Source of the DNA: Escherichia phage egaa
Sequence record: NC_049852.1
Strand: one strand, 5' to 3'
Length of the DNA: 51,643 bases
In this document: piece by piece, positions 1-51,643 of the stretch
Numbering within the stretch: position 1 is the stretch's first letter
How the letters are laid out: every line of letters starts with the position of its first letter
The notes under the pieces: model-generated
Seen by the model: the letters and a program-made list of their open reading frames with translations, nothing else
Database searches by the model: none
Told to the model about the DNA's origin: nothing
Program-made: the position numbers and the translations under genes

Positions 1-406
1 CAAGTGTTTCATATTCATCTGGCGAGTAGTTCGCTAGGTTTGGTGAGACCTTAAGCATCGACTCAGCAACCTGGCGTTTTGCTTTCGCTACAGCCTTCTC
101 AAGCGCGGCCTTGTTGTACACCCTGCGATTCGGCGCACTAACAATAGCCACATCAAAGTAATTTTCTCCGAAATATTCGCTATCAGGGCCGTAAGGTTTC
201 TTTGAGACTGAAACTCTCCCCTTCTCCGCCACTTCTGGAACGCGCCCCATAATCTGACGGATATATGATCCAGCATTGCTGGCTGACTTCTTGCCCTCCA
301 GGTGCTGCCTTACCCATCTTTCAGGTATCTGGATCGATTCGTGCAATCCAGATGCGAGCGCAATCGCAACCTTGCGAAGCTCATTTGTAAATACAGATTC
401 ACTCAT
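1..406 (-). CDS. hypothetical early protein, N-terminal part (ORF runs off window start; absent from ORF track)
   Basis: ATG at 406-404 preceded by AGGAGG (rc of 411-420); minus frame open to position 1 (about 135 codons, MSESVFTNELRKVAIALASGL...). In frame with the open reading frame at the window end if the sequence is circular. Confidence 0.55.
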   Translation of the reverse strand, partial: MSESVFTNELRKVAIALASGLHESIQIPERWVRQHLEGKKSASNAGSYIRQIMGRVPEVAEKGRVSVSKKPYGPDSEYFGENYFDVAIVSAPNRRVYNKAALEKAVAKAKRQVAESMLKVSPNLANYSPDEYETL

Positions 407-585
407 GCTTTATACCTCCTCGTGACTCAGTGACTGCATTATCATTTACCGCCACCTGGTGTGTCAACTGTTTTTTGTTGTTACTGGCGGTTTTCCGATG
501 TTATCTTTTCAGAACATAACAAGATTCGCGTTTTTTTTCTTATAAATCAATGTTGTTTTTGCGTGTTATCTAAAAAAGCGCGGAT

Positions 586-720
586 ACGCCCCCACCCCCA
601 TATACACACCAACCAATACACAACCACACACAACCACCAAAAATACATCAGACATCAATATGACCACATAACACACACAACAGATAGTAATTTATAGATA
701 CATATAAATAAATAATCCTT
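586..720. repeat. CA-rich, G-depleted low-complexity tract followed by AT-rich segment
   Basis: cccccaccccca...atacacaaccacacacaacc...; almost no G on plus strand; shares 13-mer atacacaaccaca with 22840-22852; approximate coordinates. Confidence 0.6.
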
Positions 721-729
721 ATTTTTTAG

Positions 730-820
730 TATGTTATATGGATTTCTCTTGTTATTTTTTGTTATGCGATTCCACGCCGGAATAACACGCATAACAGCGA
801 TAACAGAAGATAACAGTTGC
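730..820. promoter_or_regulatory. inverted iteron array: 3x TGTTAT then 4x (G)ATAACAG at 9-10 bp spacing
   Basis: tatgTTATatgg..cttgTTATttttttgTTATgcg ... aATAACAcgcATAACAGcgATAACAGaagATAACAGttg seen directly; helical-turn spacing typical of iterons or operators. Confidence 0.5.
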
Positions 821-1000
821 GCTCGCCAGGATTGCCGAAAAGGATGCGAGAGGATCGCGTTTCTCTATCCCCTCCACACAAAAAGTTAATCACTTGATTA
901 AAATTGATCAAACTCAAAGTCTCACAATCCAGGCGATCGCGAATGATTTATTCCTGTTATTCCTGATTAATGGAATAGGTGGAATAATAACCAGTAAGCA

Positions 1001-1045
1001 AATAGCACTTTTTGTTAAAACTGAATTGCCCTGATCGGGTACATT
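1001..1045 (+). promoter_or_regulatory. conserved 20-bp element AATAGCACTTTTTGTTAAAA + 21-nt spacer + TACATT (-10-like); putative early promoter
   Basis: exact 20-mer at 1001-1020; ATG of downstream gene at 1083; 11-bp inverted repeat ctgatcgggta/tacccatcag encloses the -10. Confidence 0.6.
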
Positions 1046-1082
1046 AGACACATCGAAACGAGATACCCATCAGGAGATAGCA

Positions 1083-1592
1083 ATGAACATCAGCAAAACC
1101 ACTTTCAACTTTGCAAAGCGTCACGGTCTGGATCTGACTGTTGAGGATTTTGGCGATGTTCTGCAACTCTGCATTTGGGAAGCGGATAACGATTGCGAGT
1201 GGCTTTGCTCTTATCGTATCAATTACGATTGCTTAACCTGGCACGACAATATCTATCTGCCGCAAGAAGTGAAAGAGGAATTGCCAGCAACCATCAACAA
1301 CGAAGTTTTTTTTGCGCAAAGTCCTGAAGTTTATTGCCGAGGAGATCAAGAAATGATTAGTGAAGTGGATTTTGAACTTGCAGAGGCCCAGGTAAGGGCC
1401 AAAAAGATGGGGTTGCGGATCTTGACGGAAACAGTCGAGTTCCCGTCGATGCCGTTCGCATCATTCCATAAAGTCACCGTATTAAGTCGCAAACGCGAGT
1501 GTAACGCTCTAATACCTGTCGGTGATGATAAACGCATGGCTAAATTCATTAACGAGTCATGTGATGTTCTGAAGGCTGTTAAACACGGTTAA
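1083..1592 (+). CDS. hypothetical early protein (169 aa)
   Basis: ORF track; RBS caGGAGatagcaATG; downstream of promoter element. Confidence 0.7.
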   Translation: MNISKTTFNFAKRHGLDLTVEDFGDVLQLCIWEADNDCEWLCSYRINYDCLTWHDNIYLPQEVKEELPATINNEVFFAQSPEVYCRGDQEMISEVDFELAEAQVRAKKMGLRILTETVEFPSMPFASFHKVTVLSRKRECNALIPVGDDKRMAKFINESCDVLKAVKHG

Positions 1593-1611
1593 CAACAAAG
1601 GGGAAATAAAG

Positions 1612-1878
1612 ATGGCGCGAATCAATGCACCTATTCCAGTTAAGCGCAAAGCACGTTTGCTCAATAACGGGTGTTACGCCCTGCGGCCTGCATTTAAGGA
1701 TCGCACCTTTCCGGTTATCGTTAACGTGTCGCACGTAAGCCGTAGCGGGAATCTGGCCTTTGTTAACGGTGAGGATCTGTCGGCGCTTGGATTCTATGGC
1801 GGTATTTACGGTGAGGCGCTTGGATTCTGGATTAAAGATCCGTTAACTGGCGAGCGCGAAATCGAATTCCTGGACTAA
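1612..1878 (+). CDS. hypothetical early protein (88 aa)
   Basis: ORF track; RBS gGGGAaataaagATG. Confidence 0.65.
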   Translation: MARINAPIPVKRKARLLNNGCYALRPAFKDRTFPVIVNVSHVSRSGNLAFVNGEDLSALGFYGGIYGEALGFWIKDPLTGEREIEFLD

Positions 1879-1922
1879 ATAGCACTTTTTGTTAAAACTC
1901 AATCCTCGCGATCCGATATATT
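1878..1922 (+). promoter_or_regulatory. conserved 20-bp element + 22-nt spacer + TATATT; putative early promoter
   Basis: aatagcactttttgttaaaa at 1878-1897, TATATT about 1917-1922; 9-bp inverted repeat aatcctcgc/gcgaggatt flanks -10 and overlaps RBS. Confidence 0.6.
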
Positions 1923-1955
1923 ACACACATCGACAACGAATGCGAGGATTTGAAA

Positions 1956-2108
1956 ATGGTTACTCTGATTACCTGGGAACACGAAAACAGCCAGCCGGAA
2001 GTGCGCGAATTTGAAACTGTAGCGGCATGTTATAACCTGGCGAAAAATGGCGGATTCTATAAGGCGCAAATTGTTAACGAATTTGGAGTTGTTGACTATG
2101 AGTTCTAA
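1956..2108 (+). CDS. small hypothetical protein (50 aa), not in ORF track
   Basis: ATG 1956 with RBS GAGGAtttgaaaATG, 58 nt after element; MVTLITWEHENSQPEVREFETVAACYNLAKNGGFYKAQIVNEFGVVDYEF; stop overlaps start of next gene. Confidence 0.5.
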   Translation: MVTLITWEHENSQPEVREFETVAACYNLAKNGGFYKAQIVNEFGVVDYEF

Positions 2109-2388
2109 GTTTTACAGCTATACCGATACAGTGGATTTTGAGGGGATACAATTGCCCCTCCCGAACATATACCGCTATATCACGCGTGACGAACGCGGAT
2201 TTATTGAAGCGTGGCGCTCAAAGCCTGTGCGTGATCTTGAGTTTGGCGGCTTCCGCTCTCTTGAGGGTGAGTTGCCGATCTGCTTCGGTCATCAAAGCGG
2301 TGAAAATCTTCCGGTTGTTGCGCGTCAGTATCGCAGACACAAGATCACAAGGGCACTTATCTCTTTAACTGGATCTGTTGTTGAATAG
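2098..2388 (+). CDS. hypothetical early protein (96 aa; internal ATG of track ORF 2047-2388)
   Basis: Track ORF start at 2047 lies inside upstream ORF; in-frame ATG at 2098 has GGAG 8 nt upstream; TAG stop lies inside next promoter element. Confidence 0.55.
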   Translation: MSSKFYSYTDTVDFEGIQLPLPNIYRYITRDERGFIEAWRSKPVRDLEFGGFRSLEGELPICFGHQSGENLPVVARQYRRHKITRALISLTGSVVE

Positions 2389-2428
2389 CACTTTTTGTTA
2401 AAAACGGTATGCGCCTGAATGGTATATT
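2384..2428 (+). promoter_or_regulatory. conserved 20-bp element + 22-nt spacer + TGgTATATT (extended -10-like)
   Basis: aatagcactttttgttaaaa 2384-2403 containing stop TAG 2386-2388; TATATT 2423-2428. Confidence 0.6.
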
Positions 2429-2459
2429 ACATCCATCGACAACGAACGAGGATTTAAAG

Positions 2460-2654
2460 ATGGAAAATCAAGTTGATGTTAAAGTTGTACAGCGTGAAAC
2501 CACTCACGAGAAAGGAATCTTTAAGAAAGGCGCTATCATCACCATTGATCTTGAGGATATGGTTGCGTATCACTCCGGCCTGACATGGAACGTTGTTAAA
2601 CATGGCAATGCTTTCAAACTGCGTGGATTCAATACTTTTATGGAGGTTGTGTAA
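2460..2654 (+). CDS. hypothetical early protein (64 aa)
   Basis: In-frame ATG (codon 18 of track ORF 2409-2654) with RBS GAGGAtttaaagATG; track start lies inside promoter element. Confidence 0.6.
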   Translation: MENQVDVKVVQRETTHEKGIFKKGAIITIDLEDMVAYHSGLTWNVVKHGNAFKLRGFNTFMEVV

Positions 2655-3037
2655 TGGCCTACACAAACAGCGATTTTAAAAACTCAACTGAAACAATCAA
2701 GGCACAACTCATTAAACAACGCGCTTATAGATTCTGGCTTGATTATCATGATCTAAGGAAAGAGATTGATAATATTATCAAGACTGGTAGCGCGTTCTGT
2801 TCTAACAGGACGGTTTGGCGCAATATGAATGCGCAGTACGGCCATGGAAAAATTCGTGTATTTGGTGAGGCTGTTGAAGCGTATGTGTTTAGCGCAACAA
2901 AAGCTGTAAGTTTTAACGTTGTTGGCATTAATCAGATGAGACTAATAATATTTCATAATTCCTGGATGATTCCCGTTTCTAATGATCATTATGGCGGAGA
3001 CGGAAAGCGAGCAAATCGCCATAGCTATTTCAACTGA
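2654..3037 (+). CDS. hypothetical early protein (127 aa)
   Basis: ORF track; start overlaps upstream stop (gtgtaATGg). Confidence 0.6.
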   Translation: MAYTNSDFKNSTETIKAQLIKQRAYRFWLDYHDLRKEIDNIIKTGSAFCSNRTVWRNMNAQYGHGKIRVFGEAVEAYVFSATKAVSFNVVGINQMRLIIFHNSWMIPVSNDHYGGDGKRANRHSYFN

Positions 3038-3079
3038 TAGCACAAATTGCTAAACAATATTTCTCAAACCTGATATAGT
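3037..3079 (+). promoter_or_regulatory. variant element ATAGCACAAATTGCTAAACA + 21-nt spacer + TATAGT
   Basis: variant of the 20-mer (GAATTG/AAATTG subfamily) directly after TGA stop 3035-3037; ATG of next gene at 3110. Confidence 0.5.
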
Positions 3080-3109
3080 TACCACACCAAATATAATGAG
3101 GATTGCATA

Positions 3110-3337
3110 ATGAAAGCCAAAATCACTAACATCATGCACACTGTTGATGCACATCACCGCGTCGCCATTAAGATGGATAAATCTTGCGGAATCAACCAGT
3201 TAACAATCACGAGCGGTAAAGGTGTGTTTGTTGTTGACTCGCATCCAGGTAGTAAAATCCGCAAATATACGCGCGAAGAATTGATTAAACTTCTTGAAGA
3301 GAACAGCATGTTCATTGAAAGTTGGAAGGCTATCTAA
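3110..3337 (+). CDS. hypothetical early protein (75 aa)
   Basis: ORF track; RBS aatGAGGAttgcataATG. Confidence 0.65.
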   Translation: MKAKITNIMHTVDAHHRVAIKMDKSCGINQLTITSGKGVFVVDSHPGSKIRKYTREELIKLLEENSMFIESWKAI

Positions 3338-3346
3338 TTAATAAAC

Positions 3347-3370
3347 GGGAGGTTTCGCCTCCCTTTAAAT
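3347..3370 (+). terminator. putative intrinsic terminator (GGGAGG-loop-CCTCCC + T/A tract)
   Basis: hairpin gggaggtttcgcctccc followed by tttaaat immediately after stop of 3110-3337. Confidence 0.45.
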
Positions 3371-3383
3371 AAAGGTGATAATA

Positions 3384-3497
3384 ATGACGAAATTTCTTGA
3401 TATTTTATTTGGTGTGATGATGAGCCTTGCTGGTCTTTTAGTTGTCACTGCTGTTATTGCTACTATTCTGATTGTTATCAAGGAGCTTATGAAATGA
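3384..3497 (+). CDS. small hydrophobic membrane peptide (37 aa), not in ORF track
   Basis: ATG 3384 after aaaGGtGAtaataATG; MTKFLDILFGVMMSLAGLLVVTAVIATILIVIKELMK; stop overlaps next start (ATGA). Confidence 0.5.
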   Translation: MTKFLDILFGVMMSLAGLLVVTAVIATILIVIKELMK

Positions 3498-3718
3498 GCC
3501 AGGACGGATTTTTTGAGCGACTGCAAAAAGCGGAAGATGCTGGGCTGAATAAAGAGGCTGCTCTTGAAGTTGCATATAAGATCAGGACACTTGATGATGC
3601 GTTGGGTGAAATGGATATGGAGCATGAATGCGGTGCTGCATTTGCAGATCCAACGATGATTGTTAATGATTGCGGCTGCAATTTTGATCCTAACTGTCCG
3701 CGATGCTTTCCGTTTTGA
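3494..3718 (+). CDS. hypothetical Cys-rich protein (74 aa)
   Basis: ORF track; RBS AGGAGcttatgaaATG; C-terminal CGCNFDPNCPRC. Confidence 0.65.
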   Translation: MSQDGFFERLQKAEDAGLNKEAALEVAYKIRTLDDALGEMDMEHECGAAFADPTMIVNDCGCNFDPNCPRCFPF

Positions 3719-3727
3719 GGTGATGAA

Positions 3728-4438
3728 ATGTATAAGGGTTTAATTTTCTCTTTGTTTGATGGATCTGGTAAAGCCGTTAAAGATTGGGCTGATGCTGGAT
3801 ATAAATGCATTTGCTTTAATTACGATGATGCTGATCACGGTGATTACCACTCAGTGCGCATAATCCATGACAATATCTTTTACGTTAACGCGTGGATTGA
3901 TGATCTATTCAAATATACCGCAAAACTTGAAAATTGGGGTAAGCCTGATTTTATTATGGCGTTCCCTCCATGCACTAACCTTGCAAATAGCGGATCTCGC
4001 CATTGGGCTAAAAAACGCATTGAGAATCCATCGTTCCAGGATGAAGCCGCCGACACTTGCAAAATAGCGGCGCAAATTGCTGATTATTTCGGTGTTCCGT
4101 ACATGATAGAGAATCCTGTAGGCAAGCTGTCAACGCTATGGCGCAAGCCTGATTATACGTTCCATCCGTGCGATTATGCTGGCTATCTGCCGGAAGATGA
4201 TAAACATCCCGACTTTCCTGATATTATTCCGGCACGGGATCGGTACTTTAAGAAAACATGCCTTTGGACTGGAAACGGATTTGTTATTCCTCCGCGCGCA
4301 ACAATCATCCCTAAAGATGGCGACAAGGATAATCCTGGTTGGGCCAAAACTGGCGGAAAATCGTCTCGCACAAAGATGATCCGCTCCCTCACACCGCGCG
4401 GTTTTGCTCGCGCCGTCTTTGAAGCAAACGCAAAATAG
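3728..4438 (+). CDS. putative DNA methyltransferase (cytosine-C5-like motifs)
   Basis: FSLFDGSG (FxGxG AdoMet motif), FPPC (Pro-Cys catalytic motif), MIENPVG (ENV-like); short for a C5-MTase, family call by motif only. Confidence 0.5.
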   Translation: MYKGLIFSLFDGSGKAVKDWADAGYKCICFNYDDADHGDYHSVRIIHDNIFYVNAWIDDLFKYTAKLENWGKPDFIMAFPPCTNLANSGSRHWAKKRIENPSFQDEAADTCKIAAQIADYFGVPYMIENPVGKLSTLWRKPDYTFHPCDYAGYLPEDDKHPDFPDIIPARDRYFKKTCLWTGNGFVIPPRATIIPKDGDKDNPGWAKTGGKSSRTKMIRSLTPRGFARAVFEANAK

Positions 4439-4478
4439 CACTTTTTGTTAAAAGCCAGGTGTAAAAGCCTGGCATAAT
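4434..4478 (+). promoter_or_regulatory. conserved 20-bp element + 22-nt spacer + CATAAT
   Basis: aatagcactttttgttaaaa 4434-4453 with TAG stop 4436-4438 inside; GC hairpin gccagg-tgtaaaa-cctggc in spacer. Confidence 0.6.
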
Positions 4479-4509
4479 CACTTCACCGAAACGAAAGGAG
4501 AAATAAACG

Positions 4510-4896
4510 ATGAAAGTTATCTGCAATAAAACCAACGTTTTGATGAGCGGTCGTTATAAAGCTGTATACGAAAAAATTGCTGGTAGCGATGATGTGATCG
4601 AGTTGGAACAATTCCAGGTAAAGAGCATTACAAAGGGTAGCAAGTGGCAAAACGCTGTTGAGTCTGACTATCGTCATATCAAGACAAAAACAATTAAATG
4701 CACATTTGTAGATCACAAGATCCCGTGCAAAAAGCATTTCAAAGAAGGAAAGCGCTACCAGATTGAGCAAGGGCGCGCGCTTGGTGCTGTTGCTGGTTAT
4801 GTTTTTGATGAAGCTGGCGACCGCTGGACGCTATACCGCGAAGAAGTAGGATTTTCCGCTGGTGGCTGTCATTTATTTGAGGCTATGTATAAGTGA
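4510..4896 (+). CDS. hypothetical early protein (128 aa)
   Basis: ORF track; RBS aaAGGAGaaataaacgATG. Confidence 0.7.
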   Translation: MKVICNKTNVLMSGRYKAVYEKIAGSDDVIELEQFQVKSITKGSKWQNAVESDYRHIKTKTIKCTFVDHKIPCKKHFKEGKRYQIEQGRALGAVAGYVFDEAGDRWTLYREEVGFSAGGCHLFEAMYK

Positions 4897-5114
4897 TCAA
4901 GGCTGAATATCGCTATAAGGTGACTCATTCAGCAACAAAAACCTTCAAGCATGGCGATATAGTCAGGCCAATAAAGAAAACGATGGTTGGATGGCTGATT
5001 GGTCTTTCTTACCACAAATCACTTTATTTTGATTTTGCTGATTCCGTAACCGCGCATTGCCATAGCGCAAGGGAACCAGAAAAAATCTTAGTTAGCATAG
5101 AGCGGATCAAATAG
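4893..5114 (+). CDS. hypothetical early protein (73 aa, GTG start overlapping upstream TGA)
   Basis: ORF track; GTGA overlap; TAG stop inside next element. Confidence 0.5.
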   Translation: MIKAEYRYKVTHSATKTFKHGDIVRPIKKTMVGWLIGLSYHKSLYFDFADSVTAHCHSAREPEKILVSIERIK

Positions 5115-5154
5115 CATTTTTTGTTAAATGCGGGTAGCATTGGTGCGGTATTAT
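5109..5154 (+). promoter_or_regulatory. element variant AATAGCATTTTTTGTTAAAT + 22-nt spacer + TATTAT
   Basis: 5109-5128; hairpin gcggtattattgccgc overlaps -10. Confidence 0.55.
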
Positions 5155-5183
5155 TGCCGCATCAAAAAAAGGAGTTATCATCA

Positions 5184-6767
5184 ATGAATTTTTCGTTTGA
5201 AACCAACAAACTAACACCAAAACAAATTATCGAATTAGCTGATGCACAAGGATTGTCTCCGGTGCGCGTGTCCATTCAGGCAAACGGATACCGTCAATCG
5301 TCCAGCTTTTGGGGTGAGGTTAATGATGTTAATAACGGAAATGATCGCTACCCTGTAATTTCTCTTGGCAATGATGTTGATGTTGTTGGTAAGTTGGCGC
5401 GCAACATTGCTCGCTCAGTTCAGTTCCCTGAATCATCGGCATATATGCATTTTATCGGCTGCGTGTCTGCTGCAATGCTTGGACGCTTCACGGTTGAGTA
5501 TCACGGAACGGATCAGCCGACCGCTCTTTATGTTGTCACAAGCCAGCCTCCTTCAACTGGTAAATCTGCCGTTAACAGCCTGGCACTTGCTCCAATGGTT
5601 GCAGAAGTGGAAAGAATTAACGATCAGCGAAAGAAGGAAAGAAAAAAGATTCAGGCAAAGTTGGCAGGTCTTGCAAAAGAGATGAAAAGCGAGCGCTCCG
5701 GCGCTGATATGGAATCTCTATACCAGGAGAAAGAAGATCTGGAAGAAAAACTGGAAAAGATGTGTGACATTGTTTTCCCTGTGTCCGACACCACGCCGGA
5801 AGGACTTGCAAGAATCAACAATCGCCAGGGTAACTTTGCTGTGATTTCAGACGAGGCAACGAGTATTAACAGCCTTTTAGGTCTGACATATGCTAATAGC
5901 GAACGTAAAACCAACAGCGAACTTGTGCTGAAAGCATGGGATCATGGTCATGTTTCTATAGCTCGTGCAAACGCTGACAACAATATGAGTTTTAAAGCTC
6001 TTGGCTGTATGGCGGTGATTGCCCAGGATGAAACAATCAATGCCATCATGGATGCAGGATCGCGCGGTATCGGTGTGAGTGAGCGTTATTTGCTTGTGCG
6101 TGAGGAATCATTTTTAGGTCGTCGAAAGTTTGTTGATGATAACGGTGATTCTACTTATGAGCCTGTTGATGGAGAACTGAAAAGTCAATATTTTAAGCTG
6201 ATCCATAACATCATGAGTGAATCAAACATCCAGCTTAAGATCAGTAAATCAGCAATGCGAGTTCTTAACATGGCTCGTCAGGAGATGGAGCCGCACCTTG
6301 CTGATGGCGGAAAGTATTCGCATACAATGCTGCGCGGTGCTCTTGGCAAAATGGATAAGCAGGTGATCAGGATTGCTTCGGTTTTGCACACTATCCGCAA
6401 CTGGTTTAATCCTGGTGGATACCCTCAGAAGTCGAAAGAGATTGAAGTTGAAACCGTTCAAGAAGCACTGCTGATGTTTAGCGAGTTGAGCAAAACATAC
6501 ATTAGCGCCGCCAACGCTTCTGGCTATGCTGGTGATGATGCTGAAATGGGTAAACTAATCGAGATTATCACTCGACACGGTAAGGCTAACAAGGGGATCT
6601 TGAATGTTCGCGCCATATATGAGGCTGCACGAAAAGTTAAGCCGTTTGTTGGCCAGGCTGGCGTAATGAAGCGTATGGAAACGCAACTGCTGCCGATGCT
6701 TGAAGAAAGAAATTATATTTGTGTGATTAATGGCGTTGTTTTTGTAAATCCAACATTGCTGGGGTAA
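5184..6767 (+). CDS. P-loop NTPase-like early protein (527 aa)
   Basis: In-frame ATG (codon 22 of track ORF) with RBS aaAGGAGttatcatcaATG; Walker-A-like QPPSTGKSA; coiled-coil KKERKKIQAKLAGLAKEMK; function unknown. Confidence 0.65.
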   Translation: MNFSFETNKLTPKQIIELADAQGLSPVRVSIQANGYRQSSSFWGEVNDVNNGNDRYPVISLGNDVDVVGKLARNIARSVQFPESSAYMHFIGCVSAAMLGRFTVEYHGTDQPTALYVVTSQPPSTGKSAVNSLALAPMVAEVERINDQRKKERKKIQAKLAGLAKEMKSERSGADMESLYQEKEDLEEKLEKMCDIVFPVSDTTPEGLARINNRQGNFAVISDEATSINSLLGLTYANSERKTNSELVLKAWDHGHVSIARANADNNMSFKALGCMAVIAQDETINAIMDAGSRGIGVSERYLLVREESFLGRRKFVDDNGDSTYEPVDGELKSQYFKLIHNIMSESNIQLKISKSAMRVLNMARQEMEPHLADGGKYSHTMLRGALGKMDKQVIRIASVLHTIRNWFNPGGYPQKSKEIEVETVQEALLMFSELSKTYISAANASGYAGDDAEMGKLIEIITRHGKANKGILNVRAIYEAARKVKPFVGQAGVMKRMETQLLPMLEERNYICVINGVVFVNPTLLG

Positions 6768-6769
6768 TT

Positions 6770-7162
6770 ATGTTTCTTCTGGATCTGTATCGCTGGTGTG
6801 AGTCATTCGAATGGTTTACGCGTCAACATATAGCAAAATTTATCTTTCAGCATAGAGAATGTGAGCGGCTCGCAAGGGCCGCAGGATTTACGCCGAGAAT
6901 GTTTGCTACTGCCGTTTCAAAAGAGTTTTGCGCAAGAATGATGACCGCTGGTTATCTTGATGGAGTTGGTGGAAAGTTCTGGTGTAAGAAAGGATCCGCA
7001 AATCGCCCTTTCTCGTTTGAACTTTACAGCCTGGAAGGTATGCAAAACGAATGGGTTAGGGATGTTTTACGGATCGGAGAAATGAGCGATGAAGAACTGT
7101 TTACGTCAAATGCTAATAGACAAAATATTGAAGTTCTGCGCCGTAAGTTCAATCTCACATGA
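6770..7162 (+). CDS. hypothetical early protein (130 aa)
   Basis: ORF track; start 3 nt after upstream stop. Confidence 0.6.
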   Translation: MFLLDLYRWCESFEWFTRQHIAKFIFQHRECERLARAAGFTPRMFATAVSKEFCARMMTAGYLDGVGGKFWCKKGSANRPFSFELYSLEGMQNEWVRDVLRIGEMSDEELFTSNANRQNIEVLRRKFNLT

Positions 7163-7283
7163 AGACTTCATGCACGCAATGTTAACGCTAATTCATTCTG
7201 ACATGCGAGCGTTTAACATATCAGAGCATAATTTGTGTGATGAGGACGGCGTTTTGTTGGTTACTGTAAAGCGTATCGAATAG
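7089..7283 (+). CDS. possible overlapping small ORF (64 aa) ending inside promoter element
   Basis: ORF track; overlaps 6770-7162 by 74 nt; GGAG 10 nt upstream; its TAG is the TAG of the next element; true start uncertain. Confidence 0.3.
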   Translation: MKNCLRQMLIDKILKFCAVSSISHEDFMHAMLTLIHSDMRAFNISEHNLCDEDGVLLVTVKRIE

Positions 7284-7323
7284 CACTTTTTGTTAAAACT
7301 CCCGATCTCGTATCGGGTATATT
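7279..7323 (+). promoter_or_regulatory. conserved 20-bp element + 22-nt spacer + TATATT
   Basis: aatagcactttttgttaaaa 7279-7298; hairpin cccgat-ctcgt-atcggg in spacer. Confidence 0.6.
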
Positions 7324-7356
7324 TGTTTCATCGGAACGAATATGAGGATTTTAAAA

Positions 7357-7578
7357 ATGGCTATCAAAGTAACAAAGAAAGAGACAAAAATCATCAATGT
7401 AACTTTTGATGTTTTCAACGACAAAGGAACTGCGACAAGAGAAGATGGCAGCACGTTTGAAATAAATCGTTACGAATACAATGAAATGTTATGGGATATA
7501 AAGAAGAAAGGTGCTTACATTCTTGTCGAGAATGATTATAGCGGAAACAGCTTTCAAGATTTGATGGATGCACTATAA
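7357..7578 (+). CDS. hypothetical early protein (73 aa)
   Basis: In-frame ATG (codon 6 of track ORF 7342-7578) with RBS GAGGAttttaaaaATG. Confidence 0.6.
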   Translation: MAIKVTKKETKIINVTFDVFNDKGTATREDGSTFEINRYEYNEMLWDIKKKGAYILVENDYSGNSFQDLMDAL

Positions 7579-7581
7579 AAC

Positions 7582-7608
7582 AAAGGAGGCGTTAAGCCTC
7601 CTTTTTGT
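7582..7608. terminator. bidirectional intrinsic terminator between convergent genes
   Basis: aaaggaggc-gttaa-gcctccttt followed by tttgttg (plus) and tttgtttt (minus); spanin stop codon lies in the loop. Confidence 0.65.
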
Positions 7609-7990
7609 TGCCTTTGCGGTAGGAAAAGTAAAGCATTGACAAAAGACCGCTAAAAATTGCAGCGCAATAGATTATGGGATCGTACCACTTCCTTTGCTCA
7701 CCCTGCACAACCTGGATTTTATCAGCCTTGATGGTATTGGCCTGAATGGTTGACGTAGTGAAATCCTTCTTGCTGGAAGTGTCCACCTTATCAACCGCAG
7801 ATTCCTTTATTGTAGTTTCCTGTTTTGTGCTGGTGTCCTGCTTTGCGGTAACGCCAACGGTCTGCTTTACGTTCTCCGCTCCTGCCTGTGCTGTGATTTC
7901 CGGCTTACTACCGATTAATCCGGTCAGTGGCGTAACGCTTGAACATCCAGACAAAATAACAGCGATAGCGATTATTGATAACTTTCGCAT
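7592..7990 (-). CDS. unimolecular spanin (u-spanin; outer-membrane lipoprotein with C-terminal transmembrane domain)
   Basis: N-terminal lipobox ...AVILSGCSS, Thr/Lys-rich periplasmic linker, C-terminal hydrophobic helix YCAAIFSGLLSMLYF; directly downstream of endolysin as in phage T1 gp11. Confidence 0.7.
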   Translation of the reverse strand: MRKLSIIAIAVILSGCSSVTPLTGLIGSKPEITAQAGAENVKQTVGVTAKQDTSTKQETTIKESAVDKVDTSSKKDFTTSTIQANTIKADKIQVVQGEQRKWYDPIIYCAAIFSGLLSMLYFSYRKGNKKEA

Positions 7991-7992
7991 AA

Positions 7993-8481
7993 TTACAGAT
8001 CCTTAATGCAATATTTAAATTCCACCGCGCGGCGGTTGCGCAGTCCTTTAGACGTTTCTTTCTTTCCTGTTTTTGGATTGGTGTATTTTGTCCATCTCCA
8101 TAACTGATCGCACGCTTCCATATAACGACCGTTATTAATCAGCTTAAGCATGGTTGAATTTCTAAAAGCTCCAGTTCCAGCATTGTATGTGAATGAATAC
8201 ATTGCTGCGCGCATTGTATCAGGAATGTCAACCTTTACACGCTTATCAACTTCATCCTTTGCGATTTTGATATGCTTCGCCAGTAGTGCATCGCACTCTC
8301 TTTGTGTGTACGTTTTGCCTTGTATTACGTCAGGGCCAGTTATTCCGGCGCAAACCGTCCATACCCCAGCAATATCTTTGTACGGCTTATGTTTTACTCC
8401 TTCTATTTCCTCCAGTAGCGGAGAAGTAAGGGCAAGAGCAACGCCAAAAGCCGCAGCGGTCACTCTTTGTTTTATACTCAT
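7993..8481 (-). CDS. endolysin, T4-lysozyme-like (GH24), probable SAR (signal-anchor-release) type
   Basis: Catalytic E-x8-D-x5-T triad ([16 protein letters not shown]); weakly hydrophobic Ala/Gly-rich N-terminus [18 protein letters not shown]. Confidence 0.8.
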
Positions 8482-8696
8482 TATTTACCTCTGATCTCAA
8501 TAGCTTTCTTAATATCACCGCATTCAAGCGCGTCACGTAGCGCCTTACTATCACGCCAGCGAAGATAAGCGCCCCACATACCAAATGCAGCCATCAAAAC
8601 GAAGCTGGCTATTGCAATAGTTGTTTGACCAGTTACCGCGCCAGTTATTGACGCGCCGCCAGTGCCGGAAGTTGCAGCGTTTAAAAAATCTTTCAT
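8481..8696 (-). CDS. holin (possibly pinholin)
   Basis: 71 aa, hydrophobic core [29 protein letters not shown], charged C-terminus; immediately upstream of endolysin; RBS cAGGAGatctaATG. Confidence 0.65.
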
Positions 8697-8769
8697 GATT
8701 AGATCTCCTGTAAATAAAAGTCAACAATTAATTGATTGTATCCTAACCATTGAACGCACAAAAAGGAAT

Positions 8770-8810
8770 AAAAAAAGGGCAAAGCAAAATGCCTCGCCCA
8801 ATTAAATTGA
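8770..8810 (-). terminator. possible terminator/attenuator upstream of lysis cassette
   Basis: minus strand gggcgaggc...gctttgccc imperfect hairpin followed by TTTTTTT; approximate. Confidence 0.35.
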
Positions 8811-8827
8811 TGATTTATATTGATATT

Positions 8828-9958
8828 TTAATAATTAAAAGTTCGATCTGCCATTTCTGGATAATGCATAAATCGCCCGACCTCGCCGTATTCTTTATCG
8901 TAAACAATAACAGCCGCACGGCGACGAGAACGCCATCCACCGCGCGCAGCATATGCATCTTTTGCCGCCATAGTGCTATGCACTTCAACAATGCCCAGGC
9001 TTGTTTCAGTTACTGTCTGATGATGCCAGTGCCCTACGTGAGCATACATCATTTTTGAATTGCCGAAATCTTCGCGCCAGTCTGCCGCGCACATCATGAG
9101 CAATGTTTCAGGTTTGCGGATAGTATGCCCGTGATGGTATGCCAGGAACGTTTTGCCATATTGTGTGTGATGAACTACTCGCGGAGACACATCAACATGC
9201 ACTCGCGGCTCATTCTCATATGCTGCCGCCATTGCTGCGCGCAACCAGATCATGCCGCTTTGGTCGTGGTTGCCTTCAATGATCTGAATCTCGACGTTTT
9301 TGTGTTTTGATAACAGCTTTGTGATTGCTCTACGCACTGACCGGATGGCAACATAAACAAGTTTTGCATATCGACTATCTTGGTCTAATACGTGACCGCT
9401 TGCAGGCGTTACCGCTTCCAGTCCGTCGCTGTGAAGCATATCACCACCAATCAGCAAAACAGCCTTCTCACTATCCGGCGCGCACTGGATGGAATAATCA
9501 ATGAAATTATTCATTACGCGCTCTGCTGTTGCTGTATCCCAATTCTCGCCGCATTCATGCTTATGCGCCATTGCGCCCAGGTGCATATCAAAGATCGGAT
9601 ACAGTGATAACGTCTCGCTATAATCCTTTTGTGATTCTGGTTGCGGATCAAGTCGCGGAACTTCTTCGCTAAATGCATCCATAGCGGCCTGCATTAATGC
9701 TTCTAACTGTTCGCGGTCCTTGCTTGTCTTAATCCATGTCATAACCACATTGCCATCTTGATCAATTAGCTTTGATTCTCCAGTAACACCAAAACCAGGT
9801 GATCCGATGGTTGTAACTTTACCTTGCTTTGCTAATCGTGCCGCGCGGCGCTCAATGCTGCGAACGTTCATACCATACTCATTAGCGATCTGCTTATATG
9901 TCTTTCCCTGCTTGCGCTCATTGATAAATTGTTCATCTGTGATTTTGATTTGATTCAT
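8828..9958 (-). CDS. HTH domain - calcineurin-like metallophosphoesterase fusion protein
   Basis: N-terminal helix-turn-helix (KTYKQIANEYGMNVRSIERRAARL); phosphoesterase motifs FDMHLG (DxH), GGDMLHSDG (GDxxH), GNHD; ATG at 9958 with AAGGAG upstream (track start is TTG at 9961). Confidence 0.6.
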   Translation of the reverse strand: MNQIKITDEQFINERKQGKTYKQIANEYGMNVRSIERRAARLAKQGKVTTIGSPGFGVTGESKLIDQDGNVVMTWIKTSKDREQLEALMQAAMDAFSEEVPRLDPQPESQKDYSETLSLYPIFDMHLGAMAHKHECGENWDTATAERVMNNFIDYSIQCAPDSEKAVLLIGGDMLHSDGLEAVTPASGHVLDQDSRYAKLVYVAIRSVRRAITKLLSKHKNVEIQIIEGNHDQSGMIWLRAAMAAAYENEPRVHVDVSPRVVHHTQYGKTFLAYHHGHTIRKPETLLMMCAADWREDFGNSKMMYAHVGHWHHQTVTETSLGIVEVHSTMAAKDAYAARGGWRSRRRAAVIVYDKEYGEVGRFMHYPEMADRTFNY

Positions 9959-10057
9959 CAAAAAATTCTCCTTATCTCATTATGACAACGTATACAATAG
10001 AGATCGCCATCATAACAGGTAATGGCAAAAGTAACAAACGCCACATGATAATAATCC

Positions 10058-10300
10058 TCATTTGTAGTATTTGCGCGGCTCGCGAATTTTCGCCATAGCC
10101 TCTTTGACATCAATTTTTGTTGGTATTGCTGGTACGCGATGCATCTTGCGCGGGCGTTCATTGAGAAATGTCATTTTGTCGCCGCTGATAATGCTTATGT
10201 CAGCAATATCAAAATATTTCGCTATCCTGGATATGTCTTCTGCGATCCCGCATTCCTTTGCGTGATCCCATACAGCCTGCCTACCTTGTTCAACCTTCAT
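10058..10300 (-). CDS. hypothetical protein (80 aa)
   Basis: In-frame ATG (codon 8 of track ORF 10058-10321, whose start is TTG); GGAGG 14 nt upstream; overlaps stop of upstream small ORF. Confidence 0.55.
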   Translation of the reverse strand: MKVEQGRQAVWDHAKECGIAEDISRIAKYFDIADISIISGDKMTFLNERPRKMHRVPAIPTKIDVKEAMAKIREPRKYYK

Positions 10301-10469
10301 GCTTATAATATGCCTCCGCAAATGCTAATGGGTAGTGACCATATGCTACGCGAAGTAGAATCATTGCAGCACCCCAATCAAGATGCATATTGTTTTTCGT
10401 TCCGCCTTTTACCGCCTCGCGTGCGGTTTGTTGTGCCTGATCAAATGCTTTTTTGCTGTATACTACCAT
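10290..10469 (-). CDS. small hypothetical protein (59 aa), not in ORF track
   Basis: ATG 10469 with RBS GAGGAaataaaaATG, 58 nt downstream of promoter element; MVVYSKKAFDQAQQTAREAVKGG... Confidence 0.5.
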   Translation of the reverse strand: MVVYSKKAFDQAQQTAREAVKGGTKNNMHLDWGAAMILLRVAYGHYPLAFAEAYYKHEG

Positions 10470-10500
10470 TTTTATTTCCTCATGTTCGTTTCGATAAAAT

Positions 10501-10546
10501 AATTATGCCCGACACAAGGCCGGGCGTTTTAACAAAAAGTGCTATT
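10501..10546 (-). promoter_or_regulatory. conserved 20-bp element (minus orientation) + 23-nt spacer + ATAATT
   Basis: rc of 10527-10546 = aatagcactttttgttaaaa; contains TAG stop of 10542-10781; hairpin gcccggc-cttgtgt-cgggc in spacer; leader CGAAACGAA...GAGGA. Confidence 0.6.
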
Positions 10547-10781
10547 TTGACGCGGATTCGTAAAACTCTTGCAAGTCTTTACCGATCTGCTCATGCCATT
10601 TTTCAAGCGGTAGTTTTCTTGTTTCCTCAAAGCTCATGTCAAGCGCGCTTGTAAACTCCCACGGATCGCAACCTAATAGCGGTTTTATGAACTCGTTTTT
10701 ATCAAGCGCCTCGCAAACCATAGCGCGAAATAACAACCACTCTCCAGTTTCATTTAAATAAACGCTTCTTTCTTTCTGCAT
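10542..10781 (-). CDS. hypothetical protein (79 aa)
   Basis: In-frame ATG (codon 117 of track ORF 10542-11129) with RBS AAGCGGAGttaatatcATG; longer track ORF overlaps dam. Confidence 0.55.
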   Translation of the reverse strand: MQKERSVYLNETGEWLLFRAMVCEALDKNEFIKPLLGCDPWEFTSALDMSFEETRKLPLEKWHEQIGKDLQEFYESASK

Positions 10782-10785
10782 GATA

Positions 10786-11487
10786 TTAACTCCGCTTTCT
10801 TGCTCGACGCTCTGCCACCGAAGGGCAAATGTCGCTGATTTTAACGTATCGCGTTTTCTGCTGCTCACCTTCTTTAAGTTCTCGCATGATGAAAATAACG
10901 CTGCCTTTGTTGTTGCCCTGCACTGGTTTACCTGTAAGCGCGGAAGTAAACGCCAGGCGTCCGGTGCGGGAATATTCTGTTCCGTCCTCCTGGTAAACTT
11001 CTCCAGTGATCCAGATGATTTCCGCTGCGCGCTGTTGCGCTTCATAAAACCATCCTGTTGATGTGTCGCAAGGTAACAGTATGTCGATCTGGTTGTTGTG
11101 CTCCATTTGCTCAATCGCCTTCTTAACAAATGGAGTAATATTGCTGTACGGTGGATTAAGCCAGATATGCTTATTACTACCCCACCAACGCTTTAAGCAA
11201 TTTGTTTCCTTGCTGTAGAATTTTTCACATACAGCATTTTCTTTGCTCGCCGCCGCGTCGATGTCATAATCACCGTATTCGCTTTCCATCCATTCGACAA
11301 GCTCAGACGGAGTAGACCACAAATCGCGCACAATGTCCGGCGTATTGCTGCCGTTATAGCGGTTGCCAGTCACTTTGAAATATTGATTTGGTTTAACAGC
11401 CTGGTAATGACCACCAGTAGCAAGAGCATTGCCAATGAATGTTTCGCGTTCTATTTGTTCAAATGTCACTTCGGTTTCTTTGCTCAT
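10786..11487 (-). CDS. dam: DNA N6-adenine methyltransferase (phage Dam-like)
   Basis: NPPY catalytic motif (WLNPPYSNITPF) of amino-MTases; position next to nuclease/helicase as in T1-like phages. Confidence 0.8.
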   Translation of the reverse strand: MSKETEVTFEQIERETFIGNALATGGHYQAVKPNQYFKVTGNRYNGSNTPDIVRDLWSTPSELVEWMESEYGDYDIDAAASKENAVCEKFYSKETNCLKRWWGSNKHIWLNPPYSNITPFVKKAIEQMEHNNQIDILLPCDTSTGWFYEAQQRAAEIIWITGEVYQEDGTEYSRTGRLAFTSALTGKPVQGNNKGSVIFIMRELKEGEQQKTRYVKISDICPSVAERRARKRS

Positions 11488-11520
11488 TTCTTAATTACCT
11501 GTTGCTTGTTGAACTGGTGT

Positions 11521-11566
11521 TATTATGGCGCAATCCTTCGCGCCTGTTTTAACAAAAAGTGCTATT
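11521..11566 (-). promoter_or_regulatory. conserved 20-bp element (minus) + 23-nt spacer + ATAATA
   Basis: rc of 11547-11566 exact 20-mer incl. TAG stop of VRR-NUC gene; hairpin ggcgc-gaaggatt-gcgcc; ATG of dam 60 nt downstream. Confidence 0.6.
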
Positions 11567-11981
11567 TCATCATGTATTCTACAGCGATCATGAATTGCTT
11601 ATATCCGTATGTTACTGCGGCGAATCCGCCAAGCTCACGCACACGGCGTAAGAAGGCTTTTTGCTCCTTGCTGACTGGTGAAGCCTTACCCTTGCCAGAC
11701 TTATTGACGCGCTTCATCTCAATAGCTGCGAAAGGGTAGCGGCCTTTTAATCCAATCAGGATGATAAAATCACTTACTCCCTTAACGAGTCCGGCTTGCT
11801 GATCCATCATTGCGGTGGCGATCCCCTTGTCGCCCTCGTTTTTCGTATGCCATGCCAGCAATTCAGGATGAGCATAAGTTAACCATTGAAACCCCCCGAT
11901 CTGGTGCGATTCCTCTTTCAGCGTATCTGTCGGATCTCTTTCGTAAAACTCCAGATAATCGCCTTTATCAGTCATTGCCAT
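11562..11981 (-). CDS. VRR-NUC domain nuclease (PD-(D/E)XK fold)
   Basis: SDFIILIG ... AAIEMKR (D ... E-x-K) motif arrangement; adjacent to helicase. Confidence 0.6.
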   Translation of the reverse strand: MAMTDKGDYLEFYERDPTDTLKEESHQIGGFQWLTYAHPELLAWHTKNEGDKGIATAMMDQQAGLVKGVSDFIILIGLKGRYPFAAIEMKRVNKSGKGKASPVSKEQKAFLRRVRELGGFAAVTYGYKQFMIAVEYMMK

Positions 11982-14007
11982 AATTAAATTCCTTCTTGTA
12001 CAAATTATCTTCTCCCTTGCTAGTCTTGCGGTGAGTCACGCGCGATGGTGGCATGATGTGATTCACATATTGCATTATTTTTCGTGCATTACGATAGCTC
12101 GCCACCATGCCAGCAACGCGGCGATCTGGTATGTGCTTAAGAGCAACGCCTCGCCATTTTGCGCGGCAAATTTGGCTTTCAGATTCAGGGAAAAATATCT
12201 CTCTCGCCCTAAAAGTGTCTGCGCCATCGTAAAGCTCATAATTAAATATTATCCCTTTCTGGTTTTTCGTCATGTCAACAGAGAAAGATTGCACCTTGAA
12301 CCAGTCGTTTTTTGTGTAGTGCTTTCCGCTCAACTTCTCGTTAGGGTCAATCAATGACATGTCGCAATGTCTGCATACCCTGGCCGCAATATCATTTTTC
12401 GTTCCACAACCGCGCTGAATAATCTTTTTAGTGCGCGGGTCAATCTGATCATCACATGTCCTGAATTTAAAGAACCACTCGCATCTGTTGCCGTTTTCGT
12501 CTACGTGCATACAACGACGAGCATAATAGCTATTAAGAGTTCCGCAAACAGGACAAGGCTTCGGATCTTTACCGTTCCTGAATCGCTTCTGATGTTGCGC
12601 CTGTTCCAGTATCGGATCAAAATAAAGCTCACCTAACTCGTCCATCGTTCCTGAAAAATCCATAACCAGGTGATCATCTTTCTTGAAGCCTTGTTCCTTA
12701 TGCCATTTCTTAAGAAGTCGCATTCCGCGTCCTAAAAGCTGAATCAGCAAAGTTAGCGATCCAATCTTACGCAGAATAACAGACGTATCCCAAAACGGCA
12801 CGTTAACGCCAGTAGTTAGCGCCTGAACCTGGAAGATGTACTTTACCTTCCCTTCGTATGCTTCCCTCAACCACTCCTTGCGCTGGTTGTCGCCAGTCTT
12901 ACCAGTAATGATCCTGTAAGTCGTTCCAGGTGGCAATGCCGCCGCTGCCTCTTTGCAATGCCTTTCTCCTGCACATGTCACAAGTACGCCGTTACGGTTT
13001 TTACAGATCTCGTGAACTTTCGCCATGATGCGCTTTGTCATGGTCGCTTCTTCATGAATTTTTTGTTCCATCCTGCGAAGCGTTTTAGCGTCAAAGTCTG
13101 CGACGCCATCCTCGCTGGATGCCTCAAACTCTGAAAGGTCATACCCTAGATCGCCAACGTCGCCAAAATTTGTTGGCACAACAGAACCGAATTTGATCAG
13201 GTAGTTGGTGTCAATATTAGTAACCTGTTCACGCCAGAATCCTTTCTGTTTTTTGTCTTCTACCAGGATCGGGACTACTCCGCGAAACTCCGAACCAGTC
13301 ATACCAAAGATGCGCAGTTCATGACCATATGCTTTCCTGCAACGTCGCATCATTTCCATGATAATAACAGTGTATTGCGTGCGGCCTGTTCCCTCCATTG
13401 GTAAGCCATCCTCACCAATCATGAACTCTTCGCATTCGTTATCGCTCGTTATGTCATAATATGGATTTGGTACTTTTTCGCCTTTCTTCGTTGTCATTTG
13501 TAAAAATGATTCGTCTTTCTCTATTGCGTCGGCAAGGTCTTCCCAATCCACCTGGTGACATTCATCAATCCCGATAACGTGAGGAACATAGTCGCCAAGC
13601 GCTTTAAACAGTCCATTAACTACAGTTCCCTCAGAACCAACAACGATCGGAAAGTATGCGCTTTTTGTCTTCAGTCCTGCACAATAGATGGAGTTCGGCA
13701 CACCAAGATTTGTTATCTCTTCAGAATCCTGATCCACAATCTCAGCCTGGCGAGCAAGGACCATCATTTTCAAGCCCATTTTACGGCACTGGTGAGCAAC
13801 CATTGCAAACATCAATGTTTTGCCAGCCGATACGGACGCTTTAACAAAGAATGGGTGCTCATAATTTTTCATACGCTTTGCGATCTCAGCGTATGCAACG
13901 CACTGGTAAGGGTAAGGCACAATCTCGCCAACAGTGAATCGCTCCTGAATGGATTTAATTACCGCTTCACCAAGTGCTGATATTTGTTTTTCAATGTTTG
14001 GAATCAT
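11968..14007 (-). CDS. SF2 DEAD/DExH-box helicase with C-terminal zinc ribbon
   Basis: Walker A SVSAGKTLM, DECH box (GIDECHQV), C-terminal CPVCG...CRHCD; start moved to in-frame ATG 14007 (codon 23; aaAGGttttagaATG) because track start is TTG inside the promoter element. Confidence 0.8.
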   Translation of the reverse strand: MIPNIEKQISALGEAVIKSIQERFTVGEIVPYPYQCVAYAEIAKRMKNYEHPFFVKASVSAGKTLMFAMVAHQCRKMGLKMMVLARQAEIVDQDSEEITNLGVPNSIYCAGLKTKSAYFPIVVGSEGTVVNGLFKALGDYVPHVIGIDECHQVDWEDLADAIEKDESFLQMTTKKGEKVPNPYYDITSDNECEEFMIGEDGLPMEGTGRTQYTVIIMEMMRRCRKAYGHELRIFGMTGSEFRGVVPILVEDKKQKGFWREQVTNIDTNYLIKFGSVVPTNFGDVGDLGYDLSEFEASSEDGVADFDAKTLRRMEQKIHEEATMTKRIMAKVHEICKNRNGVLVTCAGERHCKEAAAALPPGTTYRIITGKTGDNQRKEWLREAYEGKVKYIFQVQALTTGVNVPFWDTSVILRKIGSLTLLIQLLGRGMRLLKKWHKEQGFKKDDHLVMDFSGTMDELGELYFDPILEQAQHQKRFRNGKDPKPCPVCGTLNSYYARRCMHVDENGNRCEWFFKFRTCDDQIDPRTKKIIQRGCGTKNDIAARVCRHCDMSLIDPNEKLSGKHYTKNDWFKVQSFSVDMTKNQKGIIFNYELYDGADTFRAREIFFPESESQICRAKWRGVALKHIPDRRVAGMVASYRNARKIMQYVNHIMPPSRVTHRKTSKGEDNLYKKEFNYGND

Positions 14008-14040
14008 TCTAAAACCTTTGAGTAATGCCATTTGGCGTGT

Positions 14041-14084
14041 ATAATACACAATCATTAAATCATCGTTTAACAAAAAATGCTATT
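14041..14084 (-). promoter_or_regulatory. element variant (minus) AATAGCATTTTTTGTTAAA + 21-nt spacer + TATTAT; overlaps a plus-strand TATAAT
   Basis: rc of 14066-14084; minus -10 TATTAT = rc of 14041-14046, plus TATAAT at 14039-14044: back-to-back divergent promoters for helicase and 14097 gene. Confidence 0.5.
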
Positions 14085-14096
14085 GGAGAATGAATA

Positions 14097-14570
14097 ATGA
14101 AAGAGCAACGAATCGCAGTATCAACAGGCAAGATTGACAAGCGCACAATTAATGGCAATAACGGAACAAGACGAGGCAAGGATAAGAAGAAGCGCAAGCG
14201 ACCGACAGGTTATTATGTTCTAAAAGATGAGGTGCGTGCCGGGCTAAAAGCGCGACTTGATATCCTTATTGAGTATTACGGAAGTGTATCAGCAATGGCA
14301 AAACGTCTTAACGTTAGCCAGCAAACTGTAAATCAGTGGCGCGTTCGCGGTATGATTTCAGCCGCTGGCGCTCAAAAGGTGCATAACGATTACAAAAAAT
14401 ATGGCTGCCAAGGCTATCGCGCGTCATTCTGCCGTCCAGATCTGCGATTTGATTCCAATGGTAAACCTCTCACAAAGAGATGTGATAAGCGTGAAATGTT
14501 GCGAGTGGTAAGAATGTCAGATTATGAACCTGGCGGATTCCTGTATAAACCTGAAAGCACTAATTGCTAA
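14097..14570 (+). CDS. HTH DNA-binding protein (XRE/Cro-like helix-turn-helix)
   Basis: SVSAMAKRLNVSQQTVNQWRVRGMIS helix-turn-helix; basic N-terminus; RBS GGAGaatgaataATG. Confidence 0.6.
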   Translation: MKEQRIAVSTGKIDKRTINGNNGTRRGKDKKKRKRPTGYYVLKDEVRAGLKARLDILIEYYGSVSAMAKRLNVSQQTVNQWRVRGMISAAGAQKVHNDYKKYGCQGYRASFCRPDLRFDSNGKPLTKRCDKREMLRVVRMSDYEPGGFLYKPESTNC

Positions 14571-14624
14571 AAACAATGCCTGGCATGATGTTATCATCTG
14601 TCAGGCTTTTTGTTTGAGGTGTAT

Positions 14625-15557
14625 ATGAATAACGAAAACTTTATGGTTTATCAAAAGGAAGATGTTCTCCCATATATGCAAGGATTGTGGCGTGAGGCGC
14701 TACAAAGTATTTGCGGTCTTCCAAATGAAGTTTTTAACGGCAAGCATCAATCTTGCCCCCACTGCGGCGGAAAGGATCGCTTCAGATGGACGGATAAACT
14801 TGGCGATAAAAAAGGCGATGGCGGTGCGATCTGCAACGTGTGCGGTAATGATACCGGAATTGGTTGGATCATGAAGCTAACCGGAGAACCTTACAGCGAA
14901 GTGATCAATATTTTGGGCCGTTTTCTTGGAAAAGTTCCGCAGGACTATAGAATAAAGGCAAATAAGCGAGTATCTCGTGATTCTGGTTATTCGTTTGGGA
15001 AACAGGCAAGCCATGAATGCTGCGAGCGCGTTATGTCAAAAACACTAAAATTTGATCGCACGCCGTTAAGCACATATGAAGGAATATACCCGCCTGAAGA
15101 TGGTCATTATGATTGCGGCGTAAAAGATGGTCGATACATTCACGCGTTACCATGTTACCTTGTGCATTCAGATGATATTGATGATGAAATGTGCAATGTG
15201 CTTTTCATTGATGAAGAAGGTAAACAGTCTTTTCTAGCAAAGGACTACACGCGCGGGTCGATTGTGAGAACAGGAAGCACAGATAAGACGATCTATCTTT
15301 GCGTTGACTGGATTGATGCGCAACATATTCACCTTGCAACTGGACAAGAGGTTTGGGCCTGTTTTGATGCAACTAACATTGAGATTGTGGCTTACAGGTA
15401 TAAAGGCAACAGAAGAATGCGAGTTGTCTGTAAGAGCACAGATCGTGACGCTATCATAGCTGCCGAGGAAAGAGGTCTTGAAATTATGATTCCGATTAAT
15501 GATAATTACAGGAAAGGGATAGAGAGGAAGGTTTACAAACCTGAATCTCTTCTCTAA
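14625..15557 (+). CDS. DNA primase (T7 gp4-like zinc ribbon)
   Basis: CPHCGGKDRFRW...CNVCGND zinc ribbon typical of phage primase N-termini; in-frame ATG at codon 6 with GAGGTG upstream (track start TTG). Confidence 0.7.
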   Translation: MNNENFMVYQKEDVLPYMQGLWREALQSICGLPNEVFNGKHQSCPHCGGKDRFRWTDKLGDKKGDGGAICNVCGNDTGIGWIMKLTGEPYSEVINILGRFLGKVPQDYRIKANKRVSRDSGYSFGKQASHECCERVMSKTLKFDRTPLSTYEGIYPPEDGHYDCGVKDGRYIHALPCYLVHSDDIDDEMCNVLFIDEEGKQSFLAKDYTRGSIVRTGSTDKTIYLCVDWIDAQHIHLATGQEVWACFDATNIEIVAYRYKGNRRMRVVCKSTDRDAIIAAEERGLEIMIPINDNYRKGIERKVYKPESLL

Positions 15558-15575
15558 ATGTCACTGCTACTTTTA

Positions 15576-15599
15576 CCCCGCATTGCGGGGTTTTTTTTT
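15576..15599 (+). terminator. intrinsic terminator after primase
   Basis: ccccgc-att-gcgggg followed by T9. Confidence 0.8.
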
Positions 15600-15656
15600 G
15601 CCTTAGCAAATGCTATTATCTGCATTGACATTAACATGCAACATGGGAGAAAACGC

Positions 15657-17984
15657 ATGGCAATTTACAGAACCGGACAGGCGTCAATGGACGCTCAAGG
15701 TTATATAACTGGATACGAAACGAAATGGCGAGAGCAACTAACGCTCATTCGCCCTGGTGCAACAATCTTTTTCATTGATGCACCATTTCAAGCGGCTGTG
15801 ATCAGTGAAGTTATCAGCGATACACAAATCCGCGCCATCACAACTGGCGGCGCTGAAATTGGGCGAAGCAACTACATTATTTTGCTGCATGACTCAATCA
15901 CTGTTGACGGCTTGGCGCAAGATGTTGCTGAAACGCTGCGTTACTATCAAAGTAAGGAAACGCAGATAGAGGAAGCAATTGAATTTTTCAAGAACTTTGA
16001 TCTGCAAAAGCTGATTGATTTACGTGATGAAACAGTGAGGAATGCAGTATCAGCCGCACAAAGCGAGCAAAACGCATTGCAGCAAGCAAACCGAGCCGAA
16101 ACGGAGGCTGACAGAGCGCATCAAGCGGTTGTAGGTTATCAGGGCTGGAAATACGAAAGAACTGTAAACGCTCCAGTGGGTGCGGAAGATGCAAAGTATT
16201 ACCCTGTGATCTTCCAAGAAAAAAACGTGGGTGATATGTCTCATTTAGGCGTTTTCTTCCAGATCTCAACTAGAAATATAACTGGTAATCATCCTTATAA
16301 TTCAGCGTCATTTGCTGGCTATGCTCGTACTTCTGGATGGAGTGACGGCGTTGATAGCGTTTATGGTAATTTCACTATCTATCAGAAAGATGAAAGAACT
16401 ATTGATTCTATTTTGATGCCAGCGAAAGCAACAGAAAAGGCGTTTGCAGTTTACATTCGCGGCGGCGCATTTCCTGTGAGAATTCACTGTGAAAGCAATA
16501 TTGATGTTGTTGTTCCAACATCAGATTATGCTCCAGATGGTTTTGTTGAAAACGCAACAGTGTTTAAGTTTGGCGCGACAGATCCGGGCGCTGAATGTAC
16601 AGAAGTAAGGGCAATGGTTTTAACTAACACAGGATTCTATGCGATTAATGATTATGTTATCCGCGATATTCTTTTGTTTAGGGATGGTCTTGGATTGGGT
16701 GAGAGACAAATACCAAGATTTTCCGATCTAGATCTTGTTCATCAATATTCTGGAGCTGATGAGCTTAGTGGGATCTTGAATTTACACGCAAAGGGTGATG
16801 ATGGTGTTTCTCGCGGTTATTCTCGCGTGTATGCTGAAAAGCAAACTGGATTATGGAAAACAACAATACATACAGCAAACAATGAAGGAGATAAACACGC
16901 ATACCTGCAATTTGATGAAGACTCAAATTTATCAGGTCTAAATTATGTTGAAATCAATGGGGCTGGTGGGCTTTACTCTAACGGGTGGATTACTGCAAAA
17001 CAGGCAATGCGAGTTGGCTGCGGAACTGCCGACGGAGGTAATAAAGATATTTACCTGACAAACGCAGCAGGAGATGGAGGCGCTTGGGGTTGGGTTAACC
17101 TCCTACAAGGTAACTGGCACAGTGGTTACTGGCAATTAGGTGCTGTAAGTGGTGATGCTGCAAATATAGCCCATACAAAACTACTGATTAATAATCAAGG
17201 GACTGACGCTAAAGAGTTTAGATTCCACAATGATTACGGCGGCTACGTGACGGCGCAACGTGGCTTTAATGGTCAGTGCATACAAGGCTCATGGGGGCTT
17301 GAATGGGATTTTATGGGTTCTCCTTTTCATGCCAACTCAGTACAAAACAATGATGGTGGTTGGAGTCCTATTGTTTCTGGTGGCTCTGTATCAACTGGCG
17401 GTTATTCTATGCGAGCTGGTTTTGGTGTGATATCAAACGGTAATGCCGCGTGGCCTGATGTAACGATAAAGTTAAATGGTGATGGTCGTTATCATCGCGC
17501 ATATAATTTTAGTTATTCTGGTAGCATTTATTCTTGGGGTAATGATCCGTGGGGTGGAAATTATGACTTCGCAAGAAATCCAACATCCGATCGTGATTTG
17601 AAACACGACATTAAGTATACAGACGGAAAGGAAAGCTACGATCGCGTAATGCAATGGTTGCCTGCCATGTTTAAATATAACGGATCTGATGTTCAACGTT
17701 TTGGCCTGATAGCTCAAGATCTGTTAAAAATCGATCCACAATATGTGAAACTCGTTCCAGGCTCACCGGTATTTGAGGATGTGATTGGAGTTGACGAAAA
17801 TGGTGAGGAATACATTGATCGTCAGATTGAAACTGACAGAAATGATGATACATTGGCGCTTGATAGCAACGTTATGCTAACTGATATGGCTTGCGCTATG
17901 GTTTACATGGGAGGAATGATCGAAAAACAGCAAAAGGAGATAGACGAATTAAAGGCGGCTGTTGCTGCACTGCTCAATAAATAA
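15657..17984 (+). CDS. side tail fiber protein with C-terminal intramolecular chaperone (peptidase S74-like) domain
   Basis: 775 aa from ATG with RBS GGGAGaaaacgcATG (track start lies within terminator); Gly-rich beta-rich body; C-terminal NPTSDRDLKHDIKYT...FGLIAQDLLKIDPQYVKL matches the S-D-x-x-L-K autoproteolytic chaperone signature. Confidence 0.7.
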   Translation: MAIYRTGQASMDAQGYITGYETKWREQLTLIRPGATIFFIDAPFQAAVISEVISDTQIRAITTGGAEIGRSNYIILLHDSITVDGLAQDVAETLRYYQSKETQIEEAIEFFKNFDLQKLIDLRDETVRNAVSAAQSEQNALQQANRAETEADRAHQAVVGYQGWKYERTVNAPVGAEDAKYYPVIFQEKNVGDMSHLGVFFQISTRNITGNHPYNSASFAGYARTSGWSDGVDSVYGNFTIYQKDERTIDSILMPAKATEKAFAVYIRGGAFPVRIHCESNIDVVVPTSDYAPDGFVENATVFKFGATDPGAECTEVRAMVLTNTGFYAINDYVIRDILLFRDGLGLGERQIPRFSDLDLVHQYSGADELSGILNLHAKGDDGVSRGYSRVYAEKQTGLWKTTIHTANNEGDKHAYLQFDEDSNLSGLNYVEINGAGGLYSNGWITAKQAMRVGCGTADGGNKDIYLTNAAGDGGAWGWVNLLQGNWHSGYWQLGAVSGDAANIAHTKLLINNQGTDAKEFRFHNDYGGYVTAQRGFNGQCIQGSWGLEWDFMGSPFHANSVQNNDGGWSPIVSGGSVSTGGYSMRAGFGVISNGNAAWPDVTIKLNGDGRYHRAYNFSYSGSIYSWGNDPWGGNYDFARNPTSDRDLKHDIKYTDGKESYDRVMQWLPAMFKYNGSDVQRFGLIAQDLLKIDPQYVKLVPGSPVFEDVIGVDENGEEYIDRQIETDRNDDTLALDSNVMLTDMACAMVYMGGMIEKQQKEIDELKAAVAALLNK

Positions 17985-18000
17985 CAATCTTTTTAACTCA

Positions 18001-18027
18001 AGCGCGGCTCCGGCTGCGCTTTTTTTC
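18001..18027 (+). terminator. intrinsic terminator after tail fiber gene
   Basis: agcgcggc-tccg-gctgcgct hairpin followed by T7. Confidence 0.65.
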
Positions 18028-18161
18028 GTCTTTATGCCAGTTGCTTACATATCGTTGACAAATGTTTTATATCTATTCCTGACAGTTAGGCGCATACTCT
18101 TTGTCGTAACATAAATGTTGCAAACTTTTTTTGTTTTTTTAACGTCAAAGAGGAATTTACT

Positions 18162-18863
18162 ATGTCAGATATGACTTTACTCCCTACTGGTGGTGGTTTT
18201 GGTGGCGAAGCTGGCGCGGCTGGTCTTGGTGGTGCTGTTGGCGGCCTGATTGGGTCATGGTTTGGTAACGGCTTTAATGGTCGTGGTGGTTATGGTGGTG
18301 ATGGTGCTGCTGTTGCTGTCGGTGCTAACGCTGTTCTTGATGGTATTAATAACATCCAGACAGGAGTAAACAACCTGGGGCTGCAAACTCTGCAAGGTCA
18401 AAACTCCACAAACCTTGCCGTTGAGCGCTCATCCGCATCAACCTTTAACGGAATTACCAGCCAGAATACGCAAAACCTGCTTGCATCGGTGCAAGGTTTC
18501 GCCGGACTGAATACCGCGATTGTTAGCGGTACTAACCAGACAGTTGCTGCGATTAATGCTGCTGATGTTAATGCTCTTGAGCGTTCCTATCAGGCACAGA
18601 TTGCAGCGGAGAGATGTTGCTGTGAGACTAACCTGAACATTGAGCGACAAGGTAACGCAACGCGAGATCTGATTCGTCAACAGTTCGCTGACTCTCAGGC
18701 TGTTCTGATTTGCGATATGAAAGCTCAGTTGCAGGAAGCGCGCTTTGCTCTTTCTCAGGCAAACCAGACCGCCGCACTGAATTGCAAAATCAACCAGGTG
18801 GAGCAATTGGTAAACTTCAAGTTGCCTACTCCTCAGACTCCGCCTACTGGCTGTTGCGGATGA
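18162..18863 (+). CDS. glycine-rich protein with Cys cluster (function unknown)
   Basis: N-terminus GGGFGGEAGAAGLGGAVGGLIGSWFGNGFNGRGGYGGDG; central CCCE and C-terminal PTGCCG; RBS aAGAGGAatttactATG. Confidence 0.65.
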   Translation: MSDMTLLPTGGGFGGEAGAAGLGGAVGGLIGSWFGNGFNGRGGYGGDGAAVAVGANAVLDGINNIQTGVNNLGLQTLQGQNSTNLAVERSSASTFNGITSQNTQNLLASVQGFAGLNTAIVSGTNQTVAAINAADVNALERSYQAQIAAERCCCETNLNIERQGNATRDLIRQQFADSQAVLICDMKAQLQEARFALSQANQTAALNCKINQVEQLVNFKLPTPQTPPTGCCG

Positions 18864-18912
18864 TAATAAATCAAGCGCCTTTCGGGGCGCTTTTCATCAA
18901 GAGGGCGAGACA

Positions 18913-19236
18913 ATGAAGATCCGTTATGCTGGCTATAAAATACCGCGCATTCATTTGCCGCGAGTTTCAATCGGGAGTGATGATCATGATGATGATTATG
19001 AGCGAGATAGCAAACATGATTCAGTTATGGGAAGTGTTATGGAAAGAACTAAGCACTATTCTAAGACCTGGGACGCGCACATTGACAAGCCAGGCGGCTT
19101 AATGTCGATTGTAGAAATGGAATACAAAGAGCTAATAACCGAAAAGGCAGACGGCTCGCATCATGGCATAGAGAAAGAATTAACCGATCTTGCCGCCGCT
19201 TGTATCTGCGCATTGCGTAAAATGAAATCAATGTAA
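18913..19236 (+). CDS. hypothetical protein (107 aa); C-terminal part weakly MazG-like
   Basis: ORF track; EMEYKELITEK...IEKELTDLAAACICAL resembles NTP-pyrophosphohydrolase helix pair (weak); start uncertain. Confidence 0.45.
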   Translation: MKIRYAGYKIPRIHLPRVSIGSDDHDDDYERDSKHDSVMGSVMERTKHYSKTWDAHIDKPGGLMSIVEMEYKELITEKADGSHHGIEKELTDLAAACICALRKMKSM

Positions 19237-19250
19237 AAAGGTTAACCGAT

Positions 19251-19742
19251 ATGCAAAACATTAATCAAAATGGCGCTGGCGTGACTCAATTCAACGGGAT
19301 GAGGCCGAAACAAATCATTGAGATTGGCGGCGTTAAATGGTCGTTACGGCGTGATGCTACTGATTCATCAATGGCGTTTCCTCACCAGAAAGTAAACTGG
19401 CTTAACGCTGGATGTGATCCGCTTGATGGCAACATTCATTATTGTTGGATAATGGGCGTAATTGCGCCAAATATGGGAACTCTTGAGCGTCCTGCTAATG
19501 TGATGTATATCGGTTTTCACCAACAGAGGATCATGATCGCACCAAATAGCGTTACTGTTGCAGATCTAGACAGGATGCATGTTTATGTAAGCGATAGTTC
19601 AAATTTTGTTGGTGAGTTTGTAGGAAAGTTTTTAGGAATTGAACCTGAAAAGCCAGTAGCAGAAAGGGAATCAATTAGCCCGTGGCCTGTAATGCCAGAA
19701 CAGCAATCAACTCCTGAAGGAAAAGCAAATGACGAAAAGTGA
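19251..19742 (+). CDS. hypothetical protein (163 aa)
   Basis: ORF track. Confidence 0.6.
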   Translation: MQNINQNGAGVTQFNGMRPKQIIEIGGVKWSLRRDATDSSMAFPHQKVNWLNAGCDPLDGNIHYCWIMGVIAPNMGTLERPANVMYIGFHQQRIMIAPNSVTVADLDRMHVYVSDSSNFVGEFVGKFLGIEPEKPVAERESISPWPVMPEQQSTPEGKANDEK

Positions 19743-19986
19743 AGGAATTGATCGGGTAGTTAAAGACCTGTCAGAGAGAGCGCACACAATAGCTGATGAA
19801 GGTCACTCACCAATATCAATCATGAAATCGGCAATGTCAGATTTTAACGGGCTTGGAAGTATGAGCGGAATGTTGTCAATAATGACCACTGGAAAACTTA
19901 ACACTCATCAAACTGAACTTGCAAAGAGAATTGCTGTTAAGGTGATTGCCGTGCTTGGGATGGCTGAAAGTGAAAAAGGGGCGTAA
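19729..19986 (+). CDS. hypothetical protein (85 aa)
   Basis: ORF track; overlaps upstream gene end. Confidence 0.55.
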   Translation: MTKSEGIDRVVKDLSERAHTIADEGHSPISIMKSAMSDFNGLGSMSGMLSIMTTGKLNTHQTELAKRIAVKVIAVLGMAESEKGA

Positions 19987-19996
19987 TGCCCCTTTG
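19975..19996. terminator. bidirectional intrinsic terminator between convergent genes
   Basis: aaggggc-gtaat-gcccctt; T-run on minus side (tttttc); stop of 19729-19986 lies in the loop. Confidence 0.65.
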
Positions 19997-20000
19997 TTGA

Positions 20001-20453
20001 TCAGAAAGGAATGTCGTCGTCAAAGTCCATAGGAGGTTGATTGCTTTGTCTTGGCTGTTGCGGTTGTTGCGGTTGATTCTGTTGTTGTGGTTGGCCCCAT
20101 CCTCCTTGCGTTCGCTGCTGATATTGTTGCTGGCTTTCCCCGCGCTGACTGAAGATAAGATTTGCAAATCCTCCTGGCATTAAACTTGAATACATCTTTC
20201 CGTTATATTCGCGCGTTTCAATGCGCAGCGTGTCGCAAGATACAGAAATAACCTTGCCAACCTGGAATGCCTCATCATACCAAACCTTAAGACCTTCTGT
20301 TTTAGCATTAAAAAAGAAACTGTAGTTTGTATATTGCCAGTTTCCATCTTTATCTTTGTATCTCTCTGAAAGTTCAACTACATAAAGTGTGCTGCCGTTA
20401 GGCATTTGCTTTACTCGCGGCTCTTTTCGGATCTCACCAGTAATAATATGCAT
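20001..20453 (-). CDS. ssb: single-stranded DNA-binding protein
   Basis: OB-fold-like N-terminus, Gly/Gln-rich linker, acidic C-terminal tail DFDDDIPF identical to the E. coli SSB tip. Confidence 0.9.
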   Translation of the reverse strand: MHIITGEIRKEPRVKQMPNGSTLYVVELSERYKDKDGNWQYTNYSFFFNAKTEGLKVWYDEAFQVGKVISVSCDTLRIETREYNGKMYSSLMPGGFANLIFSQRGESQQQYQQRTQGGWGQPQQQNQPQQPQQPRQSNQPPMDFDDDIPF

Positions 20454-20469
20454 TATTTATTCTCCTGTA

Positions 20470-20494
20470 AGAAAGGGGCGCAAGCGCCCCATGT
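20470..20494 (-). terminator. hairpin (possible attenuator/terminator) between erf and ssb
   Basis: ggggcgc-aa-gcgcccc; weak T tract (tttctta) on minus strand directly before ssb RBS. Confidence 0.4.
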
Positions 20495-20497
20495 CAA

Positions 20498-21154
20498 TTA
20501 TTCAAAATCAGTGATACTTTGCGATTTTACTTGCTCGTCGTTTTTTGTGTCAACTTCTGGCGAGGCAAGATTTTGCTTTGGTTGCGCTGGATTAAATCCT
20601 CGTGCTTTGCCGATCTCAAGCTCTGCCTTGCGCTTCTCGTAATGCTCTTTAATTACCTGCTTGCTTGCCGGATCGCTTGCCTTCCATGCTGATTTAAGCA
20701 CTTCTTGCAATTCGTTTACGCTTTCGCATTTCTCAATGTCACGCTTCCAGTCGTTTGCAGATTTAACGGCAATCTGTGCGTCATCGTCTGCCTGGCTTAA
20801 GCCAAATGCTGCGGCGGCTGCATAACGACGCGCGTATGTGAATGCAGATCCGACACCTTGAGGATCGTTTTTAACGATTGGTAGCTCTGCGTAAAATTTC
20901 ACCCACTGACCGGAAACATGAAGAACGGTTGTCTCAACCTTGATGCGGTTAGGTTGTTCGCTTTCAATCATGTCCTGCATCAACATTAGCTCGTTATCAT
21001 TCAATGCCGGAGTGATTGCATCAAGAACTGCATCAAGCGTTGCGTAACGATTTTTAAGGTGAGTGTTTTGCTTGTCCTTTTTGACCTTCACAAACAAGCT
21101 GCGAGCCTTATGCAGCGCTGGTAAAACCTTGTCGAATTGCTCTGATAGTTTCAT
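20498..21154 (-). CDS. Erf-like single-strand annealing protein
   Basis: [13 protein letters not shown] ... [18 protein letters not shown] pattern as recalled for the ERF family; sits next to an exonuclease (recombination module). Confidence 0.7.
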
Positions 21155-21199
21155 GATTAATTCCCATAATTCATGGCGGCTTTCGCCGCCTTATTGCTG

Positions 21200-21481
21200 T
21201 TAATGCTTTGTTTCTTCTTTAGTGTGTAATTTAATCAGATTTTCCATCATGCGATCAGAAATTTCTTTTACCGCCTTGATTGCTTCCTCGTTGTCTTCGC
21301 TCATTGTTGCAACAAGTACGACGTTATCGACTGCATCCATTACCTTTCTGATGTACTGCATTTCTTCTTCGCCTGCTGTTGGGTCAAGCGGCGCTACAAA
21401 GTCACGAAGCAACGTAGCCATTCCAGTTGCAAAATTATTGATGTGAACTGCTACCGCTGATACTTGTTTATTGTTTTCCAT
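21200..21481 (-). CDS. hypothetical protein (93 aa)
   Basis: ORF track. Confidence 0.55.
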   Translation of the reverse strand: MENNKQVSAVAVHINNFATGMATLLRDFVAPLDPTAGEEEMQYIRKVMDAVDNVVLVATMSEDNEEAIKAVKEISDRMMENLIKLHTKEETKH

Positions 21482-21562
21482 ATTTATTTCCTCACGTTTA
21501 CTGTTAACTTGTGCGGTGAATTATAACACCGCATTTTTCATTTGTTTAGCTATTTGTGCTGT

Positions 21563-22624
21563 TTAAATAAGATATTGCTTAAACTGGCGGCGCACCCAAT
21601 CAGGAGTATCAAGACAAACCTCCGGCTCACCGTTTGAATACGAAGGCCAAACGTCATGTTGCTGGCACATGGCAAACTGGTTAATTACGCTCATGTACTG
21701 AATGCGCCCGATCTTCAATTGCTCGCTGTTCATGCGGAAAGCCAACGGCAAATAAGGCTCTTTCTTCTCTTGCGCTAACAGTCGCACAACTATAGGTCGC
21801 TTTTCTTCTGGATACGCTTTTCTGAATAAATCACATTGCAACGCCATTTTCAAATAATAGCCGTGATTGTAAGCCAGGCGCATAAACTCAGCCGGATTCG
21901 CGCTCATTGTAGTTTTGTAGTCTGTGATCACAATGGCCTCTGTATAAATAATATCGCGGCAAATCGGCTGGCCTTTTTCATCGTAACCATCAATCAGCGT
22001 TGCGGTGACGTTCTTTGTTACGTCAACGTGATCGCATCGCACTTTGACTTTTACGCCGTTAATTTCACCGAACAACGATAATTCACGCTGTGCCGTCTTG
22101 CTATTCATGCATGCGTTATGTTCCGGTATTGATTCCAGAACCTGGCGCATTGCCACGCACGAATCGTAATCTTTAGCCTCGATTAACTGAACCCCATCGG
22201 CCCTGGCCTGACTTTCTGCGATCATGTCGATTAACCACATGACGTTAAGGTCTTCTCCGCAGTCAACCATCATTTTTATAAGTTCGGGGTAAGTCTTTCC
22301 GGTTGTACCTTTCAGGCCAAATGATTTCAGCTTTGCAGCAAGCGCCGTTTGGCTGGTTATCAGATCCTTAAAGTCTTCTGGCGCTGGCGCACGGCGATAA
22401 GTTTTTTCGAAAAGCTCCTTGCTTTCAAAGTTGGTATGCGACTGCGTACCAAAAACTAGCGCCTTGCTCTTGTCGTCACGCGGCTTGAACTTCCACGCTG
22501 CCGGGCATGTGCTGTAAATCTCTGCCAGGCTTGAACCGCTAACATAATCAGCCGTCCACGCTTCTGGATCGTGATAAAGCTCGTTGCTCATTTCTTCGCT
22601 GGTGTACGCCATAAACTTATTCAT
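21563..22624 (-). CDS. RecE/YqaJ-like PD-(D/E)XK exonuclease
   Basis: YHDPEAWTADYVSGSSL N-terminal motif and E...VITDYKT (D-x-K) core; upstream of erf-like gene. Confidence 0.65.
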   Translation of the reverse strand: MNKFMAYTSEEMSNELYHDPEAWTADYVSGSSLAEIYSTCPAAWKFKPRDDKSKALVFGTQSHTNFESKELFEKTYRRAPAPEDFKDLITSQTALAAKLKSFGLKGTTGKTYPELIKMMVDCGEDLNVMWLIDMIAESQARADGVQLIEAKDYDSCVAMRQVLESIPEHNACMNSKTAQRELSLFGEINGVKVKVRCDHVDVTKNVTATLIDGYDEKGQPICRDIIYTEAIVITDYKTTMSANPAEFMRLAYNHGYYLKMALQCDLFRKAYPEEKRPIVVRLLAQEKKEPYLPLAFRMNSEQLKIGRIQYMSVINQFAMCQQHDVWPSYSNGEPEVCLDTPDWVRRQFKQYLI

Positions 22625-22779
22625 GATTTGCCCTCGTTTGTTGGTATGCCTGCATTTTAGCTATTTAATGCGTTTAGTCAACAGTTATTTTGTTTTTTCT
22701 GTTCTAACAACGTTCCAGACGAATCGGATAACAAAATTTACATGTAAGTGATTGATAAATATCTTTGTTGTCTTTTTGT

Positions 22780-22980
22780 TCTCTTGTTCCTCCATTTGCG
22801 CCGGATATAGATATATAGACACACACAAGCACTGACACATACACAACCACATAAAAATTACCAGACACACAAAATCACACAAAACATAGATAACAAGAAA
22901 AAACAAATATAAATATATATACTGCTAACTTATTGATTTATATATATGTATATATATTTATCTGTATTTATTACGCTCTA
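22780..22980. repeat. CA-rich G-depleted tract plus (TA)n-rich segment (second copy of element at 586-720)
   Basis: acacacaagcactgacacatacacaaccacataaaaa...tatatatatgtatatatattta; shares atacacaaccaca with 616-628. Confidence 0.6.
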
Positions 22981-23049
22981 TTGTTGCTCACTTTTTGCGC
23001 TAAATTTACGCCTCCGCAGATTTGAGAACGCAGGAAAACAAAAAGAACA

Positions 23050-23093
23050 GAATAGCACTTTTTGCTAAACGACCGCCGCAAGATCGTGTATAG
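23050..23093 (+). promoter_or_regulatory. element variant AATAGCACTTTTTGCTAAAC + 22-nt spacer + TATAGT
   Basis: 57 nt upstream of lipoprotein gene ATG. Confidence 0.55.
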
Positions 23094-23125
23094 TTGCAAC
23101 CAACAACAACTAAGGAGATACCAAG

Positions 23126-23353
23126 ATGAAAAAATTAATCGCCGTTTTGATTGCAGCCGCAACCCTGACTGGTTGCGCAAATATGCCTAAGCGTGAATGC
23201 ACGGCTATTTATGAAAATAGCGGTATGCAGTATTCAGTTGCTATTTTTGGAGTAAAACGAGTTGGCGACCGCACTCTTGTTAAGGCTGGCTATCCGTTTA
23301 ATTTTCAGTGGGTAAGTATTGATAACTTTAAAAACGCTGATTGCAGTATGTAA
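23126..23353 (+). CDS. Llp/Cor-like superinfection-exclusion lipoprotein (putative receptor blocker)
   Basis: Lipoprotein signal MKKLIAVLIAAATLTGC; mature part PKRECTAIYE...VKRVGDRTLV...C resembles, from memory, T5 Llp (FhuA-blocking); single plus gene with own promoter and terminator next to tail tip genes. Confidence 0.6.
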   Translation: MKKLIAVLIAAATLTGCANMPKRECTAIYENSGMQYSVAIFGVKRVGDRTLVKAGYPFNFQWVSIDNFKNADCSM

Positions 23354-23361
23354 ATAAAAAT

Positions 23362-23386
23362 AAAGGGGCGAAAGCCCCTTTTTCAT
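23362..23386. terminator. bidirectional intrinsic terminator
   Basis: aggggc-gaaa-gcccct followed by TTTT (plus) and preceded by A-run (minus). Confidence 0.65.
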
Positions 23387-24024
23387 TGGTCGTAAATATC
23401 AGTCCTTATTGCAATTATTGAATTTCCGTTATTTGTTATAGATCCTGTTCCTGGCGTTGTCCTTGCTGCACCTATCCTTGTGCTTGAACCATCATACCTG
23501 CATGATGTATATATGTCAGAAGCACCCATGCCTACAACCGCACCAAGCCTTGAAGGGCAAACGGCATAAGAACCAGATAACGTTTGATCTATATTCGTTC
23601 CACCTGAAGAACCAGGAGTACCAATTGTAACAAGATCTGTTAGTACCCTGCTTTCATTAGTTAAAACCAACTTGCCGCTTGCATCCCATATAGCCATACC
23701 ATATTTCGGTAGATTTTGAGGGAAGATGGCAAATATATAAACAGTCATTGTAAATGATTGCCCGTATGGATTGCCTCCGTTTACATAAATGTTGCCACCA
23801 TTCCTGTAAGCTATTAATGCAGTTGGCTGCTGTGTGTTTGTTGTTTTTATAAATGCCATACATGGATAAGATTGATTTAATGGTATATTTGCGCTTGCGC
23901 TATGATAGGCAGAAGTGCCAGAAGATGAATAAGTGTACTTGCCATATAAGCAAAATGGCGTTGATTTTGGTGTGATAAATGGATTACCATTTGATAAAGA
24001 TAACATTGCTCCATATTCAGCCAT
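23383..24024 (-). CDS. tail-distal protein encoded downstream of J (candidate receptor-binding module), paralog of 24026-24331
   Basis: In-frame ATG (codon 9 of track ORF) MAEYGAMLSLSNGNPF; internal repeat MAIWDASGK; Gly/Ser/Thr-rich. Confidence 0.5.
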   Translation of the reverse strand: MAEYGAMLSLSNGNPFITPKSTPFCLYGKYTYSSSGTSAYHSASANIPLNQSYPCMAFIKTTNTQQPTALIAYRNGGNIYVNGGNPYGQSFTMTVYIFAIFPQNLPKYGMAIWDASGKLVLTNESRVLTDLVTIGTPGSSGGTNIDQTLSGSYAVCPSRLGAVVGMGASDIYTSCRYDGSSTRIGAARTTPGTGSITNNGNSIIAIRTDIYDQ

Positions 24025-24025
24025 T

Positions 24026-24331
24026 TTAAGCCCTCTCAAGAAAAACAACTAACTCGCACTTTGAAGAAGAATACCTATTTGGACCAACTGACGATGTAGG
24101 ACTAATTCTTATTGTATTTCCAGATGCTACTATTTCCCTTCCAACCCCTCTAGCACCCTCATCAAGCGAAACAACATACCCAACCTTAAAACCACTTGGA
24201 ATGCTAAAGCTCCACGATCCGCTTGTCTGACCAGCCGCAAGGCTAATGACACCAACAACGGAAACTGGCTTGATTCCGTAGTTGTTATACTTCCCGTTAG
24301 CATCCCACGTTGAAACACCATATTCAGCCAT
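24026..24331 (-). CDS. small tail-distal protein (101 aa), paralogous N-terminus MAEYGVSTWDANGK
   Basis: In-frame ATG (codon 33 of track ORF 24026-24427) with RBS GGAGGtttaataATG; track ORF start overlaps J. Confidence 0.5.
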   Translation of the reverse strand: MAEYGVSTWDANGKYNNYGIKPVSVVGVISLAAGQTSGSWSFSIPSGFKVGYVVSLDEGARGVGREIVASGNTIRISPTSSVGPNRYSSSKCELVVFLERA

Positions 24332-24374
24332 TATTAAACCTCCATAAATGCGGGGCAAATGCCCCGCTTTGATT

Positions 24375-27300
24375 TTACCACGTACCAGTAAGCCTACCGA
24401 TCTGAACACGCAAAACGCCGTTTGCATCCCTAACGCTGATCGTTTCGTTTGTCATTTTCATGGCCCCCTCTCCAGGAGTAGAACCATAATTTTCAAACGT
24501 TCCGTTTTTATCCAGCCTCCATCCTGTTTGATTCCAAACGTAATTATTTGATTGGATGAAGTTACCGATCATGGCGTTTGTGATTGATCCGTTTTTCACT
24601 AACAGGCTGTTAATGAAAACTTGGTTATTTTCAACCACAAAAGGCAATGTATACGACCCTCCGGTCGAACTTGTCATGATAGCGAACCTGTTCGCATCAA
24701 ACAAAATCTGCGAAATAAGGCCGGATGAACCCTGCGAAAGCTGCATCACCATACCAGCACTGTACTTCTGACCGTTGTATGTCAATCCAAGTTTCATTGC
24801 GTACTGTGCGCCAACTCCATTAACGCCAGCCCATGAATCAAGTTTTTCCGTCAGCGCTGATTCAACATCTCCAAACTTCGCTGTTAATGCTGTGTCAGCA
24901 GAAACGCGCGCCTCTGTTTCGCTTGCAATCGCCTCCTCAACTCTCGTTAACTGCCCCTGAATATCATCTCCAATCTGTGATTTCAATTCCTCAATGGCTG
25001 TTGCTCTCGTTTCCGATTCTGTTGCAATTGCCTGATCAAGCCTCGTTACTTCGCTAGTTATTTCCTCGTCAAATTCAGCCTTGAGTTGCGTCATTGCGGT
25101 AACGCGCGCCTCAGTTTCATCTGCGATCAACTGTATTGATTGCCTGAATTCGGCTTTGCGTTTTCCGTTTTCCTTCCTCATAATCCTAACGTCTGCATCA
25201 TTCGCCAATGCGTTTTGAATGATGCTTTGCGCCTGATCCTTGATTTTGTTTGCGCTATCAATGGCATTCTCTTTCAGATCCTTCCCTGCTTCGGTATCAA
25301 AAATCTTATCAAGAATATTGCCTAAAACAGCCTCCACATCATCTGAAGCCATGCCTCTAACAAAATCAGTCCATCCGGAAACGTTGCCGATTCTGTCAAC
25401 ACTGCGGATTCTATACCATACAACATGACCAGCCGGAAGCGTACCGTGCCAGTATTCATATTGTGGATATGGGATCAGAGTTAACAGGCTTGAGTTTTCA
25501 GCCGTTCCATCCGGCGACTGATGAAGCTCAATGTATGCCGTGTCTCCGCTGCCTTCTGGCATCCCCCACTTAACACGAATGCCAAACACCTCATTGTCGG
25601 ATGCAGTTAAGTTAACTGGCGCGCCTGGCTCTCCTACCTTACCAGTCAGTGAAGCTGTTACAATTCTGGACCACGGCGACGTCGAACCTGAAGCAGAAAC
25701 AGATCTAACCCTTACCTGGTAGTTTCCTGAATAAATACCTTCAACCTCAATTTCTTTGTTTGCAGTCTGTGGTGTATTCAGCCAGTTGCCATCACCTTTT
25801 CGCCACTGCATTTCATACAGCGATGCGTAAGGTACTTTATCCCACGACACAACCATTGTTTCAACGCTTGCACCCTGGACAATTCGCGAGTAGGAGGATA
25901 TTTGCACATTTTCAGGCGCTGCCATTGTGTCAGGCTGGACAATTGAAGTTGGCCTGTCGTCAATGTTTACTCCATAATCAATCTCGTCGTATTTGTTCGG
26001 GTCATATTCAACAGCCGTGATGGAGTATGTAAATTCATCATCATCATCACCTTTGCCGATACTCGTTACAACGTATTGCTGCAATGCAATATCAGTGCGG
26101 TCGATTGCAAAAACCGTGTCAGGTTTAACCTCAAATCCAAACCCAATATTTAGCTCAATGGTTTTTCCGTCACCGCTTACTTTTGAGATTGTGCGCTTAA
26201 CTGGCTTCCCGTCTGGCTTGTTGATGATAATGAAATCACCTGGTCGCGCGTCAATCTTAAACGGAGCGAACACCTGCAAGCCTGAAACTTCCATCACGCG
26301 CCCTGATAGGTTTAACTTAAGGTTGCTGCTGTGAAAGTTGTCAGCAATAGCAATCACATCACCTATTGATGGGATCATGCCTTCCAGTCCAGTAGCAAAG
26401 TTTACCGTAGTGCTGCGCAAGTTAGTTTTTAGTATCCATCGACCGCGCCGATTAGCCTCACTCCTGCGTGTACATCCAATCGCTGTTATGCTTGTAGGAT
26501 TGTATCCAAATCGCAATGCTGCCTCGGTGTCGAATACGCCCTCTACGTCCTGTTGGTACATGTTTTGTTCGTCGTCGAACGTCACGTTGCACTGCGTGTA
26601 CATGCTCTTTTCGCTTGCTGTTGTGTACTGAAAATCACCATCAACAACGTTGTCATTGGTGAAGATGTACGACGGATCGCGCGGCTTATCAATGACGATT
26701 GACAAGCTCTCGCCATTCCAAAAGCTCATGCCTCGGAAGATTGAGCAAATATCACGAATAAGCTGATAAGCCTCAATCTGGCTTTGAATCACAACGTCGC
26801 ATAGATAACGCGGCTCTGTACCGCCTTTTCCATCCGGCACTTTCTGATCGCAGTATTGCGCCGCTTCGTAAAGACTCCATTTGTCAACCTGCACGCCAAG
26901 TTCTCGCTGATCTAATCCGTATCGCTGGTTTGTGATAATGTCATAAAGAACCCACGCCGGATTGTTCGACCACGCTTTCTTGAAAGTACCATCCCATGAA
27001 CCGTGATACTCTCGCATTACCGGATCGTAATTGCTCGGAACATTAATTAACTTCCATTTCTTCTTGATTGAAATGTTAGGGATCTGGTTAGGGAACAACT
27101 CACTGTCAAATTCAACGTATACAAGACCAGTCAGAGGATAACGGAATTTTGCATCAATAACCTCAGCGTAACTTTGTAGCTTAATCAGATCAGTAACGCG
27201 AGAGGATGCGCTGTCTGCCGTAACCCTTCTAACCCTAAGCAATACGCGATCATTAAATGCCGGAAGGTCAATCCTTCGGCTTCTGTCGTAACCGGAACGC

Positions 27301-27800
27301 GTTTTACCTTCGATGGTGTCTAGCAATACTTCTTTGTAAGAGTCTCCGTCAACAGCCATATCAACAGCATAAGTAACCTTAACGCCGACAAGATCGCCGT
27401 TATCCTCTTGCTTAATGCCTGTTGGCATTAGCATTTTGATTCTGATAGCCGATAATGTTTTGTTTGTTACAGAAATTACATAAGGATTTGATGTAGTAAT
27501 GTCACGCGCCAGCGTCACTTCGCTTGATGTGTCAGTAAATCCCTGGATGTAATCTTGCGTCTGCGTTCCAGGGCGAAATTCAGCTTTCACACCCTGGTAG
27601 TTAACAGTTCCGTCGTCTGCAATTACCGGAACATCATCAAGATACAGATCGCGAAGTGTAAAACTTGGATCGCACTCACCATCGGAAACGGCAAGAAGTA
27701 TTTTGATTTTGTTGATTGAGATCAGGTTATCTTCCATCTCTTTCGGAACATAAGGTTTTGATGATCCACCCTTACTGCCCGTTATCATATTTTCAGCCAT
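24375..27800 (-). CDS. central tail fiber / tail tip protein (lambda J-like host specificity protein)
   Basis: 1141 aa; position after I/K/L/M homologs; size and conserved gene order of lambda-like tail tip. Confidence 0.85.
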   Translation of the reverse strand: MAENMITGSKGGSSKPYVPKEMEDNLISINKIKILLAVSDGECDPSFTLRDLYLDDVPVIADDGTVNYQGVKAEFRPGTQTQDYIQGFTDTSSEVTLARDITTSNPYVISVTNKTLSAIRIKMLMPTGIKQEDNGDLVGVKVTYAVDMAVDGDSYKEVLLDTIEGKTRSGYDRSRRIDLPAFNDRVLLRVRRVTADSASSRVTDLIKLQSYAEVIDAKFRYPLTGLVYVEFDSELFPNQIPNISIKKKWKLINVPSNYDPVMREYHGSWDGTFKKAWSNNPAWVLYDIITNQRYGLDQRELGVQVDKWSLYEAAQYCDQKVPDGKGGTEPRYLCDVVIQSQIEAYQLIRDICSIFRGMSFWNGESLSIVIDKPRDPSYIFTNDNVVDGDFQYTTASEKSMYTQCNVTFDDEQNMYQQDVEGVFDTEAALRFGYNPTSITAIGCTRRSEANRRGRWILKTNLRSTTVNFATGLEGMIPSIGDVIAIADNFHSSNLKLNLSGRVMEVSGLQVFAPFKIDARPGDFIIINKPDGKPVKRTISKVSGDGKTIELNIGFGFEVKPDTVFAIDRTDIALQQYVVTSIGKGDDDDEFTYSITAVEYDPNKYDEIDYGVNIDDRPTSIVQPDTMAAPENVQISSYSRIVQGASVETMVVSWDKVPYASLYEMQWRKGDGNWLNTPQTANKEIEVEGIYSGNYQVRVRSVSASGSTSPWSRIVTASLTGKVGEPGAPVNLTASDNEVFGIRVKWGMPEGSGDTAYIELHQSPDGTAENSSLLTLIPYPQYEYWHGTLPAGHVVWYRIRSVDRIGNVSGWTDFVRGMASDDVEAVLGNILDKIFDTEAGKDLKENAIDSANKIKDQAQSIIQNALANDADVRIMRKENGKRKAEFRQSIQLIADETEARVTAMTQLKAEFDEEITSEVTRLDQAIATESETRATAIEELKSQIGDDIQGQLTRVEEAIASETEARVSADTALTAKFGDVESALTEKLDSWAGVNGVGAQYAMKLGLTYNGQKYSAGMVMQLSQGSSGLISQILFDANRFAIMTSSTGGSYTLPFVVENNQVFINSLLVKNGSITNAMIGNFIQSNNYVWNQTGWRLDKNGTFENYGSTPGEGAMKMTNETISVRDANGVLRVQIGRLTGTW

Positions 27801-27834
27801 GCTTTTTCACCTTTTGTGCTATTTGATTTGTTGA

Positions 27835-27868
27835 ATTATACGGGCAAAAAAAAAGCCGCGCAACGCGC
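27835..27868 (-). promoter_or_regulatory. terminator hairpin with T8 followed by TATAAT (putative promoter for J)
   Basis: minus strand cgcgcg-ttg-cgcggc + TTTTTTTT then TATAAT (rc of 27835-27840); approximate. Confidence 0.4.
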
Positions 27869-27880
27869 GACTCTTTTATA

Positions 27881-28477
27881 TTAAGCCTTATCTTCTGCAT
27901 AACTACCAGCCGACCAGATAGCTCCGCCGACGGTCCTTTGACCGTATGGCAATGGTATTGGGTATCCTGCCGCCGTTGTGTTAACTGCACCGCCAAAAGC
28001 GTAAGACGGCTTATTCTCTGCTGATTGGGATGATAACCGCGACCCGCCTTGCTGTGGTGAAATCATTTGCATTACGCCGCCAAGCACCATAGCACCACCC
28101 ATCATGAAAGCAGACGATGCAAAAGCACCCATCAACGCAAGTGAAGCGCCGCCAGTGAAAAATGCAGTCGCCATAATAACCGCCCCAAGAACAACCTGAA
28201 ACAACCCACCAGACTTTGAACCTGTTGGGATTGGAATAATCCTCACTTCCTTTGCGCATTGCCACGCTTTTTCATCGTGCTGTCCTACATTCTTACCGTC
28301 AACAAATACAGCGTAACGCATACGCGATCCTACTTCGCTTTGCATGTAGTCCTTGAATCCTTCCACCTGCGAAGATAGTGCGCGTATTGCTTCTGGGTAT
28401 GAATCAACAGCCAGCTTATGAAATACTCCAAATCTTCGGCCTAAAGATCCAGATAATTTAATTACCTTCAAAGTCAT
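27881..28477 (-). CDS. tail assembly protein (lambda gpI-like)
   Basis: 198 aa, hydrophobic Gly/Ala-rich C-terminal half; gene order M-L-K-I-J. Confidence 0.7.
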   Translation of the reverse strand: MTLKVIKLSGSLGRRFGVFHKLAVDSYPEAIRALSSQVEGFKDYMQSEVGSRMRYAVFVDGKNVGQHDEKAWQCAKEVRIIPIPTGSKSGGLFQVVLGAVIMATAFFTGGASLALMGAFASSAFMMGGAMVLGGVMQMISPQQGGSRLSSQSAENKPSYAFGGAVNTTAAGYPIPLPYGQRTVGGAIWSAGSYAEDKA

Positions 28478-29189
28478 ATTTTAGATCCTTATGTCTACAA
28501 ACCATTTTTGCATGTTCCTGATACCATCCAGAATACAAATCAACCCTTGACAACTTGCCAAAGGCATGATGGAGCAATTGGTTGTTGCCAAGATAAATAC
28601 CTGCATGATTCCACACTGGCGCGGAAAGCTGAAAGATAACCATATCACCAGGTTTTGGCGGCTCTCCTGTTTCAATAAATCCCTCTTTCAGATAATTTTC
28701 TTGATAAAGATTTTCACCGTGCTCAGGCTTCCACCATTCATATGGTTTCCTGAAGTCATTCAGGATAACGCCATGTTGCTTATGCCATGCCATAATAAGC
28801 CCCCAGCAATCATACGCCCCAAGCGACCACGGGCGACCAATCAGAGGACGAGATTCAGGCTCAATGATTCTCATATCACCTTCGGGCCATGACACAATAA
28901 CCCATGAAACACCCATTTCATCACACATGCATGTATCATGGGCGCTTGGAATTGTACTTGCCCCGTCTCCAGTGTGGCTATGCACAACAGCAATAAGCTC
29001 GCCACTTTCACACGCCTCAACGTATTCAATTGCGTCCATCTCAAAATGGTTTTCAGGATCATCATGCACGTTGGTTATGCGGTGGTATTTTTGCACGCGT
29101 GATTTTTGAGTGATAACACCGCACGCCTCGCGCGGGTATTCATCTTTTACGTGCTGCATTATTTCAAGTTTTATTTTTGCACTAATCAT
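28458..29189 (-). CDS. tail assembly protein (lambda gpK-like; JAMM/MPN + NlpC/P60 domains)
   Basis: JAMM motif HSHTGDGASTIPSAHD (HxHx7Sx2D); C-terminal DCWGLI...H of NlpC/P60; ATG 29189 overlaps L stop (ATGA); track start is GTG at 29192. Confidence 0.85.
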   Translation of the reverse strand: MISAKIKLEIMQHVKDEYPREACGVITQKSRVQKYHRITNVHDDPENHFEMDAIEYVEACESGELIAVVHSHTGDGASTIPSAHDTCMCDEMGVSWVIVSWPEGDMRIIEPESRPLIGRPWSLGAYDCWGLIMAWHKQHGVILNDFRKPYEWWKPEHGENLYQENYLKEGFIETGEPPKPGDMVIFQLSAPVWNHAGIYLGNNQLLHHAFGKLSRVDLYSGWYQEHAKMVCRHKDLKYDFEGN

Positions 29190-29950
29190 CACTGATTTCT
29201 CCTTAACAGGCTTGCTACTGGTGCACCGCCAAAATCAAGCTGCTGATCTGCACCAAAACGAAGTTTGCACGCTGTTACAGTTCCTGCGCAAAAGTCTTGA
29301 GATGGATCTGTCACAGGATTATTGTCTTTGTCAAACATTCGCGATCCATTGTATCCGCAACCTTTTCCGCTGCGATACCATCCACGCTGCGCCCAATAAC
29401 AAACGCTTTGAGTTATTCGCGGAGGAATCATTATTCCATCCATATCATAAGGCGATGTCAGGTCAAATTTCGCCATCATTCTATTGTAATGGCTTGGGCG
29501 CTCAATGTAGTAAACCAGCTTTCTTGAGGCTCCATCTTTAATGCTGCCATCTTTCCCCATTAATTCCGCTGGCGTGATCCAGATTGTAACCTTAGCTTGC
29601 ATCATGCCGTTAAAGTTGCGAATCATCGCGCTCACCTGGCTGTCAAGGTTTGATAGTATCAATTGTGGCTTATCAGCCTTTCCGTTGCTTGTGAAGTTGA
29701 TTCCAGATATTCCGAATGGTCGCGCGCCGTAAACCTCACCACGGAATGTAATCTCTTTCGGCGGAAGAACTCCAGTTTCCCGCGCCTGCAATAATTCTTC
29801 CGCAGTGTATGAGATGTTCTCATTGTGTATGCGGTAAATGTTTGCGCCAAACTTTGTGCCGTCAATCTCAATTAGCGTGATAATCTCGCCAGGGTAAAGG
29901 CTTTGCAGACAATTTTCAAGATCCGCGCGACCTGTTGTTTCATTAGCCAT
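29189..29950 (-). CDS. minor tail protein (lambda gpL-like)
   Basis: In-frame ATG at codon 12 with RBS aAAGGAGGtgcaattATG; gene order. Confidence 0.75.
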   Translation of the reverse strand: MANETTGRADLENCLQSLYPGEIITLIEIDGTKFGANIYRIHNENISYTAEELLQARETGVLPPKEITFRGEVYGARPFGISGINFTSNGKADKPQLILSNLDSQVSAMIRNFNGMMQAKVTIWITPAELMGKDGSIKDGASRKLVYYIERPSHYNRMMAKFDLTSPYDMDGIMIPPRITQSVCYWAQRGWYRSGKGCGYNGSRMFDKDNNPVTDPSQDFCAGTVTACKLRFGADQQLDFGGAPVASLLRRNQ

Positions 29951-29986
29951 AATTGCACCTCCTTTCGTGCATTGTATCATCAATAA

Positions 29987-30008
29987 AAAAGCCGCACAAA
30001 GGCGGCTT
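29987..30008 (-). terminator. hairpin + T-run between M and L (attenuator-like)
   Basis: minus strand agccgc-ctttgt-gcggct followed by TTTTTTATT. Confidence 0.45.
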
Positions 30009-30011
30009 GAA

Positions 30012-30368
30012 TTATTGCATTGATGTAAATTGCTCAGTAAATGTTGCTTTCACTTCCTGAACGGTTGCTGATATTGGAGTTAATCCAACGCTACCAGATT
30101 TTACCCTGAATAGACCAGGTTGACCGTCAGGCATAAACCATAAAAACGGCTTCAGCCTGTGTCCATTCAGGAAGTCAACAACGTCTCTGTAATCCTTGCC
30201 AACATAGACAATGGAAAACTCCCTGCGTACCGTGTTAAACCCTCCTGAAGCAACCTGCGTGTAACCATTACCAAATGAGATTTCCCTGTCGTTATTTGAT
30301 GTGGTCATAGTGCCGCCGCCTCCTTGCGTTTGCGTGCACCATTTGAATTGCTCAAGTTTCACTATCAC
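30012..30368 (-). CDS. minor tail protein (lambda gpM-like)
   Basis: 118 aa; GTG start overlapping tape-measure stop (GTGA); gene order. Confidence 0.65.
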
Positions 30369-33037
30369 CCCCGCTTAGACATAACAAATTCGTAAACTTC
30401 CCCACCCTGCGTACAGGAACGCTTAATCATATCAGTGAAAATCATTTTTACGCCAGTCTCTAACCCCTTCGGATCGTTTCCGTTATTAATATCAACGCTA
30501 ATCCCACCAATATTAAGGTTTGTTGCTCCTGATGAAACGCCGCCGCCAGTGTATGAAGTGCCGCCAACAACGCCGCCATTTGCATAACCGCGCATCATTT
30601 TGTAAAGGTTTCCAACTCCGATCCGCTTCGTGGCCTCCTTCGTCATGACAAACTCGCCTTTATGAACAACACCTGCTGGCTCATACTTCCCGCCGTCGCC
30701 AGTGTATCCACCAGTTGCAAATCCAACATTTTTAAGAAGGCTTCCAATCGTCCAAGTGTCACCGCCAATCGCACCGGATATGGCATTAAAGATAACCATC
30801 TTTGTGATCATCTGGATAATCATTTGGATGATTGACGTTGCGAAGCTCTTAAAGTTTGCCTTGCCTGTTGCAAGGAATGTAGCCATTTGGTTGGTTAGAC
30901 CGTTGAGCGCCTCGCTTGCAATATCTTGCACGTTGCCGTACATATCCATTGCATCTTGTCCGTAAACCTCCCATGCGTTTTTCGCTCCTGCAATCCAGTT
31001 ACTTCTAAGCTGATCTTCAGTGTCGTAATACTCCTTCAGCTTTGCTTCCATCTGCTGATAAATTTCATCGTCGATACTACCGCCGCCAGCAACATAATCA
31101 GTTCGCAACTTCTTCAACTCAAGCTCTCGCTGGATTTGCAGATCTGTAGCTCCAGACTGTCGCAAGTTCATAGCGTCAATAGCATCTGATGTTTGCTGAA
31201 TGAATTTAAGCCCTTCCTGGTATTGCTTGTTCTTTCTTTGTTGTAAAACAATCTGATCGCCTATCTCGGCCTTTTCTTTTGCCATAGCAATAACTGCTTT
31301 TTGCTCGTTTAGTAACGCCTGTTCAGCCTTTGTCAGCTTGCGTTTGCTTTGCGCTTCCTCCAGGATCTGGATCTGCTTTTCAATGCTCCACAAAGATTGC
31401 CTCTGGCGTGAAATAACATCATTTACAGTTCGGTGCTCTTTCAGCGTTTCAAGTTGCGCCTTGAGAACATATAGCTCCTTATCAAGCTGCTCTGTTGGTG
31501 CTTTTACAACTCCACCAACTTTTTCCTTTTGCTGCTGCGCCTTCTTCGCCTCTTCAAGCTCTTTTCGCCTGAACTCCACGTTCTCAGCCGCTCGCTTTTT
31601 CAACTCTTCGTCTGCTGTCCTTGCTACGTTCTTCTGATCCTCTATGGCTTTGTTTAAAGCCTCTTGCGCCGCTCGAACTCTGTTTAAGGAAAGGTTTTCT
31701 CTGTCGATGCGTGCTGCTCGTTCCGCCATATCCTTATTCGCATCTTTTACAATCTTTCCTATATCCTCATAGGTGTTCTTCGCAAATTGCAGCATTGGAT
31801 TCACATAACCAAGCTCTTTCCCCAGCAGCCCGCCGGACGGTGAAGCATAATCACGTTTTGCTTTTAAGACCGCATACCATGAATCGCCAAGCTCAAGAAC
31901 TTTGTTTTTGTGATCAGCAATTTCATTGTTAAGACTTACAAAACTTGATGCGTTTTTGTATTCGTTTACTTTTGCCTTTGCTTCGTCATAGGTAAATCCA
32001 ACATCGACGAGTTTTTGTATAGCCTCGCTTGCTCCATCCTTAGTGCTTATGTAAGCCTTTGCGATATTGTCTGCGCTCTCTCCTGTCTTGTCAGATAGCG
32101 CCTGGATTCCAGTTGCGATCCGCTCTGCAAACTCACCGGAAAGACCTGTTGCATCCTGAACGGTTTTTGTGATCTCCTTCAGTTGTGCGTTGGCTTTGTA
32201 AGCGTTATATGCTGCATACCCAAGAGCACCAGTCAGCGCCGTCATTCCAACACTTAGCGGCGTGACAAATGTCATTAGCGCTTTAAAAGTATTAGCAACA
32301 CCGCCGAATGAGTCCTTGATTTGCCCACCCTGCTGGATTGCGATCATCCATACTGGCATACCTGAAGCAAGAGAAGTAACAACGTCAGTGATCTGCATTG
32401 GCAATTGCGCCATTGCTTGCTTGTACTGCCCCATAGAAACGCCAAGTTTTGAGGCTTGTTTTTCCTGCTCCTTCATTTTTGCAATAAATGGCGCTGCCTC
32501 TGCACTAACTCCAAGTTGTGCGGCTCTCATTTCGACAAGCTCTGATTTTGTTTTTTCCGCTGCGTCAGCTTGCGCCTGCAATGCCGCAATAAACTTTCTT
32601 GCCTCAGACTCTGCCCTTGCCTTGTTTTTTGCTTCCTCAAGCGCCGCGCGGCCTTCTTCAGTTAGCGCCTTTTTAGTTGCGATCAGTTTGTTTTGCTGCG
32701 TCTCAAGAATTGATCCTAACTCAAAGAATGTATCATCCGGCACAATTCCTTTTTTCCAAAGCGCATCAAGCTGTGTTGCTGCCTGGCGCAACTTATCCAT
32801 TTTGCTTGCTGTCGGATCTATTGCCGACTGAATTGCTTTAAATTCTTGCTTCTGCTTTGCCAATTCCTCAGCCAGTTGTTTGGCTCTTTGTCTTGCAACA
32901 ACCTCTGAATCAACAAAACTCTCAACGCTTCCCTTTGCGTCGTCGTTTGCCTTCTTGAATTGCTGCAAAGACTTTACAGCATTGTTGAGTTGAGAAACAT
33001 CAACCCCAAGCGTCAAGCCTGCGTATTGTTCTGACAT
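30365..33037 (-). CDS. tail tape measure protein
   Basis: 890 aa, long Ala/Gln/Lys-rich coiled coils, Gly-rich C-terminus; between G/GT chaperone and M; RBS tGGAGGattaataATG. Confidence 0.9.
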
Positions 33038-33076
33038 TATTAATCCTCCAGGTAATAAAAAAGCGCCCGTAGGCGC

Positions 33077-33397
33077 TTATTTTGAATGCATCATTTCAAG
33101 TGCTTTTTGCTCCATGATTCGCAAGTCGTTTAGCGCCATCTCGCGATCCTCAACCTTGTAAATCTCAAAAAGCATAGGCAAGACATTATAATCAAATCCG
33201 TAAGCGCCACCGCCAGAACATCTCCATTGCGTTTGCATTGCGCAAAATATATCCCATGATTGCATCATGCTTTCATCAAATATAACCTCTGGCGGATCTT
33301 CTCCTTCATAGTCTGCCCTTGTAAGGCCAACGGCCTCAAGCTCTGCATCTGTCGGCGGTTTCTGATAAAACAGGTAAACCGCCCTTTTTAGTTTTTT
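33077..33397 (-). CDS. T-extension of tail assembly chaperone, expressed as G-T fusion by programmed -1 ribosomal frameshift
   Basis: -1 frame is open from slippery heptamer A_AAA_AAC (33391-33397) to stop at 33077 and contains track ORF 33077-33268; G frame stops 1 codon after the heptamer. Confidence 0.75.
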   Translation of the reverse strand, partial: KKLKRAVYLFYQKPPTDAELEAVGLTRADYEGEDPPEVIFDESMMQSWDIFCAMQTQWRCSGGGAYGFDYNVLPMLFEIYKVEDREMALNDLRIMEQKALEMMHSK

Positions 33398-33705
33398 ACT
33401 CGCTGCCCCGCAAGCGCTTTCATGTATGCGCTAGTTAATCCGATTGCTGTTGCTGGGTAGTAATCAAGAAGCTGTTTAATATTTTCTTCGTTAAATTCAT
33501 CATCAAGATTCCAACCGGAAGCAAGGAAGGTGATCATTTCAACATCGCTCATTGGGGTATCTGACGTGTATCGCTCGTGAATCTCACTTGTTTTGCGGTG
33601 GCGAACTGTGAAGATAATTGTTTGATCTTCTCCGTTAGGCATTGCAAATTTTACTGGTAATTTAAAGTCAGGAAGCGGCCCAATCGTCAATTTCATTTTT
33701 GACAT
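33388..33705 (-). CDS. tail assembly chaperone (lambda gpG-like)
   Basis: 105 aa between major tail protein and tape measure; ends ...GQRVKN with slippery site at its last codons; RBS cAAGGAGaaagaaATG. Confidence 0.8.
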   Translation of the reverse strand: MSKMKLTIGPLPDFKLPVKFAMPNGEDQTIIFTVRHRKTSEIHERYTSDTPMSDVEMITFLASGWNLDDEFNEENIKQLLDYYPATAIGLTSAYMKALAGQRVKN

Positions 33706-33718
33706 TTCTTTCTCCTTG

Positions 33719-33737
33719 ATAGCACTTTTTGTTAAAA
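33719..33737 (+). promoter_or_regulatory. copy of conserved element (ATAGCACTTTTTGTTAAAA) in inverted orientation relative to surrounding late genes
   Basis: plus-strand copy inside minus-strand late operon, 14-32 nt upstream of the G gene start on the opposite strand. Confidence 0.4.
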
Positions 33738-33775
33738 GAATTGATTATGAATCGTGTAGCATGATTGTACAGTAA

Positions 33776-33800
33776 CAAAAAAAGGGGCGCAACGCCCCTT
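33776..33800 (-). terminator. intrinsic terminator after major tail protein gene
   Basis: minus strand ggggcg-ttg-cgcccc followed by TTTTTTTG. Confidence 0.75.
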
Positions 33801-33804
33801 GTGA

Positions 33805-34467
33805 TTATGCTACTTGAGAAGGTAGGAAGGTGAATCGACCTTTCAGTGATACAGACAGGGAAACAGTTTCCATTTCGTTAACTGTGGTCTGTGGGATTTC
33901 GTTAAACGAAAGGACACCAGCCCAGCAACGCATCTCTTTCGCTTTCGGTACATACATGCGAAGCGCTGTCACTTCACCGGATTCGTCTGCTGCACGAAGT
34001 AACGGATAGATCGCGTTATCGTATTCGTGCGCAAAAGTGTATGTCAGAGAAACGGCGCTCTTATAGGTAGGTAACTGCTGTTCCTGGTCGTCTGCCAAAC
34101 ACTGATAAGTATAGTACTGCTGTTCGCCGCCGTCCTGCGACAAATCTTGAACGCAAGGGATCTCAGTCCATGCATCAATTTTGGCAAAAGATGCAGTACC
34201 GCCAGACGGGAAAACGTTCTGATCAGTAGTATCTACACCTTCAAGAGTCACGCTTGTTTCTTCACCGTTAGCCTTTACACGCATAACACGATCAATCAGC
34301 TTGCCCCAAGAAGACGCAGTGATGATCACATAATCACCTTTCTTATACGCAGTGCCGCCAGATGCAACAGTGAAAACAGGATCTTTGGCGTTTGACACTG
34401 CTGTTGCTTGGATTTCGCCGCCTCGATTGCTCTCAACGAAAATTTGAGATCCATTTGGTAAATGCAT
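33805..34467 (-). CDS. major tail (tube) protein
   Basis: 220 aa directly upstream of G/GT chaperone pair; strong terminator downstream; RBS cAAAGGAGtaaaaattATG. Confidence 0.75.
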   Translation of the reverse strand: MHLPNGSQIFVESNRGGEIQATAVSNAKDPVFTVASGGTAYKKGDYVIITASSWGKLIDRVMRVKANGEETSVTLEGVDTTDQNVFPSGGTASFAKIDAWTEIPCVQDLSQDGGEQQYYTYQCLADDQEQQLPTYKSAVSLTYTFAHEYDNAIYPLLRAADESGEVTALRMYVPKAKEMRCWAGVLSFNEIPQTTVNEMETVSLSVSLKGRFTFLPSQVA

Positions 34468-34472
34468 AATTT

Positions 34473-34871
34473 TTACTCCTTTGTTTCAATTCGAACATAA
34501 AATCTTATTGGGAGAAGCCAGCCACTTTCACTCTTGAGCGGCTTGTGAACTCTTGCACCCTCATATATATAACCATTCTCCAGCATTTTACCATCGTAAA
34601 AGAATTGCGCAATCTCTTTAGCTAGAACGCGCGGCCTGTCAGTTCCGCAACCTGGTGGAAACACAATGCCAACCTGAATCATTCCGATATAAGAAACGCA
34701 TTTGCGATCCAATGACAAGTATTCTGTGTCAACTTCGGTATAGTCAAACTTCAACCACGGCGATCCGTCACCAGGTGGCGTAAACTCTACGTTTTCATAA
34801 GCGATCATGAATCTGCTCTCGTATTCAGTCGCCAGCGCCTTACGCGCCGATAGCATTAATTCATAGTGCAT
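34473..34871 (-). CDS. tail terminator-like protein (gpU-like position)
   Basis: 132 aa immediately upstream of major tail gene; positional inference. Confidence 0.5.
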   Translation of the reverse strand: MHYELMLSARKALATEYESRFMIAYENVEFTPPGDGSPWLKFDYTEVDTEYLSLDRKCVSYIGMIQVGIVFPPGCGTDRPRVLAKEIAQFFYDGKMLENGYIYEGARVHKPLKSESGWLLPIRFYVRIETKE

Positions 34872-35304
34872 TTTTAGCCCTCGACTCTTTTATTGCTTCA
34901 GCCATATATGAACGCAACTTAACGGCAACAATCCCAAGTACACCCGCTGGCGCTTGTTTTGAATGACCGTACTCAAGCGCGTTAGCATAAATAAGCATGT
35001 TAGAAAAATAAATGGCTCTTACTGCGCCACCACCTCGTAAAATCGCGTATATGGCGCGCTTTCCTTCCGCGATCGTTTTGTCTCCGTGCTTATCGTACTG
35101 GTTAAGCGCATACAATGGCGGCTTGTTTGCTGTTACCTGCCAGTTCGCACGGTAACGCCCAGTATCAACCGGAGAACGCTTAACAAGATCTGTATGCACT
35201 TTTTCGGCGAACAACTCAACGCAATCTTTCAGGCCATTATCAACGGCGTTTATCCACGCATCAATGTTGCCGTGAAATTCCCTTATCGTGTAGTTTTTAG
35301 CCAT
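34861..35304 (-). CDS. HK97 gp10-like neck/tail completion protein
   Basis: DTGRYRANWQV resembles the recalled HK97 gp10-family signature (D-T-G-x-L/Y-R-x-S/N-W); position in head-tail joining module. Confidence 0.55.
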   Translation of the reverse strand: MAKNYTIREFHGNIDAWINAVDNGLKDCVELFAEKVHTDLVKRSPVDTGRYRANWQVTANKPPLYALNQYDKHGDKTIAEGKRAIYAILRGGGAVRAIYFSNMLIYANALEYGHSKQAPAGVLGIVAVKLRSYMAEAIKESRAKNAL

Positions 35305-35668
35305 GTACAGAAATCCTTCTCAAAATAGGCCGATAAGCAACAGTGACATTGGTTTGTTTGATTGGTCTTGCTTCAACTACAACATATAATTCACCATCAA
35401 CATCAATATGATACCCGTTCTTAATTTCAACTTTATTGTTAAAAACTCCCAACTTATCGGTTACTCGTATTGTCTCGCCGTCAACCTCTCGAACTTTTGG
35501 GGATCGAATTAAACCCTTAATCATTACACTAATCTCTGGCTTTTCTACTTCTTCGCCTCCGATGATTTCAACGCTTCCACGCTGCGTTATGCACTTAAAC
35601 TCACCGTTGCCATCACTAAAGAAGTTAATTCCTTCGGTTGCCATTCTTGCGATCTCGTTATAGTTCAT
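35297..35668 (-). CDS. head-tail joining / head closure protein
   Basis: 123 aa; position; RBS tcGGAGGcgctgcaaATG; ATGA overlap with upstream gene. Confidence 0.5.
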
Positions 35669-36081
35669 TTGCAGCGCCTCCGAAATCCAGTCACAAGGCC
35701 AAATCCACCGCCTTTTTTTCTATTTAAAGTCTCATACATTTTGCCCCACGGAGTTTGTCTAATCTCTTTTCCGCTTGAATCTCCGGACACGCGATCAAAT
35801 GTCTGGCTAAATTCACCAGTCAGGGAAAATGACGCCACGCGCCGTGAGTAACTCTCTACGCTTTCCCCTTCTTGCTTCATAGCTCCATCAAGCGTCATAA
35901 GGTGCAAAGTATAAAGGGCAACCGCTTTTGGATATGATTCTTTAAACCGCTTCTTGCAAACAAACTCCTTTGCAAGCTCAATCCATGCCACCATTAAATC
36001 TGGATCAATCTGCTTCATCGGTGGCGCTAATTTCACGATTTGCTGCGTGATTTCTGCGTCAGTGAAAAATTCATCAACCAT
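35665..36081 (-). CDS. head-tail connector (adaptor) protein
   Basis: 138 aa; first gene of neck module; RBS tGGAGGaaacacaATG. Confidence 0.5.
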
Positions 36082-36128
36082 TGTGTTTCCTCCAGATATG
36101 ACAAAGGGCGCTTATAGCGCCCTCTTTA

Positions 36129-36401
36129 TTAATAGATGCCGCCGTCTTCAAGTTCGGCTTTGCTCTTGCCCTCTCGTGGGTCTTTTTTACGTTTGCTTGC
36201 TGCGCTCTGTTTGATTTCTTCGTTCAATGCGGAGTTATCTTTAACCTCCAGATCGCCTTTTGCAATTAGATATTCAAACGCGCTTGTTTTCAATTTTGAT
36301 TCTTCTACGTCAAACTCTTTGCCTGGATGATAATGCTCACCATCAACAATAATAAGGCATACGCCGGAAACCTTTAGCGTTACAGTTTTTTCTTTAGCCA
36401 T
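36129..36401 (-). CDS. hypothetical protein downstream of major capsid gene (90 aa)
   Basis: ORF track; RBS tGGAGGttatgaaATG right after capsid-gene terminator. Confidence 0.6.
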   Translation of the reverse strand: MAKEKTVTLKVSGVCLIIVDGEHYHPGKEFDVEESKLKTSAFEYLIAKGDLEVKDNSALNEEIKQSAASKRKKDPREGKSKAELEDGGIY

Positions 36402-36408
36402 TTCATAA

Positions 36409-36437
36409 CCTCCAATAAAAAAGGGAATCCAGTTAAG
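36409..36437 (-). terminator. intrinsic terminator after major capsid protein gene
   Basis: minus strand gggaatcc-ttaact-ggattccc followed by TTTTTTATT. Confidence 0.8.
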
Positions 36438-36457
36438 GATTCCCCAATGTTATACGA

Positions 36458-37432
36458 TTAACTTGATTTTTTCAAGCCAGTAATAAGCACTAGCGTAAAC
36501 GGACGGTAAATCGTCAGGCCAGTACATTTTGAAGTGCACGGAACTTTGAAATGCAGATCTTTTGGTTGCGCCGGAAGCATGTTAAATGCTTCTGGAATTT
36601 CGATCGACATATTCATTGGGTCTTTCTCATATACCAGGCAACCTTTAGTTCCAGTGCCATCAATATCCTCAAGCTCTGCGATTGAGTCGATGGTGATTCC
36701 GCTGTTTTGTTTCTGGAAGTATTCCAGATAACTTTCAGTGGTGTTTTCCATTCGAACGGAAAGAACCTTGCGCATAGACGGCGGAATCAAGATATTTGTT
36801 GCGCGGTGCTGACCATTGGTGATGGTCTGAATGGTTTCAATAGCCTTTTCCAGTTCATCAGATGCAGCCTGCGGGAACTTAGTGTTTTCATCATTACTTA
36901 ACCAGCCAGAAGACACGATCTTTGTCAGGTTAGGATGTTCGAACACCGAAAGAATCTTATGCGGCTTTGAACCCTTAAACACCAGGCGGTTAACTTCCTG
37001 ATCGTGAGCGTTTTGCGCTGCGTTTGCCTTGCGAGTGGAAAGGCTCTTACCAGTGCGCTGACCAGCCTTGATTTCGTCGATGGAGATCAAGAACGCGTTA
37101 CCCAAGCGGAACACTTTACCAAATTCGCTGGACATCAGTGCGTCAACGGTCGGCAGGTCGTCGGTATAATCAGCGATAATTTTTGCGTAACCAACCTTGT
37201 CAAACATCTGATATTCAAAAGTCTTATCAGTATCAGAAAGCTCATTAGTTACAGGGAATACACGAAGCGCTGAACCTGCCGGATATTCTTTCTCGTAAGC
37301 AGTTGAGCGGATCTTGTGAAGCTCTTGCGCCGTCCAGATACCCATATCGGACGCATCACCTTTAACGCCGCTAGTAGCCAGATAGCTAGAAACAATATCC
37401 GCATCTAGCTGATCAAATTTTTCTTTTTCCAT
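36458..37432 (-). CDS. major capsid protein (HK97-fold expected)
   Basis: 324 aa from ATG with RBS atatGGAGGaagaaaATG (track start is GTG 42 nt upstream); downstream of scaffold, followed by strong terminator. Confidence 0.75.
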   Translation of the reverse strand: MEKEKFDQLDADIVSSYLATSGVKGDASDMGIWTAQELHKIRSTAYEKEYPAGSALRVFPVTNELSDTDKTFEYQMFDKVGYAKIIADYTDDLPTVDALMSSEFGKVFRLGNAFLISIDEIKAGQRTGKSLSTRKANAAQNAHDQEVNRLVFKGSKPHKILSVFEHPNLTKIVSSGWLSNDENTKFPQAASDELEKAIETIQTITNGQHRATNILIPPSMRKVLSVRMENTTESYLEYFQKQNSGITIDSIAELEDIDGTGTKGCLVYEKDPMNMSIEIPEAFNMLPAQPKDLHFKVPCTSKCTGLTIYRPFTLVLITGLKKSS

Positions 37433-37477
37433 TTTCTTCCTCCATATATAAAGGCTGTTAGTATGTAACGCCACAAT

Positions 37478-37496
37478 GATAGCATTTTTTGTTAAA
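37478..37496 (+). promoter_or_regulatory. copy of conserved element (ATAGCATTTTTTGTTAAA) in inverted orientation, in leader region of major capsid gene
   Basis: plus-strand copy about 50 nt upstream (opposite strand) of capsid ATG. Confidence 0.4.
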
Positions 37497-37515
37497 CGTG
37501 CAACATAATTTTGTG

Positions 37516-37950
37516 TTATGCGCTAATGCTCACCCCGACAATATATGAATCATGATCAACCTTTACATGTTCGCCAGTAAAGATCCAACCGCTCAGTAAA
37601 TCGCCTTCACTGTATGCCGCATCTCCATCTTGCGTTACAAATACTTTATCTCCATATTCTGGCGCTTCGCTCTCAGAAGTTAAGCACCACACACTACCTA
37701 TACTAACCACATTAACGGGATCACCCTCCTCATATATGCACGAGTCCGGCGGCCTTACTGCCACGCCAATAACAAGACCCCCATTAACACTGGCTATTTT
37801 GTATCCATTTGTTGTATGTGATAGTCGCACAATCTTACCTGGCGCAATAAATTCATCTCCGCACACGAAAGATCCGTTAATCACCATTATTGAAGAATCG
37901 ACCATGCACCCTGGCGACTCAACGCCAACAATGACTGAATAATCACTCAT
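37516..37950 (-). CDS. putative capsid-associated/decoration protein (paralog of 37997-38509)
   Basis: 144 aa from ATG with GGAG upstream (track start TTG); Gly/Val-rich beta protein between scaffold and capsid genes. Confidence 0.45.
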   Translation of the reverse strand: MSDYSVIVGVESPGCMVDSSIMVINGSFVCGDEFIAPGKIVRLSHTTNGYKIASVNGGLVIGVAVRPPDSCIYEEGDPVNVVSIGSVWCLTSESEAPEYGDKVFVTQDGDAAYSEGDLLSGWIFTGEHVKVDHDSYIVGVSISA

Positions 37951-37977
37951 GAGAAACTCCAAATATAAAAAAGGCGC

Positions 37978-38000
37978 TCAGTGAGCGCCATATTTATTAA
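37978..38000 (-). terminator. intrinsic terminator
   Basis: minus strand ggcgctc-act-gagcgcc followed by TTTTTTATATTT. Confidence 0.7.
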
Positions 38001-38509
38001 ACTGATGAAACTGCAGGAACTTTTTGCACCTGAACCTCTACCAGATTCAAGTCTTGAAACTTGGTGAAATCACCAGTCGCGATCCAGTTTGTTTCGATAG
38101 TGCCAGGCCCGGTATCAACCTGACCATCCTCAGACAGTTTGATTGTAGCGCCGAACTCTGGCGCGGTGGCGTCTTTAGCCAACATCCAAACACGCCCTTC
38201 AGTCATTACGTTGATTCCGCCGCCAGATTCATAAATCATTCGACCGTCAGCCGAAGTTGTCTGGAAGTGAGATCGAATTGCAACGCCGTAAGCCTTGCCG
38301 CTTGCCGCCATCGGCTTAATTAGCTTATTGCCCATAGCATCAACGCCGCCATGCTGGACAGCCACACCAACAAAAACAGACTTATTCTGATTTCCTGCTG
38401 CATTCTCAAGAACACAAGCGCCATCAATATTATAAGCTGAAGTGTCAGAAACCTGACCAGGTAACGCACGAGACATTACAGCAAAATAACTTGCTCCAAT
38501 TGTAGCCAT
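37997..38509 (-). CDS. putative capsid-associated/decoration protein
   Basis: 170 aa; RBS GGAGaaataaacATG; followed by terminator; position between scaffold and capsid. Confidence 0.45.
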   Translation of the reverse strand: MATIGASYFAVMSRALPGQVSDTSAYNIDGACVLENAAGNQNKSVFVGVAVQHGGVDAMGNKLIKPMAASGKAYGVAIRSHFQTTSADGRMIYESGGGINVMTEGRVWMLAKDATAPEFGATIKLSEDGQVDTGPGTIETNWIATGDFTKFQDLNLVEVQVQKVPAVSSV

Positions 38510-38521
38510 GTTTATTTCTCC

Positions 38522-39634
38522 TTATTTAAGTTTTTTCAAACGCGCAGTCGGATCAAGGGAGTCGGTTTTTTCACTCTTGCCAGATTCGAAAGAATCGCCC
38601 TTAACAGATTTACGCTGCGCCGCCATTTTATCAGACTGCTTCGCAAGGTCAAAAGCTGTTTCAATATATGCATCGGCTTTTTCTGAAATATCAGCGCCAG
38701 TGACTTCTTTGACGTAAGCAACTTTGATCGCTTTAGCGTCCAGGCCGTCACACTTGATGCCAATTTCAGTTGCATCTGCAACCAGCTTGGCGTGTTCTTC
38801 TGCGTCAGTCTTTGCCTTCTTAACAGCTTCTGCAATCTGCGTCGGAATGCCATCGACTTTAGTTTTCAGGGCGTCGCGCTCGGCCTCAAGGCCATCAGCT
38901 TTTTCGGTTGCAGCTTTTGCATCTGCCTTTAACGCCTCAATATGATCAGCAACGGCCTTTGGAACATCAAATTCTACCGCGCCATCAAGTTTAATTTTTA
39001 CTGTCATTTCCTCATCTCCTTTGTCATTTAGAACCTCGTCACTATACGGAAAATCCTGTTCACTATCAAGATTTAATTTGGCAATTCCAGCACGACCACG
39101 AAAGACGAGCGCAATGTGATTAACACGGATATTCGTCTGAATGGCGTCAAATTTAACCCAATCAGGGGAATCAGGCTTCCAGTCTTCCTTTAGGTCTTCC
39201 TCAAACAAGTAATCACCTGTTTTATTATTACCCCAACCTGGCTTGTCAATATCAACCGATGTGTAACCAACTGAAATTTCCGCCGTGTCTTTCTTTTTTG
39301 CGCTCTCAATTGCTCGCTTTGAATAAATGCTTAACGGAACTTCAACGCCAATCCCATTTGGAACACCAGCGCCAGCGCATGAGCCAACAACAACCTGATC
39401 CGCATTATCTGGCGTCACTGTGACGTGACCGATAGTGATCGGCTTGCCTGCGAACGTAGCAAGCGAATCAGCCTTAAACACCTCTGACGCTGGTCGGAAC
39501 TCTCGTCTGATTCCATACGGTGTGCGGTACTCCTGCAAACCAATTCGCGCCACAATTGGGCGATCCACTAAAAAGCCATTATCATCAAAATGCGCCTTAA
39601 CCTGGACGCTATCAAATCTTTGTTTTGCCTTCAT
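38522..39634 (-). CDS. head scaffolding protein, possibly with N-terminal prohead-protease-like domain
   Basis: 370 aa; C-terminal half is Ala/Lys/Asp/Glu-rich coiled coil (KADAKAATEKADGLEAERDALKTKVDG...); position between head-morphogenesis and capsid genes. Confidence 0.6.
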   Translation of the reverse strand: MKAKQRFDSVQVKAHFDDNGFLVDRPIVARIGLQEYRTPYGIRREFRPASEVFKADSLATFAGKPITIGHVTVTPDNADQVVVGSCAGAGVPNGIGVEVPLSIYSKRAIESAKKKDTAEISVGYTSVDIDKPGWGNNKTGDYLFEEDLKEDWKPDSPDWVKFDAIQTNIRVNHIALVFRGRAGIAKLNLDSEQDFPYSDEVLNDKGDEEMTVKIKLDGAVEFDVPKAVADHIEALKADAKAATEKADGLEAERDALKTKVDGIPTQIAEAVKKAKTDAEEHAKLVADATEIGIKCDGLDAKAIKVAYVKEVTGADISEKADAYIETAFDLAKQSDKMAAQRKSVKGDSFESGKSEKTDSLDPTARLKKLK

Positions 39635-39637
39635 TAA

Positions 39638-40402
39638 TTATTCTCCTTTACTATTCCAATCTGGAATCGCCCAGCAACGGCAACCCCACGGCTCACCAGG
39701 GAAATCATGAATTGCATCAAGCGCTATTCTTTTTCCTTCCCATAATACATGCTGCAAACGCTCTCTATCATCTAACATTCCATGCCAGAAATAATGAGTC
39801 ACCTTAGCATCATAAAGGCGCTGGCGCATCAGGCGACTATTCCACGCGCCGATAATGTTTTCTGATCTAGTTTTACCCCAGGAGCTATAAACAGCAAATC
39901 TCTTTTCTGCAAGATCATTAACCTGTTTATCATTGCTTCCGCGAAAGTTTGCATTGCGAATGTTTGTTGACCAGTCAGACACAATATTTGTGAATAACTT
40001 CCTTAGCGATGATTCTGTAAGGCCGTGCCATTGACCGTAAAGCGTCTGATACCAATCCTCGTTAGCGTTAGCGCCGACCGCAATCAAAACAATTACCGCC
40101 GTATTATCCTTTCCGCCAGTTGACTTGGCAACATTGATAAACTGCTTCGCATTGAATTTATAAATTGTCAACGCGATTGCGGGAAGAGTTGAAACAATGC
40201 CAGCTATAAGGTCAGTTGCCAGGCTGTTAATTTCATCTTCTGCGCTGTTGATCTCATTATCTGTTGCGTCAAACTTCATCGCTTTTGTTCGCTTGCGCAT
40301 GAGAACTACAAGATCTCTAATTGCCTCCTGAATTGAGCGGCTAAATTGCCGCTCGCTTGCTTCAGGAAAGCGCCATTGTTTAACGACGCCCTTCACTTTC
40401 AT
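39638..40402 (-). CDS. head morphogenesis protein (SPP1 gp7 / Mu F-like)
   Basis: C-terminal GEPWGCRCWAIP matches the conserved x-N/G-C-R-C motif of the Mu F/SPP1 gp7 family; directly after portal. Confidence 0.8.
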   Translation of the reverse strand: MKVKGVVKQWRFPEASERQFSRSIQEAIRDLVVLMRKRTKAMKFDATDNEINSAEDEINSLATDLIAGIVSTLPAIALTIYKFNAKQFINVAKSTGGKDNTAVIVLIAVGANANEDWYQTLYGQWHGLTESSLRKLFTNIVSDWSTNIRNANFRGSNDKQVNDLAEKRFAVYSSWGKTRSENIIGAWNSRLMRQRLYDAKVTHYFWHGMLDDRERLQHVLWEGKRIALDAIHDFPGEPWGCRCWAIPDWNSKGE

Positions 40403-41682
40403 TACTCATTCCCCTGTGTGCCTGGCTCCGGCTCAGTTGGCTCCGGCAGCTTGATTTTATTGGTGTCCTTTAGTTTAACGCTTGGTGCGATTGCTCGCAA
40501 CGTGTCGCGCGCTTCTTCAACATCAAGGAACTGACCATCAATAGCCTTGCTGATTGAGTCGATATTCTTATTCAGAATTTCAGCCTGATCTTTATCGCTA
40601 GGTACGCTCAAAGGTGAAAACTCAATGCTCCATTCCTGCTCACTAATGATGAACGGTAATAGAAATTCAAGGATAGGCTTGTAATCCTCAATGCGCTTTC
40701 GTTCAATCAGTTTATAGAATGTTTCAAGCGCCGTGTTTTGGCTTGCGCTAACGCCGCCAACGTTTTTATTTTTCAGGATGATTTCATGAATACCTGAAAG
40801 GGAAACGATGCGATCCATTTTCTTTTCCAGAAAAGAATCAACGCCGCTAATATCAGAGTTAAGAACATCATATTCCTCATCCTCAGCATCAATACCAATG
40901 GCCTTGCCTACTCCACCCTCATCGTCAACCTGCGCAAGTCTCAGGCGTGCCGCGCTAACTCCCTCCTCATCATCGCACAAGTCAGCGAGTCCTTTAGCTT
41001 TCCATACTGCCTGTTGCTTCCGCCGCAATAATTGCGTTGCCAATGTTTCACAATAGTTATAATCAACAATGGCCTCAACAAGTCTCTTGTTAAGAACTGA
41101 CTCACCCCATCCATCATTGCTGCGTCGCTTTGCGTTAGGTATCCGCTCACCGTCGATAATGCAAACACGCGTGTAGTGTACCTGGTATTCCGGCAAATCT
41201 CCGCCTGGCGTTACAGTGTAAAGCACTGGCTCACCATAGCGAACCTTGCGGGGATTAGTTTCGCGCGCTTCAACGCGAATCTGATAACGATCATAAACGC
41301 GCACATCTTCCAGAATAGCTCCAGGCTTTACAGGTGATTTGAGCGCTCGCCCATCCTGAACAAGAGCAATGATTGCAGATCCGCCAAACAAACGCGACCA
41401 GCAAAGCGCATCAATGATTTTTGCATTCAATCGCTTCTCATCCCACAAAGAACGGAATGCCGCCTCGTCTGCCACGCCGTCAACAGTAAAGCCAGGGGAA
41501 ACCATTTCCTCTGGTACTACGTCAATAATCCTTTTTGCCAAGCCATCTTTTTCGTAAAAGTCAGCAAGTGTCTTGTATGGCATTGATTGCATGTAGAATG
41601 GTTGCTCTACTCGCGATTTGCAATTCTCGCCTTTAAAGATCTCGTTATAGCCGTCAGCCTTAACGATTCGTGATTTACTCAT
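40402..41682 (-). CDS. portal protein
   Basis: 426 aa directly downstream of terL and upstream of Mu F-like gene; RBS tGGAGGaaagataATG. Confidence 0.8.
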   Translation of the reverse strand: MSKSRIVKADGYNEIFKGENCKSRVEQPFYMQSMPYKTLADFYEKDGLAKRIIDVVPEEMVSPGFTVDGVADEAAFRSLWDEKRLNAKIIDALCWSRLFGGSAIIALVQDGRALKSPVKPGAILEDVRVYDRYQIRVEARETNPRKVRYGEPVLYTVTPGGDLPEYQVHYTRVCIIDGERIPNAKRRSNDGWGESVLNKRLVEAIVDYNYCETLATQLLRRKQQAVWKAKGLADLCDDEEGVSAARLRLAQVDDEGGVGKAIGIDAEDEEYDVLNSDISGVDSFLEKKMDRIVSLSGIHEIILKNKNVGGVSASQNTALETFYKLIERKRIEDYKPILEFLLPFIISEQEWSIEFSPLSVPSDKDQAEILNKNIDSISKAIDGQFLDVEEARDTLRAIAPSVKLKDTNKIKLPEPTEPEPGTQGNE

Positions 41683-41698
41683 TATCTTTCCTCCAATA

Positions 41699-41723
41699 AA
41701 AAAGGCTGGATTTACCAGCCTTT
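41699..41723 (-). terminator. hairpin + T-run between terL and portal
   Basis: minus strand aggctgg-taaat-ccagcct followed by TTTTTTATT. Confidence 0.6.
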
Positions 41724-41750
41724 GATTATATATTGGTTTGTCGATTCGTG

Positions 41751-43319
41751 CTATTTGTTCCGCAAACCTGCCAATTTTTTCATTCTTCCTACCGGATCAT
41801 CTGCCATGTTCATTTCAATGTTAACAGCATCAATGATGTTATCAACAATATCATCATGAGGATGCGAATCATCGAATGTAAACGCCGCAACTTCAGCCAG
41901 TATCTCAGCCAGCATAGGGTGGGATTCTGGAAGTGCTACGCGTCCGGCGCGCATTACTGGCGCTGCGTCCATTGCACGAGTAACCTTGTCTTTATCGCGC
42001 TGAACAGGATTGATCTTGATCATGATTTTTTTCGCTGCGCTCTGAATCAAGCCAGTGCCAGACGATTTATCTTCAACATGAATCCTTCTCAACGTTCCGC
42101 ATTCTTTATTGCGCTTCCAGCACTGATTAACGAACGCAACAAAATTAGTCTCAAGGTCTGGCGCTTCCCATTTTCCGCGAACACCATCAATGAAGTAAAC
42201 GCGATCTTTATACATCCCCCAATAACAGATCACGGAGTAGTCGTTAAGCTCCCCTGTTTTCTGCGCGGTATCAACCGTGATAAATGTATATTCAAAGCGA
42301 TCCGGTTTTGGTAGCGTGCATTTCTCGCTGCTTCCGTAATACTGAAACCACTCTGTTTTAAACACGTTGCCGCCAAGCGCAACAGGCTGTTGCTGATACT
42401 GACTAGCAAACGTGTACGGATCAGCATTTCGAAGTGCAAGTAATTCCTCCGCGCTTTCCTTAGCAGGCCAGAATGAATAATGAGCAACACCATCAATCAT
42501 TACTGGCTTACTGGACAAAACATCGCGATCAAACTCAGGCTTTAACCAATCAGGAAGCGTTTCGCGATATTCCTTAGTAACGAGCGCCGGAATACTGACC
42601 ACCTTAAACTGGATGCCGCCCATGCCGCCGTTTGTCATGAACCATGTTGAATCATTGACGTGTAGCCGTTGCTGGACCATTACGATTGGCGTGGTGTCCT
42701 TCATTCGACGTGATCGCACCGTGTTCTTTAGGCGCATGTGTCCGGCTTCGCGCTTCACCTTAGAAAGCATATCATCCGGCTTGTCTGGATCGTCAAGAAC
42801 CAGCATACCAGTAAATCCATCATCCATGTAGCCGCCACGCAGACCAGTAACCTGACCACCGATAGAACGCGAGTTGACTTGTAATTTAACCTTGCCGCCA
42901 TCTGTTACAATCAAATCCTTTGCACTAGCCTTTGCCAGCTTTCCAGGCCATAGCTCCTGCCATTCTGGAGAACCAATAATCTCTTTGATGCGGTTGCTAT
43001 TCTGCTGGACAAGGCCATCACTAAACGAAAGATTAAGATTTCGCACCTTCTTACTTTTCAATGACGCATAAGGTGACATGTGGATCGAGAATATCTCTGT
43101 TTTACCACTACCTGGCGTTATGTTGAAAATTACATTCTGTGACTCGCCTTTGATGATTTTTTCAACTTCGCTGCATAGGTAACTGAAATGCCAGTTTCCC
43201 AAGAACCTTTGCCCCTGGAGAAGTTGAAACCAAATGCGGATCATCTTTTCGAATGAATATTCGCTCATTTCCTTAACGGCGCGTTTTTGCGCCGCTGTTA
43301 AGTCTTCCCAAATCAGCAT
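41751..43319 (-). CDS. terL: terminase large subunit
   Basis: 522 aa; Walker A ITPGSGKTE; C-terminal nuclease-like region; start overlaps terS stop (TAATG). Confidence 0.85.
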   Translation of the reverse strand: MLIWEDLTAAQKRAVKEMSEYSFEKMIRIWFQLLQGQRFLGNWHFSYLCSEVEKIIKGESQNVIFNITPGSGKTEIFSIHMSPYASLKSKKVRNLNLSFSDGLVQQNSNRIKEIIGSPEWQELWPGKLAKASAKDLIVTDGGKVKLQVNSRSIGGQVTGLRGGYMDDGFTGMLVLDDPDKPDDMLSKVKREAGHMRLKNTVRSRRMKDTTPIVMVQQRLHVNDSTWFMTNGGMGGIQFKVVSIPALVTKEYRETLPDWLKPEFDRDVLSSKPVMIDGVAHYSFWPAKESAEELLALRNADPYTFASQYQQQPVALGGNVFKTEWFQYYGSSEKCTLPKPDRFEYTFITVDTAQKTGELNDYSVICYWGMYKDRVYFIDGVRGKWEAPDLETNFVAFVNQCWKRNKECGTLRRIHVEDKSSGTGLIQSAAKKIMIKINPVQRDKDKVTRAMDAAPVMRAGRVALPESHPMLAEILAEVAAFTFDDSHPHDDIVDNIIDAVNIEMNMADDPVGRMKKLAGLRNK

Positions 43320-43840
43320 TATATCTTCTCCAGAATGTCAATTACCGCCTCTTTGACTTCCTCCGCCGTTACAGCGTCAACGCTGGCGCTTGTGTTATTC
43401 TCAATGGTAACGGTGGCTGGCTTTTCAATGCCGATCTCCTTACCGATGAATCCGGCGTTAACAATATTGTTTGCGGCAAGCTGGAATTTTTGCTCGTAAA
43501 CAACGCCGTCGATAAAGTCCATAACCTCGCTGAATCCTGGCTCACGTCGCCATTTTTCAAGTACGGAAGCAGAAAGGCCAGCGAATAATCGGAATCCGTT
43601 TAAGGTGAACACTCGCGGCTTGTGAATCTTGCTTTCGTATACGTCACCCTGAAAGGATGCCGTTTCCGCAGCCTGTATATGGTTTTCCTCCGCCCACGTA
43701 AAGTAACGTACAGCCAGATCAAATACCTGTTCCGGCGTGTACTTGTGCGCCTTTGTCATTTTTGCAATATCGCCATATTGCTTATTATATAGTTTTTTAA
43801 AGTTGCAAGCCTTTACTGCTGGCTCAACGTTTTTAGCCAT
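43319..43840 (-). CDS. terS: terminase small subunit
   Basis: 173 aa from ATG with RBS aAAGGAGGgcgcattATG (codon 58 of track ORF); immediately upstream of terL. Confidence 0.6.
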   Translation of the reverse strand: MAKNVEPAVKACNFKKLYNKQYGDIAKMTKAHKYTPEQVFDLAVRYFTWAEENHIQAAETASFQGDVYESKIHKPRVFTLNGFRLFAGLSASVLEKWRREPGFSEVMDFIDGVVYEQKFQLAANNIVNAGFIGKEIGIEKPATVTIENNTSASVDAVTAEEVKEAVIDILEKI

Positions 43841-43859
43841 AATGCGCCCTCCTTTATAA

Positions 43860-43913
43860 CAAAGACTCATTATAGACAAATTGCAGGCAATAAAAAACCC
43901 GCCATTTGGCGGG
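43860..43913 (-). promoter_or_regulatory. terminator hairpin (cccgcc/ggcggg + T-run) followed by TATAAT: putative packaging-operon promoter
   Basis: minus strand cccgcc-aaat-ggcggg + TTTTTATT then tgtcTATAAT about 25 nt before terS RBS. Confidence 0.45.
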
Positions 43914-43920
43914 TAGTTGT

Positions 43921-44160
43921 TCAATACTTGTATTTTACTTTTTCTGGATTTGTCTTCATAGTGCTGTGAATCCTGCCACCGATTGATAAGTAGTGACCGC
44001 GAACCTGCCAAACTTTCTGATCTTCATCCCAAAACGCTAAAGCAAACTCACCCTTTTTTGACTTATAGCGAACACCAACAGCCACCACGAAAGATACAGC
44101 AACAAAGCCGATTAGAACACCAATGATTAAAGCAACAAAACCAATAATTACAGAACTCAT
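43921..44160 (-). CDS. small membrane protein (79 aa)
   Basis: N-terminal transmembrane helix IIGFVALIIGVLIGFVAVSFVVAV; ATGA overlap with upstream gene. Confidence 0.6.
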   Translation of the reverse strand: MSSVIIGFVALIIGVLIGFVAVSFVVAVGVRYKSKKGEFALAFWDEDQKVWQVRGHYLSIGGRIHSTMKTNPEKVKYKY

Positions 44161-44342
44161 GATATTTTCCTTACAAGATCTATTGAAAACTGGTGAGTGT
44201 CTTGATTAGCGCCGGACAACTCTTTTGCTCTTGCTGCTGCCTCAAGCTCTCCGCGCGCTTCAACCTCACATTCAAAACTTTGTTTGCATGACGAGCAATT
44301 ACGCCCCATCCGTCTGATCGTCAACCTTACCTTGTACATCAT
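44157..44342 (-). CDS. hypothetical Cys-containing protein (61 aa)
   Basis: ORF track; weak RBS. Confidence 0.45.
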   Translation of the reverse strand: MMYKVRLTIRRMGRNCSSCKQSFECEVEARGELEAAARAKELSGANQDTHQFSIDLVRKIS

Positions 44343-44532
44343 CTTTTACGATCTCGCGCTTGATGCAATTGATATTGTGCACTGGGTAAAAGCATTCACC
44401 AATTCGAATGAATTTGCCATCATCACCAATGTCGTCCTCGGATACAGTTACGGTAAAACTGTTGCAGTGGCAGCCATTGAAAGGATGAAAAACAAGACCG
44501 CCAAAAAGAATTGTTAATTTGTACTTTTCCAT
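44299..44532 (-). CDS. hypothetical protein (77 aa)
   Basis: In-frame ATG (codon 27 of track ORF 44299-44610) with RBS tAGGTGAatatATG. Confidence 0.5.
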   Translation of the reverse strand: MEKYKLTILFGGLVFHPFNGCHCNSFTVTVSEDDIGDDGKFIRIGECFYPVHNINCIKREIVKDDVQGKVDDQTDGA

Positions 44533-44678
44533 ATATTCACCTATAAAAAAGGCGATACGTCTTACGGTAAAAACCTGCATATCGCCGTTGTTGCGTGGCA
44601 ACCGCGCCACCCGTTCGGCACTAATGCCGCTCTTATGTAAACGCTGAATATGCTAACCAATCAGGAAATCGTTGTCAA
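44533..44678 (-). promoter_or_regulatory. non-coding region with sigma70-like promoter (TTGACA-17-TAGCAT) followed by hairpin + T6
   Basis: minus strand gaTTGACAacgatttcctgattggtTAGCATattc ... ggcgata-(22 nt)-tatcgcc TTTTTT just before RBS of 44299-44532. Confidence 0.4.
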
Positions 44679-44909
44679 TCATTCGCGGTCAAATGCGTTT
44701 CCCCATCTACCACGAAGATAACCACACAACCAGATGAATTTGGTAATTGTCAGCATTGGCGCAACTGGCTGATAATGTTCGGCAATAATGCCCTTCATGA
44801 CTTCATCAACATACTTCCCGCGCTTTTCAACATCCGCCTTCATTGCCTCGCCGCACTTCTTAGCCTGGCGTTTTGCAGCGTTGAATTGCGCCTCATTCAT
44901 TCCAAACAT
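44679..44909 (-). CDS. hypothetical protein (76 aa)
   Basis: ORF track. Confidence 0.55.
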   Translation of the reverse strand: MFGMNEAQFNAAKRQAKKCGEAMKADVEKRGKYVDEVMKGIIAEHYQPVAPMLTITKFIWLCGYLRGRWGNAFDRE

Positions 44910-45037
44910 TACAGACCTCTACCCTTCCACAAGTTGTACATTTCGAAATAGTGAATTGCTGTTTCAGTATCGCCGCGCTCTAATGCTTCCTCTTGCTTCT
45001 GTGCGCACCACTGCGACGGTTTTATGTAGCTATCCAT
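44909..45037 (-). CDS. small hypothetical protein (42 aa), not in ORF track
   Basis: ATG 45037 with RBS tAAGGTGAttcaATG; stop overlaps next start (TAATG); MDSYIKPSQWCAQKQEEALERGDTETAIHYFEMYNLWKGRGL. Confidence 0.35.
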   Translation of the reverse strand: MDSYIKPSQWCAQKQEEALERGDTETAIHYFEMYNLWKGRGL

Positions 45038-45049
45038 TGAATCACCTTA

Positions 45050-45092
45050 CCTAAAAAAAATGCCTCGTCAAAATGCGTCCTATTCGCTGTAT
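45050..45092 (-). terminator. intrinsic terminator closing the leftward early operon
   Basis: minus strand atgcctca-(22 nt)-gacgaggcat followed by TTTTTTTT. Confidence 0.55.
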
Positions 45093-45109
45093 GAGGCATT
45101 CAATTTTAA

Positions 45110-45424
45110 TTAAAAATCGTCGAGCAACTCACGAAAGTTGTTAAGCGTTGCAACCTTAGCGCAATCCCACTCCGTCGATCCAGCTTCTTCCCACGGAGAA
45201 CCAGGCCCGTGATTTGTCATGTCGTCGATTAGTGATGAAATTTCATCAACAACAATCTCTTTCAAATGCTCTCTGTGCTCTATGTCTTCCACTGGCTCAA
45301 AAGCCTGAATAACACCGCCTAAAACCTGTTGCTGGGCTTTTGCCTTGTCAAAATCATCATGAATGAAACGATGCTCTTTCTTGTTCTCGTTTGTCCCTAT
45401 CTGGTAGTAGTGAATGTAAATCAT
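45110..45424 (-). CDS. hypothetical acidic protein (104 aa)
   Basis: ORF track; ATGA overlap with upstream gene. Confidence 0.6.
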   Translation of the reverse strand: MIYIHYYQIGTNENKKEHRFIHDDFDKAKAQQQVLGGVIQAFEPVEDIEHREHLKEIVVDEISSLIDDMTNHGPGSPWEEAGSTEWDCAKVATLNNFRELLDDF

Positions 45425-45654
45425 AATCCTGCATCCTCCGCAGTCTCGTTTTTGCGCTTCCAGTCTTCAATAGCTTTCTGAATGTATCCTGCCTCGTTAC
45501 GCCAGGCGGCAGTTTCTGCCGCTCGCGTTGGTGCTGGTGTGAGTTGACGACAAATCTGATCCGCAACCTCACCCATAGCGCCTTCCATACCAAAGCCAGA
45601 AATGTAGCACATAACTTGATATGCTTGCTTCTCTGAAAGGTTAATCGTGATCAT
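45421..45654 (-). CDS. hypothetical protein (77 aa)
   Basis: In-frame ATG (codon 7 of track ORF 45421-45672) overlapping upstream stop (ATGA). Confidence 0.55.
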   Translation of the reverse strand: MITINLSEKQAYQVMCYISGFGMEGAMGEVADQICRQLTPAPTRAAETAAWRNEAGYIQKAIEDWKRKNETAEDAGL

Positions 45655-45863
45655 TCTTCTACTACCTCGCATTCGTCATGGTTTACGCCGATGTTATCAC
45701 CGATTCGAATTTCTTCTGTGTTGCGGATTGCTAACACGCAGTAAGAACCATCGCGAAAGAATCCGTCAACCTCTACAATGTCACCAACTTTGAACCCGCA
45801 TTGTTCAAGGGTAATGCTTCCGTCGTTGCGGTCAATGTCAACCCTGGTAATTCGAATTTTCAC
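45651..45863 (-). CDS. hypothetical protein (70 aa, GTG start)
   Basis: ORF track; RBS aGAGGAaataaaaGTG; 58 nt downstream of promoter element. Confidence 0.55.
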   Translation of the reverse strand: MKIRITRVDIDRNDGSITLEQCGFKVGDIVEVDGFFRDGSYCVLAIRNTEEIRIGDNIGVNHDECEVVEE

Positions 45864-45894
45864 TTTTATTTCCTCTGTTTCGCTTCAATGAGGA

Positions 45895-45940
45895 CACTTT
45901 AACAAATGCCCTCGCGGAAGTTTTAACAAAAAGTGCTATT
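45895..45940 (-). promoter_or_regulatory. conserved 20-bp element (minus orientation); -10 not clearly assignable
   Basis: rc of 45921-45940 = aatagcactttttgttaaaa overlapping the stop of 45939-46226. Confidence 0.5.
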
Positions 45941-46226
45941 AGCTCATGTAATAGATTTCATCGCGCACAAAATCGTCAAAATCAGATTGCGTTAATGGTC
46001 GATCCTCTAATGCTGCCTGCTCAATCATTTCAACCAGGGCGCAATCCATATCAAGGTAATGCGCATCAAGATCATACCATGAAGCCATTTCACGCGCCCA
46101 GGAGCGGCAATTCTTGAATCCGTAACGGCGGATACAGTTTGCTGTGTGAAATGAGTCATTCCAGCCACGCTCAAGCGCTGCCTTTTCGAATGCGTTAATC
46201 AACATTTTACGATTGCTTTTAGCCAT
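45939..46226 (-). CDS. hypothetical protein (95 aa)
   Basis: In-frame ATG (codon 9 of track ORF) with RBS aAAGGAGGaaacaaaATG. Confidence 0.6.
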   Translation of the reverse strand: MAKSNRKMLINAFEKAALERGWNDSFHTANCIRRYGFKNCRSWAREMASWYDLDAHYLDMDCALVEMIEQAALEDRPLTQSDFDDFVRDEIYYMS

Positions 46227-46269
46227 TTTGTTTCCTCCTTTTAGCGCCACCTGAGCGGCGCGGTTAACA

Positions 46270-46449
46270 TTACTTCTTTTTTCCGGTCAGCATGTAACGC
46301 TTTCCGTTTTCGAATCCATCACAATAGCCAGCATACCCGCCAGCCATGAAGATAATCAACCCGCCGATTGACTCAACAATGCCGCTATAATTATATGCCA
46401 GGTAGCAACCAGCGATAAGGGCAATAAAAATGATAATTACTCTTTTCAT
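46270..46449 (-). CDS. small membrane protein (59 aa)
   Basis: In-frame ATG (codon 8) overlapping upstream stop (ATGA); hydrophobic VIIIFIALIAGCYLAY and GGLIIFMAGGYAGY segments. Confidence 0.55.
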   Translation of the reverse strand: MKRVIIIFIALIAGCYLAYNYSGIVESIGGLIIFMAGGYAGYCDGFENGKRYMLTGKKK

Positions 46450-46709
46450 TCGTGATCCCACACATCGCATTTTTTGACAACCAGCAAACGCAGCTTGTAA
46501 GGTCTGAACTTGTGCAACTTTTTAGCGTACTCACGCGCTTCGCTGTAGCTATTGAACTCCATAGCCCAAAAGCCGAAAGCATCATCCGTCAGATATTCCC
46601 AATCCCCACTAATAACGCGGCGGCGTTGCAGGTAATAAATCTTACATTCTGTGCAAGCAACGATCCGGTATTCAGGTTTAAAGATTCGTTTTAGTGCATT
46701 AAAAACCAT
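46446..46709 (-). CDS. hypothetical protein (87 aa)
   Basis: ORF track; RBS GTGAGGGccgcaatATG. Confidence 0.55.
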   Translation of the reverse strand: MVFNALKRIFKPEYRIVACTECKIYYLQRRRVISGDWEYLTDDAFGFWAMEFNSYSEAREYAKKLHKFRPYKLRLLVVKKCDVWDHE

Positions 46710-46822
46710 ATTGCGGCCCTCACTGAATAAACAACTAAGAGAATCAAGAATAACACAATCATTATTTCATGAAAATCAAATGGCGGCTTTGGATTGGTTG
46801 CGTTGTTGTTATTTCCCAGCAT
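46691..46822 (-). CDS. possible small membrane protein (43 aa)
   Basis: In-frame ATG (codon 32) of track ORF 46691-46915, chosen to avoid overlap with 46809-47210; hydrophobic C-terminus IMIVLFLILLVVYSV; weak RBS. Confidence 0.3.
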   Translation of the reverse strand: MLGNNNNATNPKPPFDFHEIMIVLFLILLVVYSVRAAIWFLMH

Positions 46823-47210
46823 TTCGCGCAATCCCTTTGTACATTCTGTAAAAATTACTGCCAGGCTTTTTGAACTTGATCGCATTTCGAGCAAGTCGGC
46901 GCATACGTCGCGCATCGTATCGCGCTCGCTGAAATGGTGTTTTCATTGTCTTAACATGACAGCCGCGATGATCGCTGATTCGCTCAAGCTCAATCAAAAC
47001 TCCTTGAGTTGCCACTACGCAATAATAATCAAATCCAAGACGGCGAGTTATTATATAGCCATTCTTGATGCGTGGGCGGCGAAAGTCTTTGCTGTACCCG
47101 CGATAAATACTATCCACCGTAACAACCTGACCCTTGCTAACTCCGCAATATTTATCTGCCCAGGTTACGCGAAATTTTGTTCCAACGCGAATGTCGTTAA
47201 GTTCTAACAT
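46809..47210 (-). CDS. hypothetical basic protein (133 aa), possibly nucleic-acid binding
   Basis: ORF track; RBS GAGAGGActtgaaacATG; Arg/Lys-rich C-terminus RRMRRLARNAIKFKK. Confidence 0.6.
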   Translation of the reverse strand: MLELNDIRVGTKFRVTWADKYCGVSKGQVVTVDSIYRGYSKDFRRPRIKNGYIITRRLGFDYYCVVATQGVLIELERISDHRGCHVKTMKTPFQRARYDARRMRRLARNAIKFKKPGSNFYRMYKGIARNAGK

Positions 47211-47241
47211 GTTTCAAGTCCTCTCGTTGATTGGTGTTTGC

Positions 47242-47286
47242 ATTATAGCGAGGCATTGCGCCCCGCTTTTAGCAATTCGTGCTATT
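47242..47286 (-). promoter_or_regulatory. variant element AATAGCACGAATTGCTAAAA + hairpin + TATAAT
   Basis: rc of 47267-47286 incl. TAG stop of kinase gene; TATAAT = rc of 47242-47247; ATG of 46809-47210 57 nt downstream. Confidence 0.55.
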
Positions 47287-47872
47287 CAATCTTTGTGTGT
47301 TTCCACTGCACCGATTTGATGATCTCGTCAACAGTCTTTTCTGGCTCGCCATCAATCATTGTGAAGTCGTAATGCTTGACTCGTTGATGGTATCCGCTCA
47401 GGTCAATATAGTTTCGCGAATCTCCATCAAACGTGAATCCCTCGCGATGCAGTCGGCAAATGTGAACTTCATGGCCTGCCTTAACGAGCGGCTTGATTTC
47501 TTCAGGGAATCCGCCATCACTAATTACAACAGCCAAATCTCTGTACATCTCGTGTACTTGCTCAACCATGCGATTCCCAAAATATTGATCGCCAAAAGCT
47601 GGCTTCATAACTTCTTCGCTAATCCAGATCATGAATTGTCGCGGAGACTTGCCTTGCAAGATTGCTTGAGGCTTTTCTTTCTGCTCGCGGTCGTTATACA
47701 GATCAATGAACTCGTCATATCTGTAAACGCCAAGCATGGAGAATGCAATATCAAACATCGGCTGTTTAAACGACGCTTCAACCGCTGCGTAACGATGGCC
47801 CGTTAAGTATGCGGCAAGCGTATCTTTGCCAACTCCTGGCGGTCCGTTAAGGATGATAATGTCTCGTTTCAT
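47282..47872 (-). CDS. deoxynucleoside monophosphate kinase-like P-loop kinase
   Basis: Walker A ILNGPPGVGKDT; overall resemblance (recalled) to T4 gp1 dNMP kinase; in-frame ATG at codon 6 with GGAG upstream. Confidence 0.6.
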   Translation of the reverse strand: MKRDIIILNGPPGVGKDTLAAYLTGHRYAAVEASFKQPMFDIAFSMLGVYRYDEFIDLYNDREQKEKPQAILQGKSPRQFMIWISEEVMKPAFGDQYFGNRMVEQVHEMYRDLAVVISDGGFPEEIKPLVKAGHEVHICRLHREGFTFDGDSRNYIDLSGYHQRVKHYDFTMIDGEPEKTVDEIIKSVQWKHTKIE

Positions 47873-47873
47873 A

Positions 47874-48011
47874 TTAGTTGTCTCCATATCGGCTTGAATG
47901 TTTACCTGGGCGCTGTCGCTTTTTGCGATAGCGTTGATTCATCTCTTGGCGCTCGTGGTAGCTGTATCGCTTCTTTTTGGATACGATTTTTTCGAAGTTT
48001 CGCATCTTCAT
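47874..48011 (-). CDS. small highly basic protein (45 aa), not in ORF track
   Basis: Translated directly: MKMRNFEKIVSKKKRYSYHERQEMNQRYRKKRQRPGKHSSRYGDN; stop TAA abuts kinase ATG; weak RBS. Confidence 0.3.
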   Translation of the reverse strand: MKMRNFEKIVSKKKRYSYHERQEMNQRYRKKRQRPGKHSSRYGDN

Positions 48012-48066
48012 GATCTCATGTTGTTATCTCAACATAGCGCACTGCATGAATGCGCTATAGTAAGAG

Positions 48067-48252
48067 TCACCACTTAAAGCCGCTTTCATCCCGTACAATC
48101 TGGTAAAGCGCCACCCAAAACCACACAAACCAGAACATCAGAACAAGAGGCTGATCTTTATCAGTGCAATCACACTCTTTAACCAATGCGCGGAAGATGA
48201 ATAAACCTGAAATATAAAAGAAAACCACTAAAAATACAAGTAACCAAATCAT
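48067..48252 (-). CDS. small membrane protein (61 aa)
   Basis: Two hydrophobic helices (IWLLVFLVVFFYISGLFIF; LVLMFWFVWFWVALY); RBS AAGGAGtcaacaaATG; ATGA overlap. Confidence 0.6.
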   Translation of the reverse strand: MIWLLVFLVVFFYISGLFIFRALVKECDCTDKDQPLVLMFWFVWFWVALYQIVRDESGFKW

Positions 48253-48512
48253 TTGTTGACTCCTTCAATTACCAGCGTGTAAAGCAGAACTGGATTTTGC
48301 ATGTCGCTTCGGCGCGGCTCTCGTGGCGAATCTGGCCATGCGCATTTCCCGTTTGCCACAATATAACCCACCAGATCACTAAGTTTTGATATACCGTCTC
48401 GACTAATCACGTTGTATGCAACGTCTTCGCCGTCAATGGAATGGATAGCAAAGAAACTTGGCGCGCCGTCAATCTTGCCTACCGCTTTGAAAAACTCAAC
48501 TTTATTAACCAT
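48249..48512 (-). CDS. hypothetical protein (87 aa)
   Basis: ORF track; RBS aacGAGGAttaaatcATG, 57 nt downstream of element variant. Confidence 0.6.
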   Translation of the reverse strand: MVNKVEFFKAVGKIDGAPSFFAIHSIDGEDVAYNVISRDGISKLSDLVGYIVANGKCAWPDSPREPRRSDMQNPVLLYTLVIEGVNK

Positions 48513-48543
48513 GATTTAATCCTCGTTTGTTGTCGATGGGCTT

Positions 48544-48588
48544 ACTATACCGCAAGCCCGATAATCTGTTTTTGCAAAAAGTGCTACT
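48544..48588 (-). promoter_or_regulatory. variant element AGTAGCACTTTTTGCAAAAA + 22-nt spacer + TATAGT
   Basis: rc of 48569-48588 incl. TAG stop of small ORF; leader CATCGACAACAAACGAGGA conserved. Confidence 0.55.
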
Positions 48589-48745
48589 TACGAACGCAGA
48601 ATACTTCAACTTCTTTATCGTTATCTGACATATGCAAAATTACTTGCTCTCTCGCGGCCTGACATCTTGATTCACCGTGGAACTCGCGAGACTCAATTGC
48701 GGCTGAATTGTAGCTTGTGATAATCACAAATAGAATCCAGGTCAT
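48584..48745 (-). CDS. small protein (53 aa) with hydrophobic N-terminus, not in ORF track
   Basis: ATG 48745 overlapping upstream stop (ATGA) with RBS GGAGGAattgaaATG; MTWILFVIITSYNSAAIESREFHGESRCQAAREQVILHMSDNDKEVEVFCVRK. Confidence 0.5.
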   Translation of the reverse strand: MTWILFVIITSYNSAAIESREFHGESRCQAAREQVILHMSDNDKEVEVFCVRK

Positions 48746-49281
48746 TTCAATTCCTCCACGCCATGCGATTGGATATGATTATGTGGCTTGTCGTATTCCG
48801 TGACCTGATAGGTTGTGATTCCCAGGCTGCGGAAGTGATTAACCACGTTCGGCGAATCATCAAAAGCGCACACGATGTTTTCTAGGCCGATAGCGCGCAA
48901 GACTTCTTCTTTGATGATCGTGTCTTTTCGGTTGTCTTCCTTGCGTCGCATGATTAACGCGTCGTACTTGATGCCGTTTTCGTTAAGCCATTTGCAGGTG
49001 TCCTCAATCACTTCATCGCTACGTCCGGTCAGGATAACGATGGCAAATCCTGACATCCACAATCCGTTAACCACTGCAACCGTGCTCTTAATCGGCGAAT
49101 CTCCAACAGCCGCTTTGTTGAACTCAGACCAGCTTTCTGTAAGGTGTAAATCTTCTGTCGGCAGCAGATGCAAGCGATGAGTCCCATCGGATAACGTGCC
49201 GTCAAGGTCAACGACAACAATCGGCTTGCTCGTGGAAAAATGGTATTTGCTTCCCCAAAGTTCAAATTCGTATTTTTTCAT
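48742..49281 (-). CDS. HAD-family phosphatase resembling the 3'-phosphatase domain of T4 polynucleotide kinase
   Basis: VVVDLDGTL (DxDGT), ILTGRSDEV, MRRKEDNRKDTIIKEEVL, AFDDSPNVVNHF align to recalled T4 Pnk phosphatase motifs; in-frame ATG at codon 6 (track start TTG). Confidence 0.7.
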   Translation of the reverse strand: MKKYEFELWGSKYHFSTSKPIVVVDLDGTLSDGTHRLHLLPTEDLHLTESWSEFNKAAVGDSPIKSTVAVVNGLWMSGFAIVILTGRSDEVIEDTCKWLNENGIKYDALIMRRKEDNRKDTIIKEEVLRAIGLENIVCAFDDSPNVVNHFRSLGITTYQVTEYDKPHNHIQSHGVEELK

Positions 49282-49292
49282 TATCAAACCTA

Positions 49293-49514
49293 TCAATTAA
49301 AATGGATTTGCTTGTATTCGATTTCATCTGCCAGATCATTTAACTTATCCGCCAGCTTGCGCACCTGGTCAGCGGTGAGTATCGACCTAAAATCCGGTCT
49401 GCGACCACCTTCAAACGTGCCATCAATAAACACTCTATCGCCGAACTTATATACTTCAAGTGCATCGCCATGATTATCAATAAACTTGTGCTTAACGCGC
49501 TTATTTGTTTCCAT
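49293..49514 (-). CDS. hypothetical protein (73 aa)
   Basis: ORF track; RBS aaGAGGTGAaagATG. Confidence 0.6.
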   Translation of the reverse strand: METNKRVKHKFIDNHGDALEVYKFGDRVFIDGTFEGGRRPDFRSILTADQVRKLADKLNDLADEIEYKQIHFN

Positions 49515-49731
49515 CTTTCACCTCTTCAAATTCAGCAATTACCATAGCGTGCGCCATAACCTTAGTGCCTTCGCCACCGTTCAGGAACATGCGATGCCCT
49601 TTACTATTGCTCACGTAAAAAGATCCGGTTGATGATTTCAACTTTTGCGCCATATAGATTTCGCCAGGCTTGAACATGCCAGAGCAACCATAGTTAACGG
49701 AAATGCATTTCATCTTCTTGTTAATGTACAT
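49501..49731 (-). CDS. hypothetical Cys-containing protein (76 aa)
   Basis: In-frame ATG (codon 22 of track ORF 49501-49794) with RBS cgAAGGAGataaaacgATG; track start lies inside promoter element. Confidence 0.55.
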   Translation of the reverse strand: MYINKKMKCISVNYGCSGMFKPGEIYMAQKLKSSTGSFYVSNSKGHRMFLNGGEGTKVMAHAMVIAEFEEVKDGNK

Positions 49732-49760
49732 CGTTTTATCTCCTTCGTTGAAAGTGAGGC

Positions 49761-49804
49761 CATTATACTTGGCCCCACATTTGAGTTTTAACAATTCGTG
49801 CTAT
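49761..49804 (-). promoter_or_regulatory. variant element AATAGCACGAATTGTTAAAA + spacer + TATAAT
   Basis: rc of 49785-49804; TATAAT = rc of 49761-49766. Confidence 0.55.
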
Positions 49805-49872
49805 TTAATAATGCATTAGGATGTATAAAAACAGTCCTATCCAGCCTGCAATGTGCATCAACGTGTAAATGC

Positions 49873-50760
49873 TCATGCTCTAACCTTCCACTTAACCATC
49901 GTTCCGCGCTTGATGCTAATCTCACCAGCAACTGTACGGTTTTTTGCGCTACCGTAATGAAGCAGAAGAATAACAACATCATCATGAATCTCGATCGTCT
50001 TTGGTTTTGCCGTTACTTCAAACCACATACCATCATCAAGCTGAACTCCTTTTAGCGTGGCGGCAACTGGCATGTCTTCAATTGCGCCCTGCGTTACGAT
50101 TTCTTGATTTGCAAAGGCGCTCTTATCAATACGCCAGCCTCCAGGCGCTTTCATTTCAACGGCTGCCTTGTGGATCTCCTCGCCAATGATTTTTTGAATT
50201 GACGTCTTTCCGCCGCCGAATGGTGTTTCTCCAAACAAGTGTTTTGTAATGTCTTCCACGTAGTACACCTTATCTTTTTCATTGTGCGGATTGAATTTGT
50301 TGTGACCATTAACAAAGAAATCAACTTTCAACTCTGATTTCTGACCATCGCTATAAACGCCATTGTCGCGCGATGTGAACCTGATTGTTGAACCGCCACA
50401 ATGAAAAACAATCGGATACTTGATATTGTCCACACTTAAGCACCACAATTTTTTGTAGTCGCAGGTTTTCATATCTACCGTATGAATCTCTGCGCGTTCA
50501 GGCGAGCGCGCTGGTAACACCTGGCCTTTATATGGCTTGTAGTGAAAACATGTGTATCCTGGCATTGCGTAACCGTAGTCTCTGAGTGAGTTGTAGTGTT
50601 TATTGTGCGCTTCAATGAAGTGTTCAATCTCCATTGTTGAAGCGTTTGGACTTCCGTATTCGTTAAACTTAGTGCATGTCTTCTCGTCGGTAAACATGAA
50701 ATGACCAACGCCGCGAGATTCGAAGGTGATCGGGAATTTAATGTTAGCAAGTTTTAACAT
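49873..50760 (-). CDS. hypothetical early protein (295 aa)
   Basis: ORF track; RBS AAGGAGaaagtaccATG; contains FGGGKTS (not a canonical Walker A); no confident family assignment. Confidence 0.7.
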   Translation of the reverse strand: MLKLANIKFPITFESRGVGHFMFTDEKTCTKFNEYGSPNASTMEIEHFIEAHNKHYNSLRDYGYAMPGYTCFHYKPYKGQVLPARSPERAEIHTVDMKTCDYKKLWCLSVDNIKYPIVFHCGGSTIRFTSRDNGVYSDGQKSELKVDFFVNGHNKFNPHNEKDKVYYVEDITKHLFGETPFGGGKTSIQKIIGEEIHKAAVEMKAPGGWRIDKSAFANQEIVTQGAIEDMPVAATLKGVQLDDGMWFEVTAKPKTIEIHDDVVILLLHYGSAKNRTVAGEISIKRGTMVKWKVRA

Positions 50761-50814
50761 GGTACTTTCTCCTTATTGGTTTAACTGGGCGACGCCGTGC
50801 CGCCCTATGTGATT

Positions 50815-50860
50815 TATTATGCCTGGTTATCGTTTTTGAGTTTTAACAAAAAGTGCTATT
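50815..50860 (-). promoter_or_regulatory. conserved 20-bp element (minus) + 23-nt spacer + ATAATA
   Basis: rc of 50841-50860 overlapping TAA stop of 50860-51045; hairpin gggcggc-acggcgt-cgccc in leader. Confidence 0.55.
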
Positions 50861-51045
50861 TAGAATTTTACCTCTTCCACAAGCTCGACCATTTTATAAC
50901 CAAGACGATAAGAGTCACCGAACAACAAGATCCCCATAAATTCATCGTGGCTTATTGACTCTTTGCCAACCGTTCTAAGCTCGCCGTTGTGAATCACAGT
51001 ATCGCCGATCTTGATTTCTGATTTATGGACTAATTTCGTTTTCAT
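50860..51045 (-). CDS. hypothetical protein (61 aa)
   Basis: ORF track; RBS gcAGGTGAataaATG. Confidence 0.55.
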   Translation of the reverse strand: MKTKLVHKSEIKIGDTVIHNGELRTVGKESISHDEFMGILLFGDSYRLGYKMVELVEEVKF

Positions 51046-51060
51046 TTATTCACCTGCTAA

Positions 51061-51246
51061 TTAAAAGAAAGCCACATAGTTTGCAATGCCTTTTGCGTCG
51101 TCGTTTGGCATTGCTTTTACAGCCATGTCATAACCTGCCTCTACCTTCTGCTTTGCTGCTTCTTCGTTGTATCCCCAGATAACCAGGATTTTAACTACGT
51201 TTTCTTTGTTCAGGACTTTAAGGTCTTTGGTGATGCGACGTGCCAT
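51061..51246 (-). CDS. hypothetical protein (61 aa)
   Basis: ORF track; RBS ttGAGGAaacaaaaATG; 58 nt downstream of element. Confidence 0.6.
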   Translation of the reverse strand: MARRITKDLKVLNKENVVKILVIWGYNEEAAKQKVEAGYDMAVKAMPNDDAKGIANYVAFF

Positions 51247-51277
51247 TTTTGTTTCCTCAATCTCGTTTCGATGAGGC

Positions 51278-51323
51278 TATTATGCCAGGTTTTGCGCCTG
51301 GCGTTTTAACAAAAAGTGCTATT
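51278..51323 (-). promoter_or_regulatory. conserved 20-bp element (minus) + hairpin spacer + ATAATA
   Basis: rc of 51304-51323 exact 20-mer; hairpin gccagg-cgcaaaa-cctggc; leader CATCGAAACGAGA...GAGGA. Confidence 0.6.
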
Positions 51324-51328
51324 TCCGC

Positions 51329-51577
51329 TCAGAGTCCGACATTCTCCTCATCGAATGCAGCCACAAGCCTTGCAAATACCGGATCTCTAGGCATTTCAAT
51401 TTCAATGACTTTGATTTCTCTTCCGCATAGGCTTGTGTAAATCTCGCTCGCATCAGATAGCATGTCGCTAAACTCCTGCGCGGTGATTTCACATGCGGTC
51501 AAGTGGAAATCAACCAGTTTGTTAAAGCCAATTTCATCAATTTTTTCCATCAGTTCATCAAGAGTAAGTTTGCTCAT
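51329..51577 (-). CDS. hypothetical acidic protein (82 aa)
   Basis: In-frame ATG (codon 6 of track ORF) with RBS atGAGGAGtaataaaATG. Confidence 0.55.
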   Translation of the reverse strand: MSKLTLDELMEKIDEIGFNKLVDFHLTACEITAQEFSDMLSDASEIYTSLCGREIKVIEIEMPRDPVFARLVAAFDEENVGL

Positions 51578-51581
51578 TTTA

Positions 51582-51643
51582 TTACTCCTCATCGGTAAGA
51601 TATGTTTCTTTAATGATCGCGTGAAAGTCTGCGATCGCCTTAG
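51582..51643 (-). CDS. C-terminal fragment of a gene entering from beyond the window end (probable continuation of the 1-406 ORF across a circular junction)
   Basis: Frame starting at 51641 reads KAIADFHAIIKETYLTDEE-stop, TAA at 51582-51584 overlapping the RBS of the next gene; this frame joins in phase with the 1-406 ORF. Confidence 0.4.
   Translation of the reverse strand, partial: KAIADFHAIIKETYLTDEE

Follow-up and report, generated by a model that had tools for sequence, protein, structure and literature searches.

The question raised by this locus is whether a tail fibre gene and the gene directly behind it, which encodes a glycine-rich protein with clustered cysteines (the Gly/Cys protein), belong together. 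The window, that is the whole stretch of DNA that was analysed, comprises 51,643 nucleotides of Escherichia phage egaa (NC_049852.1) and is the genome of a Hanrivervirus-type phage (T1-like, Drexlerviridae). The lateral tail fibre locus of Drexlerviridae sits between conserved recombination and primase/helicase genes, and the N-terminal anchor is the only part kept among the fibres, the remainder being variable (Maffei et al. 2021, BASEL, PMC8594841). A sequence-only reading of the window had placed the fibre among replication genes, far from the other structural genes, and had by implication paired it with its glycine-rich neighbour. Here we show that the fibre is a standard Drexlerviridae lateral tail fibre with nothing new in it, and that the Gly/Cys gene is independent of the fibre, heads an accessory cassette of four genes that is horizontally mobile, and is dispensable on laboratory hosts. 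The reading as a whole, two independent modules lying side by side, is put forward tentatively and at rather less than an even chance.

Results

The fibre gene is a lateral tail fibre in its usual place

The fibre matches tail-fibre PHROGs (phrog_5481, E 2.4e-136) and is syntenic with the annotated lateral tail fibres of SFP17, JakobBernoulli and FritzSarasin. The mechanical open reading frame is longer (15558-17984, 808 aa). The start at 15657 is nevertheless the correct one: GGGAGA lies upstream of it, it is the annotated start in SFP17 and JakobBernoulli, the protein so started aligns from residue 1 with PDB 7vyv/7lzj, and the upstream terminator falls inside the 33 extra codons of the 808-aa frame. 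Two depolymerases of Klebsiella phages, 7vyv and 7lzj, align with the anchor residue for residue over their positions 1-156 (E 8e-45). With this conserved N-terminus, a variable remainder and a locus between primase and recombination genes, the fibre resembles those of the BASEL Drexlerviridae. The difference lies behind it, where Hanriverviruses add the four-gene cassette between fibre and ssb and Warwickviruses do not.

The fibre gene does lie within the replication block, between primase and SSB, with strong terminators on both sides (-12.5 kcal/mol, z -2.7, upstream; -16.5 kcal/mol, z -5.0, downstream; Table 1). It is also far from the other structural genes, as J, tape measure, protease and TerL are found on the minus strand at 24.4-43.3 kb. 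The position was described correctly; it is no oddity, this placement being the known norm for Drexlerviridae (PMC8594841).

Table 1. Features of the fibre locus and the adjoining cassette (window coordinates).
Feature	Coordinates	Strand	Basis
Intrinsic terminator between primase and fibre genes	15575..15591	+	7-bp stem (6 GC pairs), then T9
Lateral (side) tail fibre gene, 775 aa	15657..17984	+	phrog_5481 and synteny
N-terminal virion-attachment (anchor) domain, fibre aa 1-156	15657..16124	+	7vyv/7lzj alignment
S74 intramolecular chaperone domain, fibre aa 644-775	17586..17984	+	PF13884 match, alignments
Intrinsic terminator 3' of fibre gene	18000..18021	+	9-bp stem, then T7
Conserved element upstream of Gly/Cys gene	18093..18122	+	-10-like CATACT + inverted repeat
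Gly/Cys-rich protein gene, 233 aa, PHROG 9288, cassette gene 1	18162..18863	+	phrog_9288, conservation
Glycine zipper / putative membrane segment, aa 17-37	18210..18272	+	G23-x3-G27-x3-G31-x3-G35, then SWFGNG
Single continuous predicted alpha-helix, aa 54-220	18321..18821	+	AlphaFold2
Cys152-Cys153-Cys154 triplet	18615..18623	+	codons TGT TGC TGT
Cys231-Cys232 near C-terminus, after LPTPQTPPTG	18852..18857	+	homologue alignment
Terminator-like hairpin between Gly/Cys gene and next three genes	18873..18892	+	folding
Cassette gene 2, 107-aa MazG-like protein, acidic/His-rich N-terminal tail	18913..19236	+	family profile
Cassette gene 3, 163-aa protein, phrog_8329	19251..19742	+	GenBank phage records
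Cassette gene 4, 85-aa protein, phrog_7239	19729..19986	+	synteny

The S74 chaperone domain assigned to this side tail fibre from its C-terminal motifs, SDRDLK (644-649) and LIAQD (at 684), was borne out. Pfam PF13884 (Peptidase_S74) covers fibre residues 644-698 over its full length (profile 1-58 of 58, E 2.3e-8), with a score of 34.6 bits against a gathering cut-off of 22, and the fibre C-terminus can be aligned with those of 8hqz_d and S16 gp37 (6f45), both of S74 type. The catalytic dyad, Ser644 (codon 17586-17588) and Lys649 (codon 17601-17603), is intact on alignment: the lysine is invariant, the serine is found in each of the five sequences whose alignment covers the site, and the G-x-IAQ motif is conserved. 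The fibre of the sister phage JakobBernoulli is modelled by the BASEL authors as a coiled coil that carries an intramolecular chaperone domain and a tip like that of T5 (PMC11990801). The fibre of the window would be held to the tail by its N-terminal anchor, followed by a shaft and a receptor-binding tip, and the S74 chaperone would help the trimer to fold. By analogy with T5 pb1 and K1F endosialidase, the domain would then cut itself off, releasing a predicted 132-aa fragment and leaving an expected mature fibre of 643 aa. It shares with these two systems the C-terminal position in the fibre, the Ser-x4-Lys dyad, G-x-IAQ and a helical end; no notable difference was found in the domain, self-cleavage being a prediction only.

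The Gly/Cys gene is real and widely conserved

The glycine-rich gene of 233 codons, with its CCCE motif and PTGCCG C-terminus, is present as first described. The protein matches PHROG 9288 from end to end (E 1.3e-123, residues 1-233 on profile positions 1-234 of 234). Since the family counts 229 homologous protein clusters and 228 phage records, and dN/dS against SFP17 is low (about 0.002/0.139, i.e. about 0.014), the open reading frame is not a chance one; the gene is real, under strong purifying selection and widely conserved. It stands as a monocistronic unit, with a Shine-Dalgarno sequence of its own in front and, behind it, a terminator-like hairpin (-12.3 kcal/mol, z -3.4) that leads into UUUUCAUC. 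The annotation of Salmonella phage Sasha shows a terminator at the corresponding position. No match was obtained in Pfam, NCBIfam, PADLOC or PDB, nor any similarity to a PHROG annotated as structural, and a search of the literature for the family yielded no experiment, proteome or paper.

Upstream of the gene, an inverted repeat GTAAC-N6-GTTGC (18106-18122) lies 3' of a -10-like CATACT. The same arrangement is found about 50 nt 5' of the start codon in JLBYU09, JenP1, Sasha, eiAU-183 and a T5-like remnant, and the exact motif occurs once in the window. The hairpin that the repeat could form is weak (-4.7 kcal/mol) and covariation evidence is thin; the element may be an operator or a 5' stem-loop.

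Anatomy of the Gly/Cys protein

The protein starts with MSDMTLLPTGG and, read directly, carries no lipoprotein signal. Its first 56 residues are 37.5% glycine, and the N-terminal motif is conserved in the family. The zipper glycines are strongly kept in an alignment of 83 sequences (G27 in 70 of 70 and G31 in 69 of 71 ungapped sequences, G35 in 65 of 83). The enterobacterial segment is weakly hydrophobic (Kyte-Doolittle 1.2 over 17 residues) and predicted to be disordered (AlphaFold2 pLDDT below 50), and Pfam glycine-zipper matches, all sub-threshold, were seen in five members. The flank N-terminal to it is acidic, with zero to three Lys/Arg (of the 34 sequences examined, 19 have none and 30 no more than one), and the enterobacterial forms have an Arg after the segment; no positive charges fix the topology firmly.

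Behind the zipper, AlphaFold2 with 83 sequences predicts one uninterrupted helix (pLDDT 81-96 over residues 121-210), as it does with 20 sequences; if straight, it would measure about 25 nm. Over residues 57-150, hydrophobicity recurs with a period of 3.65. The protein is 31% Asn, Gln, Ser and Thr, and direct reading of the rod finds few charged residues. Such rods, poor in charge and rich in Asn, Gln, Ser and Thr, are commoner in extracytoplasmic or virion fibres than among cytoplasmic coiled coils. The cysteine triplet (CCCE = 152-155) is nearly invariant, with Cys in 78, 79 and 80 of the 83 members at the three positions, and the C-terminal pair is found in 17 of 20 close homologues.

Distant homologues occur in Clostridiales, Oscillospiraceae and Ruminococcus. 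Early in these proteins, at the N-terminal position equivalent to the zipper, stands a plain hydrophobic stretch, WWIIILFLFAF, and the C-terminal tails are of the CGCGC type. Their genes come after lysis genes or lie in a chromosomal region that also has genes for Fic, SLFN/AlbA-domain and ParE proteins, and not among structural genes.

The Gly/Cys gene heads a four-gene cassette

The order of the cassette is Gly/Cys protein, terminator, His-rich MazG-like protein, 163-aa protein and 85-aa protein. It is identical in Hanrivervirus, Seuratvirus, Nonagvirus, Eiauvirus and Sashavirus (with others, at least seven lineages), and is also that of the Yersinia phages P400 and PY100/YenM_22 and of Aeromonas phage phiWae15. 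The three partners lie 3' of the Gly/Cys gene in 30, 29 and 30 of 32 IMG/VR loci, respectively. In Hanrivervirus and Queuovirinae, the hypervariable fibre locus is bordered on its right by the cassette, which is conserved there.

The second gene begins 20-109 nt 3' of the Gly/Cys gene in 30 of these 32 loci. Its family profile matches PDB 2p06 (AF_0060) with E 7e-4 and PRA-PH weakly (E 0.016 in Pfam and 0.78 in PDB), all below the Pfam cut-offs; the alignment has a conserved ExxE...ExxD pattern and His-rich tails. The third gene is present in 138 phage records and spreads over the same genera as the Gly/Cys gene, T5-like phages excepted; searches of Pfam and PDB left it without a match, and none of its source names is informative. 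The fourth, which has no PDB match, has syntenic homologues in seven phage lineages and in 30 of the 32 IMG/VR loci.

Gly/Cys gene and fibre occur without each other

The implied functional pairing of fibre and neighbour did not hold: the gene travels with its downstream partners, and each of the two occurs without the other. FritzSarasin (Warwickvirus) carries an S74 fibre end that is 87% identical with no cassette beside it. Conversely, in Sashavirus and in the PY100-like and P400 phages the Gly/Cys gene has no fibre nearby, and in one Sasha-like locus it comes after a terminase-like open reading frame (TerL and homing endonuclease in the Sasha annotation). It also follows fibres that do not end in S74, namely gp37-like ones with a separate Tfa-like open reading frame and other fibre ends. 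Still, in at least 20 of 32 loci it stands 160-285 nt 3' of an S74 fibre end, co-oriented with late genes, and T5-like phages hold only decayed remnants of it, after an S74-ending fibre. Its sequence stays conserved while the fibre tips vary.

The gene has a TAA stop at codon 78 in JakobBernoulli. A deletion seen in KurtStettler alone among 44 related records has fused S74 domain and Gly/Cys protein in frame, and the scrambled 2019SD1 record contains a second such junction. Because the gene is disrupted or fused in isolates grown in the laboratory, it is dispensable on E. coli K-12. Its decay in the T5-like phages points the same way.

Discussion

We suggest, with some reserve and at slightly less than even odds, that the Gly/Cys protein is an accessory protein which is anchored in the membrane and oligomerises as a coiled coil, and not part of the virion fibre, a chaperone or a colicin-like toxin. 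In favour are the single predicted helix, the zipper and CCC kept across 83 diverse sequences, the clear hydrophobic segment of the clostridial homologues, the acidic N-flank and the monocistronic layout of the gene. That the protein inserts into the membrane is our inference, as are its topology, its oligomeric state, the part played by the thiols and its biological activity. The protein would be made in the infected cell and stay outside the virion. The zipper (about residues 17-37) would anchor it in the cytoplasmic membrane and drive homo-oligomerisation, the short acidic N-tail facing outward; on the cytoplasmic face, helix 54-220 would assemble into a rod of parallel coiled-coil type. 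The CCC triplet, and in many members the C-terminal CC, may form a thiol ring that staples the oligomer or binds metal. The pattern small-xxx-G-xxx-G-xxx-G packs homo-oligomeric membrane helices, and it is kept across the family as in the transmembrane glycine zippers of the VacA N-terminus, pinholin TMD2 and the Pfam Gly-zipper families. The family differs from these in that its Pfam matches are sub-threshold and the hydrophobicity of the enterobacterial forms is low; channel activity and membrane location are putative. Weak hydrophobicity, predicted disorder, sub-threshold zipper matches, the lack of topology-fixing positive charges, a polar rod, co-orientation with late genes and the frequent position behind an S74 fibre end speak against this reading. 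So do the cysteine clusters, since clusters beside a coiled coil are typical of disulfide-stapled fibres outside the cell, too.

A first rival is a virion component, a trimeric coiled-coil whisker or accessory fibre of about 25 nm attached by its Gly-rich end and stapled by interchain disulfide knots at CCC and the terminal CC that form after lysis. The long single helix, the charge-poor rod rich in Asn, Gln, Ser and Thr, the cysteine clusters within and after it, and a gene that shares its orientation with late genes and mostly closes the fibre locus all fit. The logic would be comparable to that of T4 fibritin or the GPCCG knot of collagen III, disulfide-stapled fibrous coiled coils whose long rod likewise ends in vicinal cysteines (here TGCCG). 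Dispensability is compatible with it, as non-essential phage whiskers are known. Sequence and fold, however, match neither protein, and the N-terminus of the Gly/Cys protein is hydrophobic. The clostridial homologues have a typical hydrophobic membrane-type segment and lie after lysis genes or near Fic, SLFN/AlbA-domain and ParE genes, not structural ones; the gene is tightly linked to that of a MazG-like enzyme and two small non-structural-looking genes; and no structural PHROG resembles it. We regard a whisker as unlikely. A helper specific to the fibre, i.e. a chaperone, cap or assembly factor acting with the S74 domain or its released fragment, appears more doubtful still. A function of this kind is what the GenBank label implies, 'putative lateral tail fiber chaperone'. 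The position of the gene directly after S74-ending fibres, in T5-like remnants too, the fusion in KurtStettler and the junction in 2019SD1 agree with it. The label, however, rests on the S74 half of that single fusion, the same S74 end works without the gene in Warwickvirus, and the gene follows non-S74 fibres that already have a Tfa-like open reading frame, occurs with no fibre nearby and is conserved despite changing tips. JakobBernoulli, with its nonsense allele, still depends on its fibre for infection of O16 hosts (PMC8594841). Chaperones of the Tfa, gp38 or gp57A type were considered and set aside: Pfam, annotated PHROGs, NCBIfam and PDB gave no match to them, and the gene does not co-occur obligately with a fibre.

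Two further proposals concern the envelope. Rz of lambda, an i-spanin, has a membrane segment, a helical coiled coil and cysteines, and the Gly/Cys protein shows a similar layout, its N-terminal hydrophobic segment being followed by a long helix with cysteines and a Pro-rich tail. It could be a spanin- or Lpp-type lysis or tethering protein, anchored in the inner membrane, with a periplasmic coiled coil whose length is close to the width of the periplasm, disulfides and a Pro-rich end at the outer membrane; its composition, too, resembles that of periplasmic coiled coils. Yet homologues exist in Clostridia, which are monoderm and have no outer membrane, the endolysin gene (7993-8481) is about 10 kb away, the gene is dispensable, and the N-flank lacks the positive charges expected of an N-in anchor, the charge bias pointing to a topology opposite to that of Rz. 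This makes an envelope-spanning protein very improbable. A spanin proper was rejected: the gene lies outside a lysis cassette, and no o-spanin, that is no lipoprotein partner gene beside it and no outer-membrane signal, was identified. The likeness to colicins and microcins noted by the sequence-only reading comes down to composition. A membrane-active toxin released at lysis, with the Gly-rich N-terminus as translocation or insertion domain, would account for the glycine content, the mild hydrophobicity and the sub-threshold zipper matches. Against it, no bacteriocin or colicin family matched the sequence, no receptor-binding or killing domain was identified in the cassette, the partner genes resemble no immunity or export family, and the conserved part is a helical rod and not a toxin domain. 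We give such a toxin almost no credence.

Returning to the membrane-anchored accessory protein, we raise a wider proposal, which we consider a good deal less likely to hold than not. PHROG 9288 and its relatives in Clostridia may define an undescribed class of phage membrane proteins, composed of a glycine-zipper or hydrophobic anchor, a coiled-coil rod of about 25 nm and an invariant triple-cysteine ring, which in enterobacterial phages would act in a mobile accessory system alongside two small proteins and a MazG-like enzyme rich in His. If true, phages of Gram-negative and Gram-positive hosts would have this membrane-protein class in common, and it may act as a thiol- or metal-gated membrane device in phage exclusion, takeover of the host envelope or the timing of lysis.

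Results

The lateral tail fibre and its setting

By DNA comparison, positions 15400-19300 are 95-96% identical to Shigella phage SFP17 and Escherichia phage vojen, which belong to Hanrivervirus (Drexlerviridae, Tempevirinae), and the first 25 kb of the window match G29-2, damhaus and JakobBernoulli at 94-96%. The position of the lateral tail fibre gene between primase and the SSB/recombination genes is the norm of the family. Maffei et al. 2021 (PMC8594841) described the same fibre locus with conserved flanks and a fibre gene conserved at its 5' end only. In the 2025 BASEL paper (PMC11990801) the model for the fibre of the sister phage JakobBernoulli combines a coiled coil, a T5-like tip and an intramolecular chaperone. 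The fibre is ordinary, and the fibre and its placement are already known.

Mechanical translation gives an ORF of 808 aa (15558-17984), whose 33 additional codons include a terminator. The true start is at 15657, since a GGGAGA ribosome-binding site precedes this position, the annotated starts of relatives agree and the protein aligns from residue 1 onward with the solved depolymerases 7vyv and 7lzj. The extension (15558-15656) was rejected as an artefact of an in-frame upstream ATG; it crosses the primase terminator.

The 775-aa product matches tail-fibre PHROGs. Residues 1-156 are the anchor domain common to Klebsiella phage depolymerases (E 8e-45), SDRDLK occupies residues 644-649 and LIAQD lies at 684. 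The Pfam profile Peptidase_S74 is matched over its entire length by residues 644-698, with a score above the Pfam cut-off, and in a PDB search this C-terminal chaperone stretch (S74) aligns to 8hqz, a T5-like L-shaped fibre, and to S16 gp37. Against five further S74 fibre ends, the Lys does not vary, every sequence covering the position has the Ser, and G-x-IAQ is conserved. Self-cleavage at Ser644 is predicted from the S74 family. The elements named by the sequence-only reading, i.e. S74 signatures, terminators and a 233-aa glycine-rich neighbour, are all present, and the Ser-Lys dyad, whose loss on alignment it had named as a refutation, is intact.

Features of the fibre locus and reference genes in the window
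Feature	Position	Remarks
Endolysin gene	7993-8481	
Terminator upstream of the fibre gene	15575-15591	-12.5 kcal/mol, strong
Lateral tail fibre gene	15657-17984	775 aa
Terminator 3' of the fibre gene	18000-18021	-16.5 kcal/mol, strong
-10-like CATACT, then inverted repeat GTAAC-N6-GTTGC	18093-18122	
Whole cassette (233, 107, 163, 85 aa)	18162-19986	internal terminator after first gene
Cassette gene 1, Gly/Cys gene	18162-18863	233 aa
Hairpin terminator 3' of the Gly/Cys gene	18873-18892	-12.3 kcal/mol, z -3.4
Cassette gene 2, MazG-like	18913-19236	107 aa
Cassette gene 3	19251-19742	163 aa
Cassette gene 4	19729-19986	85 aa
Main structural module (central tail fibre J, tape measure, head protease, TerL)	24.4-43.3 kb	minus strand

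The Gly/Cys gene is real and conserved

The neighbouring gene encodes a protein of 233 aa with 37.5% Gly in its first 56 residues, three consecutive cysteines at 152-154 (CCC) and a C-terminal PTGCCG. Its match to PHROG 9288 (unknown function) covers the full length; it is a further member of an existing uncharacterised PHROG found in hundreds of sequenced phages. The gene is real and conserved: it has its own Shine-Dalgarno sequence, comparison with SFP17 gives dN 0.002 and dS 0.139, it occurs in 228 GenBank phage records and homologues of its product form 229 clusters in a large protein collection. IMGVR_UViG_3300045988_017938 (51,859 bp) encodes a protein 100% identical to that of the window and probably represents this phage itself or a near-identical one. 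At the DNA level the region is matched by about 20 Campylobacter-labelled records, and in MG065669, MG065637, MG065675 and MG065636, recorded as 'Campylobacter phage A123/A15b/A118/A16a', Gly/Cys or 163-aa proteins are about 99% identical to those of the T1-like coliphage type; all these records are probably mislabelled or contaminant.

CATACT and the inverted repeat recur about 50 nt 5' of the Gly/Cys start in several unrelated genera (Hanrivervirus, Nonagvirus, Sashavirus, Eiauvirus), and also in the gene remnants of T5-like phages; PY100 and phiWae15 carry another palindrome at the equivalent place. As a phage-wide regulatory motif the repeat found no support, with one exact copy in the window and a count at one mismatch within chance. 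RNAalifold support for a hairpin was weak, from an alignment with one misaligned sequence, and the case for a functional hairpin or operator is thin.

Protein anatomy and distant relatives

AlphaFold2 predicted the same architecture from 20 and from 83 aligned sequences: a low-confidence stretch (residues 1-53), one unbroken helix from 54 to 220 (pLDDT 81-96 over 121-210) and a short Pro-rich tail. At about 25 nm if straight, a helix of this length implies that the real structure is an oligomeric coiled coil. Hydrophobicity averaged over the family shows a period of 3.65 residues over 57-150. Across the 83 sequences of the family alignment, most of the more distant of which are 22-40% identical to the Gly/Cys protein of the window, conservation covers an N-terminal M-x-D-M-x-L-x-P, a glycine zipper (small-xxx-G27-xxx-G31-xxx-G35) followed by SWFGNG, and the motifs QGFxGLN, LCDxK, SQxAQT and ATR. 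CCC is present in 78-80 of the 83 and R168 in 73.

Assemblies of Clostridiales, Oscillospiraceae and Ruminococcus supplied the most distant members, as did a phage contig encoding a CHAP endolysin and an r1t-type holin. These Clostridia-type homologues carry an unmistakably hydrophobic stretch between Trp and Gly at the equivalent N-terminal position, e.g. GAWWIIILFLFAFCGW, and terminate in CGCGC-type tails. Among 34 family sequences checked, the residues preceding the segment are acidic: 19 sequences lack Lys/Arg there and 30 have one at most. In enterobacterial forms an Arg directly follows the segment. Clostridia-type genomes have a different conserved set of neighbour genes (comparison records L005, 6980-10009; L019; L020, 5075-8619). 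Their run of neighbours includes a Cys-containing protein of about 125 aa, a Gly/Arg/Tyr-rich protein and a protein of 134-150 aa that contains a GCC motif. One MAG of this type has Fic, SLFN/AlbA-domain and ParE genes beside the small-gene run.

Searches of Pfam, NCBIfam and PADLOC with the Gly/Cys protein gave no match above threshold, a PDB sequence search gave noise only, and with Foldseek the model matched no structure in PDB or BFVD, as expected of a single helix. HMMER, run exhaustively against 1.84 billion representatives, recovered 123 relatives, none with an informative domain fusion; the sole long match, P0177 (1326 aa), was set aside as repetitive coiled-coil similarity. In cluster look-ups the only name was 'hypothetical protein', and the family was not found in the literature on T1-like, Hanrivervirus, Queuovirinae, 9NA-like and PY100 phages.

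The Gly/Cys gene belongs to a four-gene cassette

The Gly/Cys gene belongs to a cassette of four genes, not to the fibre. The identical order is found in KurtStettler (Seuratvirus), JenP1 (Nonagvirus), eiAU-183 (Eiauvirus), Sasha (Sashavirus), the Yersinia phages P400, YenM_22 and PY100 and Aeromonas phage phiWae15; it is kept across Hanrivervirus, Queuovirinae, Sashavirus, Eiauvirus, PY100-like and P400 Yersinia phages and one Aeromonas phage. Among 32 IMG/VR loci picked by Gly/Cys motifs alone, with an alignment of 20 sequences, the three partner genes lie immediately 3' of the Gly/Cys gene in 30, 29 and 30 loci, respectively. The 163-aa gene, present in 138 GenBank phages, has the same genus spread, the surplus of Gly/Cys matches being T5-like Salmonella phages. 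PDB and Pfam searches with the 163-aa and 85-aa proteins gave no match, and no informative source name was found. The 107-aa MazG-like protein has an acidic/His-rich N-terminal tail (HHHHHYHHGHH in the Sasha copy). This tail and the Cys clusters of the adjacent gene product hint that the cassette has a metal theme.

Cassette and fibre also occur separately. Sasha carries the cassette between its portal region and TerL plus a homing endonuclease. In P400 it adjoins head genes and in PY100 it sits among small early-type genes, with no fibre nearby in all three. FritzSarasin (Warwickvirus) has an S74 fibre end 87% identical to that of the window, followed directly by ssb without the cassette. In at least 20 of the 32 IMG/VR loci an S74-coding end lies 160-285 nt 5' of the Gly/Cys gene; where it is lacking, the position is taken by another type of fibre (among these, gp37-like HxH tips that have a 204-aa Tfa-like ORF of their own), by a fibre end of a different kind or, in one Sasha-like locus, by a terminase-like ORF. 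On the simplest reading, a hypervariable fibre locus has the cassette as its conserved right flank. This would explain why T5-like phages have a promoter-bearing, frameshifted Gly/Cys remnant directly after the fibre gene and no partner genes; the remnant looks like a passenger of fibre-module exchange.

Frameshifted remnants with the upstream element follow the lateral tail fibre gene in T5-like Salmonella phages (Epseptimavirus; L004, 5749-6339, and L022, 2746-3294). In JLBYU09 (L017, 887-1733) most of the fibre gene is deleted and the cassette is intact.

Lesions and database labels

In JakobBernoulli (Bas07; L002, 6663-7367) CAA has become TAA at codon 78 of the Gly/Cys gene, which is annotated as two genes, one of them 'sugar-binding'. 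In KurtStettler (Bas22; L003, 4981-6513) a deletion joins a truncated S74 in frame to Gly/Cys residue 17, and the product is annotated as a 'fibre chaperone'. Lost with the deletion are the terminal helix of S74, the promoter region and, from the start of the gene, 16 codons with the conserved N-terminal motif. Its junction occurs in one of 44 related records, and as a deletion product the fusion was dropped as a Rosetta-stone functional link. The lesion-bearing phages were all propagated on laboratory hosts, and the gene is therefore dispensable for plaque formation on those hosts. Support for the GenBank names 'putative lateral tail fiber chaperone' and 'putative sugar-binding protein' is limited to the fused S74 half.

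In Shigella phage 2019SD1 (NC_049820; L052, 4900-6100) the fibre end ...AALLNK is joined to TLLPTGGGF... of Gly/Cys. Past this second S74-Gly/Cys junction the frame breaks; the C-terminal part is found at another place, and both the 163-aa and the 85-aa gene are inverted, reflecting either a real rearrangement or an assembly problem. We gave this junction little weight because the region is scrambled and frameshifted.

Discussion

We tentatively read the Gly/Cys protein as a membrane-anchored, homo-oligomeric coiled-coil accessory protein of the infected cell. The reading draws on the conserved glycine zipper, the plain hydrophobic membrane-type segment of distant relatives, the charge bias, the Cys-rich relatives in monoderm Firmicutes (whose exported proteins generally avoid cysteine), the non-structural neighbourhoods and the link with the gene of a small MazG-like enzyme that has a His-rich tail. 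In this arrangement the rod and its thiol clusters would project into the cytoplasm, with the short acidic N-tail on the outer side. The CCC ring may staple the oligomer or bind metal, and exclusion, envelope takeover or lysis timing may be the protein's biological role. Our confidence stays below even because the enterobacterial segment is just mildly hydrophobic, Pfam glycine-zipper matches are sub-threshold and the charge-poor, Asn/Gln/Ser/Thr-rich rod with flanking cysteines also suits an extracellular, disulfide-stapled fibre. A virion whisker is the main alternative, if a rather improbable one. That the protein is a helper specific to the fibre is unlikely, considering the phages in which cassette or fibre occurs without the other. 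A spanin-like envelope spanner is very improbable: Clostridia homologues are hard to reconcile with it, the endolysin gene is distant and a lipoprotein partner was not identified. The likeness to colicins or microcins put forward in the sequence-only reading is one of composition only, and a toxin of this kind is hardly credible.

In the searchable literature, the glycine zipper, 25-nm helix, CCC, four-gene cassette, fibre-locus flank role and Clostridia relatives of the family were not found. The finding is a modest lead, not a surprise. For annotation, the labels 'tail fibre chaperone' and 'sugar-binding protein' in some GenBank records are unsuitable for the Gly/Cys neighbour, and in host-range engineering the gene should not travel as part of the fibre module. 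Phages of enterobacteria, Aeromonas and Edwardsiella, several of them used as models or in therapy, carry the cassette as a conserved mobile block in at least seven lineages. As conserved right-hand recombination flank of the hypervariable fibre locus, it offers part of the explanation for the transfer of fibre modules between phage families, and into T5-like phages as well.

Follow-up and report, generated by a model that had tools for sequence, protein, structure and literature searches.

The question raised by this locus is what function, if any, is served by a long non-coding region that resembles a second such region elsewhere in the same phage genome. T1 belongs to the classical T phages, and T1-like phages are often met as contaminants in laboratories and fermentations, besides being candidates for phage therapy. 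Their replication origin has not been located, neither origin nor iterons having been found according to the genome papers (PMC11447400, PMC7718038). The window analysed here, 51,643 nucleotides of Escherichia phage egaa (NC_049852.1), represents a near-complete genome of a Hanrivervirus (Drexlerviridae, T1-like). Its exo/cor intergenic region, at 22625-23125 (501 bp), is flanked by the exonuclease VIII gene exo (- strand, 21563-22624) and the Cor lipoprotein gene cor (+ strand, 23126-23353), and is without annotation in 99.9%-identical records.

An earlier note on this DNA had described a non-coding stretch of about 500 bp between the exonuclease and lipoprotein genes, with a CA-rich, G-poor tract, a 13-mer shared with another intergenic region and runs of (TA)n. 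All of these are present. The stretch corresponds to the exo/cor region, the tract occurs in both large intergenic regions at or near where it had been placed, the 13-mer ATACACAACCACA is found genome-wide only at 616-628 and 22839-22851, and the (TA)n runs lie at 22913-22921, 22939-22947 and 22949-22957. Coding capacity was rejected for the small open reading frames at 22685-22906 (-), 22971-23180 (-) and 461-697 (+), which give low-complexity junk translations, and the small ORFs annotated within the exo/cor region in some records are not conserved.

Two diverged copies of a structured module

A profile HMM of the exo/cor region orthologues (region 2), searched with nhmmer, matched the other large intergenic region (region 1) at 489-785 on the same strand (E=2.5e-16; envelope 463-809), this being the sole other match in the egaa genome, and the corresponding match in TLS reached E=1.6e-31. 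The region 1 match scored 55 bits, against a maximum of 23 bits among 300 shuffles preserving composition within blocks of 10-40 nt, none of which (0/300) reached the observed score. Composition is therefore not the explanation of the resemblance. The two modules (Table 1) show 55% identity across 322 aligned columns, with the same block order in both, and are, judged by their sequences, diverged copies of a single structured element of about 350 bp. Within module 1, the CA tract spans 581-696, the AT block 679-747 and an array of four ATAACA 782-816.

The conservation check in related genomes gave a similar picture, the ordered blocks of module 2 being kept across the 26 Tempevirinae orthologues that were aligned. 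Module 2 lies upstream of the exo operon in 5/5 lineages examined, regardless of its right neighbour, which is a convergent tail gene in TLS and the primase gene in Webervirus; since the module blocks are still kept when the right-hand gene changes, module 2 is not tied to the cor promoter. As read from these alignments and profile matches, the paired module is conserved throughout Drexlerviridae. In Webervirus the regulator-primase genes adjoin module 2, in egaa the modules are 4-8 kb away from the helicase and primase genes, and outside Webervirus the modules do not adjoin replication genes.

The shuffled-sequence control separated two levels of similarity: module-level homology was robust, whereas that of the CA tracts alone was marginal (local score p~0.03; a shared word of at least 13 nt in ~2.5% of shuffles). 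This last result is what could be said for an absence of specific function, the resemblance then reflecting only that two large, AT-rich intergenic regions are alike in low-complexity composition. Such an explanation is hardly credible in view of the profile match, the block order and spacer length kept across genera, and the stability minima and motif co-variation described below.

Organization of the modules

Both modules are built from the same parts: AACA/TGTT arrays, phased at 9-11 bp and inverted in orientation, a pair of GC boxes, an AT block and a spacer, with IHF-consensus sites inside or next to the modules. Of these, the arrays of short phased repeats, the boxes and the AT block are the informative ones, and the earlier note had missed them.

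Table 1. Coordinates of the two modules, of the sub-sites of module 2 and of adjoining elements in the egaa window
Feature	Position	Strand	Details
Module 1, paralogue of module 2, same orientation, between two divergent arms of small early genes	463-830	+	profile match
sigma-70 promoter of the exo-erf-ssb operon, just beyond module 2	22654-22681	-	TTGACT-16-TAAAAT; scan, 10/12
Module 2, whole structured non-coding module, exo/cor intergenic	22686-23048	+	nhmmer self match 22689-23048; ~360 bp
Array A1	22689-22715	-	pentamers TGTTT/TGTTC/CGTTC at 22691, 22700, 22711 (spacing 9, 11 bp)
Conserved box	22726-22736	+	GGATAACAAAA; AACAAA almost invariant
IHF core consensus site 1	22745-22757	-	TATCAATCACTTA; TAAGT..TGAT block conserved
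Array A2, left inverted-repeat arm	22764-22792	-	TTTGTTGTCTTTTTGTTCTCTTGTTCC; TRF period 11
GC box G	22794-22805	+	ATTTGCGCCGGA; column conservation 0.83
CA tract of module 2, spacer	about 22812 to 22879-22900	+	includes 13-mer 22839-22851; composition scan
Array A3	22880-22906	+	AAACA/TAACA/AAACA at 22882, 22891, 22901 (spacing 9, 10 bp)
AT block of module 2, candidate DNA unwinding element	22886-22974		at least 85% A+T; (TA)n 22913-22921, 22939-22957
IHF core consensus site 2, within AT block	22926-22938	-	AATCAATAAGTTA
GC box G', second copy of box G	23004-23012	+	ATTTACGCC; adjoins 22988-23004
Array A4, right inverted-repeat arm	23024-23049	+	GAACG/AAACA/GAACA at 23026, 23036, 23045 (spacing 10, 9 bp)
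21-nt repeat, true copy, upstream of cor, outside module 2	23052-23069	+	ATAGCACTTTTTGCTAAA

Array A1 is located directly upstream of the -35 hexamer of the exo promoter, and within it TTGTTTTTTCTGTT is conserved (column conservation 0.80). Array A2 and 23031-23046 are inverted repeats of each other (88% complementary). Other genera retain A2 as TTGTT..GTTCC..TGTTCAC, and array A3, at the junction of spacer and AT block, retains an almost invariant GAAACA..AACAA..ACAAATA. Array A4 is kept as GTGAACA-N5-GGAACAAAAGAAAACA, TLS-type phages with their convergent tail gene on the right included; in TLS the A4 complement overlaps a terminator U-tract, which could partly account for its conservation there. 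In module 1, counterparts of the GC boxes are found near 575-590 and 770-784. Three of the eight genomic matches to the IHF core consensus fall within the two regions, and site 2 is retained as TAAACTnTTGATT in Hanrivervirus, Warwickvirus and Henuseptimavirus, the Tlsvirus form being degenerate. Arrays A1 and A4 stand at positions expected for UP elements or activator sites of outward promoters. The arrays are rich in A-tracts and could work by curvature alone.

Phased repeats and lineage-specific motifs

Half of the phased (9-11 bp) AACA/TGTT pairs of the genome (12/24) are concentrated inside the modules, which make up 1.4% of its length (p~1e-16), and the phasing observed for DAACR pentamers was reached by 0/2000 shuffles that preserved local composition. 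A module-wide 10-bp periodicity, hinted at by the TRF rows, was not significant (z 0.5-2.0), the local phased arrays alone being so. Exact-pentamer phasing common to both modules was too strict a measure to inform, and the tetramer version works.

Each lineage has its own heptamer in both regions. Written as region 1 + region 2 / genome total, the counts are 4+2/16 for GATAACA in egaa, 2+4/6 for TGTTACA in T1, 2+2/8 for TGTTCAC in TLS, 2+2/7 for GCGTATA in AHP42 and 4+9/16 for GTAAGAT in Sweeny, while the counts of one lineage's motif in the modules of another are near zero. The presence of each lineage's own heptamer in both regions implies a lineage-specific, co-evolving binder acting in trans, presumably a phage protein that would bind both modules. 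The suggestion of the earlier note that one functional DNA element is present in two copies has thus held up, the copies being paralogous, conserved family-wide and co-varying between lineages.

Duplex stability of the AT blocks

Each CA tract is directly followed by one of the only two 60-mers of the genome with at least 85% A+T. The AT block of module 2 is the least stable duplex window of the egaa genome at both 50 and 100 bp (z=4.9-5.4), and the two AT blocks together provide its two least stable windows at these sizes (z 4.5-5.4). In egaa, T1, TLS, AHP42 and Sweeny alike, the AT blocks are the two stability minima (z=4.3-5.9, the third-ranked window being at or below 4.0), always in the same two intergenic regions. 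In addition, the AT block lies 245-312 bp from the exo start in 44/45 related loci. An unwinding-element role, one of those envisaged earlier for this DNA, therefore fits the AT block, which in five genomes accounts for the two least stable duplex segments.

The CA tract as a spacer of fixed length

Only two intergenic G-poor C+A tracts were found in the genome, at 581-696 and ~22812-22900 (the scan flags 22830-22947). The tract of module 2 is strand-asymmetric (A~50%, C~29%, G~6%), and its length is held at 66-71 nt in 23/26 orthologues, yet its column conservation (0.47) is the lowest in the module. In some genera the tract has only 17-20% C and as much as 12-15% G, and the T1-group phages are without a CA tract. 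A conserved sequence element was therefore rejected, only length and composition being retained, and the CA tract is best described as a compositional spacer of fixed length. The CA tract and 13-mer, on which the earlier note had laid its emphasis, are consequently real features that belong to the least conserved part of the module.

These same properties bear on whether the region is transcribed. A weak + strand promoter (22737-22765, with IHF consensus site 1 within its spacer; TTTACA-17-TATCTT, 9/12) would in that case give a CA-rich, G-poor, unstructured RNA. Its part might be that of a leader or an enhancer of translation, of a non-coding RNA or a sponge for proteins, of a rut site at which Rho loads, or of the primer or R-loop RNA in an origin of the T4/T7 kind. 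The + strand composition of the tracts does match the rut type (at least ~70 nt, C-rich and G-poor), with C exceeding G over ~70-115 nt in both copies, in the same orientation (41 C and 7 G in 116 nt of module 1; 23 C and 6 G in 118 nt of module 2). Transcription of this kind is nevertheless improbable, since promoter-like matches are at chance level (3 found, 3.6 expected) with poorly conserved hexamers, no + strand terminator or Rfam family match was found, and neither the tract sequence nor its C-richness is conserved. A covariance-model search against Rfam 15 gave zero matches in the window at gathering score, and the best in-region E-values of a permissive search (1.3-9.7) were far short of it. 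The literature searched yielded no transcriptome of a T1-like phage.

Flanking promoters and possible upstream control

Both hexamers of the exo promoter are conserved across genera, and module 1 adjoins an analogous leftward promoter, TTGACA-18-GATAAT, at 467-438. The 'promoter element' of the earlier note, on the other hand, is the 21-nt repeat of Drexlerviridae, a known dispersed and gene-proximal element (PMC11447400). This repeat, aaATAGCACnnnTTGnTAAAA, has 22 copies in the window where 0.73 are expected, one of them to the right of module 1 at 1002-1019. The sequence at 22988-23004, which had been taken for a degenerate copy of it, turned out to be part of the module: it has no match to ATAGCACnnnTTGnTAAA at up to 2 mismatches, unlike 23052-23069, which matches in the direction of the downstream gene, the alignment of the two requires an indel, they have only CACTTTTTGC and CTAAA in common, and the part of 22988-23004 conserved in other genera is only GCTAAATTTACGCC.

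The position of the modules, in the same orientation and immediately upstream of near-consensus leftward promoters, suggests that they could be duplicated upstream control regions for these strong early sigma-70 promoters (P_exo, 22681-22654, and the early-arm promoter, 467-438). In function they would then resemble lambda OL/OR or activating regions that depend on IHF and UP elements. The arrays would be occupied by a regulator particular to the lineage, the Cro-like HTH protein encoded at 14097-14570 being one candidate, and looping or wrapping by IHF and the curved AT-rich DNA would turn the promoters on or off. Such control is consistent with the position of module 2, which precedes the exo operon in each of the five lineages examined, with the contact of A1 with the -35 hexamer (the position of an UP element), with that of A4 with the 21-nt repeat upstream of cor, and with the sigma-70 promoters predicted by the AHP42 depositors in or beside the AT blocks. 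The Cro-like protein itself is conserved (PDB Cro relatives, E=2e-5; PHROG 'transcriptional regulator'), and its recognition helix differs between lineages, which is weakly suggestive.

However, the arrays are clear of the core promoter hexamers, most of them 100-400 bp upstream; a global stability minimum of 70-100 bp with 85-92% A+T exceeds the usual needs of an upstream activating region; and control offers no obvious role for the fixed-length G-poor spacer or the duplicated GC boxes. Furthermore, a test of the Cro-like protein as the binder, through autoregulation, gave zero boxes in the promoter region of its own gene, which lies beside the primase gene. Upstream control is the main rival reading, possible but less likely than not. 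It would be compatible with replication initiation at the modules, since origins activated by transcription are known.

Packaging and recombination

For T1 and TLS, the linear maps take the pac end as their reference and begin inside the equivalent of region 1, and the exo-erf-ssb recombination genes adjoin module 2, both of which would suit a pac-related terminase site, a recombination hotspot or an attachment site. The T1 map origin, however, corresponds to window ~921-945, outside module 1, and a pac site was therefore rejected as the explanation of region 1. This map origin stands beside an inverted repeat (TTATTCC x2 / GGAATA x2, 948-988) that is found in region 1 only and is absent from region 2, and just one packaging series has been described in T1 and TLS (PMC11447400). 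At 55% identity the two modules are too diverged for mutual recombination. The attachment or recombination sites that the earlier note had considered find no favour either: the annotation of the near-identical genome lists no integrase, and a search of 5,426 E. coli genomes and of plasmids gave no match to the module sequence. A packaging or recombination site is accordingly very improbable.

A proposed replication-origin model

By analogy with known phage origins, the reading that we tentatively favour, giving it somewhat less than an even chance and following the paired origins suggested in the earlier note, is that the modules are paired replication sites made of iterons and an unwinding element, either as two origins or as one origin with a second site that is required in cis or arrests forks. 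Initiation might then proceed as follows. A lineage-specific phage DNA-binding protein would recognize the helically phased short repeats, with core AACA/TGTT in egaa, whose arrays are oriented on the minus strand to the left (A1, A2) and on the plus strand to the right (A3, A4). The DNA would be bent by IHF at its consensus sites, and divergent transcription out of the flanking promoters would supply negative supercoiling. Melting would take place in the AT block of 70-90 bp, the least stable duplex of the genome, where the primase of the phage (P4-alpha type; 14610-15557) and its helicase (DUF3987; 5121-6767) would begin synthesis together with host Pol III. The CA tract would set distance and phase between the left arrays and box G and the unwinding element and, once melted, may supply a structure-free single strand. 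Protein binding, unwinding and initiation at the modules are what we infer from the computed paralogy, conservation, phasing, stability minima and motif co-variation.

A more elaborate version, also built on analogy, assigns different tasks to the two copies. Theta replication would begin at module 1, which lies between the early arms and beside the pac end. Module 2, always directly upstream of exo-erf-ssb, would set off concatemer synthesis dependent on recombination, either as a barrier to forks with protein bound to it or as a second site of initiation, as proposed for SPP1 oriR. The CA spacer would be a new origin component, a strand-specific, structure-free loading pad beside the unwinding element for primase or helicase. 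This version is conjectural and seems rather doubtful.

An oriC-type, DnaA-dependent origin was rejected, DnaA boxes being not enriched: TTWTNCACA with at most 1 mismatch occurs 113 times genome-wide (138 expected), with 0 in module 2 and 1 in module 1. GATC sites do not cluster, the single one of the exo/cor region lying to the right of module 2 (23082-23085). GC skew, and AT skew likewise, tracks the coding strand and so offers no separate evidence on an origin. No initiator was identified among the proteins considered. The C-terminal domain of the helicase, considered as an origin-binding winged helix like that of P4 alpha, had just 8 close homologues, and its model, with a pLDDT of 47 (low confidence), had no significant fold match. 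No experimental replication data for a Drexlerviridae phage were found in the literature searched.

The modules are thus a concrete, family-wide and testable origin candidate, consisting of two paralogous elements of ~350 bp with defined sub-sites. If they are origins, they would provide the missing cis element of T1-type replication and a Gram-negative parallel to the dual origins of SPP1, and would aid phage engineering and the design of phage-dependent replicons. If they are control regions, they would constitute the main early regulatory switch of Drexlerviridae. Either reading would account for the pair of non-coding regions that are the largest in these genomes.

Comparison with known systems

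Like egaa, the Bacillus phage SPP1 is a virulent siphophage of the pac type, and it has two similarly organised elements (oriL and oriR) that are separated and not identical. Each combines short repeats with an AT-rich unwinding element, and one copy lies in a long intergenic region. The direct repeats of both SPP1 origins are bound by one protein, gp38, and the A+T-rich islands, both origins included, represent the strongest compositional bias of that genome (PMC6316719). In the SPP1 model, the second origin copy together with an exonuclease, an annealase and an SSB brings about the switch from theta to sigma replication (PMC6316719), which is paralleled in egaa by the location of module 2 directly upstream of exo-erf-ssb. 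Sequence similarity between the two systems is absent, however, and the replication proteins are unrelated (a DnaB-type helicase and loader in SPP1; a P4-alpha-type primase and DUF3987 helicase in egaa). In SPP1, oriL is inside the gene of a known initiator, whereas both egaa copies are intergenic and have a candidate role deduced from sequence. The fixed-length A/C-rich spacer and the inverted arrays of egaa have no described counterpart in SPP1.

The satellite phage P4 also uses two separate cis loci, ori and crr, which carry the same 8-bp repeat, bound by the alpha primase-helicase, in tandem at 10-11 bp and in both orientations, around AT-rich DNA. The egaa primase is homologous to the primase domain of P4 alpha (E=4e-13), and the motif of the TLS-type modules, TGTTCAC, of which the modules of TLS itself contain 4/8 genomic copies, has 7/8 bases of the P4 type 1 repeat TGTTCACC. 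The egaa modules, on the other hand, have 0 copies of TGTTCAC(C), and no homologue of the helicase/origin-binding part of P4 alpha was detected by similarity in egaa. Moreover, crr does not repeat the whole of ori but consists of a 120-bp segment duplicated in tandem, and the P4 loci are 4.7 kb apart, compared with 22 kb between the egaa modules.

With lambda ori, the modules share phased repeats beside an easily melted AT-rich segment, the opening of which is likely aided by nearby transcription. Lambda ori, however, has four iterons of 18-19 bp in a single copy inside the initiator gene O, whereas egaa has repeat cores of 5-7 bp, inverted arrays on both sides and two copies; in the TLS reannotation, lambda-like iterons were sought and none was reported (PMC11447400). 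Finally, the lambda operators OL and OR resemble the modules as two diverged multi-site control regions, each beside an early promoter, in a genome encoding a Cro-like protein. The lambda operators are 17-bp palindromes that overlap their promoters, whereas in egaa short and phased sites surround a long AT block and are for the most part far upstream.

Two paralogous modules in the largest intergenic regions

The window is a near-complete, circularly permuted genome of a Hanrivervirus (Drexlerviridae, Tempevirinae, T1-like), to which phages herni and vB_EcoS_G29-2 show 99.9% identity over region 2. This 501-bp region (22625-23125) is flanked by the exonuclease VIII gene, first of the minus-strand exo-erf-ssb operon, and by the plus-strand Cor lipoprotein gene (cor). 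Region 1 (408-1082) is a divergent intergenic region separating two arms of small early genes. The genome has no larger non-coding stretches than these two, and the ORFs overlapping region 2 give low-complexity junk translations. Relative to the G29-2 genome (NC_049822.1) the window is circularly permuted, about 96 nt being unrepresented. The G29-2 record opens at window position ~1003, at a 21-nt repeat, and that of haarsle at ~875, within region 1, so deposited Hanrivervirus records were opened at differing points of this region.

An earlier note had described in region 2 a CA-rich, G-poor tract sharing a 13-mer with region 1, together with alternating (TA)n runs. The 13-mer, ATACACAACCACA, was found at 616 and 22839 and nowhere else; the sole intergenic G-poor C+A tracts are those at 581-696 and about 22812-22900; and each is directly followed by an AT-rich block, these being the only two 60-mers of the genome with at least 85% A+T (679-747 and 22886-22974). 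The (TA)n runs were likewise confirmed in position. The note had also proposed a shuffled-sequence control, base composition alone being the alternative. The CA tracts alone were barely more similar than dinucleotide shuffles (p~0.03), and judged on them a composition-only refutation would have come close to success, but the whole module stood far above its shuffles. A profile HMM built from 26 Tempevirinae orthologues of module 2 (22686-23048), with no region-1 sequence included, matched region 1 as its sole hit in a whole-genome search (489-785, same strand, E=2.5e-16), and the corresponding match in TLS had E=1.6e-31. When region 1 was shuffled within 10-, 20- or 40-nt blocks, which preserves the CA-then-AT architecture, scores reached at most 23 bits against 55 observed (0 of 300 at each block size). 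The modules share 55% identity across 322 columns, and their blocks follow one another in the same order. Because the profile match, the block shuffles and the shared block order reach beyond the CA tract, the observation is confirmed and upgraded to two paralogous modules of ~350 bp in direct orientation. Resemblance by composition only, contradicted by the first two results and by the motif co-variation described below, has a negligible probability.

Anatomy of module 2

The anatomy was derived from phylogenetic footprinting across genera, with intergenic identity to the window down to 51%, and from motif statistics.

Features of module 2 (22686-23048) and its borders
Feature	Position	Strand	Remarks
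exo sigma-70 promoter	22681-22654	minus	TTGACT-16-TAAAAT; just outside module
Array A1	22689-22715	minus	TGTT-type pentamers, spacing 9-11 bp
Conserved box	22726-22736		GATAACAAAA
IHF core consensus site	22745-22757		
Array A2	22764-22792		left inverted-repeat arm
GC box G	22794-22805		ATTTGCGCCGGA
CA tract	22812-22879		
Array A3	22880-22906	plus	
AT block	22886-22974		encloses second IHF consensus site, 22926-22938
GC box G'	23004-23012		
Array A4	23024-23049	plus	right inverted-repeat arm; 88% complementary to part of A2
True Drexlerviridae 21-nt repeat copy	23052-23069		immediately right of module

Half of the same-strand AACA/TGTT pairs spaced at 9-11 bp genome-wide (12 of 24) fall within the two modules, which represent 1.4% of the sequence (p~1e-16). 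For the DAACR pentamer the modules hold 12 of 31 phased pairs, a count matched in 0 of 2000 local-composition-preserving shuffles; a module-wide 10-bp periodicity was not significant. In TLS (28707-28760) the intrinsic terminator of tspJ, a tail gene, has as its U-tract the T-rich complement of A4, a single sequence shared by two functions.

Column conservation is lowest in the CA tract (0.47, against 0.60-0.83 in the boxes and arrays). Among 26 orthologues, 23 have a tract of 66-71 nt, and the strand-asymmetric composition is broadly retained (A about 50%, C 17-32%, G 1-15%); it behaves as a compositional spacer of fixed length rather than as a sequence motif. The sole existing annotation touching the element is an unexplained 'repeat_region' inside the CA tract of the haarsle RefSeq record (NC_049828.1, 27022-27055; window ~22854-22887), an imperfect 17-nt tandem AAAATYACCAGACACAC / AAAATCACACAAAACA. 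A transcribed CA-rich RNA, acting as leader, rut site or primer RNA, is improbable; no Rfam family was matched and T1-group phages are without the CA tract.

Conservation and co-variation across the family

Conservation in related genomes, a check named beforehand, was borne out in that the AT block, the block order and the paired modules recur across genera. Of 45 related IMG/VR loci, T1 and TLS included, 44 have an AT block (a 60-nt span with at least 83% A+T) at a distance of 245-312 bp upstream of the exo start. In five complete genomes of various genera and subfamilies (the window, T1, TLS, AHP42 of the Rogunavirinae and the Webervirus Sweeny), the two AT blocks are thermodynamically the two least stable 50- and 100-bp windows genome-wide, always in the same two intergenic regions, with z-scores of 4.3-5.9 against at most 4.0 for the third-ranked window. 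In the genome studied here, third place in A+T richness and low stability is taken by 8799-8859 (z~3.8), which is probably the lysis-cassette promoter region since the holin gene, on the minus strand at 8481-8696, has it in its upstream gap.

The module repeat differs by lineage, yet is always common to both modules of one genome: GATAACA in the window (4+2 copies in regions 1 and 2, 16 genome-wide), TGTTACA in T1 (2+4 of 6), TGTTCAC in TLS (2+2 of 8), GCGTATA in AHP42 (2+2 of 7) and GTAAGAT in Sweeny (4+9 of 16), while the motif of one lineage is essentially never found in the modules of another. Such co-variation is what would result if a co-evolving protein bound DNA sequence-specifically at both modules. 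Module 2 is upstream of the exo operon in every case, and to its right stands cor in the window, the primase gene in Webervirus and, in TLS, a convergent tail gene with terminator. Since the blocks persist despite this change of neighbour, module 2 is not simply the cor promoter region.

Elements adjoining the modules

The 'degenerate promoter copy' previously placed near 22990 has only a 10-mer in common with the 21-nt repeat and is no copy of it. This repeat, a known Drexlerviridae element with no assigned function (PMC11447400), occurs 22 times in the window against 0.7 expected. Its copies (1002-1019, 23052-23069 and 20 further sites) are typically followed after ~20 bp by a GATCGTGTATAGT-like sequence, whose Dam site and -10-like TATAGT suggest that these are promoters of a non-canonical class, the spacer being over-long. 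In TLS the repeats were described as oriented along the direction of transcription (PMC11447400). Perfect or near-perfect copies at 33719-33736 and 37479-37496 (both plus) sit between genes of the minus-strand structural operon and are antisense to those around them; the major tail and major head genes are nearby.

To the right of module 1, an inverted repeat (948-988, TTATTCC x2 / GGAATA x2) is absent from region 2 and conserved in T1 (48745-48812, ~100 bp or less from map position 1) and in Sweeny (~75-110); its role may be that of a pac/terminase site or an early operator. The linear maps of T1 and TLS, anchored at the pac end, open inside the region-1 equivalent. This start corresponds to window ~921-945, which adjoins the inverted repeat and lies outside module 1. 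No integrase is annotated, and a search of plasmids and of 5,426 E. coli genomes gave no homologue of the module. For the modules themselves, a packaging or recombination site is accordingly a very improbable reading.

Paired replication sites as the leading reading

The modules are tentatively read as paired replication sites, an origin plus a second origin or cis site, at which we infer binding, unwinding and initiation. This possibility, somewhat short of an even chance, is ranked first because the anatomy resembles iteron-type origins and two dual-copy precedents are documented. Arrays of phased short repeats stand on either side of the genome's most easily melted DNA, IHF consensus sites are present, transcription diverges around the element, the two copies are similarly organised and the motif is lineage-specific. 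DnaA boxes were not enriched, and GC skew tracks the coding strand only. A reannotation of TLS reported iterons nowhere (PMC11447400) and the SU57 paper reported no origin (PMC7718038). The modules are not described in the searchable literature, the original T1 and Rtp genome papers being outside that scope.

The window encodes a primase homologous to the P4 alpha primase domain (E=4e-13), and a DUF3987 protein is its replicative helicase. A candidate for the role of replisome organiser or origin binder is encoded directly upstream of the primase gene, namely the 'transcriptional regulator' (14097-14570, plus). This protein carries a Cro-like HTH (residues ~54-91), and its most variable part is the recognition helix; across five genera its basic N-terminal region IDKRTINGNNGTRRGKDKK.RKRP is highly conserved and its C-terminal motif CRPDL.FD.NGKP..RC is conserved. 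In the helicase (5121-6767, plus), the C-terminal ~80 residues (~470-548) are without Pfam coverage, match a PHROG of unknown function (phrog_7327) and have, in the searchable database, only close homologues. Their model (pLDDT 47, unreliable) has a winged-helix-like H-E-H-H-E-E order and gave no significant fold match.

That the modules are instead duplicated upstream control regions of the adjacent leftward sigma-70 promoters is a less likely account, favoured by their same orientation relative to these promoters, by A1 and A4 at UP-element or activator positions, by the Cro-like regulator with its variable recognition helix and by promoters predicted by the AHP42 depositors in or beside the AT blocks. 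However, none of the sites overlaps a core promoter, boxes are absent from the promoter region of the regulator itself, and such control has no obvious need of a stability minimum of 70-100 bp, of GC boxes in duplicate or of a G-poor spacer of fixed length. Since transcription-activated origins are known, both readings are compatible.

Two separated copies, as in the window, are found in both precedents for paired replication sites. In the annotated record of P4, ori and crr have AT-rich DNA surrounded by 8-bp type 1 repeats, which run in both orientations and are spaced at 10-11 bp. SPP1 oriL and oriR both contain direct repeats together with an AT-rich unwinding element and are bound by gp38; SPP1's most pronounced compositional bias consists in A+T-rich islands, the two origins included, and for the theta-to-sigma switch a cooperation of oriR with the exonuclease, annealase and SSB of the phage has been proposed (PMC6316719). 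Should the modules be origins, the start site of T1 replication, a long-open question, would become directly testable. They would then be of the iteron-plus-unwinding-element kind in dual form, as in SPP1, with features of their own in the arrays inverted on both sides, the paired GC boxes and the strand-asymmetric spacer of fixed length.

Follow-up and report, generated by a model that had tools for sequence, protein, structure and literature searches.

A probable FhuA-type host-recognition and superinfection-exclusion cassette in the T1-like coliphage egaa

Organization of the locus

In the genome of Escherichia phage egaa a lone lipoprotein gene faces two small genes that follow the homolog of tail gene J, which raises the question whether this locus sets the receptor of the phage and also closes that receptor to competitors. 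A sequence-only reading of the window (the whole stretch of 51,643 nucleotides, record NC_049852.1) had proposed a receptor-binding module, possibly for FhuA, with a cognate exclusion lipoprotein, and this proposal is supported. We read the locus as the cassette that serves FhuA-type host recognition and superinfection exclusion in T1-like and lambdoid siphoviruses, and assign this reading a probability of about 85%. The window is that of a Hanrivervirus-type T1-like coliphage. Over this locus it shares 99.2% nucleotide identity with phages herni and G29-2 and 94% with JLBYU41. The following genes are involved:

21563–22624, minus strand: exonuclease VIII, one of the recombination genes
23126–23353, plus strand: cor, precursor of a superinfection-exclusion lipoprotein, 75 aa (NF047972, phrog_1119, Cor alignment)
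23383–24024, minus strand: 213-aa tail-distal protein (N15 gp23 / phrog_425), named 'membrane associated protein'
24026–24331, minus strand: 101-aa tail-distal protein (N15 gp22 / phrog_557), named 'outer membrane protein'
24375–27800, minus strand: J-like central tail fibre / tail tip protein, 1141 aa (Pfam, phrog_31)

J and the genes for the 101-aa and 213-aa proteins form a single run on the minus strand; both small genes lie directly downstream of J, as had been noted from the sequence, and the 213-aa gene is the second after J. The stop codon of the 101-aa gene and the start codon of the 213-aa gene are one base apart (TAAaATG), both genes have a good Shine-Dalgarno sequence, and the two are translationally coupled. 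The cor gene converges on this run and is the sole plus-strand gene between the minus-strand recombination genes and the minus-strand tail genes.

The lipoprotein and its relation to T5 Llp

The precursor starts with MKKLIAVLIAAATLTG|C. Its signal peptide and lipobox (LTGC, with Cys17) are encoded at positions 23126–23176, and the mature protein of 59 aa has an alanine at position +2 and the conserved cysteines Cys25 and Cys73. The NCBIfam equivalog model NF047972 recognizes it with 69.4 bits (curated cut-off 31 bits; residues 1–74 aligned with model positions 1–77 of 78) and phrog_1119 with an E-value of 3.1e-28, while the Pfam model LPAM_1 scores 19.4 bits, slightly below its cut-off of 20. 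An alignment of 16 Cor sequences, including those of T1, phi80, N15 and ES18, showed residues C17, C25, G33, G55, V63, F68 and C73 to be invariant. Identity is 96% to Cor of JLBYU41, 89% and 80% to the proteins of the BASEL phages Bas05 and Bas09, 57% to T1 Cor and 33–36% to Cor of phi80 and N15, the two proteins that had been suggested for comparison. Judged by these matches the lipoprotein is a bona fide Cor. Exclusion by Cor reportedly involves other outer-membrane proteins as well, a finding ascribed to Arguijo-Hernandez et al. 2018.

The sequence-only reading had described the protein as Llp/Cor-like. Both the lipoprotein gene and its likeness to Cor hold up, whereas T5 Llp specifically is, as far as sequence goes, only a marginal relative. 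A PDB search with the single Cor sequence gave no match, Llp included. With the profile of 16 Cor sequences, T5 Llp (8a60_B) came out on top of the PDB at a marginal E-value of 0.015 (18.6 bits), in a full-length alignment with the lipid cysteine and both disulfide cysteines in register. An identity of approximately 20% between Cor and Llp, including the disulfide, has been published, and Llp binds from the periplasmic side (PMC9586334). In a published AF3 model with an ipTM of 0.84, a T1-like Cor sits at the periplasmic face of FhuA (PMC13164509). Since the sequence relation is marginal, the periplasmic, allosteric mechanism is transferred to the egaa protein by analogy.

Transcription signals

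The following signals were assigned around cor and the tail operon's distal end:

23051–23094, plus strand: cor promoter element, gaATAGCACTTTTTGCTAAA, 19 nt, TATAGT (recurring phage element)
23112–23117, plus strand: Shine-Dalgarno sequence AAGGAG of cor, 8 nt before the ATG (read from the sequence)
23362–23381, shared by both strands: intrinsic terminator hairpin AAAGGGGCGAAAGCCCCTTT, common to cor (plus) and the tail operon (minus); in the terminator listing on the minus strand
24350–24367, no strand assigned: GC-rich hairpin GCGGGGCAAATGCCCCGC, located after the stop codon of J and before the 101-aa gene, terminator-like on the plus strand

The promoter element takes the form AATAGCACTTTTTGTTAAAA, then approximately 19 nt, then a TATAAT-like hexamer. 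The window contains 13 good copies, one of them upstream of cor, and a -10-like hexamer follows every copy at a fixed distance. Its 10-mer has 20 matches in the window with at most one mismatch, compared with 7.9 ± 2.8 in shuffled sequences. This enrichment, together with the 13 good copies, indicates that the element promoter proposed for cor from the sequence is real. Directly upstream of cor, a generic sigma-70 scan did not detect any promoter, because the element lacks a canonical -35 hexamer at 17 bp. A permissive scan of the same region returned only TAAACG-17-TATAGT with 8/12 matches; the cor promoter is recognized only via the recurring element.

The hairpin behind cor is flanked by T-runs on both sides and thus is bidirectional between the convergent genes; on the plus strand it reads GGGGCgaaaGCCCC followed by TTTTT. 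The deposited annotation of G29-2 has two terminator features within its match to this locus. With its own promoter element and terminator, cor is a unit separate from the flanking operons and in this sense a moron, as the sequence-only reading had it. Its GC content of 0.39–0.40 is not strikingly different from that of J (0.42–0.50). On the minus strand, the sense strand of the tail genes, the hairpin at the end of J has no good T-run; it may be an attenuator or an RNA-stabilizing element.

The two tail-distal proteins

The 213-aa protein matches phrog_425 with an E-value of 1.9e-68 (residues 1–212 to 1–224 of 224). Its 107 database homologs include proteins of T1, phi80, N15, JLBYU37 and JLBYU41 with 54–97% identity, the highest value being that of the JLBYU41 counterpart. 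Variable segments comprise residues 33–49, 71–89, 165–170 and 188–194. The 101-aa protein matches phrog_557 with an E-value of 5.6e-30 (residues 3–99 to 2–99 of 100) and has 105 homologs, with identities of 98% (JLBYU41), 71% (phi80) and 60% (T1).

Neither protein had a sequence match in the PDB, Pfam or NCBIfam. AF2 models of both show a compact β-sandwich; the model of the 101-aa protein has a pLDDT of 87.7 and six strands, with low confidence for the N-terminal ~20 residues. Foldseek searches of the PDB yielded nothing significant for either model. The best hit of the 213-aa model was the C-terminal domain of PCSK9 (E-value 0.018, TM-score 0.25), that of the 101-aa model the Sf6 tailspike (E-value 0.2). 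The published likeness of the ~11-kDa protein to the C-terminal Ig domain of lambda gpJ was not reproduced at the Foldseek thresholds used. The 213-aa model does resemble a solved receptor-binding protein from the same type of locus, one that is experimentally proven. At the sequence level the links of the 213-aa family to LptD-type receptor-binding proteins are weak, phrog_1265 being matched by only 5 of 56 members.

The database names and other legacy annotations suggest that the two proteins are not parts of the virion. The PHROG category of their families, 'moron', points in the same direction, and PMC13164509 assumes a role in superinfection exclusion because of the association with cor and a predicted membrane localization. 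A location in the membrane was rejected for the egaa proteins: neither has a signal peptide or a transmembrane segment, and their Kyte-Doolittle hydropathy (19-residue window) peaks at 0.89 (213-aa protein) and 1.05 (101-aa protein). Further evidence against non-virion proteins comes from gene arrangement, as the two genes share the orientation of the tail operon and are coupled to it in translation, whereas cor stands apart as a convergent unit. In Klebsiella T1-like phages, homologs of the 213-aa protein are present while cor matches are rare (111 records vs 2). Considering also the resemblance of the 213-aa model to a receptor-binding protein, we regard a non-virion role as very unlikely.

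The 213-aa protein is probably the FhuA-binding receptor-binding protein, and the 101-aa protein is probably a small β-sandwich adaptor between the tip of J and the 213-aa protein. Citing AF3 support, published work regards the FhuA family as a genuine receptor-binding protein. The roles of the two proteins could also be reversed. The 101-aa protein would then be the adhesin that contacts FhuA, capping J as an Ig-like trimer, and the 213-aa protein would be an accessory protein, chaperone or secondary binder. The 101-aa gene indeed comes immediately after J, and the weak fold matches of its product are to distal β-sandwich domains of tailspikes and pyocin fibres (E-values 0.2–0.3). Published AF2-multimer models of the FhuA phage JLBYU60, however, favoured the ~21–23 kDa 'hand-like' protein for FhuA, and the poorest FhuA model was the one with the trimeric small protein. 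Moreover, across the cor-cassette phages the 101-aa family is more conserved (60–71%) than the 213-aa family (54–61%). The reversed assignment is unlikely, and we retain the 213-aa protein as the probable FhuA binder.

The J homolog and its tip

The J homolog matches phrog_31 ('central tail fiber J') and the Pfam families Phage_Tail_Tip (E-value 1e-40), FNIII-A_GpJ (7e-38) and Phage-tail_3 (4e-23). Its C-terminal end is shared with phages that carry the cor cassette:

24375–24482, minus strand: C-terminal ~35 residues of J (...GEGAMKMTNETISVRDANGVLRVQIGRLTGTW), delimited by comparison with cor-cassette phages and Rtp

This tail sequence is conserved in T1, JLBYU41, JLBYU37, ES18, phi80 and N15 and differs in the LptD-type phage Rtp. 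In the in situ structure of T1, residues 821–1172 of J and everything distal to them are unresolved (PMC11945409).

Lambda J binds LamB directly, and an extension of J is used by TolC- and LamB-type T1-like phages according to published work. By analogy the C-terminal part of J itself might bind FhuA, with the small proteins as dispensable decorations, a role of J that Lewis et al. 2023 assumed; in PMC10373560, too, J is analysed as the receptor-binding protein. The J protein of Rtp, an LptD phage, nevertheless shares 59% identity along 1129 residues, with most differences in the last ~30, and receptor use has been reported to track the locus downstream of J. Hanriverviruses also vary in their receptor: JLBYU41 uses FhuA, whereas Bas06 (closest relative herni) was modelled as BtuB-binding. 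FhuA binding by J itself is thus extremely unlikely, and the 213-aa protein remains the probable candidate.

A motif shared by J and the two small proteins

Both small proteins begin with MAEYG, and from this the sequence-only reading had derived a common N-terminal module and called the proteins paralogous. The motif behind this proposal is real. In the 213-aa protein, however, it is internal: the N-terminus of the 101-aa protein, MAEYGVSTWDANGK, best matches residues 105–118 of the 213-aa protein, LPKYGMAIWDASGK (BLASTP E-value 7e-4), and not its N-terminus, MAEYGAMLSLSNGN. In the 213-aa family, residues G109, W113 and G117 are invariant or nearly so (56 homologs); the 101-aa family has an invariant G5 and G13 and a nearly invariant D10 (42 homologs). 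The C-terminus of J carries the same motif as xRDANG.

Outside the motif the similarity of the two tail proteins is weak. An hhalign comparison of the full-length family profiles aligned just 17 columns (E-value 3.7e-4, probability 36%), so that full paralogy is not established. Split profiles gave a probability of 58% for the C-terminal half of the 213-aa family against the 101-aa family, 19% for the N-terminal half against the 101-aa family, and less than 1% for the two halves against each other; taken together, these values are suggestive only. The term 'paralogous' was therefore too strong for what is a conserved stretch of ~15 residues that also occurs at the end of J.

As a hairpin motif of the form x-(W/R)-D-A-(N/S)-G, this stretch occurs only three times in the long open reading frames of the whole window, namely at the extreme C-terminus of J, at the N-terminus of the 101-aa protein and midway through the 213-aa protein, at its domain boundary. 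Tentatively, and with less than even confidence, we suggest that the motif could be used repeatedly for docking, with J chained to the 101-aa protein and the latter to the 213-aa protein. If true, it would explain the co-variation of the J tip with the cassette and would define what to swap jointly when retargeting such phages. P0216, in which J seems to be fused to the 101-aa protein, was set aside, as it appears to be a fragment of a prophage with a frameshift rather than a natural fusion.

Comparison with known systems

The expectation from the sequence that T1-like phages encode receptor-binding genes and an exclusion lipoprotein together after J is supported by synteny. We found cor and gp22/gp23-type genes after J in T1, phi80, N15, ES18, mEp390, JLBYU37 and JLBYU41, with identities of about 36–98%. 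As Wietzorrek 2006 is summarized in PMC13164509, the same cassette occurs in T1, HK022, N15, ES18 and phi80, all reliant on FhuA, and close relatives that do not use FhuA lack it. A correlation of the receptor with the locus downstream of gpJ has been published. Deletion and complementation, described in PMC10373560, showed that JLBYU41 needs fhuA, and FhuA has been assigned as the receptor of Bas05 and Bas09. All three small egaa proteins belong to families that accompany FhuA use and are 96–98% identical to those of the FhuA-requiring JLBYU41.

The cassettes of T1, herni, G29-2 and JLBYU41 match that of egaa in the order and direction of their genes, including a cor that converges on the tail operon, and contain the same three families. 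In T1 (J/gp33, two small ORFs, cor) the proteins are 54–60% identical to those of egaa. The 213-aa protein of the egaa clade lacks a segment of ~11–13 residues after residue 168 that is present in 50 of 56 homologs. JLBYU41, which has the same short form, requires no single FhuA loop, compared with loop 4 for T1 and loop 8 for phi80 and T5, according to PMC10373560.

The module of phi80/N15/HK022-type lambdoid phages, all of them FhuA phages according to PMC13164509, likewise lies directly after J and comprises a 100-aa protein (66–71% identity), a ~224-aa protein (56–61%) and Cor (33–36%). In these temperate phages cor is co-directional with J and expressed from the prophage, leading to lysogenic conversion, whereas in egaa it forms a convergent unit of its own, in a genome of the lytic type.

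T5 pb5/Llp (PDB entries 8A60 and 8B14) follows the same logic, combining a dedicated receptor-binding protein on a straight fibre with an FhuA-blocking outer-membrane lipoprotein. Among the neighbours of cor there is no pb5 homolog; phrog_425 and phrog_557 are found instead, with no PDB sequence match despite the solved pb5. According to the literature, pb5 and the egaa-type receptor-binding proteins have unrelated folds.

The LptD-type locus, known from Rtp44/Rtp45 and the receptor-binding and exclusion proteins of Oekolampad (PDB entry 9RPT), is directed at LptD. It has a single ~311-aa protein without a 100-aa partner, an unrelated exclusion lipoprotein (phrog_4281) and a different J tip, and Rtp has no homolog of any of the three small proteins. 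That the 311-aa protein is a fusion of the 101-aa and 213-aa proteins finds no support in sequence (probability <4% for the 101-aa profile against the Rtp44 family).

Proposed mechanism

We propose the following mechanism. The trimeric J fibre would end in a locus-specific C-terminal tip on which the 101-aa β-sandwich protein docks. The two-domain 213-aa β-protein would be held at the very end and bind the extracellular face of FhuA, leading to irreversible adsorption and DNA ejection. Assembly interfaces are probably provided by the conserved N-terminal arms together with the hairpin motif, and the variable loops of the 213-aa protein probably contact FhuA. During infection cor would be transcribed convergently from its own phage-type promoter. 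By analogy, the Cor lipoprotein would block FhuA in infected cells so that FhuA-dependent phages no longer adsorb. This would prevent superinfection and keep progeny from being lost on cell debris.

Implications

The cassette and its link to FhuA are already known, and the locus is real but ordinary; it adds no new biology. The correlation was described by Wietzorrek et al. 2006 (via PMC13164509), by Maffei et al. 2021, in the KanT1 paper (2026) and in a preprint of 2026 that deals with receptor prediction. Of practical use is the correction of the misleading database names 'outer membrane protein' as well as 'membrane associated protein', and so is the structural link, at the level of a model, from the 213-aa protein to a solved receptor-binding protein. 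The cassette helps with annotation, with the prediction of resistance (fhuA or tonA strains) and with the choice of modules in receptor-swap engineering. For phage egaa itself, the cassette predicts that FhuA (TonA) is the terminal receptor and that infected cells would be refractory to other FhuA-dependent phages, e.g. T1, phi80 and T5.

Organization of the locus

The locus is a textbook example of the already published FhuA/Cor cassette, in which the gene of an exclusion lipoprotein stands beside two small genes that come after J, the tail tip (central tail fibre) homolog. All features listed by the sequence-only reading at 23126-24331 and in the flanks are present, including the ORFs, their orientations and the hairpin terminator:

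21563-22624 (-): exonuclease VIII, with other recombination genes, left of cor
23126-23353 (+): cor, lone plus-strand ORF, 75 aa, MKKLIAVLIAAATLTG followed by CANMPKRECTAIYENSGMQYSVAIFGVKRVGDRTLVKAGYPFNFQWVSIDNFKNADCSM, AAGGAG ribosome-binding site
23362-23381: hairpin between the convergent units, T-runs on both sides
23383-24024 (-): 213-aa ORF, convergent on cor
24026-24331 (-): 101-aa ORF, convergent on cor
24350-24367: second, GC-rich hairpin (perfect, 7 bp) in the gap between the J stop codon and the 101-aa gene
24375-27800 (-): J homolog, 1141 aa (Pfam Phage_Tail_Tip, FNIII-A_GpJ, Phage-tail_3)

The tail operon right of cor occupies the minus strand, and a single base separates the stop codon of the 101-aa gene from the ATG of the 213-aa gene. 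The second hairpin is terminator-like on the plus strand, antisense to the tail genes, and a T-run is absent from its sense strand. It might act as an attenuator that sets how much J is made relative to the distal proteins, or it might end antisense transcripts.

Escherichia phages herni and vB_EcoS_G29-2 (Drexlerviridae, Tempevirinae, Hanrivervirus) share 99.2% identity with the locus, and SFP17, Fulano1, vojen, aalborv and JLBYU41 share 94-96%. The locus is also matched by 18 'Campylobacter phage' records (host Campylobacter jejuni; GenBank MG065636-MG065687), and among the matches listed six of these are 94-95% identical across the full locus. They resemble T1-like coliphage genomes, and mislabelling or contamination appears likely.

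The cor promoter and a recurring element

A generic sigma-70 scan found no promoter directly upstream of cor. The 'element promoter' assigned to this gene from the sequence is nevertheless real, because 23051-23094 is a copy of a recurring element whose 10-mer CACTTTTTGC (at most one mismatch) occurs 20 times in the window versus 7.9 ± 2.8 times in shuffles. The copies are as follows:

23051-23094 (+): cor promoter element, AATAGCACTTTTTGTTAAAA, ~19 nt, TATAAT-like hexamer
1006, 1883, 2389, 4439, 7284, 23056, 33723 (+): starts of good copies
51318, 50855, 48583, 45935, 11561, 10541 (-): starts of good copies
22989: degenerate copy

All 13 good copies lie on the same strand as the genes downstream of them. 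The ~19-nt spacer is often a short GC-rich inverted repeat (e.g. gccagg...cctggc), followed by TATAAT or CATAAT, and a canonical -35 hexamer at 17 bp was found in none of the 13. These features suggest that the element is a promoter class specific to the phage or a site bound by a regulator.

The intergenic region between exonuclease VIII and cor (22650-23000) is AT-rich (GC 0.30-0.33) and of low complexity, with CACACA-type and ATATAT-type repeats and many imperfect palindromes. The promoter that drives the recombination genes in the opposite direction must also lie here, and there is one candidate:

22681-22654 (-): TTGACT-16-TAAAAT

Identity of the lipoprotein

By sequence, the 75-aa lipoprotein is Cor. 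It scores 69.4 bits against the NCBI curated equivalog model NF047972 ('phage exclusion lipoprotein Cor', cut-off 31) and matches phrog_1119 with an E-value of 3e-28. Identity amounts to 57% with T1 Cor, 50% with JLBYU37 Cor and 38% with ES18 gp32, and alignment to Cor of phi80, N15 and mEp390 gave 33-36%. In a 16-sequence Cor alignment Cys17 (the lipid attachment site), C25 and C73 are invariant. Cys17 is directly followed by Ala, which according to the +2 rule leads to outer membrane sorting, so that Cor is predicted to reside there.

The proposed likeness to Llp, the FhuA-blocking lipoprotein of T5, is marginal. A PDB search with the single Cor sequence yielded no match, whereas a Cor profile returned Llp (8a60_B) as the top match over its full length, with the three cysteines in register, at an E-value of 0.015. 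[quoted passage not shown]

The two tail-distal proteins

The 213-aa protein falls into phrog_425 (N15 gp23 family, E 2e-68) and the 101-aa protein into phrog_557 (N15 gp22 family, E 6e-30). No sequence match to either was found in Pfam, NCBIfam or the PDB. RefSeq names the three genes 'Cor superinfection exclusion protein', 'membrane associated protein' and 'outer membrane protein'; since both tail-distal proteins lack a signal peptide and a transmembrane segment, the 'membrane' in their names is a legacy label. T1, phi80, N15, ES18, mEp390, JLBYU37 and JLBYU41 all carry the order J, ~100 aa, ~213-229 aa, cor. The temperate phages have cor running the same way as J, whereas it is convergent in T1-like, Dhillonvirus and ES18 genomes.

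Table. Identity of homologs to the 213-aa and 101-aa proteins.
Phage: 213-aa; 101-aa
JLBYU41: 97%; 98%
T1: 54%; 60%
phi80: 61%; 71%
N15: 56%; 66%
JLBYU37: 55%; 63%
ES18: 36%; 51% (partial alignment)

The 101-aa protein was modeled as a six-stranded β-sandwich (pLDDT 87.7) with ~20 floppy N-terminal residues and without a significant PDB match; we take it to be an adaptor.

The two proteins had been read as paralogs with a common N-terminal module. A short shared motif does exist, but it is N-terminal only in the 101-aa protein, where MAEYGVSTWDANGK matches residues 105-118 of the 213-aa protein, LPKYGMAIWDASGK (BLASTP E 7e-4; hhalign 17 columns). The two N-termini themselves match over MAEYG only. 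Split profiles of the 213-aa family aligned weakly to the 101-aa family (C-half 58% probability, N-half 19%) and its halves to each other with a probability below 1%, so paralogy beyond the motif is unproven. The pattern x-(W/R)-D-A-(N/S)-G is present at just three sites among the long ORFs of the window, always in this module:

24431 (-): C-terminus of J (ISVRDANG)
24307 (-): N-terminus of the 101-aa protein
23688 (-): domain boundary of the 213-aa protein, residues 110-117

Judged from its placement, the motif may be a repeated assembly or docking hairpin.

Receptor and receptor-binding protein

The proposal that the exclusion lipoprotein lies beside a receptor-binding module after J, with FhuA as the likely receptor, holds: the cassette families match those of FhuA phages, and a control phage of the LptD type lacks them. 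JLBYU41 fails on MG1655 with fhuA deleted, and complementation restores infection (PMC10373560). The BASEL phages Bas05 and Bas09, whose Cor is 89% and 80% identical to that of the window, are assigned to FhuA. As reviewed in PMC13164509, Wietzorrek et al. 2006 found the cassette in T1, HK022, N15, ES18 and phi80, all FhuA-reliant, and found it lacking in closely related phages not using FhuA. More generally, the receptor (FhuA, BtuB, LptD or YncD) goes with the locus downstream of gpJ (Maffei et al. 2021; a 2026 preprint).

As the control we compared the LptD-type phage Rtp. Its J is 59% identical to that of the window over 1129 residues and differs in the last ~30, and tblastn found no homolog of Cor, the 213-aa or the 101-aa protein in Rtp. 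The J tip ...TISVRDANGVLRVQIGRLTG(T/S/V)(W/F) is common to the cor-cassette phages examined, though their J proteins are otherwise distant, which matches the remark in the 2026 preprint that the C-terminal tip is specificity-associated.

Three observations support the 213-aa protein as the predicted FhuA binder. It matches phrog_1265, the Rtp44 family of LptD-type receptor-binding proteins, with an E-value of 3.7e-5 (at E 0.001 only 5 of the 56 members of its family do so); a profile of nine Rtp44-family proteins aligned to the 213-aa family in hhalign (probability 74.5%, E 2.7e-5, 121 columns); and the PY54 member carries YGLAIWNRAGQ at the position of YGMAIWDASGK in the 213-aa protein. Published AF2-multimer and AF3 modelling agree with this role. 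The virion location of both small proteins is putative; in the T1 in situ structure J was not resolved beyond residue 820.

Variation within the cassette

Conservation in the 213-aa family covers the N-terminal arm and residues 90-164, and residues 33-49, 71-89, 165-170 and 188-194 are variable. A segment of ~11-13 residues after residue 168, present in 50 of 56 homologs, is missing from the Hanrivervirus form (23383-24024, minus strand). The short form is also that of JLBYU41, which, according to PMC10373560, depends on no single FhuA loop, unlike T1, phi80 and T5; a causal tie between the two is speculation.

In PGN590 (NC_049830) Cor is 98.7% identical to that of the window, the 213-aa homolog only 57% and the 101-aa homolog 73%. 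This contrast shows recombination inside the cassette and implies breakpoints between cor and the tail genes. Such mosaicism is expected if the target of Cor is FhuA rather than the receptor-binding protein. Among Klebsiella phages (Webervirus and related), 111 records hold a ~32% identical 213-aa homolog and only two a Cor match; some, e.g. TAH8, have an Rtp44-type protein instead of the 213-aa homolog.

Overall, the observation made from the sequence was confirmed and its interpretation is supported. Two points may go beyond the literature consulted: the threefold motif common to J and the two small proteins, and the link, in structure and in profiles, of the FhuA-type to the LptD-type receptor-binding proteins, families that the 2026 preprint calls unrelated.

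What the first reader, a model, noticed from the sequence alone, without database searches (positions are those of the whole stretch)
33077..33705. Programmed -1 frameshift in the tail assembly chaperone (G/GT) missed by the ORF track
The G gene ends ...GTA AAA AAC TAA. The heptamer A_AAA_AAC (33391-33397, minus strand) is a classical slippery site, and the -1 frame is open from there to the stop at 33077, encompassing track ORF 33077-33268, which has no plausible independent start. This matches the conserved G/GT arrangement upstream of tape-measure genes.
Basis: partly seen in the sequence, partly recalled or inferred. Interest (0 to 1): 0.5.

Follow-up and report, generated by a model that had tools for sequence, protein, structure and literature searches.

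The report
Tail chaperone G/GT frameshift, T1-like phage

Summary
On the minus strand, gene G (33705-33388, 105 aa, Pfam Phage_TAC_4) ends GTA AAA AAC TAA. The heptamer A_AAA_AAC lies at 33397-33391. The -1 frame is open from 33430 to the stop at 33079-33077 and has no ATG/GTG/TTG before 33268.

The window is a Hanrivervirus-type member of Drexlerviridae (T1-like). G sits between the tail tube gene and the tape measure gene.

The -1 segment carries a DUF1799 domain. It shows protein-coding substitution periodicity upstream of its first ATG, and that ATG has no Shine-Dalgarno sequence and is not conserved.

Across 185 related loci, 14 of 18 protein clusters end G with A_AAA_AAC or G_GGA_AAC directly followed by a stop, with T in the -1 frame. 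The three silent positions of the heptamer are the only invariant third positions in the last 40 G codons.

A hairpin 7 nt downstream (-15.1 kcal/mol, z -4.3) is partly conserved.

GenBank already annotates the joined product in phages Sazh and Solomon, and several papers mention it. Reporter data for this heptamer in E. coli suggest that GT makes up about 1% of the product or less.

The finding is correct, already known, and of low interest.

The parts
33388..33705 (-). Gene G, the short tail assembly (tape measure) chaperone: 105 aa, ATG 33705, stop TAA 33390-33388
   Evidence: ORF. Pfam Phage_TAC_4 E 1.8e-31 over the full length. 68 homologue clusters are all 103-105 aa. The AF2 model (pLDDT 86.8) matches annotated tape measure chaperones in BFVD with TM up to 0.92.
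33712..33717 (-). Shine-Dalgarno sequence AAGGAG of G, which serves both G and GT
   Evidence: Read from the sequence. Anti-SD duplex -8.5 kcal/mol ending 5 nt from the ATG.
33391..33397 (-). Slippery heptamer A_AAA_AAC, made of the last two sense codons of G plus the preceding A
   Evidence: Identical in all T1-like relatives examined, and replaced by G_GGA_AAC in Vibrio and Ralstonia phage relatives. Its three silent positions are the only invariant third positions in the last 40 G codons.
33388..33390 (-). 0-frame stop codon TAA directly after the heptamer. In the -1 frame its first two bases, with the C of the heptamer (33391), form the invariant Leu codon CTA (33391-33389).
   Evidence: A stop abuts the heptamer in 14 of 18 T-protein clusters, as TAA, TAG or TGA.
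33077..33391 (-). T segment read in the -1 frame: 104 codons plus stop TAA 33079-33077. It consists of a linker of about 40 residues and a DUF1799 core.
   Evidence: Pfam DUF1799 E 6.8e-13, T residues 22-101. Coding periodicity in the -1 frame upstream of ATG 33268. AF2 gives a core at residues 40-104 with pLDDT above 90 and a less confident N-terminal 40 residues. The fold matches the C-terminal halves of annotated frameshift products of Solomon and Scapp.
33077..33705 (-). Predicted GT fusion coding region: complement(join(33391..33705, 33077..33391)), 209 aa, junction ...GQRVKN-LKRAVY...
   Evidence: Built. Matches phrog_17368 over 1-208 of 209 residues, E 9.7e-102. tblastn finds the two halves in two frames in 1075 phage records.
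33354..33383 (-). Candidate stimulatory stem-loop GGCGGUUU / AAACCGCC: 8 bp, 14-nt loop, starting 7 nt after the heptamer
   Evidence: MFE -15.1 kcal/mol, z -4.28, 0 of 200 shuffles as stable. In-register pairing in 72.5 % of cells across 71 sequences against 30-55 % for slid controls, and 5 of 8 pairs with changes on both sides. It is lost in some close relatives.
33782..33800 (-). Terminator-like hairpin plus T-run between the tail tube gene and G
   Evidence: Terminators are annotated at the same place in T1, G29-2 and Sazh.
33061..33078 (-). Terminator-like hairpin plus T-run overlapping the T stop codon, upstream of the tape measure gene
   Evidence: Annotated at the same place in T1, G29-2, Sazh and Solomon.
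33805..34467 (-). Tail tube (major tail) protein gene, upstream neighbour
   Evidence: Pfam Phage_tail_3 E 2.5e-64.
30365..33037 (-). Tape measure protein gene, downstream neighbour
   Evidence: Pfam TMP_2 E 5e-35 and Tape_meas_lam_C E 7e-22.

Best explanation
G/GT is a two-product tail assembly chaperone gene of a T1-like siphophage, expressed by programmed -1 ribosomal frameshifting.

All ribosomes start at ATG 33705. Most of them stop at TAA 33390-33388 and release the 105-aa G protein. A small fraction slip back one base on A_AAA_AAC (33397-33391): tRNA-Lys moves from AAA to AAA and tRNA-Asn from AAC to AAA. These ribosomes then read CTA (Leu) and continue for 104 codons to TAA 33079-33077, giving a 209-aa GT protein with the junction ...VKN-LKR....

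The low-efficiency heptamer is probably helped by the adjacent stop codon and by a hairpin 7 nt downstream. Together they would set a low GT:G ratio. From E. coli reporter data for this heptamer, GT would be about 1 % of the product or less.

By analogy with lambda gpG/gpGT (inferred, not shown here), the shared G part coats the tape measure protein, and the T part (linker plus DUF1799 core) recruits the tail tube protein so that the tube polymerises around the tape measure. Neither protein ends up in the virion.
For: Shown here:
- The exact anatomy.
- Synteny of tail tube, G, T and tape measure.
- Phage_TAC_4 plus DUF1799 domains, and an end-to-end match of the fusion to phrog_17368.
- No start codon in the -1 frame before 33268, and no Shine-Dalgarno sequence there. 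That ATG is absent from Solomon, PTXU06 and other relatives.
- Gene callers give T homologues lengths of 63 to 136 aa with at least 8 different starts, whereas G homologues are always 103-105 aa.
- Coding periodicity in the -1 frame begins right after the heptamer.
- The silent positions of the heptamer are invariant, while neighbouring third positions have entropy 1.2-1.9.
- 14 of 18 T-protein clusters (70 % identity) carry A_AAA_AAC or G_GGA_AAC followed by a stop. G_GGA_AAC keeps the tandem re-pairing logic without a homopolymer run, which favours ribosomal over transcriptional slippage.
- Hairpin statistics.

From the literature:
- A_AAA_AAC and G_GGA_AAC give 0.163/0.189/0.739 % and 0.164/0.222/0.888 % -1 frameshifting in E. 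coli (no stimulator / IS911 stimulators / IS3 pseudoknot) against 0.046 % background. A_AAA_AAC is the proven IS1 site (PMC4066793).
- The lambda G:GT mechanism and its 30:1 ratio (PMC5009743).
- The frameshift is annotated or described for the T1-like phages Sazh, Solomon, Stevie and U136B, and proposed for Rogue1.
Against: - No direct protein evidence for GT in this phage or, as far as I found, in any Drexlerviridae member.
- The heptamer is a poor shifter in E. coli reporters, so the yield might be very low.
- The hairpin is removed by three synonymous changes in close relatives (L012-14, L017) and is absent in AN_ECEAS, so it is not essential.
- Most Webervirus relatives have lost the heptamer (GCA AAA GTY TAA) yet keep the -1 ORF. 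The exact heptamer is therefore not indispensable in every lineage.
- There is no detectable sequence similarity to lambda G or T (hhalign probability below 1 %). The functional roles of the G and T parts rest on synteny and analogy.
- The AF2 core of T starts near residue 40, so a 63-aa product starting at ATG 33268 could in principle fold.
Confidence: 0.9

Rival explanations
1. T is an independent small gene. Ribosomes initiate at ATG 33268 and make a 63-aa protein, as annotated in Henu8, JLBYU09 and KarlJaspers, and no fusion is made.
For: An ATG exists at 33268 and several GenBank records annotate this ORF. The confident AF2 core of T spans residues 40-104, almost the same as the 63-aa product.
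Against: - No Shine-Dalgarno sequence: -2.7 kcal/mol at 15 nt, which is background.
- The ATG is not conserved. Solomon has DEETAQSW and PTXU06 has WPDNAKIV at that place.
- The 41 codons upstream of it evolve as coding sequence in the -1 frame and are part of the Pfam DUF1799 match.
- Independent initiation does not explain the invariant silent positions of the heptamer.
Confidence: 0.04
2. The frame change is made by transcriptional slippage. RNA polymerase adds one A in the A6 run, and the edited mRNA encodes the fusion ...VKK-LKR....
For: The site contains a run of six A. Homopolymer runs are known slippage sites, as discussed in PMC4066793 and PMC5009743.
Against: From general knowledge, six A is shorter than the runs that give appreciable RNA polymerase slippage in E. 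coli. Orthologous sites in the Vibrio, Ralstonia and other clusters are G_GGA_AAC, with only three A but the same tandem tRNA re-pairing property. The register of the run relative to the G frame is conserved, which matters for ribosomes and not for RNA polymerase.
Confidence: 0.04
3. The frameshift is coupled to termination. The slip happens with the heptamer in the ribosomal E and P sites while the stop codon waits in the A site, with slow termination acting as the pause. This differs from canonical P/A-site tandem slippage, but the product is the same.
For: The stop codon abuts the heptamer in 14 of 18 clusters while its identity varies among TAA, TAG and TGA. The heptamer is a weak shifter in standard reporters that lack an adjacent stop. 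The C of AAC is invariant although it is silent in both frames and U is about as efficient in reporters. This hints at a context effect not captured by the canonical model.
Against: No experiment supports it. A 7-nt spacer to the hairpin fits the canonical P/A geometry. A stop close to the shift site also follows simply from selection to keep G short. One relative (L124) has the heptamer followed by TCA.
Confidence: 0.2

Closest known systems
Annotated 'tape measure chaperone frameshift product' of T1-like phages: Citrobacter phage Sazh MH729819 (Tlsvirus), Klebsiella phage Solomon MT701592 (Webervirus). Also described for Stevie and U136B and proposed for Rogue1.
   Same: These are orthologous genes in the same family (Drexlerviridae). 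They share the same AAAAAAC TAA junction, the same -1 relation, the same flanking terminators, and a product of 210 aa against 209 aa here. The T part is 88 % identical to Sazh.
   Different: Nothing of substance differs. The only difference is that the records of this window's own genus that were checked (Henu8, JLBYU09, KarlJaspers, G29-2) and T1 RefSeq do not annotate the join.
Phage lambda gpG / gpGT (slip site G_GGA_AAG; Levin 1993; Xu, Hendrix and Duda 2004, 2013, 2014)
   Same: The position between the tail tube and tape measure genes is the same. So are the two products from one start by -1 frameshifting near the end of G, and the low abundance of the long form (PMC5009743).
   Different: There is no detectable sequence similarity to lambda G or T, and the Pfam families differ (Phage_TAC_4 and DUF1799). 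The heptamer ends in C, not G, and is 5- to 50-fold less efficient than G_GGA_AAG once stimulators are present in E. coli reporters. The stop codon abuts the heptamer here. In lambda, the annotated T frame begins 19 nt before the end of G.
IS1 insA-insB' frameshift (A_AAA_AAC)
   Same: It uses the same heptamer in the same host, where it is a proven low-level -1 frameshift (PMC4066793).
   Different: The proteins and purpose are unrelated (a transposase). No stimulator is established for IS1, whereas a hairpin 7 nt downstream is predicted here.

Membership tests
G/GT-type tail assembly chaperone with programmed -1 frameshift (Xu, Hendrix and Duda 2004 definition) | The gene pair lies between the major tail (tube) gene and the tape measure gene | tested here: met
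   Phage_tail_3 at 34467-33805, and TMP_2 plus Tape_meas_lam_C at 33037-30365.
G/GT-type tail assembly chaperone with programmed -1 frameshift (Xu, Hendrix and Duda 2004 definition) | The second ORF overlaps the end of the first in the -1 frame and lacks its own translation start | tested here: met
   The -1 frame is open 33430-33077. The first start codon is at 33268, with background-level Shine-Dalgarno pairing, and is not conserved.
G/GT-type tail assembly chaperone with programmed -1 frameshift (Xu, Hendrix and Duda 2004 definition) | A slippery X_XXY_YYZ sequence lies in the overlap and is conserved among relatives | tested here: met
   A_AAA_AAC at 33397-33391. The heptamer is A_AAA_AAC or G_GGA_AAC in 14 of 18 clusters, and its silent positions are invariant.
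G/GT-type tail assembly chaperone with programmed -1 frameshift (Xu, Hendrix and Duda 2004 definition) | A fusion protein is made at a low, fixed ratio to G and is needed for tail assembly | not testable with these tools
   This needs mass spectrometry, western blots or genetics. Only reporter values for the bare heptamer are available.
Pfam Phage_TAC_4 (PF08748) + DUF1799 (PF08809) chaperone family of T1-like and related siphophages | The profile matches exceed the curated cut-offs | tested here: met
   109.3 bits against a cut-off of 21.1, and 49.1 bits against a cut-off of 26. The predicted folds match annotated tape measure chaperones.
Lambda gpG / gpT protein families (sequence homology) | Detectable sequence or profile similarity to lambda G and T | tested here: not met
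   hhalign probability is 0.1 % and 0.3 %. No lambda-type Pfam family appears among the hits at E below 0.1. The protein works like lambda G/GT but is not a sequence-family member.
-1 PRF sites with a 3' stimulatory RNA structure | A stable stem-loop or pseudoknot lies 5-9 nt downstream and is maintained by covariation | tested here: inconclusive
   There is a hairpin at a 7-nt spacing with z -4.3. In-register pairing and double changes exceed the controls. However, the hairpin is lost in some close relatives. The second stem of a possible pseudoknot pairs in only 60 % of cells.

The most novel reading that the evidence does not exclude
The family-wide rule 'low-efficiency X_XXA_AAC heptamer, stop codon immediately after it, stem starting 7 nt downstream' may reflect a termination-coupled variant of -1 frameshifting. 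In this reading the slip happens with the stop codon in the A site, and it sets a GT:G ratio far below lambda's 1:30. The invariant C, which is silent in both frames, would be a context determinant that reporter studies have not captured.
Probability: 0.15. Interest if true: 0.4.

Novelty: already known. Interest (0 to 1): 0.15.

Why it matters
The main value is correct annotation. The 209-aa GT product should be annotated as complement(join(33391..33705,33077..33391)), in place of a free-standing 63-aa ORF.

Most records of this genus, and T1 RefSeq itself, omit the join. Missing chaperone frameshifts are a recognised, common annotation gap (PMC10885494).

There are two lesser points. First, the comparative table built here shows that a whole chaperone family uses the two weakest A_AAC-type heptamers, always next to the stop codon. 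A frameshifting laboratory could test this cheaply. Second, tail assembly chaperones are now known targets of bacterial Avs17 immune sensors, which bind the N-terminal core shared by both isoforms (PMC13581612).

Tried and rejected
- The first protein search, using the whole fusion as query, returned only 3 hits, all to the T part. Separate searches with G and T worked.
It was replaced by three single-protein scans.
- A MAFFT alignment of the fusion with both the G and T homologue sets put the T homologues on top of G. It was discarded, and G and T were modelled separately.
- A Foldseek search of the G model against the PDB found nothing (best E 1.2). A profile search of the PDB found nothing either.
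- Lambda G and T show no profile similarity.
- A possible second pseudoknot stem (33373-33369 with 33353-33349) pairs in only 60 % of cells, and its third-codon-position partner varies freely. It is not claimed.
- An upstream Shine-Dalgarno-like stimulator (GGGG at 33409-33406, 8 nt before the heptamer) was considered. It is not claimed, because the G-run comes from a conserved Gly codon and is absent in several relatives.
- The count of the heptamer in the window equals chance, so it was not used as evidence.
- Xu et al. 2004 is not held in the library. Whether T1 is in their table was therefore not checked.

Full report
**What is in the sequence**

The minus strand of 33900-32900 shows, in order:
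- the end of an upstream gene;
- a GC-rich hairpin followed by a T-run;
- a strong ribosome binding site, AAGGAG (33717-33712);
- ATG 33705;
- an ORF of 105 codons that ends CGA GTA AAA AAC TAA.

AAC is 33393-33391, TAA is 33390-33388, and the heptamer A_AAA_AAC is 33397-33391 in the X_XXY_YYZ register.

The -1 frame is open from 33430 (upstream stop TAG 33433-33431) down to TAA 33079-33077, a run of 118 codons. The ORF list shows that the first ATG/GTG/TTG in that frame is ATG 33268. The 'track ORF' 33077-33268 is therefore only the last 63 codons of the open frame. Joining the frames at the heptamer gives a 209-aa protein with the junction ...GQRVKN-LKRAVY....

**What the window is**

The 1-kb region is 98-99 % identical to Escherichia phages Henu8, damhaus, haarsle, Shigella phage pSf-1 and others. 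These belong to the genus Hanrivervirus, subfamily Tempevirinae, family Drexlerviridae, which are the T1-like siphophages.

Pfam places the neighbours as follows:
- tail terminator, 34871-34473;
- tail tube protein, 34467-33805 (Phage_tail_3, E 2.5e-64);
- tape measure protein, 33037-30365 (TMP_2 and Tape_meas_lam_C);
- a gpM-like minor tail protein, 30368-30012.

G itself is Phage_TAC_4 (E 1.8e-31, full length), and the -1 segment is DUF1799 (E 6.8e-13, T residues 22-101). The conceptual fusion matches one PHROG profile, phrog_17368, over residues 1-208 of 209 (E 9.7e-102). Full-length fusions are therefore already present among annotated phage proteins.

**Is it more than chance?**

The heptamer alone is not informative. 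AAAAAAC occurs 22 times in the window against 22.2 expected.

An open stretch of 104 codons after the shift has P of about 0.006 at the window's stop-triplet frequency. However, in a tightly packed phage genome an open frame after a stop is often simply the next gene. The case therefore rests on three other observations.

1. There is no usable start.
   - ATG 33268 pairs with the anti-Shine-Dalgarno sequence at only -2.7 kcal/mol, 15 nt away. The background mean is -3.1.
   - G, the tape measure gene and the tail tube gene score -8.5, -9.3 and -8.2 at 5-7 nt.
   - The ATG is not conserved in relatives such as Solomon or PTXU06.
   - Gene callers give T homologues lengths from 63 to 136 aa with at least eight different start points, whereas all 68 G homologue clusters are 103-105 aa.
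2. The stretch between the heptamer and ATG 33268 evolves as coding sequence in the -1 frame.
   - In 40 unique T1-like sequences, column entropy by -1-frame codon position is 0.38/0.24/1.07.
   - This matches the 0.40/0.19/1.00 seen after the ATG.
3. The heptamer is under selection at the nucleotide level.
   - Among the last 40 G codons, the only invariant third positions are the three inside the heptamer. The other 37 have entropy 0.4-2.0, and those within 15 codons of the site have 1.2-1.9.
   - The final C is silent in both frames (AAC/AAU Asn; CUR/UUR Leu) and is still invariant.

**Breadth of conservation**

I collected 190 sequences: loci from GenBank and IMG/VR plus the window itself. 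185 of them were tabulated for junction architecture.

When the T proteins are clustered at 70 % identity, 14 of 18 clusters end G with A_AAA_AAC or G_GGA_AAC immediately followed by a stop (TAA, TAG or TGA), with T in the -1 frame.
- A_AAA_AAC clusters include the T1-like phages, Dhillonvirus, the PHB10 group and several metagenomic clusters.
- G_GGA_AAC clusters include Vibrio phage Marilyn, Ralstonia phage Dina and others.

The codon before the heptamer changes (GTA, GCA, GAA, ACA, AGA) but always ends in A.

The G_GGA_AAC variant keeps the tandem re-pairing property without a homopolymer run. That argues for ribosomal rather than transcriptional slippage.

There are four kinds of exception:
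- most Webervirus loci (GCA AAA GTY TAA; only an A_AAA tetramer is left);
- a nine-member metagenomic cluster;
- two singletons;
- two contigs with five A instead of six (L040 and L041). These also have other frame breaks and are probably sequencing errors.

**How it probably works**

The best-supported mechanism is canonical -1 tandem slippage of tRNA-Lys and tRNA-Asn on A_AAA_AAC, after which CTA (Leu) is read.

Sharma et al. 2014 (PMC4066793) measured all 64 heptamers in E. coli. The values are % -1 frameshifting without stimulator, with the IS911 stimulators, and with the IS3 pseudoknot:

| Heptamer | No stimulator | IS911 stimulators | IS3 pseudoknot |
|---|---|---|---|
| AAAAAAC | 0.163 | 0.189 | 0.739 |
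| GGGAAAC | 0.164 | 0.222 | 0.888 |
| GGGAAAG (lambda) | 0.277 | 3.80 | 43.0 |

The no-motif background is 0.046 %. The authors call A_AAA_AAC and G_GGA_AAC low-efficiency motifs that are nevertheless used by IS elements, with IS1 as the proven case.

This chaperone family therefore uses exactly the two weak, near-equivalent A_AAC heptamers. I infer a GT share of about 1 % of the product or less, below lambda's roughly 1:30 (PMC5009743), unless the native context raises it.

Two context elements are candidates:
- The stop codon directly abuts the site.
- A hairpin GGCGGUUU/AAACCGCC (33383-33354) starts 7 nt after the heptamer. Its MFE is -15.1 kcal/mol, z is -4.28, and 0 of 200 shuffles fold as well.

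Evidence on the hairpin is mixed:
- In an ungapped 52-column alignment of 71 distinct sequences from all clades, the same register is paired in 72.5 % of cells against 30-55 % for slid controls.
- In that alignment, 5 of 8 pairs show changes on both sides, for example U-A to C-G or G-C between the T1-like and Dhillonvirus clades.
- Against this, three synonymous changes destroy the hairpin in the close relatives L012-14 and L017, and AN_ECEAS lacks it. It is at most a modulator.

A second, pseudoknot-forming stem is not supported (60 % paired). Kropinski et al. 2012 mentioned a downstream pseudoknot for the T1-like phage Rogue1 (PMC3496638).

**Function of the two products (inferred)**

No sequence similarity to lambda G or T is detectable (hhalign probability below 1 %), and no solved structure is related.

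AlphaFold models give the following:
- G has pLDDT 86.8 and folds as a small alpha/beta domain. It matches annotated tape measure chaperones in BFVD: Ec_L1 at TM 0.92; the 210-aa Solomon frameshift product; and Serratia phage Scapp in both its short and its 236-aa long form.
- T has pLDDT 81. The first 40 residues or so are less confident and look like a linker. This is partly because few database sequences cover them. The core at residues 40-104 is confident.
- T matches the C-terminal halves of the Solomon and Scapp long forms.

The roles assigned here rest on the lambda model and on synteny, not on data from this phage. In that model the G part binds the tape measure protein and the T part recruits the tail tube protein.

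**Comparison with what is known**

The orthologous frameshift is annotated as a joined CDS, 'tape measure chaperone frameshift product', in Citrobacter phage Sazh (Tlsvirus, same subfamily) and Klebsiella phage Solomon. Both have the identical AAAAAAC TAA junction.

It is also mentioned in the genome papers of:
- U136B (PMC8104045);
- Solomon (PMC8407766).

In contrast, T1 RefSeq, Henu8, JLBYU09, KarlJaspers (Bas06) and G29-2 annotate two separate genes or miss T. In G29-2 an AGG-to-ATG change three codons after the slip site gave the annotators a start. Missing chaperone joins are a recognised annotation problem (PMC10885494).

**Verdict**

It is an instance of an already known and already annotated recoding event in T1-like phages, so interest is low.

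Four small points remain open:
- the invariant C, which is silent in both frames;
- the obligatory adjacency of the stop codon;
- the loss of the heptamer in most Webervirus loci;
- the facultative hairpin.

Together they leave room for a termination-coupled variant of the mechanism. I rate that at about 15 %.

Noticed in passing
window 33782-33800 (-) and 33061-33078 (-): The G/T unit is bracketed by two intrinsic-terminator-like hairpins with T-runs. One follows the tail tube gene. The other overlaps the T stop codon, just before the tape measure gene. The same two terminators are annotated in T1, G29-2 and Sazh. They may tune the ratio of tube, chaperone and tape measure transcripts.
   Followed up: partly
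L051, L054-L091 (Webervirus, Klebsiella phages), junction about 7 nt before the T match start: 39 of 42 Webervirus loci have GCA AAA GTY (or GCC) TAA instead of GCA AAA AAC TAA. The canonical heptamer is gone and only an A_AAA tetramer remains. The -1 T ORF nevertheless stays intact and is 91-94 % identical to that of Solomon, which keeps the heptamer. How these phages reach the T frame is unclear.
   Followed up: partly
window 33391 (C of AAC), and the same position in 133 related loci: This base is silent in both reading frames (Asn in G, Leu in T). It is invariant in every locus that carries the heptamer, although published E. coli reporter values for AAAAAAU and AAAAAAC are similar.
   Followed up: partly
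L040 (IMGVR_UViG_2974632794_000001) and L041 (IMGVR_UViG_2706796530_000001; its 41,085-bp contig has the same length as the Salmonella phage 36 record, NC_029071), about 1495-1501: Both contigs have five A instead of six at the slip site, which would put T in the +1 frame. Both also show further breaks in the T ORF, and Salmonella phage 36 has fragmentary 57- and 60-aa ORFs in BFVD. Homopolymer sequencing errors are the likely cause.
   Followed up: partly
L002 (Escherichia phage G29-2) 2016-2018, equivalent to window 33385-33383: A single AGG-to-ATG change three codons after the slip site creates an in-frame ATG. The annotators used it as the start of a 102-aa 'T' gene. This shows how start calls in this ORF follow chance substitutions.
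   Followed up: yes
window 32550-32556 and 32624-32630 (-), inside the tape measure gene: Two further AAAAAAC heptamers lie within the tape measure ORF. Their reading-frame register and any -1 ORF were not examined. The total number in the window equals the chance expectation.
   Followed up: no
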